From Blastocladiella emersonii ATCC 22665 (lineage: Eukaryota; Fungi; Blastocladiomycota), in assembly GCA_025594325.1 (NCBI GenBank), contig JANHCV010000001.1, positions 1,860,001-1,924,000 of the forward strand: a DNA stretch of 64,000 bases, read 5' to 3'. Of this stretch, positions 1 through 64,000 are shown in pieces. Position numbers and translations under genes: made by a program. Within the stretch, counting starts at the first letter, position 1; each line of letters begins with the position of its first letter. The notes under the pieces are model-generated. The model was not told the origin of the DNA. It did not search any database and saw nothing but the letters and a program-made list of their open reading frames with translations.

Positions 1-101
1 CGCTGGCCCCGCGAACACGCCGCGCTCACGCTGGTCTCAGCGATGATGGCACGGCGGACCGCCCCACTCCATGCATCTTGAGCCGTGACGGAATCACCAC
101 C

Positions 102-901
102 ATGGGTCAGGTCCTCAGCAGCAGCGGGAAACCCAAGGCGCTGCCGCACGACAAGGCCGTGTTCGAGCTGAAGCGGCAGCGCGACAACCTGCGCAAGTAC
201 CAGGCCCAGCTGTCGCGCATCGTCGACCGCGAGACGGCCATTGCGCGCAAGTGCCTCGCCGCGGGCGACAAGCGCCGCGCGCTGCTCGCCCTGCGCAAGA
301 AAAAGTACCAGGAGCAGCTGCTCGAAAAGTCGGACAAGCAGCTGTGCAACCTCGAGGAGATGGCCGCGTCCATCGAGTACGCGGCGCTCGAGGCCCAGAT
401 CCTGACCGGGCTCGAGCAGGGGAACGCCGCCCTCGCCGAGCTCAACAAGGAGACGTCGCTCGACCGCGTCGACAAGATCATGGAGGAGACGGCCGAGGCC
501 ATGGAGTACCAGCGGGTCCGCGTTCATCTTGTGTTCGCAGTGTCGCCCGTGATGCTGACCTTGACGCCGCCGCTCGTCACAGGAAATCGAGGAGATGCTC
601 GGCACCAAGCTCTCGGAAGAGGACGAGGCCGCCGTCCTCGCCGAGCTCGCCGCCATCGAGACCGAGCAGGCCCTCGACCTCGAGCACGCCATGCCCGCCG
701 TCCCCGTCACGCCGCTCCCCGAAGCCGTCGCGACGACCGAGCCCGAGCAGCCGCAGGTCGAGGCCACGACGGCAGCGGCGCAGAAGCCGGCCAAGGTCGC
801 CGCTGGTCGGCAAAAGAACGAGGGTACGCTTTCTTCGTGGTCTCACCTCGCGCGACGCGATCGATCCTGACGAGCTCCCTGCTTTAGCTATGCCGGCGTA
901 G
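102..901 (+). CDS. VPS20: ESCRT-III subunit Vps20/CHMP6 (Snf7 family)
   Basis: MGQVLSS N-myristoylation-type start; Snf7 helix AVFELKRQRDNLRKYQ...RALLALRKKKYQEQLL. Exons 102-515, 583-823, 888-901 with GT-AG introns and GCTGAC/CCTGAC branch sites. Confidence 0.9.
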
Positions 902-1018
902 CGACAAAACGTGTCGACCAGTCGCCTCGCGACGACGTGACGACGAGATATTGTATGATATACACGCGCAAAACACACACACGGGAGACGGGCACAACGG
1001 CCCAGCGGTAGAGAAACC

Positions 1019-1897
1019 TTAGGCGTGAGTGAAGTTGGGCTTGCGCTTCTCGGCAAAGGCCTTCATGCCCTCCTTCTGGTCCTTGGTGCCGAACGTGGCC
1101 TGGAACAGGCGGCGCTCAAAGTGGAGGCCCTCGGCGAGCGTGAGCTCGTACGACTTGTTGACGGCCTCCTTGGCCATCTGCGACGCCACCTGCGAGTAGT
1201 CGGCAATCTGCTCGCCGAGCTTGACGGCCTCGTCGACGACCGTGTCGGCGGGGAACACCTTGGACACGAGGCCGGCGCGCTCCGCCTCCTCGGCCGACCA
1301 CATGTTACCCGAAAGCACGAGCTCCATGGCCTTGGACTTGCCCACGGCCTTGACGAGGCGCTGGGTGCCGCCGGCGCCCGGGATGGTGCCGAGCTTGATC
1401 TCGGGCTGGCCGAACTTGGCGTTGTCGCCGGCGTAGATGATGTCGCACATCATGGCCAGCTCGCACCCGCCGCCGAGCGCGAACCCCTGCACCGCCGCGA
1501 TGATGGGCTTGCGCACCGTGGTGATCTCGGTCCAGTGGCCCAGGAAGTTGGTCTTGTAGTTAGTCACAAATTCGGTGTCGGCCATCTCCTTGATGTCGGC
1601 GCCCGCCGCAAACGCCTTGTACCCGCCCGTCAGGACGACGGCGCCGACCTTGGGGTCGTTGTCGAGCGCGCGCATCGCGTCGTTGAGCTCGTGGAACAGG
1701 CCCGAGCACAGCGCGTTGAGCGCCTTGGGACGGTGCAGCTGAACGACGCCGACCTTGCCGGAAGCCGAGTACGACACCTTGAGGTACTCCCACTGGCGCG
1801 CGGCCAGGTTCGACTCGGCGCGCACGGGCGTCATGCGGGCAACGCCGCCCGAGGCGCGCACCGAGCGCATGGTGGTCGAGGCGAGGCGCGAGAGCAT
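1019..1897 (-). CDS. ECHS1: Mitochondrial short-chain enoyl-CoA hydratase (crotonase family)
   Basis: Intronless 292 aa; Arg-rich presequence; [24 protein letters not shown] and [20 protein letters not shown] motifs. Confidence 0.95.
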
Positions 1898-2318
1898 CTT
1901 GAGACTTGGTAGCAGTGGTCGATCCGTCGCAGATGAAGGTCGTCTGAGGAGAGCGGGGACCGACGAGCGAAGGCCGCGCGTATTTGTACGCGTTCTCGGC
2001 GCCGATCCCGGGCGTGACCGACGGCGGGCGAGTGGCCGCTCCGCGAGTTGGGGACGCTAACGCCACTCACGAGACCGTGCAGCCGACCCGGCGACCTGAA
2101 AGAGGAAGGCGGCGACGACCTTCACGAGGAGCCGCGTGAGCAAGAGCCAGCGATCGCGCGCGCGTCTCCGAGGTCGCCGCGCCGCGCCGCCACGCTCCGA
2201 ACCGCGCGCTGCGCCCACCCCCCCGCTCCTCTCGGCCGCCACCACCCAAGGGACTTGCATTCCCTCCTCACTTGCTGCAACGTAACAACGCCGCCGCGCG
2301 TGCCCGCCTCGCTCCGCC

Positions 2319-3039
2319 ATGCGCCACACGACCGTCGCCGCCCTGGCCCTGGTGGTCCTGGCCTGCGTCCTGGCCCGCGTCCAGGCGCTGCACTTCTTCC
2401 TCGAGAACGGCAAGCCGCGGTGCTTCCTCGAGGAGCTGCCACAAGACACGGTCGTCATGGGCGTGTACCGCGCCGAGGAGTGGTCCAACCCGACCCAGGA
2501 GTACATTGAGAACCTGGCGCTCGGCCTGCACATCACCGTCGAGCACACGGCCACGGGCAAGATCCCCATCGACAAGAAGGCGCCCTCGTTCGGCAAATTC
2601 ATGTTCACCGCCGGCGAGGGCGGCGAGCACCAGATCTGCATGTCCACCAACACCTCGGCCTGGTTCGCCGCGTCCAAGGTCCGCCTGCACCTCGACATGA
2701 TCATCGGCGACGCTGCCGAGCACGAGGTTGATCCCGACGAGAAGGTGTCTGGTACGCACGCATGCTCTCTCCCGCTGCGCCGACGCACGCGCCACTAACG
2801 CGCATACTCCCGCACCAGACGTCATCATCCGCGTCCGCGACCTCGTCCACCGCGCCGTCGACATCCGCCGCGAGCAGCAGTACCAGCGCGAGCAGGAGAT
2901 CAAGTTCCGCGACTTCTCCGAAATGGTCAACTCGCGCGTCGTGTCGTGGTCCATTGTGCAGCTGTGCGTCCTCGGCCTCACCTGCGCATGGCAGCTGCGC
3001 CACCTCCGCTCCTTCTTCATGGCCAAGAAGCTCGTCTAG
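2319..3039 (+). CDS. ERP1: p24/emp24/gp25L family cargo receptor, alpha type
   Basis: Signal peptide, GOLD domain (CFLEELP...HQIC), coiled coil, TM segment, C-terminal FFMAKKLV. Exons 2319-2751 and 2819-3039. Confidence 0.9.
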
Positions 3040-3220
3040 TCTCCCCCTCAACGACAATACATGTCCCCTTCCCTCATGAACAGCGCGTCGCGACGAGAGG
3101 CTGATGTCGCCATGACATCACGGAGCGCTTGCACAACCGAAACACGCCCTGCAAAGTGGCGCAGCGCAGCCGGATGCAAACCTGCGGACGCAGGACGTTC
3201 GCACGCTGGCCGTCGGCTGC

Positions 3221-3226
3221 TATAAA
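3221..3226 (+). promoter_or_regulatory. Putative TATA box upstream of DGA1
   Basis: TATAAA in GC-rich context about 150 nt before the DGA1 ATG. Confidence 0.4.
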
Positions 3227-3368
3227 GTCCGGCCTTCCCCGCTCCCCGCTCCGCCTGCTCGGACCACATGCACCTCCATGAACCTTTGCCGCTCTAGAGC
3301 CTAAAACGCACCGAAACCCATCAATCAACCAACAAACCGCGACCGCCCGTCTCCTCCCCGCCTCAACC

Positions 3369-4575
3369 ATGCACATTGAGTTCGCACCACTCAACATCCC
3401 GCGCGAGCGCCGAATCCAGACGGCTGCGACCATCGTCTGGATGTCGCTGCTGCCCGCGTCGATCCTCCTCATGCTGGCGCTGCTGGCCATCCCGGCCACG
3501 CGCTTCGTCGCCATCGCCTACATCATCTGGGTGCTGTACTGGGACACGGCGCCGGAGACGGGCGGTCGCAAGATCGATTTCGTCCGCCGCCTGCCGCTCT
3601 GGCGGTGGATGCGCGACTACTTCCCCATTGAGCTCAAGAAGGAGGCGGAGCTCGATCCGTCGCGGAACTACCTCATGGGCTACCACGTACGCCGCTGATG
3701 CGCGGGCCCTCGCGTGCACGCGATTCTGATGTGTATCGACCGTGTAGCCGCACGGCGTCGTGAGTCTCGGCGCGTGGATCAACCTCGCGTCCGAGGCGAC
3801 GCACTGGAGCGACGTGTTCCCCGGCATCAACCTCCGCCTGCTCACACTCGTCAGCAACTTCAACATCTTCCTGTTCCGCGACATCATCCTCGCCCTCGGC
3901 GTCGCCGGCGTGTCGCGCCGGTCCATCGAGAACATCTTCGCGCACGGGCCCGGCCACAGCGCCGCCATCGTCGTTGGCGGCGCGCAGGAGTGCCTGTACG
4001 CCAAGCCCGGCACCTTCGACCTCGTGCTCGCCAAGCGCCTCGGGTTCATCAAGGTCGCCATCGTCAACCGGTACGTGCGTAATTCTGCGAGCGGCGCCGC
4101 CGTGGTGATGCAGGGCACTGACCATCGCGTGCCCTCCTCCGCTCGAAATTGCTCCGATCCTCCGCTTCCACCGCCGCCGTGTAGCGCCGTGCTCGTGCCG
4201 ATCCTGTCGTTTGGTGAGAACGAGGCGTTCACGCTGCTGGTGACCAACCCGGACTCGCTCGGGTGGCGCGTCCAGATGTGGTGCAAGTCGGTGTGGGGGT
4301 GGACGATGCCGGCCTTCATGGGCCGCGGCGTCTTCAACTACACGCTCGGCGTGCTGCCGTTCCGCCAGCGCATCGTGACGGTCGTGTGCAAACCCGTCGA
4401 CCCCGAAGAGGTCGTTGGCCACGCGATCGACCCCGCAGCGCTGTCTAACGACGAGCTCGCCGAGGTTGTCCGGAAGGTGCACGCGGCGTACGTCGCGCGG
4501 CTCGTTGAGACGTGGGACAAGTACAAGGACGAGTACTGCCCGAACCGTATCAAGGAGCTCGAGCTCGTCGAGTAA
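3369..4575 (+). CDS. DGA1: Diacylglycerol O-acyltransferase, DGAT2/MOGAT family
   Basis: FAPLNIPRERRIQT, YFP, spliced YH|PHG, RLGFIKVA and LVPILSFGENE motifs. Exons 3369-3686, 3748-4070, 4185-4575. Confidence 0.92.
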
Positions 4576-4989
4576 CGCGACCCGAAGAACGAGAACAAAA
4601 AGTGTACAGAAAGAACGAGAACGACGCGTGTGCGGCCCCGCCTCGTCCCGCTGCGACGAGCGCGACGCCGCCGCGCGAGATATCTTCTAGGAATGGCGCT
4701 CCCACACCGTTCAACATAATAATATAACGCTAAACTACCTGATATAACTTATCTGATGCCAGCCGTGATGTCTGCTGTGATCCGCAGCCGCTCACGTGAA
4801 TTGGAAACTCAGTTTTTGCTCTGCGGTGCTGCCTGCCCTGTCCGTTGACCGACCTTTCGAGCTCGCCTCGCTTCTTCTCCCCTTGCTCGCAACCTTTGCA
4901 CCCACGAAGCTTCTAGAGGCGCCGGCTATCGGCCCCGTCCACTTTTCGCAACACGCTAGCACAGCCGCATATTGCTACCACCCAGCACC

Positions 4990-6820
4990 ATGTCAGCCGG
5001 ACCCATCCAGGACTGCGAGGTGGTCTACGCCTTCGCTCCTGCGTTGAGCAAGGACCTGCTCAACGGCAACTGCTGCGGCGACCTCTCGCACGTCACCTGC
5101 CAGAACAACCGCGTAACCGAGATGTACTACTATGCCGCTTGACGTGTGCGGGACCCTTGCTCATGCGAGCGAGATGCGTCGTCTAGTCGCGTCAACAACA
5201 TGAACCTCGGCCGCGGGATTCCCAATATCATCAGCCGACTGGACCAGCTGCGCTCCCTGTACGGGCTTCTCTGAGCTGCATGCGCGATAGCGCTCGATGA
5301 CTGACGGCGCACTATCGCTGCCCGCGTAGTAACGCCTCGAGCGCAGGCCTCACGGACCGCGTCCCTGACGAGATTGGCACGCTCGCGAACCTCGAGGTGC
5401 TGGACCTCTCGGGGAACCCGAAGCTGTCCGGCTCGCTGCCGTCGCGGACGCGCGGCATGGCCAAGCTGCAGACGCTGTACGCCCCGCTCCCGTGCACCGC
5501 AGAGCGCTCTCCCGTTCGCTGCGAGCTGACTCTCGCGCGACCACCGTGTAGCGACCTGCGCGACACGGGCCTCAACGGTGCCCTGCCCGAGCTCCCGCTG
5601 CCGTGCGTTTCCGCTCGCGACGCGGCGTATTGTGTCCGAATCGCTCACCCGCCGCCGCGTGTAGCCTGCGCACCTGCCGGTTGCCGAAAAAGTCGCAGTT
5701 CCGGTGCTACACCTTCTCGCCGAGCACGGGCCGGTGCACCTTCTCGGACTCGACCGACTTTGTCGGCATGGGCGTGTGCTCGGACCCGTTCACGGGCGCG
5801 ACGCCGCCCGTCGTGATCACCGAGCCCGCACCGTCGTCGTCCTCCTCCTCGCTCATGGGCGTGCTCATCCCCGTCATGATCATCGGCGTCGCGGCGACGC
5901 TCGCGACCGTATGGTGGACGCGCCGGCGCCGCGTCAAGTACTCGAAGCTGCGCGAGGCGGGCATGGGTCTGGGCGGCGGCGCGCAGGTGCCGCTGCAGGA
6001 CGTGGGCCGGTTCCGCACGCTCAAGCTGCAGCTGGACCTGTCTGGGTGCCTCGTGTTCAACCTCGCCATCGACCACCTCAACCCGAACGCGGCGGGCCAG
6101 TACCACACCATGACGACAAGCGACGGCGCCGACAGCTACGTGTCGCCCGCGGTCGTCGTCGACCACTGGCAGGAGCTGTTCGTGTCGTGCTCGTCCTACG
6201 CGACGCGGTGGCTCGAGGCCCACGACCCGGCGGTCGCCGCGCACCTGTGGGAGCTCGCGACGGGGACGCCCGCGGCCAGCCAGGTGTACCAGTCGTCGTT
6301 CGCGTCGAGCGCAGCGCTCACGCACCTGATCGGCGCTGCCGTCGTCGACTTTTTGCAGCGGTTTATCGGCAGCGAGCTGTACGGCGTGCTCGGGCTCAGC
6401 CCGGCCGAGACGTCGGGACAGACCTTCTTTGCCGAGCTGTGCAGCGCCGTGATGCGGGCGTCGGTGACGTCGGGCGACTCGGCGTTCGCGACGTACCTCG
6501 ACGACAAGCTTGAGGAGTGCAACGCGCGGCTGCGGTCGCGCACGGCGCTCGACGTCAACGTGCAGAAGCTCCTCCAGCAGGCGCTCGAGCGCATGGTCAA
6601 CATCAAGATGCACAAGCCGCACGCGGCGCTCGTCCAGGTCCAGACCAACGCGGCGCTCGTCGAGGCCGTCATGAACGCCGACATGTCGACGGCGATCCTC
6701 AGCGGCGACGCGGCCAAGGGACGCACCTCGCAGGTCGCCTTCTGCGTGTTCCCCGGCATCCTCGACGCATCGACCAACTCGGTCCTCGAGCGCGCGCGCG
6801 TCTGGCTCGCCGAGCAGTAG
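4990..6820 (+). CDS. LRR-transmembrane receptor-like protein with a non-kinase cytoplasmic domain
   Basis: Exons 4990-5123, 5187-5258, 5330-5476, 5552-5602, 5665-6820. Cys cap (NCC...VTCQNNRVTEI), plant-type LRRs (LEVLDLSGNPKLSGSLP), single TM (LMGVLIPVMIIGVAATLATVWW) followed by RRRR. The start codon is uncertain. Confidence 0.75.
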
Positions 6821-6996
6821 CACCGCGGGCTGCCGTGGCTCGCCATCATCTTCCTCCGTTTGCTCATTGTGTGGACCTATTTACTATCAATCATAGCACA
6901 TTTTCGCCCACTCATCGTGCAGGCCCCGAGGAGGCAAGGACAACAGCTCGTTGACGCAGGCCAGCGTCCCCGCTCTCCCCGCACACTGACTTCACC

Positions 6997-7275
6997 ATGC
7001 CCATCACATCCCCACTGATCGACAGCCCGGCCCGCGCAGATGGTGCAACGGGCGGCGCGGGCGCGCCGCTCCGCCGCCCGCGGTCCTCGTTCTGGTACTC
7101 GTACAGCCGGCCGGCCATCCGCATCTTCACCGTGGCCGTGGCGACGACCGTCACGCTGCACCTCGTCCACGAGAAGCTGCTCCTGGCCGACGTCCGGCGC
7201 CGGCTCGAGGCCGAGGCCGCGCAGCTCCGCACCCGCATTGACGAGGAGCGGCGAGCGGCGGTTGCGCGGGAGTAG
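6997..7275 (+). CDS. Small single-TM coiled-coil protein, Ina17-like (mitochondrial INA complex)
   Basis: 92 aa; FWYSYSRPAIRIFTVAVATTVTLHLVHEKL followed by a coiled coil resembles the fungal Ina17 pattern. No obvious presequence. Confidence 0.5.
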   Translation: MPITSPLIDSPARADGATGGAGAPLRRPRSSFWYSYSRPAIRIFTVAVATTVTLHLVHEKLLLADVRRRLEAEAAQLRTRIDEERRAAVARE

Positions 7276-7576
7276 ATGGAGTGTTTGCTGAGGGTACGGT
7301 GCCGGTGGTGGCTCTGCTCATGGGCGTCGTGGTCTCGGCGGCGGCTCGCTTCTCTCCTCCCTTCGACCTGCGCCGCCTCGACACGAGGATCAACGCGTCT
7401 CCCTGCAATGTATACTCTCATGAATGACGCGCCGCGGGGATAGGCTCCCTGCTTGCGTGCCGTGGGCGCGGGCGCACGACTCTTCGTGGCGGCGCGGAGG
7501 CTCGCCGCCGGCCGAGGCAGGATGGACCATGGCTTACCCTGGTCGTTGTACTCGCCACGTAGCTCGCTCCGCCATC

Positions 7577-7976
7577 ATGTTCGGCCTGGGGAGCATCTTC
7601 TACTTCACGCTGCTCATGGTGAACGCCATTGCGATCCTCCACGAGGAGCGGTTCCTGGCGCGGAGTACGTGTGCCGCCGCCCTCTACGCGCGCGGTTAGG
7701 CCATGACACTGACGACGCTACCCGTCTCTAGTCGGATGGGGACAGCAGTCCGTGTACGCCGGCGACTACGGGCACCCGGGCGCGGCGGACCCAACGAGCG
7801 TCAAGTTCAAGCTGATCGGGCTCATCTCGGCCGTCCGCACGCTGCTCCGGAGTACGTCCTCTACGTTCCTCGCGACGACCGTGTCCAGATCACTAACGAC
7901 GAGGCCCGGCGCGCATCTAGTTCCGCTCATCGCCGTGAACACGATCACGATCCTGTACCTCATGGTCCTCGGCTAG
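7577..7976 (+). CDS. YOS1: Yos1/IER3IP1 ER-Golgi transport protein
   Basis: LLMVNAIAILHEERFLAR|IGW...LISAVRTLLR|IPLIAVN. Exons 7577-7664, 7732-7851, 7921-7976. Confidence 0.92.
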
Positions 7977-8254
7977 CCTCCTCTCCCTCTGTCTCTCATT
8001 TTTCCTGTCATTCGCCCGCGTGCGTGTACATAAACGCTACTACCCACCATTCTCTACGCCTCGGCAGGCCATCGCGTCAGGATATGGGAGGTCAAGCGTC
8101 AGGTGATGCTGCAGTGTTGACGCGCCCCGGCCTCGGGCCGTTCCTCGGTCATCCTTGCCGCGCGCTCTCCTCCCCTCTCTCCCCGCAATCACAACAATCC
8201 CCTCTTTGCAACGTAATCCAACGCCATCAAGCCGCTGCATTCTTCAGCGCTACC

Positions 8255-11200
8255 ATGCTCAACCTCCGCCGCGTCCCCGCCTCGGCGCTTGTGCGTCGCG
8301 GTCTCGCGCGGTCCTTGGCCACGGCCGCGACCACGACCTCATCGTCGTCGCTCCGCCCGGGCGACGCGCTGCACGGCTTCAACGTCCAGCGCACCATCAG
8401 CGTGCCCGAGCTCCAGATCGACGTCACGGAGCTCGCGCACGCCGCGACCGGCGCAAAGTACACGCACTTTGCGCGGAACGACTCGAACAATGTCTTTGCG
8501 TATGTCGTGTTTCCCTGTCGTCGGCGTGTTGTACCGAGTCCCTGACAGCCCGCACGAACGCGTAGGGTCGGTTTCCGCACGCCCGTCAGCGACAGCACGG
8601 GCGTGCCGCACATTCTCGAGCACTCGACGCTGTGCGGGTCGGAGCGGTACCCGGTGCGCGACCCGTTCTTCAAGATGCTGCAGCGGTCGCTGTCGACGTA
8701 CATGAACGCGTGGACGGCCGAGGACTACACGCTGTACCCGTTCTCGACGCAGAACGCGACCGACTACCGCAACCTGATGAGCGTCTACATGGACGCCGTG
8801 TTCCAGCCCAAGCTCGACCGCATGGACTTCATGCAGGAGGGGTGGCGCCTCGAGCACCGCGACACGGCCGACCCGGCCTCGCCCATCGAGTTCAAGGGCG
8901 TCGTCTACAACGAGATGAAGGGCATGATGGCCTCCATCCACTACCACTTCTACCAGGCCCTCCACCGCCACCTGTTCGAGGGATCCGTCTACGCGCCCAA
9001 CTCGGGCGGCGACCCGCGCAACATCACCGACCTGACCTGGGAACAGCTCCGCAACTTCCACCGCACCTACTACAGTCCCGCCAACGCACGCTTCTTCTCG
9101 TACGGCAACTTTGACCTCGCCGGCACCCTCGCCTACGTCAACGAGACGCTCGCCGCCCTGCCCAAGGACAAGATCGGCACCCCGCTTGATGCCGCCAAGA
9201 TTGCCGATCTGCCGAACATCACGCAGCCCAAGGTCGTGCACGAGACGTGTGCCTTTGACCCCAGTACGTCTCTCGATCGTACCACTTCCTGACCGATCCG
9301 CTAACGCAAGCGACACACGCGTAGTGGGCGACCCGGCCAAGCAGACGCGCTTCTGCGTCTCGTACGGGTGCTGCGACGTGCGCGACGTGTACACGAGCTC
9401 GGCGCTGGGCATCCTGTCCAAGCTGCTCATGGACGGCAGCTCGTCGCCGATGCAGCAGGCGCTCATCGACTCGGGGCTCGCGCCCGACTACTCGCCCGTG
9501 AGCGGGTACGACGGGTCGACGCGCAAGTCGTCCTTCACCATCGGCGTGCAGGGGATCAGCAGCGACCAGATCACGGCCGTCGAGCAGGCGATCGCCACGG
9601 TCCTCGCGTCCGTCGCCCGCGACGGGTTCCCCGCCGAGCGCGTCGACGCCGTCATCCACCAGATGGAGCTCGGCGTGCGCCACGTCACGTCCGACTTTGG
9701 CATGAACCTCCTGACCAACGTGTCGTCGGGCCTGTTCCAGGGCGTCGACACGGCGGCCGCGCTCGAGATCACCAAGACGCTGGCCCGGCTGCGCGAGGAC
9801 GCGCGAAACGGCTTGTTTCAGCGCCTCGTCCAGACGTACCTTCTCAACAACAACCACCGCGTCACCCTGACCATGTCGCCCGACGAGGCGTACCCGGCGT
9901 CGCTCGCGGCCGAGGAGACGGCGCGGCTCGCGCGCCACGTCGACGCGCTGACCGCCGCCGACCGCAAGCGGATCCTCGACGAGGGCATCGCGCTCGCCAA
10001 GGCCCAGGACTCCAAGTCGGACGTGTCGGTGCTCCCGTGCCTGACGCTCGACGAGGTGCCGCACGCGACGCCGTACCACCCGATCGAGACCACGGCCGCG
10101 CCCGCGGTCGGGACCGTCGTCACGCGCCAGGCCGACACCAACGGGATCACGTACCTGCGCGCGTCCGCGGACCTGTCGGCTCTGCCCGAGGACCTCCTCC
10201 CGTACCTGCCCCTGTTCGCGTCGGCGCTGACGTGGCAGGGCACCCACGCCAAGCCCATGGAGGTGCTCGACCAGGAGCTGCGCCTGTACACGGGCGGGAT
10301 CGGGATGGCGCCGCAGGTGGTCTCGTCGCTCGACGGTACCGACGCGCACCGCGTCCGGTTCGGCGTGTCGGGCAACGCGCTCAACAAGAACCTCGACCGC
10401 CTCAGCCAGCTCATGGCCGAGCTCACGTTCGAGTCCAAGCTCGACCGCACCGACCGCCTCCGCACGCTCGTCGCGGGGAAGCTCAGCAGTATGTCCAACT
10501 CGCTCGCCATGCAGGGCCACTCGTACGCTATGACGCTCGCGGCGTCGCAGCTGGTCGCTTCCCGGGTACGTTTGACTTGCGATACGCTGATGGGCTGCAG
10601 ACCGACGCGTTTATGGACCTAGGCGCTGTCCGAGAAGTGGAGCGGCATTTCGCAGCTCCAGCTGCTCAACGAGATCGCCAAGGGCGACATCGAGTCGGTG
10701 GTGCCCAAGCTCGAGGCGATCCTCGACCACGTCAAGCGCGCGCAGACCAAGTACATGGTGGTCGCGCAGCCCACGACCGTCGCGCAGGCCATCGAGTCGC
10801 TCGCGCCCATGGCCTCGGCCAAGCTCGCCACCACCCAGGCCGACACCGCCGCCACCACCGCCAACGCATGGTCCGCGACGTCCGGCACGCGCACCTTCGT
10901 CCCCGCGCCGTTCCCCGTCAACTACTGCGCCATGGCGCTTCCGACGGTGCCCTTCGCGAGCGCGCGCGACAGCATGGCGCTGACGGTCGCCGGCACGCTG
11001 GCGACGCACCGGTTCCTCCACCGCGAGATCCGCGAGAAGGGCGGCGCGTACGGCGGCGGCGCCTCGCACAGCGCCATGGACGGGACCTTCCTGCTGTACA
11101 GCTACCGCGACCCACGGTCGCTCGCGACCGTCGACGACTTTGACCGGGCCCTCGCGTGGCTCGCGCAGGGCGGCGGCGCCATCACCGCCCAGGACATGCT

Positions 11201-11471
11201 CGAGGCCAAGCTCGGCATCTTCTCGTCCATGGACGCGCCCGTCGACGTCGGGTCCCAGGGCGCCGTCGAGTTCTCGCACGGCGTGTCCCGCGAGCTCCGC
11301 CAGGCCCGCCGCGACGCGCTGTTCGCTGTCACGGTTGACGATATCGCGCGCGTCGCGCGCGAAATCCTCGTTGCTGGGTCGCCCAACGCCGCGCGCGTCG
11401 TCGTGGGGAACGCCGAGGCGACCAAGGACATGGAGAAGGCCGGGTGGACGGTCAAGGCGCTCGATGTTTAA
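8255..11471 (+). CDS. CYM1: Mitochondrial presequence protease (M16C, PreP/Cym1)
   Basis: Presequence; inverted zinc motif HILEH in STGVPHILEHSTLCGS; YMNAWT, EMKG and IREKGGAYG motifs. Introns 8500-8565, 9264-9324, 10566-10622. Confidence 0.95.
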
Positions 11472-11517
11472 GGTTATTTAGAGTGGAACGCATTGTATCT
11501 CTACCATGTAGCTGCTA

Positions 11518-12754
11518 CTACGACACGCCCGCCGTCGACTTGGCCGCCTTGCGCGCGCGGATCTCGCCCTCGAGCGCGTCCAGCTTCGAGTTCCAGTCGA
11601 CGCGCAGTTTCGCGAGCTGCGACTGCACGCGGTCGAGCTCGGCCGGGTCGTCGGGCAGCACCGCGGCCGCCACTGGGAGAGCGTGAGCGTGGATCGCGGA
11701 CCGGCTGCTCGATGGCCGCGACCCCACGGAGCGCGAGCTCGAGGCCATGGCCGCGACCACCTTCTCGCGACTCGCAAACGGGTCCGGGACGGCACCCGCC
11801 GCGTCCGTGGCCGCCGCGGCCGGCGTAGCGGCAAGCGCGAGCGTCGACGTCATGGCCGAGTTGGGCGGGCCCGCGACGTGCGGCGCGGCGGGCGGCGGGC
11901 GCACGTAGACGTGCTTGTGCAGGTGGTAGTGGCGGAACAGCGTCGACAGGAGGTGCGTGTGCACGCGCTTGCCCTGCGCCCGCGACAGCGCCGGCGTGTA
12001 GGTCGGCGGTTGCGGGACCATGGCCGCGAACAGGTGCGAGCGGAAGTGCGCGAGGTCTACGGCGAGGTCGGGGGTCGGGTCGCCTACGGGAGGGGAAAGG
12101 GTTAGTGTGCTGGGGAGATGAGGGGATGAGGGGAGAGAGAACGTACGACGGACGTGGCTGTGGGTCTCGAGCAGGACGAGGACCGCGGCGTGAATCGCGG
12201 GCGCGTCAAAGTCGGCGGCGAAGCACATCCTGGCCGCCGTGGATGTCAGCGAGCGGACCCACGACAGTCTCCATGTACACGTACTCGATGAGTCCGTACG
12301 CGAGCGACGCGACGATCATAGCGCGCTCCGCGCGCTCAACGGCCGCGGCGATCATCGTGTCTGGTACGGCCCCGACGTTGAGCCCAACCTCGGACACGGC
12401 CTGGGCGAGCCCGCTCGTCGACTTGGCCACGGAACCGGCCGGGGCCACCGCGAGCGTGTTCTCGTGCGCATCGCCGCGGCGCGTCGGGCTCAGGAGGCGG
12501 CCGCCCGGTGCAGTTGGTGCCGTCGCTGGTGGCTCAGCGACCTCGGGCGCGGGCGGGAGGGGCGACGCTGACGCGGCGGCAGTGGCGGGCTCGGGGACCT
12601 TGGTCTTGAACCGCAGCCATCGCGCGACGAGGCTAATGCGCTCGTCCCGGCGCGGAATTGAGAAGAGCAGCCGCAGGTTGGCCTCGGTCAAGTTGGCGAC
12701 GACGCGTGCGCGGAGTCGCTTTTCCTTTTCGGTTCGTGATAGCATGGTTTTCAT
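11518..12754 (-). CDS. CFAP119: Flagellar central-pair C1a protein, CFAP119/CCDC189-like
   Basis: Splicing introns 12230-12284 and 12084-12146 gives YGLIEMCFAADFDAPAIHAAVLVLLETH...FRSHLFAAMVPQPP...STLFRHYHLHKHVY, matching the C1a-32 family pattern; C-terminal coiled coil. Confidence 0.65.
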
Positions 12755-12902
12755 GTGGGTGCCGTGCGAGCTTCGAACAGGTCGCGTCGCGTCTCGAGGT
12801 CGGCCGTGGACGCGACGCGAAAGCACGTGAGGCGTACGAGACGGGATGAATGATCGGCCGACCCGCCGCTCTCATCACCCCGCCCTCCATGCAACCGTAA
12901 CC

Positions 12903-14119
12903 ATGCAATCGACTCGCGGCAAAGGCAAGCTGTCGATTGGCCTGAACCTGCGCGGGCGCAAGGTGACGTGCGCCTTCACCGAGGACGACGCCGAGCCCGA
13001 GTCGACGACGCCCGCCGTCGCTGCTGCGGCCTCGGCCGTCGTCGCCGCGTCTGCCGCGAGCACGGGGAAACCCGCGGGCGCCGCGCACCTCGCGCTCCGC
13101 GGCGCGCACTCGATGGCGGCCAAGAAGGCCGAGGCTCTGCACAGGGCGGCGGTCGAGGAGGACGCGCACGTCTTCGACTACGACGCCGTGTACGACACGA
13201 TGAAGCAGCGGGAGAACTCCGCCAAGGCCGCCAAAAAGGCCGACAAGGGTGCCCGGTACATGGAGAACCTGATCCGCAGCGCCGAGATCCGCAAGCTCGA
13301 CCACATGCGCGCGCAGAACGCCAAGTACCGCATGGAGAGCGCAGCCGACGCGGACGAGTTTGCCGACAAGGAGGCGTTTGTCACGGGCGCGTACAAGGAG
13401 TCGCTCGCGGAGCTCAAGCGCATGGAGGAGGAGCAGGAGCGCAAGGCTGGTATGTTTGACCGCGAGTCTCGTACGCCAGCCGGACACTCACCACACCTTC
13501 GAGTGTAGCTGACGACGCGGCGCGCAACGGCGGCCAGGCCGGCATGTCGGCCTTCTACCGCACGTACCTCGAGCAGACGGACCAGTCGCGCCGCGCGCTC
13601 GAGCCGCTCGTCCCAACCGCTGAACCCACGCCAGCCGACGGCGCCGCGGCCGAGCCCACGTCCGACGAGGCACTCGTCCTCAAGGCCGCCGAAGACGCCG
13701 GCGCCCGCGTCAACGCGTCGGGCGAGATCGTCGACAAGCGCGAGCTGCTCACCGCCGGCCTGAACGTGAAGCGGTCCAAGCCCGCGCCCGCCGCTGCTGC
13801 ATCATCAACTTCCGCCAACGACGCTGCTGCTGCGCGACTCGCCGCGCTCCGCGCCAACCCTGCAGCCGCCGCGGCCCAGGCCAAGGCGCGCGAGCGCGTC
13901 GTCCGCGAGGTCGAGCTGCAGAAACGCAGCATCGACGAGGAGCGCGAGGCCGACGAGGCCAAGCTGCGCGCTAAGCTCGCCAAACGGAACGACGACACGG
14001 CGGTCTCGGACGCCCGCGCGCGGTATCTCGCGCGGAAGGCGGCTGCTGCCGCGGCAGCGGCGGCGGCGGGGCGGGAGGGCGCACCAGCGAGCGAGAGTCC
14101 AGGAACATCGTCAAAGTAA
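12903..14119 (+). CDS. NSRP1: Nuclear speckle splicing regulatory protein 1 (CCDC55/DUF2040)
   Basis: EEDAHVFDYDAVYD, RYMENLIRSAEIRK, EFADKEAFVTGAYK and DARARYLARK motifs. Intron 13450-13508. Confidence 0.88.
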
Positions 14120-14176
14120 ATCATCTAATTGTACACGTGGATGTGGATATCAAAACTGTGCAGTGCAACACGCGCA

Positions 14177-16384
14177 TCACCAACCGACAGGCCCAATCTC
14201 GTCAGCGAGCCACGGCTTGTCCGCGAGATCGCGCTCGTCGCTGCCGGCCGGCATCCCAGCGCGCGCGGCGACGAGCCCGGCCCGCGACGCGCCCGCGCCG
14301 TCGGCCGCCGCGTACCCTTCGCGGACGTGGTACAGCGACGGGTGGAGGATCTTGCCGCCATTCCCGCCCGGGGCCACACCGCCAACATCGGACCCCGTCC
14401 CGCCGACATTCGACCCGAGCCCGCTCCCATCGAGCTCGCTGGTCGTCCGCCTCCGCTGCTGCTGCTGTCGCCAGTGCAGCTCCCAGCGGCGCTCCTCGGC
14501 CTCGGTCCACATGGCGCTGCTGCGGTTGGCGCGGTACGCGTCGACGGGGACCGCGGCGGCCTCGGGGCCCGTGACGGGGCCGACGGCGCCTGGGCGACGG
14601 CCGCGCCACAGACCGACCTCCTCGATGGCCGCGGCCAGGTCGTCGAGGTCCCGCTGCGCCTGGTCGCGGCCCGTGTCGGCGATCACGGCAAGCTCGAACG
14701 GCGAGTCGCTGTGCGTGCCCGCGGACCCGATGCTGTAGCCGTGGACGAGGTGAAACGAGCGCTCGAACGTGTTCACGACGGCCGCGTCCGGGTACAGCGG
14801 CGGGCGCTGCTGCTGCTTGGTCGGCGACAGCGGCGAGGAGGACGGGTCCATGAACTTGACCTGCTTGCTCGGCGCCGTGCCGCTGCGGGTGCGCGACGCC
14901 GACGAGAGGAGCGGGAGCGGCGGGCTGTGAAACCGCGACCCGTCGTTGGCGGCGACCGACGAGGACCCGGGCCCGTTCGAGCTCGACCCCGTCGACGGGC
15001 GCACGGGCATCAGGCGGTCCGAGTAGCACGGGATGACGGCAAGGAACCAGTAGATCACGCCGAGGCTGACGAGCTCGCCGGTGCGCAGCACAAGCTGGAA
15101 GCCCAGCCAGTTGTCAGGGTCGCGGATGTTGGCGAGCGACGGGAACGCGACCGAGATGCGCAGACAGATGTTGACGAGCATGAGCGTGCCCGCGACGAGC
15201 GCGATGCGCGTCGCGCGGCGCTGCTTGGCGAGGATCTCGGGCTTGAGCAGGAACTCGAGCATGGCCTGGCCCGAGTCGTCGCGCGGTTTGAGCGTCGGCG
15301 GCGGCGCCGGGTACCGCTGCGCGCCGTTGGGCCCGGGGACGACCCACGGCGGCGACGCGGTCGGGTCCATGGCGGTGGCGGCGGCGGCGCCGATCCGGCG
15401 GGCCTGGCGCGGGAGCCGCGCCTCGTACAGGCGCGCGAGGATGTAGAAGCCGGCGAGCAGGCCGCCGGTGACGCCGACGTAGCACAGCACGTAGATGACG
15501 GCGAGCGAGCGCAGCGTCGTGTGCACGGACGACCCGACGACGAACCAGAGGACATGCAGCAGGTACATGAGCGCGTTGAGCGCGGCCACGGCGACGTGCA
15601 CCCCGCGGTAGATGCGGTGGATCTCGTCGGGCCCGTCGTCCATGCGCAGGCCGAGCGCCGAGTAGGCGACGTGGTGGGCGAGGTACGACAGGCGGAACCA
15701 GAAGAGCAGGAACAGCGAGAACAGAGAGAAGAGCAGCGAGAAGAAGGACATGAACACGAGGCGCGATCCCGGCGGCGGGCTGCTGTTGAGGTAGCCGTAC
15801 GGCGACGCGGCAAACTGCACGCCGCGGCTCAGGGCCATGACCATGAGCACGGCCAGGGCGACGGGCCGCAGGTGCGAGTACAGCGGGTTGCGCTGCAGCA
15901 GGTGCTGGACCAGCTGGTGCGCGGCGAGCACGCCGAGCGCCGTGAAGGGCGCGCCGACGAGGAACCGCTGCGCGAACAGCCAGGCGGGGTCCATGGCGGC
16001 CGTGCCCCATGCCCCGCAGTTGAGCGATGGTCTACACGGATCGACGAGTTAGACGATGGTCGCGGAAGCGCGTAACCCTCGTGGTGGGACGTACGGCGAC
16101 AGCAGCTGGATGCTGTACTCTCTTGGCGGGGTGCAGTCGCACTCGCCCGTGGCGGGATTGCATCGTCCATCAGGCCCGCAGTTGATAGGGCACGTTAGCA
16201 CCGTGTCCGCGTCACGGCCGTCAGCTTCGGACGACTGGGCCGAGGCAAGGCCACGTGCGCTCGTCACGAACGACAGGATGGCCAGGGCGATACATAAGAG
16301 TAGTAGCGCTTGCTGTCGCCACGGTCCCGCGCGGCGTGTCGGACGTCGTGGTGGGTCGCGCTGCAGCCCAGGTTGCTGATTCAT
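14177..16384 (-). CDS. Signal peptide + EGF-like + 7TM receptor-like protein (paralog A)
   Basis: Exons 16384-16095 and 16031-14177 (intron 16032-16094). CPINCGPDGRCNPATGECDC...NC module, seven hydrophobic segments and a long Ser/Gly-rich tail. Confidence 0.75.
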
Positions 16385-17586
16385 GGCGGGGTATGTCTAT
16401 GGTCTGTCTGCGTCGGACAGGAGGGCGAGGAGGAGGAGCGCAGCAACGGGCATCTGGGGACGGCGGCGACGCGTCGGCGGTTGCCAGCCGCAGATCACGG
16501 ACGGCGAAAGGTCCGGGCCGGGCCGGGTCGGGGGTCGTGCCGTCACACAGCGGAGCGGACACAAGAACAAGGGGGCAAAGGGCAGGGTCGGGTCGGCGTA
16601 GAGGTCCGGTCCGCGGTTGCCGAGCCGTTTTAGGCGCACGTGAAGGGGAGCGGCAGCGGTAATCGGGGCGGCCCGGTGTCAGATCAGCGTGTTTTTCGCG
16701 GTTTCGCGGCCACGGTTAATGAATGAATGGCGCCTTCCCCGCACTCGGTGGATGAGCAGCGGAAGCGGCGGTGACGTCGAGGATCAGGTCGTGCCCGAGT
16801 CGGGTGGGTTGTTGCGGCGAGTGATGGGCGAGGATCGGCGAGAGAGGACCTCGGCGTGACGGAGACTCCCACGACTCCGTGGCCGACGACTCACAAGCGA
16901 GCGGCCGACAAGCGATGGCAGCGACGTGAGTGGCCACGGAGAAGTGGCGCAGGGCCGCGTGGGCCACGCTTGGTCGGGTCGATGGACGAGGCAGGCGAAA
17001 CGTGCTGTGATCGGTGTGGCGCAGCCTTCCAAAAGCGCGACTTGCGCTCAGCGCGTGTGCAAGCGCGGGTGCGAGACACCACGCGACGCCGACGCGCGGT
17101 GAAAAAGCGGACGTAACAAGAAGGCCTGACGCCGACCGCATCACGCTGGGTCGCTTGGCAGCGAACATGCACGCGCGGTCCTCAGCGGTCGGCGAATCCG
17201 CGGCCGCGGTGGCGGCGGCTTAGCGAGATTACGACGCTGGCTGAGGGGCCCCGGACCGCTCCTTCAAGCCGACGCGCCGCTCCGACGTGCTTGTTCCTCG
17301 ACGTCGTCTGCTTCTCTGACGGAAGCTCCACTCGGTGTTTCCGCCCTCCTCTCTCGCCGCCGCTGCGCTCAACTCGACTCCCCCTCAAAACCGCCCGCTT
17401 CCCCGCCCTCCCTCTCCTCCCGTCCTGCATTCCCGATCTCTCAGCGTAGACCGCTAGAACTTGTGTGATAGCAGGACTAGACACTCGCCCACCAACCAAC
17501 CGCTCGCTCGACCAAGTTACCCCCGCGCACCACGCACTACTACCACCACCACGCACTCTCCCCTCCCCTCGCACAACCGACCGACC

Positions 17587-18631
17587 ATGCACTCCGCGTC
17601 CATTGTCGTCCTCCTCGCGCTGGTCGCGCTCGCTCACGGGCACATGATGATGAGCGATCCCGCGCCGTGGCGCTCAAAGTTCAGTCCCGGCCCGAACAAC
17701 GACATCGACTTCTCGTACACGTCGCCGCTCGGCACCTTCCCGTGCAAGGGCTACGCCCCCCAGGCGTCCGTCAAGACGGTCAAGGCCGGCTCGTCGCTGC
17801 CCGTCACGATCCAGGGCGGCGCGCCCCACGGCGGCGGCCACTGCCAGTTCGCCCTCTCGTACGACAACCAGAAGACGTGGGTCGTCCTCGACACCATCAT
17901 CCGCGACTGCATGCGCACCGGCGCTGGACCCTTCACCTTCAACGTGCCCATCCCCGCGAGCGTGCCCGGCGGGAATGCCGCTTTCGCCTTTGCCTGGATC
18001 AACGCCCAAGGTACGCTCATTTCGTATAGAACTCGCCCGGGACGACGCTCACGATTGATTTCCAACAGGTAACCGCGAGTACTACATGAACTGCGCGACC
18101 GTGACCGTGCAGGGCGACGCCGGCGCGGCCCTGACCGGCCCCGAGCTCCTCGTCGCCAACCTGCCGGGCTTCGTCACCATTCCCGAGTTTGGCGGCAACA
18201 ACCCCGACCGCCGCGAACTCTTTGACCAGCGCAAGATCATCACGGTCCGTGGCAACGGCAGCGTCGCGCCCGGCGGTCCTGCTCCGCCTGCTGCCCCCAA
18301 GCCCAAGCCGCCGACGCCCGCTCCTGCGCCCGCGCCACCCGCGCCTGCGCCACCTGCCAACCCGGCCCCGCAGCCTAAGCCTCAGCCACCCGCTAAGCCC
18401 GCGCCCGTCCCTGCTCCTGCCCCGGCGCCCGTCACCCCGCCGCCCACGACGCGTCCGCCCGGCGGCCGCGACCAGAAGGAGGAGTGCACCGACGGCCAGT
18501 TCCGGTGCACCGAGAACGCGACCAAGATCGGCCAGTGCATGTTCGGCAAGTGGATCGACACGCCGGTCGCCCCCGGCACCGCGTGCAAGCTCGGGCCCAA
18601 CAACCTCGCGTTCCTCGGGTTCCCCGAGTAA
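17587..18631 (+). CDS. AA11-type lytic polysaccharide monooxygenase with Pro linker and C-terminal CBM19-like chitin-binding module
   Basis: Signal peptide followed directly by His (ALAHG|HMMMSDPAP); APHGGGHCQFALSYD and WINAQ|GNREYYMNCA motifs; Cys/Trp C-terminal module. Intron 18011-18068. Confidence 0.85.
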
Positions 18632-18975
18632 ACTACTCGTGTGTCGCTCGCCGAGGGCTGCGAGGAAGTGGGCATCGCGCTGGCCGCGGACCCGCTTCAC
18701 TCGTTCGTTCCTTGCTCACTTGTTGCATTACCATTCATCCTCATCATTGCATCTATCTCATTCCACTCCATTCATCGTGTCCTAGAACCGGCAATCAATC
18801 AATTCGAAACTCGTTATTTGGTTCAATCTCTCCATCTCGTCCTCGCGAGCGCGCTGGCCATAGTCGCGACCTGCTCTGATCTCGGCCGTGATCCTCTCAG
18901 ACTCTCAGCGACCATCAAGTAGTTGTATCAAGAGTGTCCTATTCGAGCTAAAAACTATACACGTCGTCACACAGT

Positions 18976-21900
18976 CTACGCCTTGGCGGGAGCAGCAGCG
19001 GCGGCCGGCTTCGACTTGGCCTTCTTGGCGGCCGCTTTCCGGTCCTCCTTCTCCTTGGCCTTGATCGCGGCCTTCTTGTCGGCCCACGCCTCGGCCTCGG
19101 CCTTGACGAACTTGAGCGGCTTGATGACGACACCGGCGGCCTTGGTGACCTTGGGCGCCGTGAGCGACGACAGCGTGTCGCCCGTCACCCACTCCTTGCC
19201 GATGGTCTGGCGCATGGCGGCCTGGTACTGCTCCATGGTCTGGTACGGGTGCGGCACCGTCTTGGCCATGTACTTGAGCATCTTCTTCTGCCGCTTCTCC
19301 GAGATGATGACGTGCGCCATGCCCGCGTCCTTGCGCTTGTCCTTGTCGACGCCAGCCACCTTCTTGACCACCTTGTTCTTCTTGGGCGCGATCCGCTCGC
19401 CGCCCCACGAGCCCTAGACGCGCGAGCGAACGAGAGCGAGCGTCAGTGACCTCGCCGCACGCCGCGCACACACGCAGCGAGAGAGCGTACCCATCCCGGC
19501 ATCGTGAGATCAATCTCCTTGGCGGCCTCGTCGTTGACGAGCGCCTCCTTCTCCTCCTGGAACTCGCGGACCACGTCGTCGCCGGCGAACGCGAGGCTGA
19601 CGAGCTCCGTCTGCTTGAACGCGACGCGGCGCCCGCCGCGCGCGTTGCCGCCGTCCACGTCGTTGTCGTCGCCCGAGTCGTTGCCGGCGCCGTCGACCAT
19701 CTCGATCATGGCCGAGGGCGCGTCCATGTTGAGCACGGGCTCGGCCTTGCCGGCGGACCCGGCGGCGCGTGCCTCGGCCGTCGCCAGCTGCTTGAGCTGC
19801 TTGCGCTGCAGCTTGCCGAGCTTGGTGTTGTGCGCGGACCGGTCGACCGCGTCCTCGGTGGCGCCCCACGGGTTCGCCGCGCCGTCGTCGGCGGTGGCGG
19901 CCGCGGCCGACATCTCAAAGTCGATGTCGAACGGCGACGCGGTGGCGGCGGCAGCAGCGGGTGCCGCGGGCTTGCCGCCGAGCTTGGCCGGCTTGCCGAC
20001 GATGCGGCGGCCCGACGCCTGCGCGGCCTCGGCCTCCATGGCGTCAAAGTCGTCGCCGCCCTCGCGCAACCGCGCGGCGCGCGCGTCGTCGGCGCGCTGC
20101 ATGAACTTCATGGCGAACAGGCCCTTCTTGGGCTTGTCGTCCTCGTCGTCGCCGTCCTCGTCCATGGCGGCGTGGTGGCCCTCGCCGTCGCTGCCTGCGC
20201 CAGCACCCTCGTCGTCGGACGCGCCGGTGCCGTGGATGCGGCGCTGGAGGTCCTCGGCCTCCTTGATCTTCTCGAGGATCTCCTCGCGGGAGACGGGGTT
20301 GCCGTCGGCGTCGGTGCCGCCGATGCGGGCGAGCATCTGGTTCCACTTGGTCTTGTTGCGTCCCTTCTGGGTCATGCGGGCCTTGACGCGCTGGAGCTCG
20401 AGCTGGATGAGGCGCTCGCGGGCGGCGTCCGGGTCGTTGGCGAGCATCAGCTCCATGTCCTTTTCCTCCTGGCGCAGGCGCTCCTTCTTGAGCACCTTGC
20501 GGAACGACTTGGACTTGATCTTGGCGTGGCGCTTGGCCTTGATCTCCTGGCGGAACGCGAGCTCGCGCATCCACCGCAGCTCCTTTTGCCGCCGCTCCAC
20601 CTCGGCCGCGTCGAGCGCGTTGTCGGGGAGCTCGGCGGGCGCCTCGTTCTCGTTGTACGTGGACTGCCCGACGACCTCGTCGATGGCCATGTCGAGCGCC
20701 GACTCGGGCTTGAAGTCGGCGACGAGCGCGGACGTGGTGGTGGACGCGCGCTCGTCGAGCAGCGGGAAGTCGATGGTGGTCGCGTTGCGGTTGCGGTCGA
20801 CGATGTGGCCCCACTTGTCGACGTCCTGCGCGGCCGAGTCGAAGGCGGCGCGGCGCTCGACGCGCGCCTGCTCGCGCGCGGGCAGCGGCGCGGCCTCGCG
20901 CTTGGACTCGTCGTTGTCCTTGCCGAGACCCTCGGCCTGGCGCTTGACCTTACCGAACTCCTTCTCCTCGGCCAGGGCGCCGACGAGCGTGTTGAGATCG
21001 AGCCGGCCCGACGCCGACCGGTACGGCAGGCTGAACTCGCCCTCCTCGTACGCCTCGGTGCGCTGCTCGGCGACGCGCCGCTTCTTGCGCGCCGGGTCCG
21101 ACGTCGCCGCGTCCTTGCCCGCGAACAGCTTCGAGATCATGTCGCCGAGATCGGCGGGCTCGGCGTCGTCGTCGCTGTCGCTGTCCTCGTCCATGCGGTC
21201 CTCGTCGTCGTCGGACGGGAGCTCCTCGGGGCGGATGAAGGACGAGGACGAGGACGAGGAGGAGGATGACGCGGCGGCGGCCTTGGCCTTCTTGGCCGCT
21301 GGTGGCGCGGCACTGCTGCTGCTGCCGCCGAGCATCTCGGACAGGTCGACAAAGTCCTCGGTGTCGGTCGCGTCCGAGTCGGACTCGGCGCCGGAATCCG
21401 AGTTGTCGCCGACGGACAGGCCGTCCGACTCGGCGCCCGCGTCCGACGCGTCGTCGTCGTCCGAGTCCTTGGCGGACCGCTTGCGCTTGCGGGTGGGCTG
21501 GTTGGGCTACGGGAAAGCATGCGTCAACAACCCGTCCCGATCGGCCGACGCAGGGAACGCGAAACGTACGCCGCCGTAGAAGGTGAAGCCGGCAAACCGC
21601 TCCTCGTCCTCGTCGTCAAACGCCTCGTCCTCGTCAATCTCCTCGTCGTCGGACGACGCGACCGTGTCCATCGAGTACTTGGCGACGCCCGCCTCGCGCG
21701 CGTCCTCGGCGTGGCGCCGGTCGTGGCGGTCGGCCTCGGCCTCGCCGTCGTCGTCCGCGTACACGTTCAGCATGCTGGCGGCCAGGCCGGCGGCGGTGCG
21801 GGGCAGGCTGCCGCCGCGCTTGCCGCCCTTGCCACCGCGCGAAGCGGACGCGTCGGCGTCGGCCTTGTCGCCGAGCGCGAGCGCCGCGTGCACAATGTCC

Positions 21901-22076
21901 GTGTTGGGCCCGGCGCGCTTGCCGCCGCAGCCGCCACCGCTGCCACCACCGCGGCCGCCACGGAAACCACCGCGCGAGCCGCCGCGCGAGCTGCCACCGC
22001 GCGAGCCGCCGCGAGAGAAACCGCCACGCGAGCCGCCGCCGCGGGACGATCCGCCGCGGTTCTGGAAGGGACCCAT
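18976..22076 (-). CDS. UTP14: U3 snoRNP/SSU processome protein Utp14
   Basis: KAKRHAKIKSKSFRK, ERLIQLELQRVKARMTQK, LFAMKFMQRA and spliced MPGW|GSWGG motifs; RGG-rich N-terminus. Introns 21507-21569 and 19414-19490. Confidence 0.93.
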
Positions 22077-22528
22077 GGGTTGATGCGTAGAGTGGGTTGA
22101 GAGGGCGTGAGTCGTAGGCTCCGCGCTCTTCGTGATGACCTTCGTCGTCGTCAACGCGGGACGCGGTTCGAGGTCGCGAGAGGCGAGGAGCGCGAGCGCG
22201 GCGGCGGCCGCGCCTCAACGTCACATGACGCGGCGTGAGCCGGTGCTAGGGGGCCGCCGATGTGCCTCCAAGCGGCCAGAAGCACCCCGATTGCGCGGGA
22301 ACGACTGTTCGGGCGGAACAGCGTCCATCGGTGGGATGTGGCCGTGGAATCGAGCGTGGAGTGGAGGCAAGGCGAAGGCGAAGGCAATCGACGGCGGCGA
22401 CCAGCGTGGCGTGGCGCGGCACTGCCCGAACACTCTCGGCCGTTCGCGTGCCTTCCTCACGCGTCACCGACCACCGAGCGCAAACGCGACAGACACGCGT
22501 TGGCCACGCTCCCGTGCCGGCCCTGCCG

Positions 22529-22534
22529 TATAAG
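22529..22534 (+). promoter_or_regulatory. TATA-like element in the UTP14/HSP104 divergent promoter
   Basis: TATAAG about 135 nt upstream of the HSP104 ATG. Confidence 0.3.
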
Positions 22535-22666
22535 AGGCCCGCTCTCCCCCGGCCTCGACTGCTGCACTCCGCTGAACGCATCAACAACCCGCCAACCCCC
22601 TGCAACGTAACTGAACGCATCGAGACCCTAACACACCATCATCATCACACCGCCATCACCACCAAC

Positions 22667-25594
22667 ATGGCTCTGAACCAGGACCAGTTCACCGACAAGG
22701 TACGCGTCGCCGCGTTGCGACCGCCATCATCACGACCGTGATCAGCGGGCTGACACCCCCATCCCTCCCGACGCGTGTGTGTAGACGTCCAAGGTGCTCC
22801 AGCGCGCGACCGAGATTGCGCGCGAGTGGGAGCACGTCCAGCTGCACCCGGCGCACATGTCGGCGGCGCTTCTCGACGACGAGGACGGCTTCACGCGCAA
22901 CGTGATCACCAAGGCCGGCGGCGACCCGCTCGTCGTTGAGCGCGTCATCAAGCGCGCCATGGCCAAGCTGCCCGCGCAGTCGCCGCCGCCCGAGCAGCTA
23001 TCGCTGAGCCCCGCCGGCCTCAAGGTGCTCAAGGCCGCCCAGGACCTGCAGAAGACGCAAAAGGACTCGCACACGGCCGTCGACCACGTGCTCGCCGCCC
23101 TGCTCGCCACCCCCGAGTGGGAGGCGGCCCTGCGCGAGGCCAACCTGTCGCGCAAGGCCGTCGAGATCGCCATTGCCGGCGTGCGCGGCAACCGCCGCGT
23201 CGAGTCCAAGTCGGACGATGAGAACTACGAGGCGCTCGCCAAGTACGCGATCGACCTGACGGCGCTCGCCGAGGAGGGCAAGCTCGACCCCGTGATTGGC
23301 CGCGACGACGAGATCCGCCGGTGCATCCAGATCCTGTCGCGCCGCGGCAAGTCCAACGTGTGCATCGTCGCGTTCCCCGGCGTCGGCAAGACGGCGCTCG
23401 CCGAGGGCCTCGCCCAGCGCATCGTGCGCCGCGACGTGCCCACCAACCTGCAGTGCCGCCTCTACTCGCTCGACATGGGCGCGCTGATTGCCGGCGCAAA
23501 GTACCGCGGCGAGTTCGAGGAGCGCCTCAAGGCCGTGCTCAAGGAGATCAAGGACAGCGACGGCCAGATCATCCTGTTCATCGACGAGATCCACACGGTG
23601 CTCGGCGCCGGCGCCACCAGCGGGTCCATGGACGCGGCCAACCTGCTCAAGCCCATGCTCGCGCGCGGCGAGCTGCGGTGCATCGGCGCCACCACGCTCG
23701 AGGAGTACAAGAAGCACGTCGAAAAGGACCCCGCCTTCGAGCGCCGGTTCCAGAAGCTGTTCCTCGCCGAGCCCTCGGTCCCCGACACGGTGTCGATCCT
23801 GCGCGGGCTCAAGGACAAGTACGAGGCGCACCACGGCGTGCGCGTGCTCGACTCGGCGCTCGTGGCCGCGGCCCAGCTGTCGGCGCGCTACATCACGGAC
23901 CGCTACCTCCCCGACAAGGCCATCGACCTGCTCGACGAGGCGTGCGCCAACGTGCGCGTGCAGCTCGACTCGCAGCCCGAGGTGATCGACCAGCTCGAGC
24001 GCAAGTACCTGCAGCTCGAGATCGAGAAGACGGCGCTCGGCATGGAAAAGGACAAGGCGTCGCGCGAGCGGCTGTCGGCCGTCGAGGACGAGATGGCGCG
24101 CATCCAGGACGAGCTCGCCCCGCTCAAGGCCAAGTACGCGCGCGAGAAGGGCCACGTCGACGAGCTCCGCACCCTCGCCCAGAAGCTCGAGGACCTCCGC
24201 AACAAGGCCATGGTCGCCGAGCGCAACAACGACCTGTCCACGGCCGCCGACCTCCGCTACTACGCCATCCCCGACGTCGAGAAGCGCATCAAGCAGATCG
24301 AGGCGTCCAAGCTCGAGCGCGACACCTCGGGCGACATGCTCACCGAGGTCGTGTCCGCCGAGCAGATCACCGAGATCGTCGCCCGCTGGACCGGTATCCC
24401 CGTCAAGAAGCTGTCCAAGTCGCAGGCCGACCGGCTCCTGCACCTCGAGGACGACCTGCGCAAGCGGGTGGTCGGCCAAGACGAGGCGCTTCGCGCCCTG
24501 GCCGAGGCCGTCCTCCGCTCGCGTGCTGGCCTCGCCCGTCCTTCGCAGCCTTACGCGAGTGCCCTGTTCTTGGGCCCTACGGGTTCGTCGCGCCGCCGCC
24601 CGCCCGATTTCGGTGCAGTTTGACTAACGCGTTGTTCCGCTCACTTCTAGGCACGGGCAAGACCGAGACGGCCAAGGCGCTCGCCGAGCAGCTCTTCGAC
24701 GACGACAAGCACATCATCCGCATCGACATGTCCGAGTACTCGGAGCAGCACTCGGTCGCGCGCCTGATCGGCAGCCCGCCGGGCTACGTCGGGCACGACG
24801 AGGGCGGCCAGCTCACCGAGGCGGTGCGGCGCCGCCCGTACAACGTGGTGCTGTTCGACGAGGTCGAGAAGGCGCACCCGCAGATCCTCAACGTGCTGCT
24901 CCAGGTGCTCGACGACGGGCGGCTCACGGACGGCAAGGGCCGCACGGTCGACTTCACCAACACGGTCATCATCCTCACGTCCAACGTCGGGTACCAGCAC
25001 CTGGCCGATCTCGTGAGCACCGGGCAGCAGATCACGGAGATCCCGGCGCCCGTGCGCAACGCGGTCATGGCCGACGTCAAGCGGCACTTCCGCCCCGAGT
25101 TCCTCAACCGGCTCGACGACGTGGTCATCTTCCGCCCGCTCGGCCACGGCGACCTGCGGTCGATTGCGCGGCTGCAGCTGCGCGGGCTCGAGAAGCGGCT
25201 CGCGGAGCGGTCCATGGGCCTGGCGGTGACGGACGCGGCCATCGACGTGATCCTGCGCGCGTCGTGGGACCCGCAGTACGGCGGCCGCCCGATCCGCCGG
25301 TACATTGAGCACGTCCTCGTCACGGCCGTGTCCAAGCTCGTGCTCGCCGGCGAGCTGCACGAGTACATGACGGTCAACATCGACGCCAACCCCGTCTCGG
25401 GCGAGCTCCAGTACGTGGTCACGGACGGCGTCCCCGCCAACCTCCTCGGCGGGTCCGCCGGCCACTCGCGCAACGCGTCCACCGAGCACGTCCGCCGCAC
25501 CGCCGGCAACAAGCGCCGGTACCCCGAGGCCTCGGTCGACGACGACGACGACGAGGACTTTGAGCCCGTCGAGCAAGACATGGACATGGACTAG
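22667..25594 (+). CDS. HSP104: Hsp104/ClpB disaggregase
   Basis: Clp N domain, [24 protein letters not shown]-domain coiled coil, spliced GPTG|[13 protein letters not shown] and acidic tail. Introns 22700-22784 and 24583-24650. Confidence 0.96.
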
Positions 25595-25825
25595 GCGCGT
25601 GGTCCCGCAACAAGGTGTATGATAGCAGTAGCAGCAGGAGCAGTCGAGTGTGTACATACGAATACCAGAGTTTTTCCTTCATCATCGTATCGTGTCTTCC
25701 TTGAGCATCCGACGTAATCCAGTCCTTGTTCCGCGTGATGGGCTAAATAGCGCGACGAACTGCGCGCGGCTGAGTCAACACTCGGCGGTCCTCGCTCTCC
25801 CCCTCAACTAGAAGAATCCCAAGCA

Positions 25826-27032
25826 ATGAACTCTATCATGAAATCGGTCGCTGCGACTGCGCGCAGTCGACTGCCCACTTTCGCAAGATCACTCGGGAGC
25901 GCGACGACGCGCACGGGCGCGACTCGCGAGACCTCGTCGATCCTCAAGCGCGGCGTGCAGTCGTGGTCCAACAACGGCTCGCGCCAGCGCTTCGCCAACG
26001 GTGCGACCCTGCGCTCCTCGCCATCGCGACCAACACGTCTGACCACAGCCGACATCTAGCGGCGCCGTGGTACGAGGACAAGCGGATCCTCGTTGGCGGC
26101 GGGATCCTGGCGGTGGGCGGCGGCGCGTACTATGTGTCGCACCTCGAGGAGGTGCCCATCTCGGGGCGGCGGCGGTTCATTGACATGAGCCCGGAGACGG
26201 AGGCGGAGCTCGCCAGGCAGGCGTACAACGAGATCATACGCGAGCACGCGGGCCGGTTCCTGCCGCCGACGCACCCGACGGTGCGGGCGGTGCGCAAGGT
26301 TGGCGAGCGGATCGTGCGCGCGGCCGGCATGGAGGAGGTCGCGTGGGAGTTCCATGTGATTGATTCCAAGGGTACGGACGCTGCCTCGCAGCGCGAGAGG
26401 ACGGTTGCTAACATGGCGCGGACGGATCGTAGAGAAGAACGCGTTCGTGTTGCCCGGCGGCAAGGTGTTTGTGTTCACGGGCATCCTGCCCGTGTGCCAG
26501 AACGAGAACGGGCTCGCGGCGATCCTCGGCCACGAGATTGCGCACCAGATGGCGCGGCACATGGCCGAGCGCGTCTCGTTCACCAAGCTGATCCAGCTGG
26601 TACGCCGCTTCACGCACCAGCGAGCCGAGGAACGACACGCTAACCTCTCGACGCGACGCGATCTAGGCCCAAATCATCGTCGCCATGGCGCTCGACACGT
26701 CAACGAGCCTGACGCGCCTCTTCACAGACCTGGGCGTGCTCAAGCCCTTCTCGCGCATGATGGAGACGGAGGCGGACCACATTGGGCTGCTGCTCATGGC
26801 GCAGGCGTGCTACGAGCCGCGCGAGGCCATCGACGTGTGGCGGCGCATGGCGGCCGCGGACGCGGGCTCGCCGCCGCAGTTCCTTTCGACGCACCCGGCG
26901 CACGAGACGCGCATCGCGCGGCTGACGGAGCTGCTGCCCGAGGCCAACGCGCGGCTCGCGCAGTCGGACTGCACCGAGACGGCGGGGTTCCTCGCGGGCA
27001 TGTTTGCGAGCCTGCCGACGGCGCGGTGGTGA
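25826..27032 (+). CDS. OMA1: Mitochondrial M48 metalloprotease Oma1
   Basis: LEEVPISGRRRF, NAFVLPGGKVFVFTG, HEIAH zinc motif, ETEADHIGL and FLSTHP motifs. Introns 26001-26059, 26372-26432, 26600-26666. Confidence 0.92.
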
Positions 27033-28861
27033 CGATGCCAGGAATACATGACTTGAGAGTGAGTGAAGATCGAAACGCGTCCCCCGGCGCGGCGGCGTGA
27101 CCCTCACGGGAGAAGAGGGACGCGTCGGAATCCCCACCGTGGGAGACGTTTCCGCGCGGTCCTCCTGCGCGCGCCCCGCGGCACACCCCCCGCCGCGCCG
27201 CGTGTACCCCGCCCGCAAATTAATCATCGCCGCGCCGGCCGCATCCCCGCCGCGCGAGGCTGTCGACTGTCGACGGATCCCGCACCCCACACCGCAAGGT
27301 TTGATTCTGATTGCCGCGCCCTGTCCCGCTCGTGACGCGAATCGCTCTGATCTATTCCCGCCGCAGCGTCTACCGCTCGCTCCCCTACTGCATAGTCTCC
27401 GTCACTGCCCGTCACCGTCGCCGGGTCGTGGCCGTCTCGACTCCTCTACCGCGATCGCTCGAGTGCTTGTTCAGCGTTCAGCGAGAAGCGCGCCCTCGCG
27501 TTCCGTTCAAGTCACGCCGCCACGCCGCGTGCCCGCCCACCGCTGCTGCCCGCCGCCGCCCCGCCGCCGTCGATTCGCCGCGCGCGTCGCTGCCGCCCGC
27601 TCGCTCCACCGCCCCCACCTGCACTCGGCACTTGGCGCAGCTGCTTCGATCCGCCGCGCACGCCCGCCCACGCACGCTTCCACGCATCGACTGCCCCTCG
27701 ACCCGACCGACCCGACCGCCTGCAACCCGCGACCGCGTCGCTCATCTCGTCATCCCCCTCCCCCTCCCCCCTCGAGCGCTCCTTGCTGCCCGCTCCACGG
27801 ACGCGTCACCCAACGGCCCGCATCGACGCCCGCGTACACCTGCCCCTATCGCTCCGCCATCACGTCTGCTCGCTGCAGCGCCTGATCCCCGGCAACCTTG
27901 AGTCGACGACCGTCCCTGACTGGACCGGCACCACCATCCCGATCGGCCGCCTGCCCGTCGCACACGTCGTCGCGCACGAGTCGCCCGCAAGCTCTCGACG
28001 TCGTCTACTCGACCTCGGCGCGTGCTCCACCACCGCTCGCCCCGCGACTCGACTCGACCCGGCGCTGTACTCTGGTCGCACCCGCCCTCGCCGCCGAGTG
28101 CCGCTACGCCGTCCAACTTCGCCCAAGCCCCGACTGCGGCCTTCCGCGCGTGACTCGCGCTCCGCTCGTCATCTTCCTCCTCCCTTCCCTCTAGCCTCGT
28201 GGTACTGTGTCTTCTGCTTCTCGTTGCTCCTCGCGCTGACCGTCCGACTAACCAAGCCTCGCTGTTCTCCTCCTCGTCTCTCGATTTTATCGTCCAATCG
28301 CACATGTATGCCACCACCACCATGTATCGACTCTGCTCAACTCGACGCCACGCTGCTGCACGCCCGCGCTACGCTACGCCACCATTTGCGCCCGTGCTCC
28401 TCCTCGTCACCACTCTCGACTCGGCCTCGATCCGCTCGCCGTGTCGCGTCGTCGTCGATCACCGCGCGTCACTCTATTGCGCGGTGCACTGCTTGTCCGT
28501 TGCCCCGGTGCGGTCGCCTCGCGTGCCGTGCGTGTGTCCTCATGGCCCACCCTGCTCCCGCTGCTGCACGGCAACCCCGACCTTTTGGCGCCGCGCCTCC
28601 TCCTCTGATTGGCCCGCGTCGTACACTACCGCCCCGCCTCGCCTCTCCCTCACCGACCGGCTACTACTCTCCCCCTCCACTACCATCTCGACGCTCGCTG
28701 GATTACCCGTCTCGCTCGTGTCTGATCGCAACGGCGTGATCGTCTCCCGACCTCGATCGCTCGCTCGCTCGCTCGCTCGTTGCTCTCATCCACTCGGCCA
28801 CTCGACCTCGCACCCACGTGTGTGCGCTCTCGACTCGACGCGCGGTTCCTCGACTCTCCAG

Positions 28862-29619
28862 ATGAGAGAGTACAAGCTCGTCGTGCTGGGCGCCGGAGGT
28901 GTCGGCAAGTCCGCCCTGGTACGTCGCGCCCTACTCGTCGCCGTCGCCGGCCTGTCGGTCCTCGTCGCGGCTGGCCGGGTGCACGCGCGCACTCGCTCCT
29001 CGACGTGACGCCCATGAGCACGCGCGCGCAGCTGCGCCACCGCGCCCCGGGCGACCGACGGGTCGACGGCAAAGCCACCACCACGGCGCGCGCGCACCAC
29101 TGACCATGATGTTGCGCGCGAGTGTAGACGGTGCAGTTCGTGCAGTCCATTTTCGTTGAAAAATACGATCCAACAATCGAGGACTCGTACCGCAAGCAGG
29201 TCGAGGTGGACTCGCAGCAGTGCATGCTCGAGATCCTCGACACGGCGGGGACCGAGCAGTTCACGGCGATGCGCGACCTGTACATGAAGAACGGGCAGGG
29301 GTTCATCCTCGTGTACTCGATCACGTCGCAGGCCACGTTCAACGACCTCAACGAGCTGCGCGAGCAGATCATGCGCGTCAAGGACGCGGACAAGGTGCCC
29401 ATGGTGCTGTGCGGCAACAAGTGCGACCTCGAGGACGACCGCGTCGTCAAGAAGGACGCGGGCGCCGGCCTCGCCCAGCAGTGGGGCTGCTCCTTCTTCG
29501 AGACCTCGGCACGAAAGAAGATCAACGTCGACGAGGTCTTCTACGACCTCGTCAGGCAAATCAACAAGCAGCTACCCGAGAAGCCCGACAAGAAGAAGAA
29601 GAAGTGCGTCATCCTGTAA
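28862..29619 (+). CDS. RAP1: Rap1/Rsr1 Ras-family small GTPase
   Basis: [19 protein letters not shown]|[36 protein letters not shown] and CAAX CVIL. Intron 28919-29127. Confidence 0.96.
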
Positions 29620-30134
29620 GGAGTCGCGCCGTCTCGGGTCTCATACTGCTGCTGCTGCTGCTGCTGCCGTCCTCTCTCTCCTCATTCCCCTCCTCTGCCG
29701 CGCGGGCTTTGATCATTTGCACTTGTGTTGTCTGCCTTCCCTCCCCTCCGCTCCTCCCATCTTGCTCTGGCCCGTTCGTGTCTCGGCCGACCCTTCCTCC
29801 CTCACTCACGCTTGCGCTTGCTCATCCGCCTCGTCCTCCCTGCTCCCCCTTGTTTGTTATTCCCTCTGCCCCCGTCTGTTCGTTGGATGATTGATTGATA
29901 GTCGATTGAAACACCCGCTCTTGCTCTCTTGGGCCGCGAGGGGAGACATTTTCCGGGCGAAACGCGTTCCGCGACGCGTGTGTGACGTCCAGGTGACGGG
30001 CCTCGTTCCTGGGTGGCTTCGCCTCGGCTTCGAGCGCGTGCTTTGTGCCCCGCGTCCTCCTCGCCTCCTCTCTCCTCCCGCTCGCCCGATCTCCACTGTC
30101 TCTGCAACGTAGCTCCACGAAACACGCCGCCGCA

Positions 30135-32510
30135 ATGATGCAGTCCGCGGGCCCGTCCGGGTTCTCCCTCAAGGAGGCCACCAAGCGGCGTATGTCTTGC
30201 CCGCCCGTTCCGCTCGACCTCGTGCTGGAGCACGCTAACGCTCGCCCGCGCGCGCGATCGGCGACATCGTCTAGGCCTCATCAACGACATGGTCCGGTTC
30301 GTGCAGCCCGCCAACAAGTGGAAGGTCATGGTCGTCGACCCCATCTCCATGAAGATCCTCAACTACTCGCTCAAAATGTTTGATATTCTCGACGAGAACG
30401 TGACGCGTACGTTGCTTGCTTGTTCTTCTAAACCCGGCTCTAAACCGCGTCCCCTTCGTCTAGTCGTCGAGCTCATCACCAAGAAGCGCCAGCCGTACCC
30501 GAACCTCGAGGCCATCTACTTCCTGTCGCCGACGCCCGAGGCCATTGCCCACTTCATCGTCGACTTCTGCCCCGGCGGCGGCAAGAAGCCGCTGTACGCT
30601 GCCGCGCACCTCTTCTTCCTCGGCGGTACGCGACACACACACGCGCGCGCGCGGAACCGGCCGAGTTCTGACACACCCTAATCGCGTAGTCCTCCCCGAC
30701 CGCCTCATGGACCGCATCACGCAGTCGGGTGCGGCGCGGTACATCAAGAACCTCAAGGAGCTGTACGTCGACTACCTGCCGCTCGAGTCGCGCGTGTTCA
30801 GCCTGGACTCGCCGGCCTCCTTCTTCCGCCTCTTCTCGCCCGAGGCGGGCGGTCTTCCCGCGCAGCGCGCCGAGATGGACGTGACGGCGAAGCGGCTCAA
30901 GTCGCTGCTCGTGACGCTGGGCGACTACCCGTACATCCGGTACTACCGCCCCGTGGGCGACCCGGACAACAACCGCAGCTCCAAGTTCGCGTACATGGTC
31001 AGCTCGGAGCTCGAGAACCACGCGCGCGTCGACCCGAGCTTCCCGACGACTGACGCCAACAGCAAGGGCACGCTGCTGGTCGTGGACCGGTCGCTCGACA
31101 TGAACGCGCCGCTCCTGCACGAGTTCACGTACCAGGCCATGGCCTACGACCTGCTGCCGCTCGAGGACGGCAAGTACCTGTACGCGGTCAAGGGCCAGGA
31201 CGGCGCCGCCGACTCGGAAAAGGAGATCCCGCTCGACGACTCGGACTCGCTGTGGGTCGACCTCCGCCACAAGCACATTGCCGACACGATCAAGTCGCTG
31301 CTCGACGGGTTCAACAAGTTTTTGTCGGAGAACAAGGCGGCGTCGGCCGCCATGGGCGGCGCCGCCAAGTCGTCGGGGCTCAAGGACATGAAGGACATGC
31401 TCGCGGCCATGCCCCAGTTCCAGGAGATGAAGCAAAAGTACTCGGTCCACATCAACCTGTCGCAGGAGTGCATGAACATTTTCGAGCGGAGGAAGCTCGC
31501 CGACACCGCCGCCATCGAGCAAAACATGGCCACGGGCGAGACGGCTGACGGCGGCAAGCCCAAGAACCTCGTCTCCGACATGGTCCCGCTGCTCGACGAT
31601 CCCGCGCTCACGTACGCTTTTCTGGGTTTTCGCTGCGCGTGATCCGATCCGCCCACTCACCTCGCATCGATCAATGTGTAGCGTCTACGACAAGGTCCGT
31701 CTGCTCATGCTGTTCATCATCTCCAAGGAGGGTGTGCAGGACGACGACCGGCGCAAGCTGCTCGAGCACGCCAACGTCGGTCTCGAGCTCGCCGAGAGCA
31801 TCACGAACATGGCGCTGCTCGGCGTCAAGCTGAGCCGCGACGGCAAGCGCGACAAGGCCAAGAAGGACAAGCGCAAGCCCGCGGCCAAGCGGCCGTCGGG
31901 CGACGAGGACGACGGCGCCTACGAGCTCAGCCGGTACGTGACGCAGCTCAAGACGGCGCTCGAGGACCACATCTCGGGCAGCCTCGAGACGGACGTGTTC
32001 CCGTACCTCGGCCCCGCGCCCGCCGCCGACGCCTCCGCCAGGACGGGCGGGACCTCGCTCCGGTCCACCAAGCCCAGCTGGCAGCAGAAGAAGTCGGGCG
32101 GCGCGGGCGCCGGCGGCGACGCGGCCGCCGCGGGTCCGCCCAAGGGCGGCCGCCTCATCGTGTTCGTCCTCGGCGGCATGACGTACAGCGAGATCCGCAG
32201 CGTGTACGAGGTGGCCGCCGCCATGAACAAGGAGGTGATCATCGGGTCCACGCACATCGTCACGCCCACCAAGTTCGTCGACGACCTCAAGAACCTCCGC
32301 CGCCCGCAGGCCTTCGCCGCGTACGCGCCCTCGTTCGGGTTCGGCGAAGGGCCGCAGCCGCTCCCCGAGCCGTCCGAGAAGGAGCGCAAGAAGATGCAGT
32401 CGGCCGAGGCGCGCGCTGAGGCGGGCCACGCCGCGAGTCCGGCTACGGCGCCCGCGGCCGCTGGCGACGGCAAGGAGAAGAAGAAGAAGAAGCTGTTTGG
32501 GCTGTTCTAA
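30135..32510 (+). CDS. SEC1: Sec1/Munc18 (SM) vesicle fusion protein
   Basis: WKVMVVD, RQPYPNLEAIYFLSP, APLLHEFTYQAM, WVDLRHKHIA, LSRYV and GGMTYSEIR motifs. Introns 30190-30274, 30407-30463, 30626-30689, 31612-31681. Confidence 0.94.
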
Positions 32511-32732
32511 CTAAGGGGACCGGCCGCGGTTTATACACACATTCTTTGCTGCAAACTGATTGAGACGAGAATACCTGAGATTGCGATCGCGCCGTGGTGA
32601 CTCGGCGCCAAGGCTCAAGGATGTATCATTTGGCTCTACACGGCATACACTGTACGTCGCGTGGCCAGACACAAATAACATGAAATGGGCCCTGGGGTGG
32701 GCTCCAAGGGGAAGGGTGGGAGGGAAATAGGG

Positions 32733-35320
32733 TTACAAGACCTGCGACGCGTTCCGTCCACTTTGACGCTCGAGCACACACTTCCGACGCGTCGCGCGGT
32801 TGCGCTTCCGACGTCGACGGTACGCCTGCTGCTGCACGTCCTCGGACTCGAGCAGACTCGGGTCCAAGGTCTGCCCGAGCACGCTCGCCTTGCGGACGGC
32901 TGCGCGCGCCTTCTTGGCCTTGAGGCGCTTCGCCTCGGCCACTGCCGTCGCCCGAGGAACGCCCACGCGCCGCACGCCCGAGACCACCGTGTTACCCAAC
33001 GTCACAGCAGCGGGGCGGACGAGCGAGGTAGAAGTCGATGGCGACTTGGCGTTGGTGGTGAGCTTGGACTGGGAAGCGGGGGCCGAGGAACTTGGTGAAG
33101 ATGATGCCGAGGCCGAGGAACTTGGTGAAGATGATGCCGAGGCCGAGGAACTTGGTGAAGATGATGCCGAGGGCTCCGCGACCTCGTCGTCCTCGTCAAA
33201 GTGCAGCAGGTGCGAGTTGAAGAGGAGGATGTTCATGGCGGCGTTGCGGTCGCGGTTGAAGGCCTTGCCGCACGACCTGCACGTCTTCTCGTTCCAGTCG
33301 TCGGCCGCACGAGGTCGCACTTGTGGTCCTTGCCGTTGTCGGCCGCCACGGCAGCGCACGCGCAGCACCGCTTGGACGTGTACGCCTCGTTGACGACGTG
33401 GATGTCGACGCCGCGCTTGCGCATCTCGCGGATCATCTCCTTAACCGGGCCCTTGTGCGACTTCTTGATTGCGCCGAAGTTGTTGGCGTGGCCAATGAGC
33501 ACGACCGCGTCGTGGAACGAGTTGGCGAGGTCGGACCACCACTTCTGGCGCCGCGAGCCCGAGAAGAACCGGCGGCGCTTGAGCGACTTGCGGTCGCCAA
33601 ACTCCTGGAGCTGCGCCGCGTGCTTGAGCTCGGCCTCGAGGATCTTGTCCTGGTCGCGCGACATGTACGCCTCCGACAGCTCGACGAGGGCCGGCTCGAC
33701 GCCCCAATTCTTGGCCGCGTCGACGTGGTCCTTGGCCGCCCGAACGGCGCCCGTCTGGTACTGGAACTGCGCGCTGGTGATCTGCGCGTACGTGGCCTTG
33801 CCCTCGGTGTCCATGTTGGTGGCGATGTCGAGGACCTCCTGCTTGAAGTCGGCCGAGTCCGCGTGCGCCGACCGTTGGGCGCGGGCCCGCCGGTCACGCA
33901 TGCGCTTGGCCTGCTTGTACGTCACCGCGAGACCCGAGATGAAGAAGCCGACACCCGGGTCAATGACGATCACGTACTGGCCGCGCCGGACCCGGATCTT
34001 GACGTTCTTGACGGCAAACTCCTTGGGGTCCTCGACCTCCTCGTCGTTGGCGTCGTCCTCGTGGGCGTCGACCATGCCGCACGCCGTCTCGAGCAGCTCC
34101 TCCTCGTCCGACTCGTACTCCTCGTTGGCCTCCTGCTGGTCGCCCTGCCGCCCGATCTCCTGCTCGGCCTCCTGCTGGTCAACGGTGCCGTTGTCGCTGC
34201 CGCGGGAGCGCGAACCCGACTTGGCCTTGCGGGCCGCGCCGAACGACTTTTCGATCTTGGTCGGGACGCCACCCTTGGTCATGATGAGGTGCAAGGCGTA
34301 GCCGTCGGTCTTGAAGGTGCCCGAGAACCAGGTGATGAACCGCCGGTTCAGGCCGTCCCACCGCCACAGCAGCCACGGCTCGAAGATCTGGGCCGCGAAC
34401 TCGAGCTGGTAGTCCCACGTCCGCTTGTTGAAGGCGACGCCCACCCTGCACGCCGCGTCGAACAGCTCGCGGTCTTCGTCCTCCAACGCGCCGAACAACT
34501 GCGCGCTCGGCTCGGCGCCCGTTGGGTTCTCGACGCCGAGGTACGCGAGGATGTGCGCGCGCCGGTGAGCGGGGACGAGCGTGACGATGCGCGCCGTGGT
34601 TGCCGTCGCCGCGGATGCGATGGCGGATGGCGAGCGAGGTGGCAAACTTAGGGGCGAGCGTGGTGGTGTGGGCGAGCGTGGTGGTGCGGGCGAGCGCGGG
34701 CGCGGGGAGGCGGGCGGGCGAGGTGCGGGCGAGCGCGGACGCGGCGGCGAGCGAGGCTCGGTACCGCGCGGTGGACCGGGCGGTCGGGGTTTGGGTATCG
34801 CGGCCGCGGCCGCCGCGGCGTCGTCTTCGTCGTCGTCGGACAGGTCCTCCATGTCGGCGGCGCGCTCCTCCTCGGTGAGCGCGACGAGCGGCGCCCGCGG
34901 GGTCGGAGCGGCGGGCGAGGTCACGACGGGCGCCGCGGGTTTGGCGGGCGAGGTCACGACGGGCGGGGGTGACGGGTTGAAGACGGGCACGGGGGGTCGC
35001 TGCATCGACAACGGCGCGGGTGTGACGGGCGGCAGGAGCGCGGGCGCGGCGGGCGGCGGCGGCGTGGGCGCGGCGAGCCCGGGTCCCGATGGCGGCGTCG
35101 GCAGCGAGTTGGCGCCGGTGAGGGCGAGGGCGGAGAGCGGGCTGAGGAGCGAGTCGGCGGCGAGCGGGAGGGCGGTGCGGGACCGCTTCGCGACGAGCGG
35201 CGGGCCCGCGGCAACGGCGGCGGGCGAGAGACTGCGACTCCGAGGCCGTTTGCGCTGGCGAGCGGGGTCGCCCATGTCGCACTGCATGGGCTCGACGTCG
35301 CCCGCCGACGACTGCGTCAC
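32733..35320 (-). mobile_element. Fanzor1-type (TnpB-derived) RNA-guided RuvC endonuclease gene, frameshifted near the C-terminus
   Basis: FSGTFKTDGYALHL (WED-type strand), VIDPG (D at 33959-33961), VVLIG...VNEAYTSKRCCAC (E at 33386-33388). In the -1 frame follows KTCRSCGKAFNRDRNAAMNIL (D at 33249-33251). Confidence 0.85.
33081..33172. repeat. Perfect 30-bp tandem repeat x3
   Basis: GGCCGAGGAACTTGGTGAAGATGATGCCGA at 33081, 33111 and 33141; encodes Ser-rich SASSSPSSSA-type units in the Fanzor tail. Confidence 0.97.
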
Positions 35321-35329
35321 GTTCGCGCC

Positions 35330-35974
35330 CTACCCGTGGTCGCAAGAGACGAGGCCGTCGGCCATGAGGTCAATGGAGTCGATGCGCGGTGGGGCAGCCT
35401 CCGACGCGGTCTCGGACGGGAGCGACGCCGTCGACTCGGCGGGCTGCTCGAACGGCTGCGTGGTGGTTGCACGGACCGAGTGGAGCGGGAGCGGCGACCG
35501 GAACGCGTTGGAGGGGACAATGTACACGGAAAACTCGTCACACACCCACACGCGCGGGCACCCCGCGGCGCTGTCGAACTCGACTCGGGCAGCCGGGCAG
35601 TTGCCGCGGATCCACCCGGCGACCCGCACCGCGAAGAGGGTGCACGGGTCGCCGCCCTTGATCAGCGGCGCGAGGCCAGGGTCGGGCTCGGACGCTCGCG
35701 CGAGCGCCTTGGCCGACGGGTACGCCCACGAGTGCAGCGGCTGCTTGAAGGGTCCCTGCTTGAGGGCCTGGTCGGCGGGCGCGAGCACGGGAGCGCGGCG
35801 AGGTGGTAGCGTCTGCTGCTGCTGCTGCTGCAACTTGATGTACTCCCGGCGGATCGACCAGCACCGCTCGCAGCCCTCGCCACCGGGATCGCAGTGGCAG
35901 TGCGGGAACTTGTGGGTGCGGAGAACCTCCTCGAGGACTTCTCGCACGTCTCGATCGTCATCATGATATGCCAT
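35330..35974 (-). CDS. Uncharacterised Cys-rich 214-aa ORF in frame with the Fanzor ORF
   Basis: ATG at 35974, host-like codon bias after the first few codons, HCHC-x6-CERC motif and a polyQ run. Same frame as 33233-35320, separated by one TAG (35330-35332). Confidence 0.5.
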   Translation of the reverse strand: MAYHDDDRDVREVLEEVLRTHKFPHCHCDPGGEGCERCWSIRREYIKLQQQQQQTLPPRRAPVLAPADQALKQGPFKQPLHSWAYPSAKALARASEPDPGLAPLIKGGDPCTLFAVRVAGWIRGNCPAARVEFDSAAGCPRVWVCDEFSVYIVPSNAFRSPLPLHSVRATTTQPFEQPAESTASLPSETASEAAPPRIDSIDLMADGLVSCDHG

Positions 35975-36267
35975 TGCGGTAGGTGGGGAACACGAGGAGA
36001 GCGAGGATCGAAGGCGACGGCGGCCACGAGTTTCGACACGATCGAGAGTAGACTAAGGGCCCGTTTGGTTCAGATCAGGTGGATCAGCTGAAAAAGTTGC
36101 CACGTTTCACCTCACCCCCGTTCATCTCAGCGGCCGTGCGAACCAAACGCCCCGCTGGATGAACCCCCCCCCCCGCAATAAAATCTTTCCCACCTCTTTG
36201 CAGCCGCACTTATTGCAACGAATCAACACCTAACCTCACGCATCGTGTTCTCGAGCCCTCAAACAAC

Positions 36268-37585
36268 ATGGGCAAGGGATACAACCGCAAGCTGCGCGGC
36301 CTAATGCTCACAGCCGCCCTCGCTCTCCTGCGACGTCTCGCTGCGCGCAACGAGCGCCGCTCGTGGGAGCCTATCCGCACGTCCACGCTTTCTGGCGAGT
36401 CGTGGGTTCAAGAGCTGCTGACGTGCAACAGCGAAACGCGTTTTTCGGAAATCGCCCGTATGCCCCGCGAGACCTTCAAGGCCATCTGCCGCCTGTTCCG
36501 CGACCGTGGCCTTCTCGCCGACGGCCGCGAGCTGTCCGTCGAGGCGCGCTTCATGGTTTTTCTTGTCATGGCCGGCGAGGGCAGCACCAACCGCAACCTC
36601 AGGGAGCGGTTCCAAATCTCTGGCGAGACCGCGTCCAGGGTTCTGAAGCAAGTGCTCGACGCTCTGTACCGCCTGATGCCCGAGTTCATTGTCCAGCCGT
36701 CCGATTCTACGCCCGTGCATGAGCGCATCGCCCACGACCCGAAATACGCTCCGTTCCAGAACGCGGTCGGCGCGCTTGACGGAACGCACATCCCGTTTGT
36801 TGTGCCCGCCAAGCTTCACGACTCGTTCCGAAACCGCAAGGGGACCATATACTCAAATGTCCTCGCTGCCTGCGACTTTGACTTGAACTTCACCTACGTT
36901 CTCGCAGGGTGGGAGGGCAAGGCGCATGACTCGCGCGTGCTCTCGGACGCCTTCGCCCGTGGGTTCAAGATCCCCGCCGGCCGCTTCTACCTCGCCGACG
37001 GCGGCTACGCAAACCGCACGTCCATCATCGTGCCCTTCCGCGGTACCCGCTATCATCTTCGCGAGTTTGCCCGCGGCAAGGATGGGTACGTTCTCACTGC
37101 CATGACCATCACGTTGGCGCCATCTCATCCGCTTCATCAACGTACGTAGAGTTAAGAACCGCGAGGAGCTTTTCAATCTGCGTCACGCGTCGCTCCGCAA
37201 CTCTGTTGAGCGTATCTTTGGCGTGCTCAAGAAGCGGTTCCGCGTCCTCTCGATTGGCGCGGCCTACCCAATCAAGACTCAAGTCAAGCTTGTGTACGCG
37301 CTCTGCACGCTGCACAACATGATCAACAAGTGGAACCAAGGCGGCGACGCCTTCTTTCGCGACGCCGAGACGGAGCTCCGGCGCGCGCGGGACGCGGCGC
37401 GTGAGGCGCGTGTGCGTGGGCGCGAGCCCCTGAACGACGAGAACGAGGAGGACGACGAGGCCGCTGTCCTCGAGGCCTCGCTGGACGGAGCTCGTCAGCG
37501 CGGTATCTCGCTTCGGAACCGCATCGCAAATGTTCTTTGGACCGAGTACAGGCGCGTCATGGCCGCTCGTGGGACCCGTCTTTGA
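36268..37585 (+). CDS. Harbinger/PIF DDE transposase (HARBI1-like)
   Basis: RERFQISGETASR HTH, GALDGTH, GWEGKAHDSRVL, YLADGGY, FNLRHASLRNSVERIFGVLKKRF. Intron 37086-37149 restores an intact frame. Confidence 0.95.
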
Positions 37586-37898
37586 AGGCGCGAAATAATT
37601 GTTGTACCCGCATGCATGCTGTAATATACTGATTTTTCAAGTACTATAATGTTATATAAGCGATTCTAGATGATTTGACGCGTCGCTGAGGTCAGAATGC
37701 ATCGGTGGAGACGCGTCGATCAATCACGTGACGTGTGAGACACTTTGCGAACCACGCGTTTCTCAACGAGTCGCGTCATTTTCGAGCCAAGGGTAACGAT
37801 TGAAGATACGATGGACACAAAGCCAGATGTATTGGACACAAATGGGCGAGAACAAGGCCAGGAAGCAACGCGAGGGGAGGGGGACATGTGCGAGTGAG

Positions 37899-38275
37899 CT
37901 ACTGAATGAAAATCTCGAGGATGCGCTTGCGCTTCGATTCGGACACGGCCATGACGCGAAGCGCTTGATCCTCGGTCAGGCGGGTGGCGACGTCGATCTG
38001 GTACTCTTCATTGTCGTTGTACGCGTCCTGGACCCATTCAAGTGCGGCGGTCAGGACGGGCTTGGAGTCGGCGGTCGCGACGCTCTGGAACACCTCCTTG
38101 ATGCCCATGAGGAATTCCGAGTCCGAGAGGCGACGCGAGCTGCTGTCCGAAGTGCGGCTGCGCTTGCTGGCGGGGGCCGCGTCGTCTTGACCATCGACAC
38201 CTTCCACGTCACCAGACTCCTTGCCGTCCTGCTCGAGGTGCGAGTACTCGCCGGTGGTGGTCGAGCCGCCCCACG
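37899..38275 (-). pseudogene. 5'-truncated remnant of the Harbinger second (Myb/SANT-like) ORF
   Basis: Convergent with the transposase inside the TIRs; GGSTTTGEYS, an acidic linker and a helical C-terminus remain, but no Trp-rich Myb domain is visible. Confidence 0.55.
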
Positions 38276-38767
38276 AAGGAAAACAGCGTTTATATAGGCC
38301 GGGAAGCACAGCCTGAAGGTTTCGGGGGCGAGCAGACGGGCAATTCAGCGACGAGGGTTCCATTCAGCTCATCCGGGGGTCGACCCAAACGCCGCGATGA
38401 ACGCGACGGGGTGAAAATGCCACGTTTCAGCTGGGTGAACACCGGACCGTGTAAAATCGATTGATCCACCTGATTCACCCCGGAACCAAACGGGCCCTAA
38501 ATGATATAAATAGTTTGGATCTCGTAGGGGACACGGGGGGACGGATAGTTTTCAACAAGGCGAGCAAGCAACGTGGGAGGACCGAGTTCAAGGGGGTCCG
38601 CACCCACGCCTTATTCCCGAGTAGTTTCATGGAAGAAGTTGATCGAGTAATGTGTGTTTGTATAGATGAGCAAAACGGCGACAGAGAAACGAGAGAGAGA
38701 GACGAGAAAGCGAAAACAAACGAGTTGAGTCAAGCGCGTGGCCACGGCCATGGCCACCGTACCCGCG

Positions 38768-40367
38768 TTATCGGCGCGGAGCCTCGACGGAAAGCACCAC
38801 AATGTCCTCGTTGGCCTCGGCGCGCGACAGGGGCTGCTGCGCCTCAACCTGCTTCTGCTGGGCGCGGACCTCGGCGTGGCCGCCGGGGACGACGATCTGG
38901 GCGAGCTCGGCCGTCTCGTCCGACTCCGTGGTATGACCGCTACCGCGGCGACGCTTCGGGTTGTCGCCCGGGAACAGGGTCTTGGTCAGGGCGTCGGACA
39001 GGTCGCCGATGGTGTTGGCGCGCGCAACCTTCTTGGTCATCTTGAACGACGCGATCGACATGCCATGGCAAATCACAGAGAGCAGGACCAGCATCGAGAC
39101 GAGCGGGACGACCTCGCGGCGGACGCGGTCGGGCGTGTCCTTGTTGTGGAGCAGCAGGTACGCGTAGAAGAGACCCGACACGCCCATGGGCCCGAACCAG
39201 CCGACGAACACCGCCTCGTTCCACGACTTGATGGCGGGGATCCAGCGGTACAGCGCGAGCGTGAGCGGGAGGCGGCGGAAGAAGAGCACACCGAAGCAGG
39301 GCAGGAGCAGCTTCCACCACGGGTACAGGTGCGCCAGCTCGTGCCACGGCGCAGAGGCACCCCAAAAGACGAAAAAGGCCGGCGTCAGGATCTGGTCGAG
39401 AGTATCGTTGACCGCTTCACCGTGGGTCTCGCGGCCGAACTTGCCGTTCCAGTTGAGGAAGTGACCCGCGACAAAGGCCGCGAGCAGGTCGTCGCTGCCC
39501 AGCATCCCGACGACGCCGACGCACAGGATCGCGAGCGACACCGAGTACGAGAGACGCGACGGACGGTCGATCCAGTCGTGTTTCCGGGCGAGCGTGAGCG
39601 CCTTACTCGCACCGTAGCCGAGCGCTGCGCCGAGAACCGTGCCGAGGATGATCTGGTAGCCGCAAATGTACCACGCCCACTGCCAGAGCGCCGCGCCGAC
39701 GGACGCGTTGGTGCGGAGGTACAGCGCGAGGAACAGGAACGGGAACCCGAGGCCGTCGTTGGCGCCCGACTCGGCCGAGAGAAGCGCGCGAATATGTTCG
39801 GGCACATGCCGCTCGGCGTACTTGCCCTTGACGATGGCGTTAGCGAGGACGGGGTCGGTCGGGGCGACGCACGACGCGATGATGAGGGCGTCGAGGTAGT
39901 TCATCCCAAGGATGACCGAGACCATGGCCGCCGTCAGCAGCCACTTGAACGTCATGAGCACGAACAGTAGCATGTTGATCGACCGCGGCTCCTTCCACAG
40001 GTAGCGGGCGGGCAGCTCGGCACCGGCGAAGCAGACCTGCAGGGCGATGACAAAGCGAGTGCACTCGAACGTGATCTCGGTGACGAGCTCCTCCTAGAAT
40101 TGATGGTCACGGCCATGGTGAGCGACGTGTTCGGTCGGTCGATGGCCACGGAGATGCGGCGGTGCAACGTACATTCCAGTGTTCCGTGTGCACGAGCTTG
40201 AGGGCCTTGCCGCCGATGGCGATGCCGAAGATGAGGGCGAAGGTGGTCTCGCCGATGTAGAGGCGCTCGCGGACGAGGAGCGAGACGCAGCAGAAGAGCA
40301 GGATGAACCCGCCGATGGCGAGCGAGACTCGATTGATGTCTGTGATCTGAAGGATGGAGTCGATCAT
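38768..40367 (-). CDS. NHA1: Alkali cation/H+ antiporter, CPA1 family (Nha1/Sod2-like)
   Basis: RERLYIGE, CVAPTDPVLAN, LSAESGANDG, GSDDLLAAF and GWFGPMGV motifs. Intron 40094-40172. Confidence 0.93.
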
Positions 40368-41755
40368 GGTGGAGGATGATGGGTGCCCGCAGCCGACGAT
40401 GGGTGACCATGGCCGGGTCGCGGGCGGCGCGCGGTATTTAACGATTCGGCCGCGGCCGCAGACTCCCCCGTGGCCGCCGTGGTGCCGACTGTGCACCTGA
40501 CCATAGCGATCTGGCTTCCGCCTCGGAAATACACGGTGCGACGCGGGTTCAATGCGTGTCGGACGAGGCCGCATGACCGTTCCCGACTCCAAGGACCGCC
40601 CGAGCGTTATTTCCGCATGGTTTTTGCGCCCGCGGCATCGGCAAGTCGACCACGCGCGGTGGCGCGGCGCGTTCATGCACGCGAGGGCCTCCAGATTTAG
40701 CGTGCGCCATGTGGGTCATGCGTGCTTTTTTCTGGGCACGTTCCAGCACTCGGCTTCCACGTGTGGACGTTGGCGCGAAGATGTGGCTTTTGTTCGCAGA
40801 TCCATGGCCTGGGCTCACCACTCATGTTTAATCGAGGACCAGCACGCGGATGCGAAGTGAAGCTTGGCACGCAAGCGCGCGCGAGAATCGAGTCGTGGTC
40901 CTTGACGTCCCTCGAACTTGAGTGGACGACCGCCGTGTCGGTGCACGAGAGCGACGAGCGGCATCGTGCCTGTCTTCCAGCGAGTTCGTCTCGCTTCGAA
41001 CATGTCAACTCCCTTGCCTTCCATCGCTCTCGATGCTCGCAGCATCGCACCGAGGCGGCGCGTGGAGTATCATGCGCCGCGAAGCGCCATACCGCAGCAA
41101 TGGCGACGATGGGCTGAGCATCGGGCGCGCGCGTTGCGGCTGCTCTGCTTGCGACGCGAGCGAGCGAGGTCGGCCCCAGCCACTGCGGCGTGGCGCAACG
41201 CGAGACGGCGGTCGCTGCGGGACACACGTGGAATCCACGCGATCGCGGTCGAGTGGCGCAGCTCACGTGGCGGCGGCAATGCACCGGCTGCGCCACTCGG
41301 GCGCCGGCGGGCCCGAGCAAGCTGTCGCTGCCCCTTGCAAACCTTCTCCTCTTCATCACATCCAACCCGAGGGTGCCAGCGTGGGCCCATCGCCGCCGCC
41401 GCCGCCGTCACCGCAACTACCCCGCATCTCATTCTTCGGCGCACCCCCCTGACGCCGCGGTGGCCCTCGCTCTCGCTGCATCGAGCGGCTGCCCAACACC
41501 TCGCAGAAGGCGACCACCGACCACCGCCGCCGACCGCCGCCACCGCCGCCGCCGGGTTACTCAACTGGAACCCTTCGCCTTCCGCGAAAAGGCCCGCCGA
41601 CTTGGTGGGCGTCGCCCCCGCACCTCCGCCACACACGCACACGCACACCCGGCAGTCGGCTCCCCGCAGCTTTCTCCCTCCTCTCCCGCTTTGGAGCGCC
41701 CTTGTCTTGACCCCGCTCGGCCCTCGTCCGAGTCCCCTTCTGCTCGTACACCCCC

Positions 41756-44700
41756 ATGGAGGTCATGGACGCGGAGACGCTCAAGCGCCAGAACGACCAG
41801 CTCTGGCGGCTGGTACGGCCTCCCCTTGCATCGTCGCGGCCTTCGGCTAACCACGCCACGCCGTCTAGGTCGAGCGCCAGCGATTCGTCATCTTCCAGCT
41901 GCGCGAGGAGCTCGAGCGCATGATGCTCGAGCGCGACGCGGCCCGCGGTCTCGCCCCGCCCGTCGCCGCGGTTGCGCCCGCCGCCGAGGGCTACGAGCCG
42001 TCGGTCGCCGCCGCCTCTTCCTCGCCCGCCACCGGCCCTGCCCTTCCGCCACGCACCACCTCGTCGGGCCCCTCGGTCCCGCCGTCCGCTGCCCCGTCGG
42101 CCGCGCCCTCGGTCATTGACGACTCGCCGCCGGGCACGCCGACCGCGGCGCCCGCTGTGGCGCCCTCGCCGCGCGCGCTGCCCGCGGGCGTCATGTCCCC
42201 CTCGGTCGCGGCGGCGTCGAGTCCCGTCGTCAAGGCGGTGGTCCCGCCCGTGCGCGCGCCGCAGACGACGCCGCCGACGCAGTCGCAGCTGTCGCACCTG
42301 CGCTCGTCGCTGCACCTGCTGTCGCTGCCCGTCGTGGGCTCGTTCATCCGGCCCAACAACAAGGGCAAGGACACGCTGTATTTCGTGGTGGCGGCGCGGC
42401 TGACCGACTCGCAGACGTCGGTCCCGTCCGAGCTGTGGTGGGTCGCCAAGTCGTACGCCGACCTGTACGCGCTCGAGAGCAAGGCGCGCGCCGCACACAA
42501 GATCTACCCGCAGATGGCCTCGGTCCAGCGCCTCCCCGACAAGTCCTTTTTCTCGGTCTCGCGCGAGGCCGGCGCCGCCGCCGCGATTCTCGCCCAGCGC
42601 GCCGACGCCCGCCGCTACGCCGTCGAGGCCTTCCTCGTCCAGCTGCTCACCGTCGTGTGCGAGTCGCCGTTCGGGCCCATGACCCAGCAGCTCGTCGAGC
42701 TCATCGCCACGGACCTCCACGACCCGACCACCAGCGTCTTTGCCCCCGTCGACGTGACTAACGGCGGCGGTAGCTCCGGGATCGGCGGCACCACGCCCGT
42801 CCTCGGCCCCGCTCCCGATGCGCTCGGTGCAGTTGCGGCGGCGCCGTCGACGAGCATCTCGTCCTCCTTCTTTGGCCAGGACTCGGGCCTCGGCCGGCTG
42901 TTCAAAAAGTCGTCCTCGTCTAACGCGGGCGGGTCGACGCTGTCGACGAGCAGCAGCAGCCGCCGGGGCGCGTCGGCCGGCGGCAGCAGCCCGAACCTGG
43001 TGCCGCGCAACCCCGTGTTTGGTGTGCCGCTCGAGCAGGCGATTGCCGTGTCGCGGATCAAGGACGGGTACGAGCTGCCGGCGGTCGTGTACCGGTGCAT
43101 CGAGTACCTGGACTCGCAGCGCGCGTGCGAGGAGGAGGGCATCTACCGGCTGTCGGGGTCGTCGGCGACGATCCGCGCGCTCAAGGACAAGTTCAACGCC
43201 GAGGGCGACTACGACATTGCCAGCACGGGCGAGTACGTGGACGTGCACGCCGTGGCCGGGCTCCTCAAGCTCTTCTTCCGCGAGCTGCCCGGGTCGATTT
43301 TGACGGATCAGTTCCACCCGTACTTCATGGCGCTGCAGACCATCGAGGACAACGACCAGCGCACCATCGAGCTGTCGATGCTCGTCAACACCCTGCCCAT
43401 CGCCAACTACACGGTCCTGCGCGCTCTCATCTCGCACCTCGTCTCGGTCGTCACCAACTCGGACCGCAACAAGATGACGGTCCGCAACATCGGCATCGTG
43501 TTCGCGCCCACGCTCGGCATCCCCGCCGGCGTCTTCGCCCTCATGCTCATGCACTTTGAGGTCGTCTTCGACGTCGAGGTCGGCCGCCGCCGCCGCGAGG
43601 AGCGCGAGCGCAAGCTGCAGCAGGAGCGCGACGACGAGGAGGCCGCCGCGGCGGCTGCCGCCAAGGAGAAGCGCCGCATGCGCCGCGGCACCGTGCTCAT
43701 GGACGGTCCCACAGCCGCTCCGGACGCGACTGACGCCCCGCCCATGCCCGGCATGCCGTCCGAGGAGTCGGCCAGCGTCGTCACGGCCAGCAGCGTGCTC
43801 GCCGACGCGGCGCGCACCGACGGCGGGCTCGGCAGCCCCGACTCGACGGCGCGCGACGAGATCGTCGACCTCGTCGGCGACTACGACGGCTCTGGGTCGC
43901 AGCCCACGGACTCGCCATCGGTTTCTGTCGTTCTCGAGGCCGCGCAGTACGCGACCAGCTCCATCGACGCCGTGTCGGACGTCGGGCACAACAGCGCCTC
44001 GGCATCCACCGGTCCCAACGCCGCGACGCCGCGGCGGTCGCTGATGCGCAACTCGCTCGTGTACCAGGCGGCGGCGCCCGACAGCATCCTGAACCTGGAG
44101 CGTTCGCTGACGCCCGTGACGACGAACCCGGACGAGGCGCGTGCCGTGGCGCAGGCACTCGAGACGGACAGCGCGGTGGCGACGGCGGACGCCGAGTACG
44201 CGCACGTGGCGCGGGCGCAGAACCGCATGTCGCACGGGTACCTGTCGTACTACGACAGCGAGGCGCTCGACTACATGCAGTTCATCGAGACGGCGGGCGT
44301 CGAGCGACTCCCAACCCCCAAGTCGACGCTGCAGCGCCAGCACTCGCTCGGGTTCGCGGCCGTCGCCGACTCGGCCGCGTACGCGCACCACGAGCTCATG
44401 CACGCCGGTGTCGATAGTAGTATGAGTCTCGGCAGCAGCCCCGGCACGCCGCCCGCTGCTCCGCCCGCCCGGTCTGCGTCCGGGCTCATGGGCCGCACCC
44501 GGTCCGACTCGTCGTCGTCGTCGGTCATGGCCACGGTCGCGGCCGGCGGGCCAGCGCCGCCGCTCCGCGGCAACTCGTCGCGCGCGACCAAGCGCGAGTC
44601 CGTGTACCTCGGCCACCACCCGGGCGCGCACCACCCGGCCAACGCGCACTACGGGTCGTCGCCCGGGTCGATGCCGGGTTCCCCGCTCGGGAGTGTCGGC

Positions 44701-44964
44701 GGTGCGTCGTCGCCGCTCGCTGCGGCCGTGAGCGCCGGGGTGCCCGGCGGTAACGGTGGCGCGCACCTCGCGCCGCTCTCGCCGCGGTCGATGCAGGCGG
44801 CCGAGGCCAACCTCCAGGCGCTCCTGCGCACCGACAAGGCGACGCTGTCGCGCGAGCTGTCCAACATGGACCCTGCGCAGCTCGCGTCGCTCAAGGCCCT
44901 CATCGAGCGCAGCAACCCGTCGTCGCAGGTCTCGTCGCAGTCGTCGGTCAACCGCACCGTCTGA
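41756..44964 (+). CDS. BEM3: PX-domain RhoGAP, Bem3-like
   Basis: N-terminal coiled coil; PX-like segment (WWVAKSY...LPDKSFF); RhoGAP VFGVPLE...EEGIYRLSG...LKLFFRELP...NKMTVRNIGIVFAPTL. Intron 41813-41868. Confidence 0.8.
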
Positions 44965-45716
44965 GTGTCGCCCCCGCACACACGCGCGCGCGGCGTAGAT
45001 GACTTGTGCGGCTGGCTCGCGCGAGGACTCTCGTCGGCGTCGATGACCACGGAGTTTTGTGTAACACCACCCTTCCTCCCCTCTCTCATCGTTTTGTTCC
45101 CACCCTTTTGCTCTCCCCTAGATGATGTACCAACGAACAAACCTTTCGCTCTCAGCGTACTGCATTGCCAGCTCTCACCGATTCGATGGCCCGTGTCGCG
45201 TCGATGGCCCTCGTCAATGGTCCGCGTCGATGGCGACGCCCGCACCAAGCCAGATGGCGCGACGCTTACGCGAACAGATCCGAGCCGCGGATCTTCTCGC
45301 CAGGTCGAGTCGTTGCTCACGGCAACCTGAGACGAAGCCGCTGGCAAGCCGAAACGCGTCGCGCTGATTCGGTCCCTGCCTTTCGGGTCATCGCGATGGA
45401 GGTCGGGGGAGCCAGCAACGCTCACCATGCTCACGGTGAGGGCGACTTGTACGTTGCGAGAGGTCGCGCACGCCAGGACGTCGCACAGCGTGGTGCAGCG
45501 CGACGTCGGAGCAAAATTACTCGCGAATTCGTCACGTGCGGCGGCGATCGGAAGTGTGGCGCCGAGAACGCGTGCGAAAGAGAGCATGCATGTGTTCCGT
45601 GCTCGCGTCGCTCGCTTGTCATCGGACCTCCGCCCGCCCGCCCTACAAAAGCCGACCGTCTCCCCGCCCGGCCCCTCGCTCTCTCTTTGAGACTTGCACT
45701 TTGCATTGCACGAACC

Positions 45717-47271
45717 ATGTTCTCGCGCGCCTTCCTCCGCTCGCGCACCGCCGCCGCCCGCGCGGCCCAGCGCGCCTCGGCCCCGACCGCCGCCGCCCGC
45801 CGTACCTTCGCCGCCGAGGCCGGCGAGGCCGCCAAGGCCACGAGCAACAAGGCCCTCCCGCTCGCCCTCGCCCTCGCCGCCGTCGGCGCCGGCGGCTACT
45901 ACTGGTCGACCACCAAGTACGCCGACCTCGGCAAGCAGCTCGCCGAGAAGAAGGCCGCCGCTGCGCCCAAGGAGCCCCTCGACTACAAGAAGGGTAAGCT
46001 AACTGCGTCAAGGTGACGACCGACTTGATGAATGCTGACCGACCGCCTCCGTCTCGATCTTCGTAGTCGCTGCCGACATTGCCGACCTGCTCGGTATGCT
46101 CGCTTCGCCTGCCTGCGCTCGCGATCGATCGCCCGCCCGCTAACGCATGAACGTGCTCCTAGATGCCGACTACGAGGACGGCTCGTACGGCCCCATCCTC
46201 GTCCGCCTCGCCTGGCACGCGTCCGGCACCTACGCCAAGGGCGAGGGTAACGGCGGCAGCAACGGCGCCACCATGCGCTTCCACGGTGCGTGCTCATCGC
46301 CTCGTACCGGCACTCTGGATCGGACCAGCGCTGACTCTGCTCCAAACCCACTCTAGCCGAGTCCTCGGACGGCGCCAACAACGGCCTGAACATTGCCCGC
46401 GACCTGCTCGAGCCCATCAAGGCCAAGTACCCCGAGATCTCGTACGCGGACCTGTGGACGCTCGCCGGCGTGGTGGCCATCAAGGAGCTCGGCGGCCCCT
46501 CGATCCCGTGGCGCTCGGGCCGGTCCGACGCCCCCGACGAGTCGGCGTGCCCGCCCCAGGGCCGTCTGCCCGACGCGTCCAAGGACCAGAAGCACGTCCG
46601 CGACGTCTTCTACCGCATGGGCTTCGACGACCGCGAGATCGTCGCCCTCCTCGGCGCCCACGCCCTCGGCCGCTGCCACACGGACCGCTCGGGCTACTCG
46701 GGCCCCTGGACCTTCTCGCCCACCATGCTCACCAACGACTACTACAAGCTCCTGCTCTCGGAGACGTGGCAGAAGAAGAAGTGGGACGGCCCGCTCCAGT
46801 ACGAGGACAAGAAGACCAAGTCGCTGGTACGTTTTCGCGTCTCGGTCTCCTTCTCCCTCGACCCTCCCTTGCCTCCCGTATCCCGATCCCCTTGGTCCAC
46901 ACCCCGTCGACATGGCTCCTGCGACGTGCCACGCACCCTCGGGGTGACTCGTTGCGCCACTCGAGGTCCATTGGAGGTCGGCGACCTTGGGTGACCTCGG
47001 GTGACCTTGGGTGACCTTGGACCTCCTCCACCGACCTCCACCACCCGGCCCGACCTCCCCCAACCCCTCCCGACCTCTCACTGACCTCCAACACTTCTAG
47101 ATGATGCTACCGAGCGACATGGCCATGCTGTGGGACTCGAAATTCAAGGTTTACGTCAAGGAGTTCGCCGCCGACGAGGCCGTCTTCTTCGACGCCTTCG
47201 CCTCGGCGTTCGGCAAGCTCCTCGAGCTCGGCGTCAAGTTCCCCGAGACGTCCGAGACCATCACCCTCTAA
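45717..47271 (+). CDS. CCP1: Mitochondrial cytochrome c peroxidase (class I heme peroxidase)
   Basis: Presequence plus TM; [32 protein letters not shown] and MMLPSD motifs. Introns 45994-46066, 46094-46162, 46286-46356, 46827-47100. Confidence 0.94.
46981..47020. repeat. 10-bp tandem repeat (GTGACCTTGG-like x4) in CCP1 intron 4
   Basis: gcgaccttgg gtgacctcgg gtgaccttgg gtgaccttgg. Confidence 0.9.
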
Positions 47272-47616
47272 GCTGCCTTCGTTACCCTCGCGAGACCCGT
47301 TTGCGCGGCTCCTCGGCTGTGAGCGCGCGGGCGGGCGCGCGGACGAAGCTGTTTGGTCGGTTTAGTGAAAAGGAAGGAAGGAACGAGTATTTGCGAAAGT
47401 TGCACAATTGTTAATATCATGCTTGAACCCCACCACTCGCCAGTTGCCTGTCCCTGGAGTTCGCGAAAGTCCGTGACTCGCCAGCTGTGGGGCGCGTTCC
47501 TCACAACACGTGCGCCTGTTCGACGCGGTTTCGCTCGGAGTCAATGGCCTCTCCGATGGCCTCCCTGATAACGCTCAAGGCGGCCGATGCGCAACAGGAG
47601 ATGTATGCCAAGGTAA

Positions 47617-48820
47617 TCAAAACTCGGTCCCGCGGGACCCATAGATGCGCGCGTACCGATGCGGCGGCTGCGTGCTACTCGCAAAGCTCCCGAGCAACTT
47701 ACAACTCGCCACATACTCCTCGAGATTCGCCAGCGCGCGCCGCATCGGCTCCTCGTTGACCGCGCCATCCACGGTCAGCACAAACACGAGCTCCCACGGG
47801 TGCGCGGCGTGGCCGAGCGGGCGCGACTCGACCTTGCTGACGTTGATCTCGCGCAGCGCGAAACACGACAGCGCCTTGAACAGCGCGCCCGGCACGTTGC
47901 GCAGCGTGATGGCCAGCGCGGTCCTTGCCTGCCCGTCACGCGGCGGCGGCGGCGTGCCAGGTTGCGCACTCAGCTCGTAGTACCGCGTCACGAGCGTCGT
48001 GGAGGTGTCTTCCATATCCTCGGCGAGGATCGAGAGGCCGTACAGCGCGGCGGCATCGCGCGACGCGATAGCGGCGGCGGCGCGTGGGGTCTCGACGCGC
48101 GCTACGTACGCGGCGCTCTCGGCCGTGTCCATGGCCTGCGTGATGGTCAGTGGAGGCGAGCTCGGGCCGCGACTTGAGCTCAGCTGGCGCAGGAACGCGC
48201 GGCACTGCGCGAGGACGGCCGGATGCGAGCGGATCTCGGTCAAGTCCTACACCTCGGCGTGTCAAATGCGGGCATAGCGCGTTGTGAGAGCGAGTCGAAC
48301 GGACCTCGAGCTTGGTCCCCTCGTGGCCGACGAGACAGTGGTGCTCGCGCACCACGTACTCTGCCGTGACGTGCACGGTGCGCTCGCGCAGCAGCGCGTG
48401 GATCTCGGGGAACGACCCGCTGTGCGTGTTCTCGACGGGCACCAGGGCGCGGTCCACGGTCCCGAGCTCGACGGCGTCAAAGAGCTACGCGTCCGCGCTG
48501 CGTCAATCCATGCAGGCGACTCGGAACCACGCAGTGGGCGTACCGACGCAAAGTCCGGAAACGCGACCGGCTCCACGGTCCCGCGCGGCTGCCGCAGGAC
48601 GGGCGACGCCGGGCTGGTCGGCACCTCGGTCCCGTCAGGATCGGCAGCGCGCACGAGGCTGTGCTTGGACCGGTAGAAGTCGAGCAGCGCGGCCTCCGAG
48701 TAGGCGCCGCGGATGCCTGTGCGCGGGCGGCGGGGATCAGCTGCATAGCGACACTGGTGTGGGCGATTCAGCCAGACCTTGGAACCCGACGCGGAGATGG
48801 ATTGCATTAGCTTGTGACAT
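47617..48820 (-). CDS. PHA2: Prephenate dehydratase with ACT domain
   Basis: Spliced VGFQ|GIRGAYSEAA, VPVENTHSGS, SHPAVLAQC, TRY, PGALFKALSCFALREINVSKVESRP. Introns 48717-48777, 48485-48543, 48247-48304. Confidence 0.92.
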
Positions 48821-48999
48821 GGTTACGGTGCGAGTTCATTTGTGGTTGGGAGAGCGAAAGTGGGATCACGGCGACGAGCGCGGCTTCAGCGGCACGGGTC
48901 GGCGGCGGCCAGGTCGCCGACCACCTTGGAGCCAACACATCCCAGCGCGCGATGGTCAAAAGTGAAGTTGTCCCATTCATCTAGGTTCTATACAATCCA

Positions 49000-49839
49000 T
49001 CAGCTCGAGGTCGTCGTCGAAGCCGCCTCGGTCGGCCGTGGTGGGGCGGGCGCGACCGCCATGGCCGCCGAGTACCCAGGCCCATCGATCTGCGAGCGCG
49101 GGCGCGCCCCCGCCGCCGCCGTTCCCCCCGCGGCGGGCTTCCGCGCGAGCTGCCAGCTGAGGAACGAGTTCCACCCGAGACTGCACGTATTCATGACGAG
49201 CAGGCGCGCGGTACCGGCAAAGTAGCGGAAGTTGAGCGTGTTAACGACAGGCCAGACGAGGAAGCCCGTCAGGAACATGCTGGGTCCCTTGGCGAGCAGC
49301 GTCTCGGAGATCGTCCCCGCGAGCGTGGCGCCCGGCGGCGGGTTGAACGACGTGGGCGATGCAGGCTTCCACTCGACGCCCGCGTCCTCGGCCTGCCGCA
49401 TCCGCCACGCGCGCTGCGCCCACGCCGCCGACGTCGTCGCCGACAGGAACAGGACCAGGTACGGCGGCACGCTGAAGATCTGCGCGGCCATGCCCTTGCG
49501 GAACGCACGCAGCAGCAGCGACCGCGACTCGGCGCCCGTCAGCCGCGGGCCCGCGCGCACCAAGCTCGGCGCGGGCATCGGGAAGAAGCGGTCCAGCACC
49601 TTGTACACGCTCACAAAGTAGGGCCCTGCGCGGCGCTGGGGTTAGTCGCGGGTGCGCCTGCGTGCGGATCGGCATCACGCACCGTTCACGACGACGCCGA
49701 TGGCCGCCATGCGCGCGGTGCGGTCGCTGTCCCACGAGTCGCGCAGCGTGTGGCCCTCGGGCAGCGTCACCCACTGCGCGAACAGGTCGCCGAACGTGAA
49801 GAGGACGCCGGCGCTGGCCGATGCGTAGCGGACTGACAT
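49000..49839 (-). CDS. Mpv17/PMP22 family membrane protein
   Basis: LFTFGDLFAQ, DSDRTARMA, WPVVNTLNFRY and NTCSLGWNSFLS motifs. Intron 49626-49682. Confidence 0.88.
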
Positions 49840-50014
49840 GGTTGCATAGAATGTATCGGTGGTTTGGGCAGGGAGGGAGAGAGGGGACCAGAGCCGATCA
49901 CGGTGGCGAGGGTCGCACGCCGTGATCCGAGGTTTCCCGAACCACACGAGTCATCGCCAAGTTACCGTGTATTACGTGAGACAGCTATAAAATCACGCGT
50001 TCTCCCCAAGAAAA

Positions 50015-51751
50015 CTAGGCCGCGACCGTCGAGCGCGTCGGGATCCCGGCCTTGACGAGGTGCGCCTTGACGTCGGCGAGCGGCACCTCGCGGCGGTGGA
50101 AGATGCCGGCAGCGAGCGCCGCGTCGGCGTCCGTGGCGCGGAACACGTCCTCAAAGTGCTGGACGTGACCGGCGCCGCTCGACGCGACGACGGGGATCGA
50201 GACCGCGGCCTTGACGGCGGCCGTGAGCTCGAGGTCGAACCCCGACTTGGACCCGTCCTTGTCCATGCAGTTGAGCAGGATCTCGCCGGCGCCGAGGTGC
50301 GCCACGGCGCGCACCAGCTGGTGCACGTCCAGGTCGCGGCCCTCGCGCCCGCCCTTGACCGTGCACTGGTACCAGCAGTACCGCTCGCCGTTGGGCCCGG
50401 GGAACGCCGTCTCAATGGTCGTGTGGTGCGTGGCCGCCGGGTCGGCCACGTAGACGCGGCGCGGGTCGACCGAGACCACCACGGCCTGCGACCCGTACAC
50501 CTGCGCGATCTGCTCGATCGCCGTCGACCCGTCGAGCGGCGGCAGCGTACCGTCGGCAGCGGCACGCGCCCACACGGCCTCGGCCGCGTACACGGCGTCG
50601 GACCCGATCGACACCTTGTCGGCGCCGGCGCGGAAGTACTCGGTGACGACGTCGAGGGCGCGGACGACGGTGCCGTCGGGCTCGGTGATGTCGCGGATCC
50701 CGCCGCCGATGGTGAGCGGGACGAAGATGGACGCGGACGCGCGCTTGAGCAGGTCGAGCATCGGCAGGTCCTTGACGGGGACGCTGCGGAACGACGTGAT
50801 GTTCAGGAAATCAATCTCGTCGGCGCCCTCGGCGTAGTAGGTCTGCGCGAGCTCGACGGGGTCGCCCAGGTTGCGCACGTCGCCGCCCGCCGCCTTGTCG
50901 CGCACGTCGTACCCCTCGCCCTTGGTCACCACGAGCTGGCCCTGGTCGTTGGCGCGGATGTCGAGGCACGCGATCACTCGCTTCGTCAGCGAGTCGCGGA
51001 TCGCCGGTACGACAAAGGCGGCGACGCCGCCGGGGGCCGCGGTCCAGAACGCGGTCGCGTCGGCGGGGAGCGGGGCCACGGGGGCCGCCGACTGGAGGTA
51101 CTTGGCGAGCAGGGCGAGGCCGGCGGCGCCCGACTTTTCCGGGTGGAACTGCGTCGCGAACACGTTGCGGAACTGGACCGAGCTGACAAACGGCTCGTCG
51201 CCGTACCGCGCGACCGAGTCGGCCACGGCATTGAGCGTGTCGGCGGCGGCCTCGTCCCAGATGGCCGCGTAGCTGTGGACAAAGTAGTACTTGGCCGTCT
51301 CGTCAATCAGGCCTCCGGCGGCAGCATCGCGTCCGCGGGCGACGGCGGTGCCGTTCCACCCCATGTGCGGAACGGTCTTGGTCGCGGCCGAGAACTTACG
51401 GATCGCGAACGGGATCAGGCCGAGGCCGGCGACGCCCGGGCTCTCCTCGGACGCGGCGAACAGCGACTGCATGCCGACGCAGATGCCCATGAACGGCTTG
51501 CCCGAGCGGATGTAGGCGAGCAGCGGCTCGACGTAGCCCTTGGCGCGCAGGCCCGCCATGGCCTGGCCAAAGGCGCCGACGCCCGGGAAGATGAGCACGT
51601 CCGCGCGCGCGAAGTCGGCCGGCGAGGCGATGGGGACCAGGTCGACGCCCGTCGCGTGCTTGACCGCGTTCACCAGGCTGCGCACGTTGCCCGCGCCGTA
51701 GTCGAGCAGGTACACCGAGGACGAGGTCGAGGGCTGTGATGGGGCTGTCAT
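50015..51751 (-). CDS. HIS7: Imidazole glycerol phosphate synthase, fused HisH-HisF
   Basis: Intronless; LDYGAGNVRS, GICVGMQ, QFHPEKS, RVIACLDIR and CMDKDGSKSGFDL motifs. Confidence 0.97.
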   Translation of the reverse strand: MTAPSQPSTSSSVYLLDYGAGNVRSLVNAVKHATGVDLVPIASPADFARADVLIFPGVGAFGQAMAGLRAKGYVEPLLAYIRSGKPFMGICVGMQSLFAASEESPGVAGLGLIPFAIRKFSAATKTVPHMGWNGTAVARGRDAAAGGLIDETAKYYFVHSYAAIWDEAAADTLNAVADSVARYGDEPFVSSVQFRNVFATQFHPEKSGAAGLALLAKYLQSAAPVAPLPADATAFWTAAPGGVAAFVVPAIRDSLTKRVIACLDIRANDQGQLVVTKGEGYDVRDKAAGGDVRNLGDPVELAQTYYAEGADEIDFLNITSFRSVPVKDLPMLDLLKRASASIFVPLTIGGGIRDITEPDGTVVRALDVVTEYFRAGADKVSIGSDAVYAAEAVWARAAADGTLPPLDGSTAIEQIAQVYGSQAVVVSVDPRRVYVADPAATHHTTIETAFPGPNGERYCWYQCTVKGGREGRDLDVHQLVRAVAHLGAGEILLNCMDKDGSKSGFDLELTAAVKAAVSIPVVASSGAGHVQHFEDVFRATDADAALAAGIFHRREVPLADVKAHLVKAGIPTRSTVAA

Positions 51752-52171
51752 GGTGGTGCTACTGTGCAAGATACATGGAATGCCGGGCTGGGTGGGGAGA
51801 GAGGGAGGGACGGCGAGGGTTCCCAAGCCCTTTCAGGGACCGCCTCGCCCGCACGCGCCCGCGATGCGACGAGTCATCGAAGCCATCGCGCTCGAATGAT
51901 CGGGTCGCCGTGCGTGATGCTTAGTCGCAGCTTCCGGAACACGCGGGACCGAGATCCGAGAGACAGAAACGATGATTCAGGCCACACGTGAGGTCTGCAG
52001 CTGGCGCCATGTGTGATGGGAGTGACAGGAATTGCGGCGTCATATGAACGCGCTGCTCGGGAGCGAAAACGCGTCGCCGCCTTGGCAGCCGAATGTGCCA
52101 CCTCATCCGCTCTACTCTCCTGCACACGCAACTTACGACGCAACTTGAACAACCACTCTACGCATCGACCA

Positions 52172-55032
52172 ATGACGGCACCCGCGGCATCGGCGCCGCT
52201 CGTGTACCCGCCGCTCAAGCAGACGGCCGAGGTGCAGTGGGAGGCCCCGCTCGGCGCCCACATTGCGTCGGCGTACGGCGACGAGCCCGCCAAGTACGCG
52301 CGCGAGATCGGCACCCTGTACAAGCTGCGCCAGGACATGCGCGGCGCCGCGTCGACCGCCGACGCGACCGGCCGCGACCTGCTGCTCAAGTACTACGGCC
52401 AGCTCGAGTTTGTCGAGCTGCACTTCCCCATTGACGAGGGACAGGTCGATGTGCACTTTGAGTGGTACGCATGGTCTCGGTTGCTGTGACACACCGGCAC
52501 TCACGCTTATCCAACGAGTGTAGGCTCGACGCCTTCTCCAACGAGCCGACGGTCCAGGCCTCGCTCGCCTACGAAAAGGCCAGCGTCATCTTCAACATCG
52601 GCGCCGTGGTCGCGCGCCTCGCCGCGGCTACCCCGCGCGACGTGAAGCGCTCGTACCACAACCTGCAGGTCGCCGCTGGCATCTTCCAGTACATCAACGA
52701 CAACTTCCTGCACGCGCCGACCAAGGACCTCGGCCGCGACTGCATCAAGTTCCTGTCGGACCTGATGCTCGCGCAGGCCCAGGAGGTGCTGCTCGAGAAG
52801 ACGCTTGCCGACAAGCAGGGCAAGGTGACCAAAATGGCCGCCAAGATCGCCGCCGGCCTCGCCCACCAGTACACGCAGCTGCAGTCGACGGTCGCGCCCG
52901 GCACCAACCTCGCCTACTACCTCGACGCGCACCGCGCGCTCCCCGCCACTGTCGCCGTCAAGGCCAAGCTGTACACGGCCCACGCCAACCTGCACCGCGC
53001 CACGCTGCTCGAGGCCGACCTCGGGTACGGCGAGCTCCTCGCGCGCCTCGCCGTCGCCGTCGCCGAGGCCAAGGACGCCGTGCACCTCGCCAAGTCCGTC
53101 AACTCGGGCTCCTCGGCCGTCCTCGCCGCCGAGGGCGGGCCCGCGCTGCAGGAAATGGCCAAGTCGACGCTCGCCATCGCTAACGAGTTCCTCGCGCGCG
53201 CCACCAAGGACAACGACGTCATCTACCACGCGTCGGTGGTCGCGCGCGACGCGCTCCCGCCGCTCGACCAGCTCGTGATTCCCGAGCGCCTCGGGTTCGA
53301 CCACATCCTGCCCGGCGGTGCCGCCGAGTTCCAGGCCCTCGTCGGCAACGACGTGTTCGCCACCCTCATCCCCATGGCCGTCCACGAAAAGGCCAGCGTC
53401 TACTCGGAGCAGAAGGCCCAGGTCCTGCGCAAGGCCGTCGAGACGGCCCAGGTCCTCGACGCCGAGGTCGCGTCTGCGCTCAACGTGCTCGGGTTCCCCG
53501 CCGCCCTCGAGAAGCTCTCGGCGGCCGCCGGGTCAGTCGCCGTGGAGTCGGAGCTTCCACCCGAGGCCGAGGCCATGGGCCGCGATATCCTCGGTGGCGA
53601 GGTCCCCGACCTGTACGCGACCCTGAAATCCATGACGGGCGAGCTGCAGTCGCAGGTCGACGCGATCCAGGCCCTACTCGACGCCGACCAGGCCACCGAC
53701 GACCGCCACCGCGCGGCTCTCGGCGCCGACTGGACCCTCGCGCCGTCGGCCCAGCTGCCGCAGCGCCGCGCGCTCCAGGCGCTCGCGACCGAGGTCCAGG
53801 CGGCCATTGCGCGCGACGCGGCCGTGTACGCCGAGCACGAGCGGGTCGTCAACTCGCCCGGTCTCGCGCCGCTGCGCCGTGGGAGCGGCGGTGCGGGCAG
53901 CGCGGCGGCGGGCGGGTCCCTCCTCGACGTGGAGAACGGCGAGGGCGATTTCGGGTCCATGGTGCAGCAGCTGCGCGAGCACGTGGCGACGCTCAACAAG
54001 CTCAAGCGCGAGCGCGCGACGCTGCTGGGCGAGCTCAAGACCAAGATCCACACGGACGACATCTCGGACCTGCTGGTGCTCAACGCCAAGCAGAACATTG
54101 ACGACCACATTTTCCGGTCCGAGCTGGCCAAGTTTGCCCAGTACACGGAGACGCTGTGCGCCAACGGCGCCAGCACGCGCGCCGCGGTGCAGAGCGTCCA
54201 GGCCGCGTGGAAGACCACGGCCGCGCACCCGCGCGCGCGCCGCGTCCAGGACGCCGAGGCGAGCCGCGGCCGCCTCCTCCAGGACGTGCGCGACGCGTTT
54301 GCTCGGTTCAACGAGACCAAGCGCAAGCTCGTTGCCGGGATCGACGCGGCGTCGGAGCTCCAGGACCGCGCCGCCCTCATCCAGCGCGAGGTTGCTGGGG
54401 TTGTCGACCGCCGCCAGCGCGACGCCGCCGCATGCGAGGCCAAGTTCAAGGCCAACACGGCGCAGCGCGACCAGGACCTCATGCGCGCGCAGCTCGCGCG
54501 CATGGGCCTCAACTCGCCCTCCCCCGCGCCCGCGTCCCCGCAGGGCCAGGCTGCGCCCCCGCCGCCCCTTCCGCCGCGCGGGCCCGCGCCGGCATACCCG
54601 TCGACCAGCATGTACACGGGCGGCCAGGCGCCGGCGCCGGCCGCCGGTGCTCCGCCAGCGGCGTACGGCCAGCAGCCGTACCACCCGCCAACATACGGGC
54701 ACTACGCCGCTGCGACCCCGCCCCCGCCTCAGCACCCGCCCCAGTACAACTACGGCGCACCCGCCGCGCCCGTGGTGCCCGGCGCGTATCCCGGGTACGG
54801 CAACGCGCCGCAGTACGGGTACCAGCCGCCACCGCAGCAGCAGCACCAGGCGCCGCCGCCGCCCGGCGGGATGCCCATGTACGCGCCGTACGTCGGGTAC
54901 GCCCAACAGCAGCCTCCCGCACAGCAGCAGCCGCCAGCAGGGCCGTACGGCGCGTATCCTCAGCAGCAGCAGCAACCGCCCCAGCAGCAGGCGCAGCAGT
55001 GGCCGCCGCGGCCGGGGAACCTGCTCGACTGA
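52172..55032 (+). CDS. BRO1: BRO1-domain ESCRT accessory protein (Bro1/ALIX family)
   Basis: PPLKQT, LLKYYGQL, FEW|LDAF, SLAYEKASVIFNIGA, KDNDVIYH, HEKASVYSEQKA and a Pro/Gln/Tyr-rich tail. Intron 52465-52523. Confidence 0.88.
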
Positions 55033-55486
55033 GCTGGCGATGGCCACCGGACTTTACGGAGGGAAGAATACACGCGCGTGTTGGCCGTCAGAGCGTGGGA
55101 ACGCAGCGATCAGCGGGGCGGGCGCAAGGGCCCACGCGGGCACTCGAGCTCCAGCTCGAGCTCGCCCCTTCCGCCTCGGCCACCCAATCGGGAACGCATG
55201 CATGCATCGAGCGAGAACATCGTGCAACACGTCGCCAGCATCGTCCTGAAGTTGCATGTTTGACGTGGAGCAGCGCGCGAGTGTGACGTGGTGCTGGCGT
55301 GAAAAGGGAGCGCGAGCGTGAGAGCGTTGTGGCAGGCGCGTCGCCATGCAGGCGCGCGCGTCCATCAGCGACCTTCTCCTCCCTCGCCCCTTCTCCTTCT
55401 CTGTCCACGCTCTCCATGTAAGCTCGCCCACGTCTCCGCTCGGCAAGCGCTTGAAACCCTCCTCCCTCGATCGACCATCGACCACC

Positions 55487-57553
55487 ATGCCGCAACCCTC
55501 GCCGCCGCCACGACTCCTGCCGCGGCCACGGAGACGCACCCTCGCCGCTGCCGTCGCCTCGATCGCGGTCTGCGCCACCTGCCTCGCCCTCTCGGCTGCC
55601 GCGCCTGCCGCTGCTGCTTCGAACGTCTCGCTACCAGCAACCGCCGCTCCGACCTCGTCGCCGCCGCCATGGTCCGCGCTGTACCGCCGTCGGCCTGACA
55701 CTGGCGTGGCCGCGTCTGCGTCCAACTCGAGCGCGCGACATTCGGACTCCGCCAACTCCAAGTGGCCGTGCTTCGGGCCGTGCCTCAACAACTCGACGTG
55801 CAACGAGTTGACGGGATGGTGCACCTGCGTAGACCAGCCGCGCAGCACCGACCCGTCGAAGCCCAAGCGGTACACGCCGCCGTCGCGCAACTGCGGGCTC
55901 TTCGGGCTCGAGGCCATGAACCAGACGTGGCTCGCCGCGACCAAGTGGATCGTCGGCGTGCTCTTCTCGTCCCTCGCCTTCCTGCCCGCGCACCAGGTCG
56001 CCCTGCACGTCTACCGCCAGCCCACGGGCGCGCCCTACTCCAAGACCCTGCTGCTGCGCATCGCCCTGTACGCCGCCATCGCCGTCCTCGCCATTGCGCG
56101 CGCCGTCCACTACAACGTCGACACGTACGGGCTCGCCGGCGTCCTTCCGCGCCTCGTCAACCGCTTCTTCTTCACGGGCGTCTCCACCGCCGTCTTCTCC
56201 ATCTTCACCGGCACACTCGTGCTCTGGCTCGGCGATATCACCAGCTCGCACCATCTCAGCCATCACGCCGCCGTCCCGCCCACGCCGACCTCGCCAACTA
56301 GTTTGGGGGCGTGCTCGCCGCACAGCGCGTACCGCAGCCACGCGCAGCGCATCTTTGCGCGGTCGTGCCTCGTCTTCGCCATGGCGAATGCCGTAATGTG
56401 GGGGCTCGAGATCACCTTCATGATCACGGTCGAGTCGCAGCCCGACCACATCCGCCTCGCCACGCTCATCCTGACGGGCGCCTACCTCGCCATCTCGGCG
56501 GGGCTCGCCCTCGGCGTCGCGGCCATCTCCCGCCACTTTGACGCGTGCCACGCCCCGACCCCGCAGCTGCAGGACATTCTCGTCGTCCCCTACAAGCCGG
56601 GCGAGACGTCGATCCTCGATGTCGTCGTGCGCCACCGCCAGCGGCCCATCTAGCCGCTACCCAACCGGCTGATCCGCGTCGCCACCTGCACCATCCTCGC
56701 GTCGTGCTCCCTCCGCATCCTCCTCGTGTGGCCCAACCTCCTGCGCGTCCGCAACCCCGATATCTGGCTTGCCAACCAGCTGGGCCTCCGCCTCCTCGAG
56801 TACACGACGTTTGCTGTCCTCACCTACGCCCTCGTCGTCATCCCGTGCAAGGAAAAGGTCCCCGTGCCCTCGGCAACCACGCTCGACCGCAACGGCGGCC
56901 CGCCCACGTCCAGCAGCGGCGTGTGCGCGCTGTTCGCCGACGGCCACGGGCAGTCCGGGTTCGCATCGATGCCGTCGTCGCCCACGGTCGCGAGCCCGCG
57001 CCGCGATACCCACCAGCTGCAGCCCGTCCCGCCGAGTACGGCAGCGGCGAGCACCCACGCCAAGCCCGCGCTCCCCGGCTCCGTCGACAGCTTCGAGCAC
57101 CTGTACTGGCTGACGCACGGCGTGCACGTCGGCTCGCTCGAGCGCACCCGCGACCGCGAGCGGGATTGCCAGCCCGCGCGCCCCGCGCCCGCCGTCCCGA
57201 ACCCGCGCTCGCCCGTCGTGCCCGACTTTGCGCACGCGTTTGACCGGCCGGGCGCCACCCGCGTCGTGTCCGGCGGGAACGTGGTGCCGCCGACGGCCGC
57301 GCTGGGCGTGTACACCTCGGCCCGCCCCGCCGCCGCCGAAGAACCGCGCCGGTCGCGCCTCCAGGTCGCGCCGCCCGGCGGCGAGCTCCAGGGCTGGCAA
57401 CCACGGCACGCCTCGACGACGGCAGCGGCGGGCAGCGGGGGCAGGAGCAGGAGCAGGAGTACCAGCCGCCAGCGGTCGCTCCCGCGGCGGCCCAACTCGG
57501 CGAATACCGAGGACGACGAGCCGTGGCGCGCCAAGGGGCCCATCGCGTGGTAG
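55487..57553 (+). CDS. Signal peptide + EGF-like + 7TM receptor-like protein (paralog B), interrupted by an in-frame TAG at 56651-56653
   Basis: CFGPCLNNSTCNELTGWCTC...PPSRNCG module; five TM segments before the TAG and two after it in the same frame; homologous to 14177-16384. Confidence 0.7.
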
Positions 57554-57705
57554 ATGAGAGTTTATTTCCGTGTATATATCAATTTTGTGTACCCTCGAGG
57601 GCGCTGAGTCGAGTCAGCCTGCGCGGCCGATGAACAACGCGTCGTGTCACACGAGTGGCGTCTCAACAAGGATCCGGCGCCTGCGCGAGGCTCGCTCTCC
57701 ATCGC

Positions 57706-58203
57706 ATGTATCCCAACCACACAATGAACGCAAACGACTCCCCGCAACGCGGCCAGCAGCCGCGCGCCAAGTGGGTCAAGGACCCGGACGCCCTCCCGCT
57801 CCGGTCGTCGCCGCCCGCGAGCGGCGAGCCGGAGCTGCGACCGATGGCGGCGGAGCCTGCTGCTCCCAAACCCATCGGCTCTACCACCTCCAACACCAGC
57901 GCTTCATCACAGCAGCCGCGGTACCAGCCGCAACCGCAGTGGACCAGCCCGTTCGCGTTCCGCCTGCCGCGCCTGACACCCGCCCAGGTCGCGCTCATCA
58001 ACCGGTACTCGGGGTACGGGTGGACCGGGCTGATTGTCGCGTGTGGAATCGGAGTGGCCATGGGTACGGTTTGCGTTGCGGGTGTGAGAGGTGGTGTTGG
58101 GGGTGCTCACGCGCGGAGGGGTGTAGGGTACGAGAGCAAGGTACTGACGGGCAACAAGCTCGGCAAAGAGGACGAGCCAATGGCCAAGAGCGGGACTGCG
58201 TAA
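57706..58203 (+). CDS. Hypothetical small single-TM protein
   Basis: Pro/Gln-rich N-terminus and one hydrophobic segment (YGWTGLIVACGIGVAM); probable intron 58064-58126 (GTACGG...GTGTAG). Confidence 0.45.
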   Translation: MYPNHTMNANDSPQRGQQPRAKWVKDPDALPLRSSPPASGEPELRPMAAEPAAPKPIGSTTSNTSASSQQPRYQPQPQWTSPFAFRLPRLTPAQVALINRYSGYGWTGLIVACGIGVAMGTVCVAGVRGGVGGAHARRGVGYESKVLTGNKLGKEDEPMAKSGTA

Positions 58204-58527
58204 GCACAGAGATGAAGAACGGGAATACACGGGCGCAACGCCCAAAGGTTTTGGTTACCCACCTTCGAGTCCTGGGCCTCACGCGACCGCGCTTTTGGCG
58301 GAGCTCGTTTGTCGGCTCGAGTCTCCGTCGCTCACTTAAGTCCCATCGCCGACGTCTGAACGTAAACCTCACAGGTGCGGCCGACTGGAAAAGAGATCGG
58401 CGCGCGACGCGTCTCACAGTCACGCGGATCAGCTGATCCTAAGGAGACGCGTCGTTCACGCGTTTTGGGCGTCGATTTCGTCCCCGAACGTCTTTTCTCC
58501 ACCCAGACCAAGCACGCTGCAACGCAA

Positions 58528-60202
58528 ATGGATCTCTCACTCATCGAAGGCGTGTCGTCGGAGGTGCTCGCGCAGTTTGCGCGGTACGCGGACGCGCACG
58601 AGCTGTACCCGCTGGTGCAGGACCTGCTGCGCAAGGTGGTTGTGGCCAAGCCGGCGGACCCGCTGCTGTGGATGGCCAATGAGCTGGAGCGGAAGCCGGG
58701 TATGACGAAGCTGCGAGGGTGAGCGAGGAAGGTGAGCTGACGGAGGAGCGTGGTCTAGTTCCGTCGATTGTGATTCTCGCGCCGCCGACCATGGACGAGA
58801 ACGGGCTGGTACGCGTATGAGCAACACAAGCGGGAGGTAGACAACTCAAGAGCGTGAGTGTAGGCCAAGTCGCTCGCCAACGCGACCAACGCGGTGCACA
58901 TCTCGGCGACGGCGCTGCTGCGGACGGCCGTGGAGCGCAAGACGAGTCTCGGGATGCAGGCGCTGCCGGCCATGTCCAAGAACGCGCTAGTCCCCGACCG
59001 CGTGATGCTTGAGCTCGTACTCATGCGGCTCGAGCAGCCAGACGCCGTGGACCGCGGCTGGGTCCTCGACGGGTTCCCGCGGACGCGCGACCAAGCCGTT
59101 GGCCTGCAGCGGCGCGGGATCCTGCCCTCCAACGTCATCATCCTCGATCTGCCCGACCCCGCCCTCGTCGCGCGCGCCGCACACATCCACACGGACCCGG
59201 TGACCAACACCGAGTACGACCTGCACGACGCGGACCGCGCCGCGGCGCTCGCGCCCGAGATCCGCGCGCGGCTCGTCCACAAGGGCGCGCTCAGCGAGGC
59301 TGCCGTCACCGACCGCCTCGCCGTGTACCGGCGCCACCTCCCAGGAATCCTCGCCGCGTTCCCGGCCCACGCGCGGATCGCGGTCAGCGGCGGCAGCGCC
59401 GTGTCGCGCGGAACCAAGGACGCGGTCGCGCGCGCGCTCCAGGTCCGCCGCCCGATCCCGAGTATGGGGAGTACTGGGTTCCTCCGGCTGCTCGTGTGCG
59501 GCGGCGACGCGGCCACCCGCGACGCCGTGTGCCGGCAGCTCGAGGACCGCACGTTCTTCTTCGTCTACGGTACGCGGTTGCGGGCAATGCGGTGAGGGAT
59601 GGACGCGACTGACGCTGCTGGGTAGTCTCGCCGCACCGTATCTTCACTGAGGAGATCAGCCGGCGCGGGCCCAACGCCGAACGGTTCCACCAGGTCCTCA
59701 AGGGCGAGGTCAATCGTACGTTCCCCGGAAGCACCTCGCGCTGAGAGCAGCACTGACACGCCAACGCAACGTAGTGACGGACGCCGAGCTCCTTGCCCTC
59801 CTTGAGTCGCGCACGTCGGCCAAGGACTGCGCCGAGCGCGGGTGGGTGCTGAGCTCGCCGCGCGAGTGGACGGCGGCGCAGGTCGCGGGCATCGCCAAGA
59901 CGCTGCACCCGTCGCGCGTGCTCATCTTGCCCAACACGGCGCCCGACGTGCGCGCCGCCGTCGAGGCCGCGTTCCAGCACCCGGTCCATCCGTACTTTGT
60001 TCCCGCCAGCGGCGCCGCCGCACTCGCTACGCCGCCGCCCACGCAGTGCCTCCAGGACGTCGAGATGCTTGCGCCCGGCGAGGACGGCGGAGCAGGTGAG
60101 GCGCCGGCGGCGGGCGAGGCAAGTGACCCGGCCCGCGTCGCTGAGCGCGTCCGACAGCTCCTACTGCGGCCGATCGAGTACAAGGTGCCCCGGCTCGAGT
60201 AG
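58528..60202 (+). CDS. AK8: Adenylate kinase 8-like axonemal protein (Dpy-30/RIIa-like N-terminus, two AK-like domains)
   Basis: QDLLRKVVVAKPADPLLWM docking motif, LVPDRVMLEL, GWVLDGFPRTRDQA, DPVTNTEY; second repeat DCAERGWVLSSPR. Introns 58700-58758, 58809-58863, 59570-59625, 59717-59774. Confidence 0.75.
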
Positions 60203-60416
60203 CGCGCGATCGTTGAGTGTAATGCATTGGGTTTTCGTCGAGCACGGGAGCGGGGACACGCGCAGAGTTGAAGTGAGTCCGTCCTCTCGGTGAGCGACGC
60301 GTCACCGCCGACCGACCATCGCCTTCGCTGCTCGTTCTCTGCCGCTTCTGTGCTGCAAGCTTGACAACACCGCGACGGAGCACACGCATCGACACGGACC
60401 CCCTGCAACGCGCACC

Positions 60417-62334
60417 ATGGCCGTCGACAAGAAGACCCAGAAATACGACCGCCAGCTCCGGTGCGTCGCCGCCGCCGCCCTCACGACGATGAACCCAACC
60501 CGCGCTGATCACCCTCACATCTAGCCTGTGGCAGGCGCACGGACAGGCCGCGCTCGAGCGCGCGCACGTCTGCCTCGTCAACGGCACCGCGACGGGCACC
60601 GAGGTGCTCAAGAACCTGGTCCTCCCCGGCGTCGGCGCCTTCACCGTCGTCGACGGCAGCACCGTGACGCCGGCCGACATCGGCAACAACTTCTTCGTGA
60701 AGCCCGCGCACCTCGGCCAGAACCGCGCCAAGGTGGTGTCGGCGCTGCTCGGCGAGCTCAACGAGGACGTGGACGCGCGGTTCGTCGCCGAGGACGTGGC
60801 CGAGCTGGTCCACCGCAACCCGGCCTTCTTCCACGCCTTCTCGCTCGTCGTCGTGACGGGCCGCGTCCCCATGCCCACGCTGCTCGCCCTCGACGCCGAG
60901 TGCTGGCCGCGCGGCATTCCGCTGCTCGTCCTGCGCAACGCCGGGTTCGCCGCGTCGCTGCGCTCGGTCCTCCGCGCCCACCACGTCGTCGAGCTGCACC
61001 CGGACTCGCCCGCACGCGACCTGCGCCTCGCCGACCCCTGGCCCGAGCTCGTCGCCTTTGTCGACGGGTTCAAGGACTTTGACGCCATGTCCAGCGCCGA
61101 GCTCACCCACGTCCCCTACCCGGTCATCCTCCTCCGCGTCTACCGCCAGTGGCGCGCCAAGGTCGGTAACGATGCGCCCAACTCGGGCTTCCGCGCCTAC
61201 CTGACCGCTGAGAAGGAACGCCACGCCGAGCGCCTCGTCGCTGTCGTCACGGCCCAGCTCCAGAAGGACGCCAAGGCCGACGGCGGCGCTGCCGGCGATG
61301 TCAGCGAGGCCGCCCTCGCTACAGCCACGGCTACCACGTCCGACCTCGAGAACTGGGACGAGGCTATCGCCAACGCCTACCACGCCTACTCGCGCCCGTC
61401 CGTCGACAGCGCTGTCACCAAGCTGTTCGAGTACCTGCCCGCCGCCGACGCTGGCGAGGACGCGGCCACGTCCGAGTCCACCGAGAGCAAGCTCGCGGAC
61501 CTCGTGGCCCCCGAGGCCGCGGCGTCGGGCGGCGTCATGAGCACGCGGCCCGCGACCTTCTGGTCGCTCGTCGGCGCCCTGCGCGCGTTCCTCGCGCAGT
61601 CGGGCGGCCAGCTGCCCCTACGCGGCGTCGTCCCGGACATGAAGGCGGACACCACGACGTACGTGGCCATGCAGCGCACCTACCGTGCCAAGGCCGCCGC
61701 CGACCTGGCCTCGCTCCGCGCGCTGCTCAAGCCCATCACCGTCGGCGGCGTCACGGCGACCCCCGACGCGGTCGACGACGACGCCCTCGCGCAGTTTGCC
61801 CGCAACGCCAACTACCTCCGGCTCGTCACCACGCCGTCGCTGCGCGACGAGTACACGCGCGCGCACCCGGACCGAGTCCGCGACCTCACGTCCGAGATGC
61901 CCGCCAACGAGCTCGCGGTCCTCGTCCTGTTCCGCGCCGTCGACTACTTCTACGCCGCGCACCGCCGCTGGCCCGGCGACCACGCCGAGGAGTTTGACGG
62001 CGACGCCGCCCAGCTGCGCATCGCGGTCCGCGACGCCCTGCGCGCGCTCGCCCACGGCGCACCGCTCCCCGCCGAGATTGCTTCGGGGGATGCGGCCGTC
62101 GCGGAGCCCTCGCCGTCCGCCGCCGATACCCCGATCCCGACGCCCAGCATCAACCTCGACGACTGGGTCCACGAGTTTGTCCGCGCGGGCCCCGCCGAGC
62201 TCCACGGCGTCGCCGCGTACATGGGCGGCGTCGCGGCCCAGGAGGCCATCAAGCTGATCACGTCCCAGTACCTCCCCATGGCCGGCACATACGTCTACAA
62301 CGCTATTGCCAGCCAGTCGTCGGTCATTGCTTGA
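60417..62334 (+). CDS. NAE1: NEDD8-activating enzyme E1 regulatory subunit (APPBP1/Ula1)
   Basis: KYDRQLR|LWQAHGQAALE, TEVLKNLVLPGVG, DLRLADPWPEL, LPLRGVVPDMKADT and GGVAAQEAIKLITSQY motifs. Intron 60461-60524. Confidence 0.95.
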
Positions 62335-62497
62335 GGTCGGTGCGGTCGCGCGTGTGTACAGTGTGGAAGGCGGGAACGGACGATGATATCCAAAGCGGTT
62401 TTTTCTTCATGACACACAAACGGGACAGGAGCGGGAGGGGTATGTGCAAGAGTTTTGGGTGTGAGGGTAGGGTGTGTGCATGCAGAAGGTGAAGCGA

Positions 62498-64000
62498 CTA
62501 CGCGTCCGCGTCGCTGTCCGAGTCCTCGACGTCGACCACCTCGCTCGCGGCGGGGCGGACGTGCTCGAACGGCTTGGGCTTGATCGTCTGGGCGACCGGG
62601 ACCGGCTCAGCGGACACGGGCACGGGCACGGCGGCGGCGGCGGGCTCGGCGACGGGCAGCGTGGATGGCCGGCGGACCTTGGGCACCACGGGCTCCTCGG
62701 GCGGCGTTGCGCTTGCACTCGCGCTCGCGTCCTCGGCCTGCTCCTCCTCTTCCTCCTGCTCGTCCTCGTCCTCGTCCTCGTCCTCGGACACGTCGACACA
62801 CACAACCTCCGGGTGCGGGCGCGACGGCGGGATCGACGCGAGCAGCCGCATGTCCGCGATGGCGCGCGGCGGGAGCGCCGTGGGCGACGCGAGCGGGCCG
62901 ACGCCGTGGGTGCGGATCGCCGACGGGGACGCGGGCGGCGACGTGGTCACGACGAAGGGGCGGCGGGCGGGCGAGGCGGGTTTCTGCACCTCGAACTGGC
63001 GTGGCGGCGACGGCGCTGGCGCGGGAGCAGGGGCGGGTGGCGGCGAGGGCGGCCGTGGGTCGAGATCCATGGGGACGGGTTCCGCGGCTTCGGCCTCGTC
63101 CTCGTCTTCACTCACCACGACCGTCTCGCCGACGTCGAGCGCGAGATCCTCGCGCGGCGACGACGGGACGGCGAGTGCGGGCGCGCGCTGGCGACTCGGG
63201 GACGCCATACCGTGGTCGCCCGCGGCCGCCGGGGACGCGACGGGCCCAGCCGCGTCGCCGAGCACCATGACCTCGGGCGACTGCGGCTGCGGCTGCGGCG
63301 GCGGCGAGTGGCGCCACGCGAACGTCGGCGTGCACTCGTAGATCTCGGCGTCCTCGTCCTTGAGGCTAGCGAGGGACCGGGCGCGGGACGGCGCGGTGAC
63401 GGTGCGCAGCGGCGGCGGGGGCAGGGACGCGTGGCGCCGCTCCTGCTGCTGCTGCTGCTGCTTGGTGTCGTCGTCAGCGACGCCGGTACCGGCCGCGTCC
63501 GGGTGCGCCTCCCAGAAGCTGCGCTTCGGGCAGTGCTCGGTGCGGTGGCCGAACACGATGCACCGGTCACACCGGTGCTGGGTCTCGGACGGGCACCGGT
63601 ACGTGGCGTGGGCGTCGACGGCGAGGCAGTTGCCGCACACCTCGTGCGTCTGCGCGTGGCGGTTCTTGGGCGGCAGCGCGGGGCGCATCGACGTTAGCGC
63701 GTTGCCCCCTACCGCGGGCGTCGCGGGAGCCGAGGGGCGCGGCGGGAGCGCGGAAGATGCGCGGGTCGCGTCCTTGACGGCGTCGCGCACCGTCTCCTCG
63801 ATCATGTCGCGCACCGAGTCCTTGACAGCGTCGTGGACCGTGTCTTTGACCGTCTCGCGCACGGTATCGCGGACCGCGTCGCGCACCGTGTCCTTGACGA
63901 CGTCGCGCATCGCGTCCTGGATCCACGCGAGCACGCGGTCGGTCGTCTTGCTGATGATATCGCGGCGCACGTCCTCGAGGTCGTCCATGACCTTGCGCGT
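62498..64000 (-). CDS. Tandem CCHC zinc-knuckle protein with tetrad repeat; probably 5'-partial
   Basis: CGNCLAVDAHATYRC and CDRCIVFGHRTEHC (63530-63637). The frame stays open to the window edge (TRKVMDD); long Pro/acidic tail. Confidence 0.65.
   Translation of the reverse strand, partial: TRKVMDDLEDVRRDIISKTTDRVLAWIQDAMRDVVKDTVRDAVRDTVRETVKDTVHDAVKDSVRDMIEETVRDAVKDATRASSALPPRPSAPATPAVGGNALTSMRPALPPKNRHAQTHEVCGNCLAVDAHATYRCPSETQHRCDRCIVFGHRTEHCPKRSFWEAHPDAAGTGVADDDTKQQQQQQERRHASLPPPPLRTVTAPSRARSLASLKDEDAEIYECTPTFAWRHSPPPQPQPQSPEVMVLGDAAGPVASPAAAGDHGMASPSRQRAPALAVPSSPREDLALDVGETVVVSEDEDEAEAAEPVPMDLDPRPPSPPPAPAPAPAPSPPRQFEVQKPASPARRPFVVTTSPPASPSAIRTHGVGPLASPTALPPRAIADMRLLASIPPSRPHPEVVCVDVSEDEDEDEDEQEEEEEQAEDASASASATPPEEPVVPKVRRPSTLPVAEPAAAAVPVPVSAEPVPVAQTIKPKPFEHVRPAASEVVDVEDSDSDADA

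Follow-up and report, generated by a model that had tools for sequence, protein, structure and literature searches.

Between the genes for Sec1 and a Na/H exchanger, the minus strand of Blastocladiella emersonii ATCC 22665 carries a series of motifs of the TnpB/Fanzor type. The window studied here (the whole stretch of DNA that was analysed, 64,000 nt in length) belongs to a eukaryotic nuclear genome, as membership of the Fanzor family requires. A sequence-only reading had taken the motifs for one gene of Fanzor1 type, at 32733-35320 beside a Harbinger transposon, and proposed that this gene was decaying, carried by an unrecognised element, or domesticated. Which of these is the locus? Very probably, it is a copy, now dead, of a mobile element about 3.58 kb long and low in copy number, whose sole gene encodes a Fanzor1-type RNA-guided endonuclease. 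Family membership, copy structure, element ends and defects are all directly observed.

All of the motifs listed by that reading are present on the minus strand at the places it gave (Table 1). Pfam PF07282 matches both open reading frames (ORFs) of the window copy with 23 bits each, which is below the cut-off of 26.3, and it matches an intact paralogue, H9P43_003300, with 44.1 bits. Judged from these matches, the motif set is not due to chance. A search of the PDB with a single sequence gives E values of about 0.1 at best, so that a profile is needed. Family profile A1 matches SpuFz1 with an E value of 1.2e-34 (profile positions 61-505), PpFz1 with 3.6e-26 and GtFz1 with 1.1e-18, each Fanzor1 match extending over some 445-480 positions, near the whole core. 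In contrast, ApmFz2 is matched with 2.8e-9 in the TNB part only, and Fanzor2 and TnpB proteins generally just in the zinc-ribbon/RuvC-III part. The D/E/D columns of A1 line up with the SpuFz1 motifs containing D383, E541 and D606 (residue numbers from PMC10432273), and DPG, G, E-x6-CxxC, CxxC and RD are conserved across 31 relatives. Within the alignment, the D, P and G of RuvC-I are nearly invariant, and columns G368 and E403 are conserved.

The predicted structure agrees with the profiles. An AF2 model was made of the core of the intact sister protein, which is about 99% identical to the broken window copy; its RuvC part has pLDDT values above 90, and its REC/WED part is of moderate confidence (55-72). 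Foldseek ranks SpuFz1 first (1.3e-8), and VIA-align yields Z scores of 14.8 for SpuFz1, 12.3 for PpFz1, 10.2 for Fanzor2 and 9.8 for TnpB. Thus the Fanzor1 profile matches and the AlphaFold/Foldseek search, which were among the checks suggested beforehand, agree on Fanzor1 with SpuFz1 as the best match, and by profile and fold search rather than by a tree, the gene family is of Fanzor1 type, nearer to Fanzor1 than to Fanzor2 or TnpB over the WED-RuvC core.

The active-site motifs place the family more broadly. DPG, described as the RuvC-I motif of Fanzors (PMC10711439), occurs here as VIDPG. VVLIG has an inert residue in the canonical RuvC-II place, and the alternative Glu stands six residues ahead of the first CxxC, in VNEAYTSKRCCAC. 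This rearrangement had been called typical of Fanzor1; it is not diagnostic, since it is found in all Fanzors and a subset of TnpBs (PMC10530073, PMC10711439). The pattern with which Yoon et al. harvested Fanzor-like proteins, DPG x(120,160) E x6 CxxC x(12,18) CxxC x(4,8) D, is a heuristic and not a definition. The intact sister ORF departs from its strict spacing, with spacers of 188 and 25 residues, and matches a relaxed form at residues 685-922, the motif order and the E-x6-C and C-x6-D distances being kept.

In size, the family departs from the typical Fanzor1, which has 600-700 residues and an enlarged REC domain (PMC11423790). The core here has about 467 residues, some 80 of which (core residues 114-190) are predicted to be disordered, and only about 90 precede the WED strands; the total of 1103 residues is due to non-Fanzor extensions. 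As had been noticed, an acidic insert precedes RuvC-I (26 D/E among the 106 residues from the WED motif to RuvC-I), and a tail with an NLS-like run follows NAAMNI, of about 164 residues in the window copy where about 165 had been estimated. This tail includes 30-bp tandem repeats at roughly 33081-33172, whose number differs among copies, and the linker of the window copy has a 39-bp indel relative to the intact sister. The N-terminal Cys-rich domain has no match in Pfam, a word-index search finds the family itself or nothing and no homologue outside it, the best ESM Atlas score (0.70) is uninformative, and a single-sequence AlphaFold model, with a pLDDT of 41, is unusable.

Table 1. Features of the Fanzor element and of the Harbinger transposon nested in it (window coordinates).
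Feature	Position	Strand	Remarks
5' terminal 84 bp of Fanzor element	38497..38580	-	begins CCTCCCACGTTGC; 95% identical to L001 9840-9922
PIF/Harbinger transposon	36057..38496	+	TIR GGGCCCGTTTGG...; nested in Fanzor 5' leader
3-bp TSD of Harbinger, TTA	38497-38499 and 36054-36056
DDE_Tnp_4 ORF of Harbinger	36268-37149		DDE_Tnp_4, 43 bits
Rest of 5' leader up to start codon	35975..36056	-	collinear with L001 9919-10000
N-terminal orphan Cys-rich domain	35330..35974	-	MAYHDDD..HCHCDPGGEGCERC..; 214 codons, closed by in-frame TAG
Pro/Ser/Arg-rich linker	34595..35329	-	probably disordered; in-frame tandem repeats
Fanzor core, frame A	33307..34594	-	small helical REC-like part, WED, acidic insert, RuvC-I/II, alternative Glu, first CxxC
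TFKTDGYALHL, WED strands	34286-34318	-	frame A
Acidic insert before RuvC-I	33968-34285	-
VIDPG, RuvC-I	33953-33967	-	frame A
VVLIG, Gly at canonical RuvC-II place	33491-33505	-	frame A
VNEAYTSKRCCAC, alternative Glu and first CxxC	33356-33394	-	frame A
Frameshift, 1-nt deletion	33306/33307	-	GTGC-GGCC here, GTGCAGGCC in L001 and L002
Second CxxC and RuvC-III	33228..33281	-	frame B, out of frame with remaining core
CRSC, second CxxC of zinc ribbon	33270-33281	-	frame B
NRDRNAAMNI, RuvC-III	33228-33257	-	frame B
C-terminal tail, Ser-rich and basic	32733..33227	-	stop codon 32733-32735
NLS-like RRRRKRNRATRRK in C-terminal tail	32781-32819	-
Non-coding 3' end of element, 111 nt	32622..32732	-	small hairpin and 52-nt terminal hairpin
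Terminal hairpin, 52 nt	32622-32673	-	ends exactly at element boundary ...CCAAATGATACA

The motifs had been read as belonging to a single gene. They are all there, but they are divided between two ORFs that differ in frame, 33233..35320 and 32733..33368. On one side of a single-base deletion lie RuvC-I, the alternative Glu and the first CxxC; on the other lie the second CxxC and RuvC-III, so no one polypeptide of the window copy joins the C4 zinc ribbon and the RuvC-III RD to RuvC-I/II. Likewise, the three acidic residues said to be present are indeed so in the DNA; since the motifs fall in two frames, the triad is complete in no single translation product, a consequence of the overlooked frameshift. 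Nor does the gene begin at 35320. The true start is the ATG at 35974, and the reading frame is interrupted at 35330-35332 by a TAG in place of the TCG (Ser215) of the sister copy. The zinc-ribbon domain is therefore split here but whole in the sister ORF, indicating that the family is Fanzor and the window copy its pseudogene. The NCBI model of the window copy, H9P43_000697, bridges the frameshift by a 44-nt pseudo-intron (33277-33320), dropping one Cys of the second CxxC, and gets round the TAG by a pseudo-intron as well. This model is an artefact, splicing round a stop and a frameshift.

The Harbinger transposon, earlier placed next to the gene, in fact sits inside the Fanzor 5' leader, flanked by its own TSD. 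It inserted 79 nt 5' of the Fanzor ATG, cutting off the terminal 84 bp of the element, and the sister copy L001 preserves the empty, uninterrupted site CATTTAGTC. Word depth is very high at the Harbinger end. Because the leader is split by the Harbinger, codon 215 is TAG, and RuvC-III is out of frame, the window copy would be incapable of RNA-guided cutting. The suggestion that the gene is decaying is borne out by all three lesions.

Could the window copy still be a working Fanzor gene, with the frameshift and perhaps the stop being assembly errors, or with translation starting after the TAG? In the 695-aa ORF, a start at the ATG of codon 12 or 16 would give a complete core, the catalytic and zinc-binding codons are all kept in the DNA, and the core is 99.2% identical to that of the intact copy. 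In addition, the only contigs of runs X1 and X3 that span 33306 show the paralogue's extra base. These X1 and X3 contigs are nevertheless assigned to the L001-type copy, since they also carry its other differences (33290 C>T), and an X4 contig lacks the base and otherwise matches throughout 33230-33523. The missing base lies outside any homopolymer, an X1 contig over 35100-35389 shows the TAG unchanged, and the Harbinger separates the leader from the ORF in any case. The reads were represented by Logan de Bruijn contigs from one sample, the same as that of the assembly, in which paralogues are collapsed and mixed; consequently, the frameshift is backed by just one X4 contig, itself a mosaic that joins an 11-nt duplication of the L002 copy to the deletion of the window copy. 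On balance, a working gene is quite unlikely, and the locus is better regarded as a pseudogene.

Copies in the same genome, proposed earlier as a means to find the element ends, do define them. Three copies delimit a mobile unit of 3.58 kb, which in the window extends from 38580 to 32622. L001, on another contig, contains H9P43_003300, an intact, intronless ORF of 1103 residues; L002 is 5'-truncated and has D685Y in RuvC-I and two frameshifting duplications. The flanks of the three loci are unrelated. The 3' junction is the same to the base at all three, and the 5' junction is the same at two, homology to L001 ceasing at 38580 (9840 in L001), so that only two copies define the 5' end. Loose ends derived from the reads reproduce the L001 and L002 junctions. 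These exact common ends are what would be expected of a gene carried, as had been proposed, by an unrecognised element.

The element has the Fanzor ORF as its only long sense ORF. As reported before, there is no TIR at its ends and no TSD in either full-length copy, and no transposase lies within it, the Harbinger being a separate nested insertion. By TIRs or characteristic termini, TSDs, or a superfamily transposase inside the element, it belongs to none of the classified eukaryotic DNA transposons (Mariner, Helitron, Harbinger, Sola, MuDr, IS4EU, Crypton and IS607-like). Several candidates were rejected. A CCTTGA hexamer occurs close to the two flanks of the window copy, but its register is wrong for a TSD and L001 does not have it; the termini CCTCCCACG...GATACA are not the TC...CTRR between A and T of a Helitron; retroposition would have left a poly-A tail or TSD, and there is neither; and IS200/IS605-like DNA hairpins are lacking, since no structure forms at the 5' end and the hairpin at the 3' end does not reach significance when folded as DNA.

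The absence of TSDs and transposase, together with a count of only three copies, would also fit spread by segmental duplication or ectopic recombination rather than as a transposon, the sharp ends being coincidental. The copies are unevenly alike, with stretches of 96% and 99% identity in alternation, as gene conversion could produce. Such a coincidence is very unlikely given a 3' junction that is base-identical at three loci and a 5' junction at two, with unrelated flanks on both sides, and the protein family occurs almost solely in mobile elements (PMC3627910). A mobile element therefore remains the preferred explanation.

The last proposal, domestication, has fared worst. It would make the locus a Fanzor-derived host gene, possibly nuclease-dead, fixed between SEC1 and NHA1, and it draws on a GC content like that of the host, the lack of TIRs and transposase, the long non-Fanzor N- and C-terminal extensions, and the NCBI annotation as a gene. 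Yet three copies with identical element ends lie at unrelated loci, the window ORF is interrupted twice, and the defects of the L002 sister are different ones. Among the copies, dN/dS is 0.8-1.3, about 1 in every segment, which argues against domestication and means that selection at the protein level cannot be invoked to explain why the folded domains and 3' end are better conserved (99.2% against 96.3%). Furthermore, among the matches listed from 1.84 billion representative proteins there is no orthologue outside this genome; the B. emersonii paralogues are each other's closest relatives. Domestication is thus extremely improbable, and we return to the mobile element.

How might an intact copy of this element work? 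The 111-nt 3' end is 99% conserved among copies, folds with a z score of -3.4 as RNA versus -0.7 as DNA, and has no match in Rfam. It is a candidate omegaRNA scaffold, with the flank from 32621 as the putative guide. By analogy with SpuFz1, the intact protein would bind an omegaRNA transcribed from this 3' end and running on into the flank, which would serve as the guide, and the complex would then cut matching DNA beside a TAM. Such cutting may help the element to persist or spread. The protein itself consists of the orphan Cys-rich N-terminus, a long and probably disordered linker, a compact Fanzor core (a small REC, WED, a DPG in RuvC-I, the alternative Glu placed six residues ahead of the C4 ribbon, and RuvC-III RD), and a basic tail with NLS-like runs. 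Inferred rather than observed are the existence of an omegaRNA, nuclease activity in the intact copy and the route by which the element moves.

A bolder account can be built on this scheme, and taken as a whole it is unlikely. The intact sister element would be a self-sufficient, single-gene mobile unit, in which a Fanzor1 core of TnpB size, with most of REC lost, is paired with the orphan Cys-rich domain. That domain, which was swapped recently between two Fanzor lineages with cores of only about 24-30% identity, might provide DNA or chromatin targeting or even a joining activity. The element could thus spread without TIRs, TSDs or a separate transposase, its precise 3' and variable 5' ends arising from RNA-guided cutting followed by copying begun at the 3' end.

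B. emersonii has at least 17 annotated Fanzor-like proteins, which are highly divergent (19-48% identity). None of the 20 top matches traced to their source comes from Allomyces, the close relatives there all being B. emersonii paralogues. A literature search found no paper naming both Fanzor and Blastocladiella, and the accessible parts of the supplements to PMC10432273 and PMC10711439 mention no Blastocladiomycota. As a pseudogene with an artefactual gene model, the window locus matters very little by itself. The family, a divergent set in a genus unmentioned in the literature searched, is of moderate interest, and H9P43_003300, with its exact ends and short candidate omegaRNA region, offers a ready system in which to test a compact-core Fanzor1 and the movement of Fanzor elements without TIRs.

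Among known systems, SpuFz1 (PDB 8GKH), encoded by the Spu-1 elements, is the best profile and structural match. Both are single-ORF elements of zoosporic fungi, and in both the DPG motif, RD, a C4 ribbon and the alternative Glu are present; the two proteins are only about 17-22% identical. Inverted repeats of 30 nt occur in Spu-1, whose copies number in the tens, with ghost copies that lack the ORF in addition; the B. emersonii element has no TIR and three copies. Compared with SpuFz1, its protein has a much smaller REC, the acidic insert of about 80 residues predicted to be disordered, 473 extra N-terminal residues including the orphan Cys-rich domain, a 163-residue tail, and a different zinc-ribbon spacer (25 residues). 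ISDra2 TnpB of IS200/IS605 (PDB 8H1J/8EXA) has the same superfamily fold (Z 9.8) and a folded core of comparable size. Neither element has TIRs or TSDs, and IS200/IS605 takes its guide RNA from the 3' end of the element, for which the 3' end here is likewise a candidate. Unlike bacterial TnpB, the B. emersonii protein has Gly for the canonical RuvC-II Glu, the alternative Glu, NLS-like runs and long disordered extensions, in a eukaryotic host, with no TnpA partner and no 5' subterminal hairpin found. The GtFz1, NlovFz2 and MmeFz2 loci (Saito et al. 2023, PMC10432273) are active without inverted repeats or transposase, both of which the B. emersonii element also lacks; they come from other hosts and clades, and their omegaRNAs and activity were demonstrated experimentally, whereas those of the B. 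emersonii element are putative.

Within Blastocladiomycota, the AMa families of Allomyces macrogynus (PMC3627910), likened here by lineage and not by sequence comparison, mean that Fanzor1 is already on record. MCi-2 and MCi-5 of Mucor circinelloides (PMC3627910) are fungal Fanzor1 elements that also have no recognisable TIRs. The TSDs of MCi elements are long (6 or 11-12 bp), the B. emersonii element having none, and some MCi elements include Crypton or Harbinger transposase sequence (PMC3627910), whereas the Harbinger here, with TIRs and a TSD of its own, inserted separately and later. Their near-identical 3' parts and variable, 'fuzzy' 5' regions (PMC3627910) are paralleled in B. emersonii by a common 3' end, a 5'-truncated copy and an exchanged N-terminal module.

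Every motif named in the sequence-only reading is present on the minus strand of the window, at the positions and in the order it gave, but not in one reading frame: the motifs are carried by two ORFs whose frames differ. Because of this, PF07282 (Cas12f1-like TNB/OrfB zinc ribbon) is split: profile positions 12-43 match the last part of the first ORF and 41-60 the beginning of the second, and both halves score 23 bits, below the 26.3 cut-off. The NCBIfam TnpB model is divided in just the same way. Nor does the gene start at 35320, as had been proposed. Its start is the ATG at 35974, farther upstream, and an in-frame TAG (35330-35332) interrupts it at codon 215.

By protein search, the window belongs to Blastocladiella emersonii ATCC 22665. 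The paralogue P0002 (H9P43_003300), encoded at locus L001, reads through both breaks. L001 has TCG in place of the TAG, and its zinc ribbon reads GTGCAGGCC vs GTGC-GGCC in the window; L001 10001-13312 is a single uninterrupted 1103-codon ORF, which scores 44.1 bits on PF07282. The NCBI model of the window copy, P0001 (H9P43_000697; 1058 aa), contains a 44-nt GT..AG "intron" (33277-33320) that spans the frame change and removes CDLV..DDWNEKTCR, including one Cys of the second CxxC, while a second "intron" joins the Cys-rich segment to the rest and skips the TAG. The sole effect of these two pseudo-introns (33277-33320; 35300-35350) is to skip the frameshift and the stop codon. In the P0002 model, 48 codons of Ser-rich repeat are spliced out of a continuous ORF.

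Features of the Fanzor element, its copies and related loci
Feature	Coordinates	Strand	Content
First Fanzor ORF	33233..35320	minus	695 codons; TFKTDGYALHL, VIDPG, VVLIG, VNEAYTSKRCCAC
Second Fanzor ORF	32733..33368	minus	211 codons; CRSC...NRDRNAAMNI, Ser-rich tail, RRRRKRNRATRRK
Upstream Cys-rich segment	from ATG 35974	minus	214 codons; MAYHDDD..HCHCDPGGEGCERC..; shown by NCBI model
Harbinger	36057-38496		perfect GGGCCCGTTTGG termini, DDE_Tnp_4 ORF, TTA duplication
Copy flanks	window 32510-32622, 38580-38768; L001 9788-9840, 13423-13460		
Tandem repeats	window 33081-33172, 34900-35000 region; L001 12843-12992, 11231-11317		
P0011 Fanzor region	L004:5648-6636 (and L004:3611-5323)		
L001 copy			intact
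Window copy			nested Harbinger; TAG at codon 215; 1-nt deletion puts second CxxC and RuvC-III out of frame
L002 copy			5' half missing; D685Y in RuvC-I; 10- and 11-nt tandem duplications

The window was compared with Logan contigs of DNA runs from the same sample as the assembly. Over 33306, contigs of runs X1 and X3 have the extra base, but they also carry the paralogue's other difference (33290) and therefore derive from the L001-type copy. One contig of run X4 has the deleted form with zero mismatches over 33230-33523, although it also bears the 11-nt duplication of L002 and is therefore a mosaic path. Reads of a second library thus contain the deleted word. The deletion site is not a homopolymer, and the TAG is matched by an X1 contig. 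The frameshift and the stop are probably real.

Sequence and modeling together support the assignment of the element's protein to Fanzor1, as had been proposed. An exhaustive phmmer search of 1.84 billion representatives with the intact core (L001 ORF residues 474-945) gave only 46 matches at E<=1e-3; of the 20 top matches that were sourced, 15 are from B. emersonii (19-48% identity) and 5 are metagenomic. In a 31-sequence alignment, D212, G214, G368, E403, C410, C413, C439, C442, R448, D449, and N451/N455 (core numbering) are nearly invariant. These columns comprise DPG, a Gly at the canonical RuvC-II place, an alternative Glu that precedes CxxC by six residues, the second CxxC, and RD, which is the Fanzor signature described previously (PMC10711439, PMC10530073); the conserved G500 and E536 of Bao & Jurka are the same Gly/alternative-Glu pair (PMC3627910). 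The family profile aligns along nearly its full length with the three solved Fanzor1 proteins (SpuFz1 8GKH, E=1.2e-34; PpFz1, 3.6e-26; GtFz1, 1.1e-18), and matches Fanzor2, TnpB, and Cas12f in the zinc-ribbon/RuvC-III part only (~1e-9). When the profile is aligned to SpuFz1, its DPG, E, and RD columns land on the motifs containing the metal-binding residues D383, E541, and D606 (PMC10432273). The intact core as modeled with AlphaFold contains the RuvC fold; pLDDT exceeds 90 in the half formed by RuvC/TNB, is 55-72 for WED/REC, and drops below 50 in the acidic insert. The family thus shows neither of the outcomes that the sequence-only reading named as refuting it, a predicted structure lacking a RuvC fold or motifs out of line with the TnpB/Fanzor catalytic residues. 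Foldseek ranks SpuFz1 structures first (1.3e-8), and VIA-align gives Z scores of 14.8 for SpuFz1 and 12.3 for PpFz1, whereas Fanzor2 and Cas12 variants score ~10 and TnpB 9.8.

The protein departs from the strict spacing pattern of Yoon et al., with 188 residues from DPG to E and a zinc-ribbon spacer of 25. Its core is ~467 aa, of which ~80 (core residues 114-190) are predicted to be disordered; most Fanzor1 proteins have 600-700 aa (PMC11423790). With only ~90 residues ahead of the WED strands, the protein has a TnpB-sized REC domain. Outside the core, the 1103 aa comprise a Cys-rich domain of 215 aa that has no detectable relatives, a ~260-aa Pro-rich linker, and a 163-aa Ser-rich and basic tail. 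The ~1 kb encoding the N-terminal module (L001 9990-11005) is 90% identical in nucleotides to the region before another Fanzor, the multiply frameshifted P0011 (H9P43_004653, locus L004), whose core is 24-30% identical to the L001-family core. The module has therefore been recently exchanged between Fanzor lineages. Directly upstream of P0011 is a 570-codon ORF with PIF1/UvrD_C helicase matches below threshold, possibly a Helitron-type relic.

That the gene is carried by an unrecognised element, one of the fates offered earlier, is borne out by BLASTN of the window against the loci of P0002, P0003, and P0004. L001 9919-13423 aligns collinearly with window 36056 to 32622 (96% identity), and the match resumes at window 38580 to 38497 (L001 9840-9922). 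The last base (...CCAAATGATACA) is identical in all three copies, with unrelated sequence beyond, and the start CCTCCCACGTTGC is common to the two full-length copies; the junctions of L001 and L002 recur as loose ends in contigs built from reads. In L001 the unit is 3584 bp. Searches of it found no terminal inverted repeats and no target-site duplication, as had been noted for the gene, nor a poly-A tail or long sense ORFs besides the Fanzor gene. It also lacks Helitron-type termini. The window copy sits between the 3' ends of the convergent SEC1 and Na/H exchanger genes, and the L001 copy between those of CTP synthase and CDC37. Both full-length copies thus occupy a short space where convergent housekeeping genes meet at their 3' ends, which may mean that insertions are tolerated there or that such sites are preferred as targets.

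The Harbinger had been taken for a neighbour of the locus. Since L001 has the uninterrupted site CATTTAGTC and is collinear on both sides, the transposon is instead nested in the Fanzor leader, 79 nt upstream of the ATG. In run X1, word depth at the end of the Harbinger exceeds that of the flanks ~100-fold; the family is therefore very abundant in the genome.

Decay, also proposed earlier, is evident in the window copy from this insertion, the TAG, and the 1-nt deletion. The L002 copy is 5'-truncated, beginning at the equivalent of window 34323. Pairwise dN/dS between copies is 0.8-1.3 in all segments, the pattern that copies decaying neutrally after insertion would show, and domestication is unsupported. 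Identity between window and L001 alternates between 96.3% (leader, linker, tail) and 99.2% (N-terminal domain and Fanzor core), with 99.1% in the 3' non-coding end. Because dS and dN are both raised in the low-complexity parts, this patchiness is attributed to uneven mutation rates or to patchy gene conversion rather than to selection on the protein. The three copies also differ in how many in-frame tandem repeats they have in the tail (30-bp Ser-rich units) and in the linker (39-bp Pro/Arg units).

The 111-nt 3' end folds into a small hairpin and a second one of 52 nt, the 3' arm of which reaches exactly to the element's last base. The fold is unusual as RNA (z -3.4; 1/200 shuffles folds as well) but, since it depends on G-U pairing, not as DNA (z -0.7). 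The 5' end lacks structure, and Rfam has no match. The conserved 3' end is a candidate guide RNA.

The genome encodes at least 17 annotated Fanzor-like proteins (among P0004-P0023), which are 19-48% identical and mutually closest relatives. Most retain DPG, E, and RD; P0020 and P0023 lack the catalytic residues, and P0018 is truncated. Within an unrelated 724-aa model, P0021 (H9P43_007636), 36 consecutive residues match the beginning of the Fanzor core (RIVxLVPAHRRAHILAYLGVE..) at 86% identity, probably a small element relic absorbed into the annotation. The original observation on the locus is real but incomplete. Fanzor1 is already on record in Blastocladiomycota from Allomyces (PMC3627910), and Fanzor loci without TIRs or transposase are already known (PMC10432273), as in the MCi-2 and MCi-5 elements (PMC3627910). 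Still of interest are the intact L001 paralogue, whose element ends are defined, the orphan module at the N terminus, and the many divergent Fanzors of B. emersonii.
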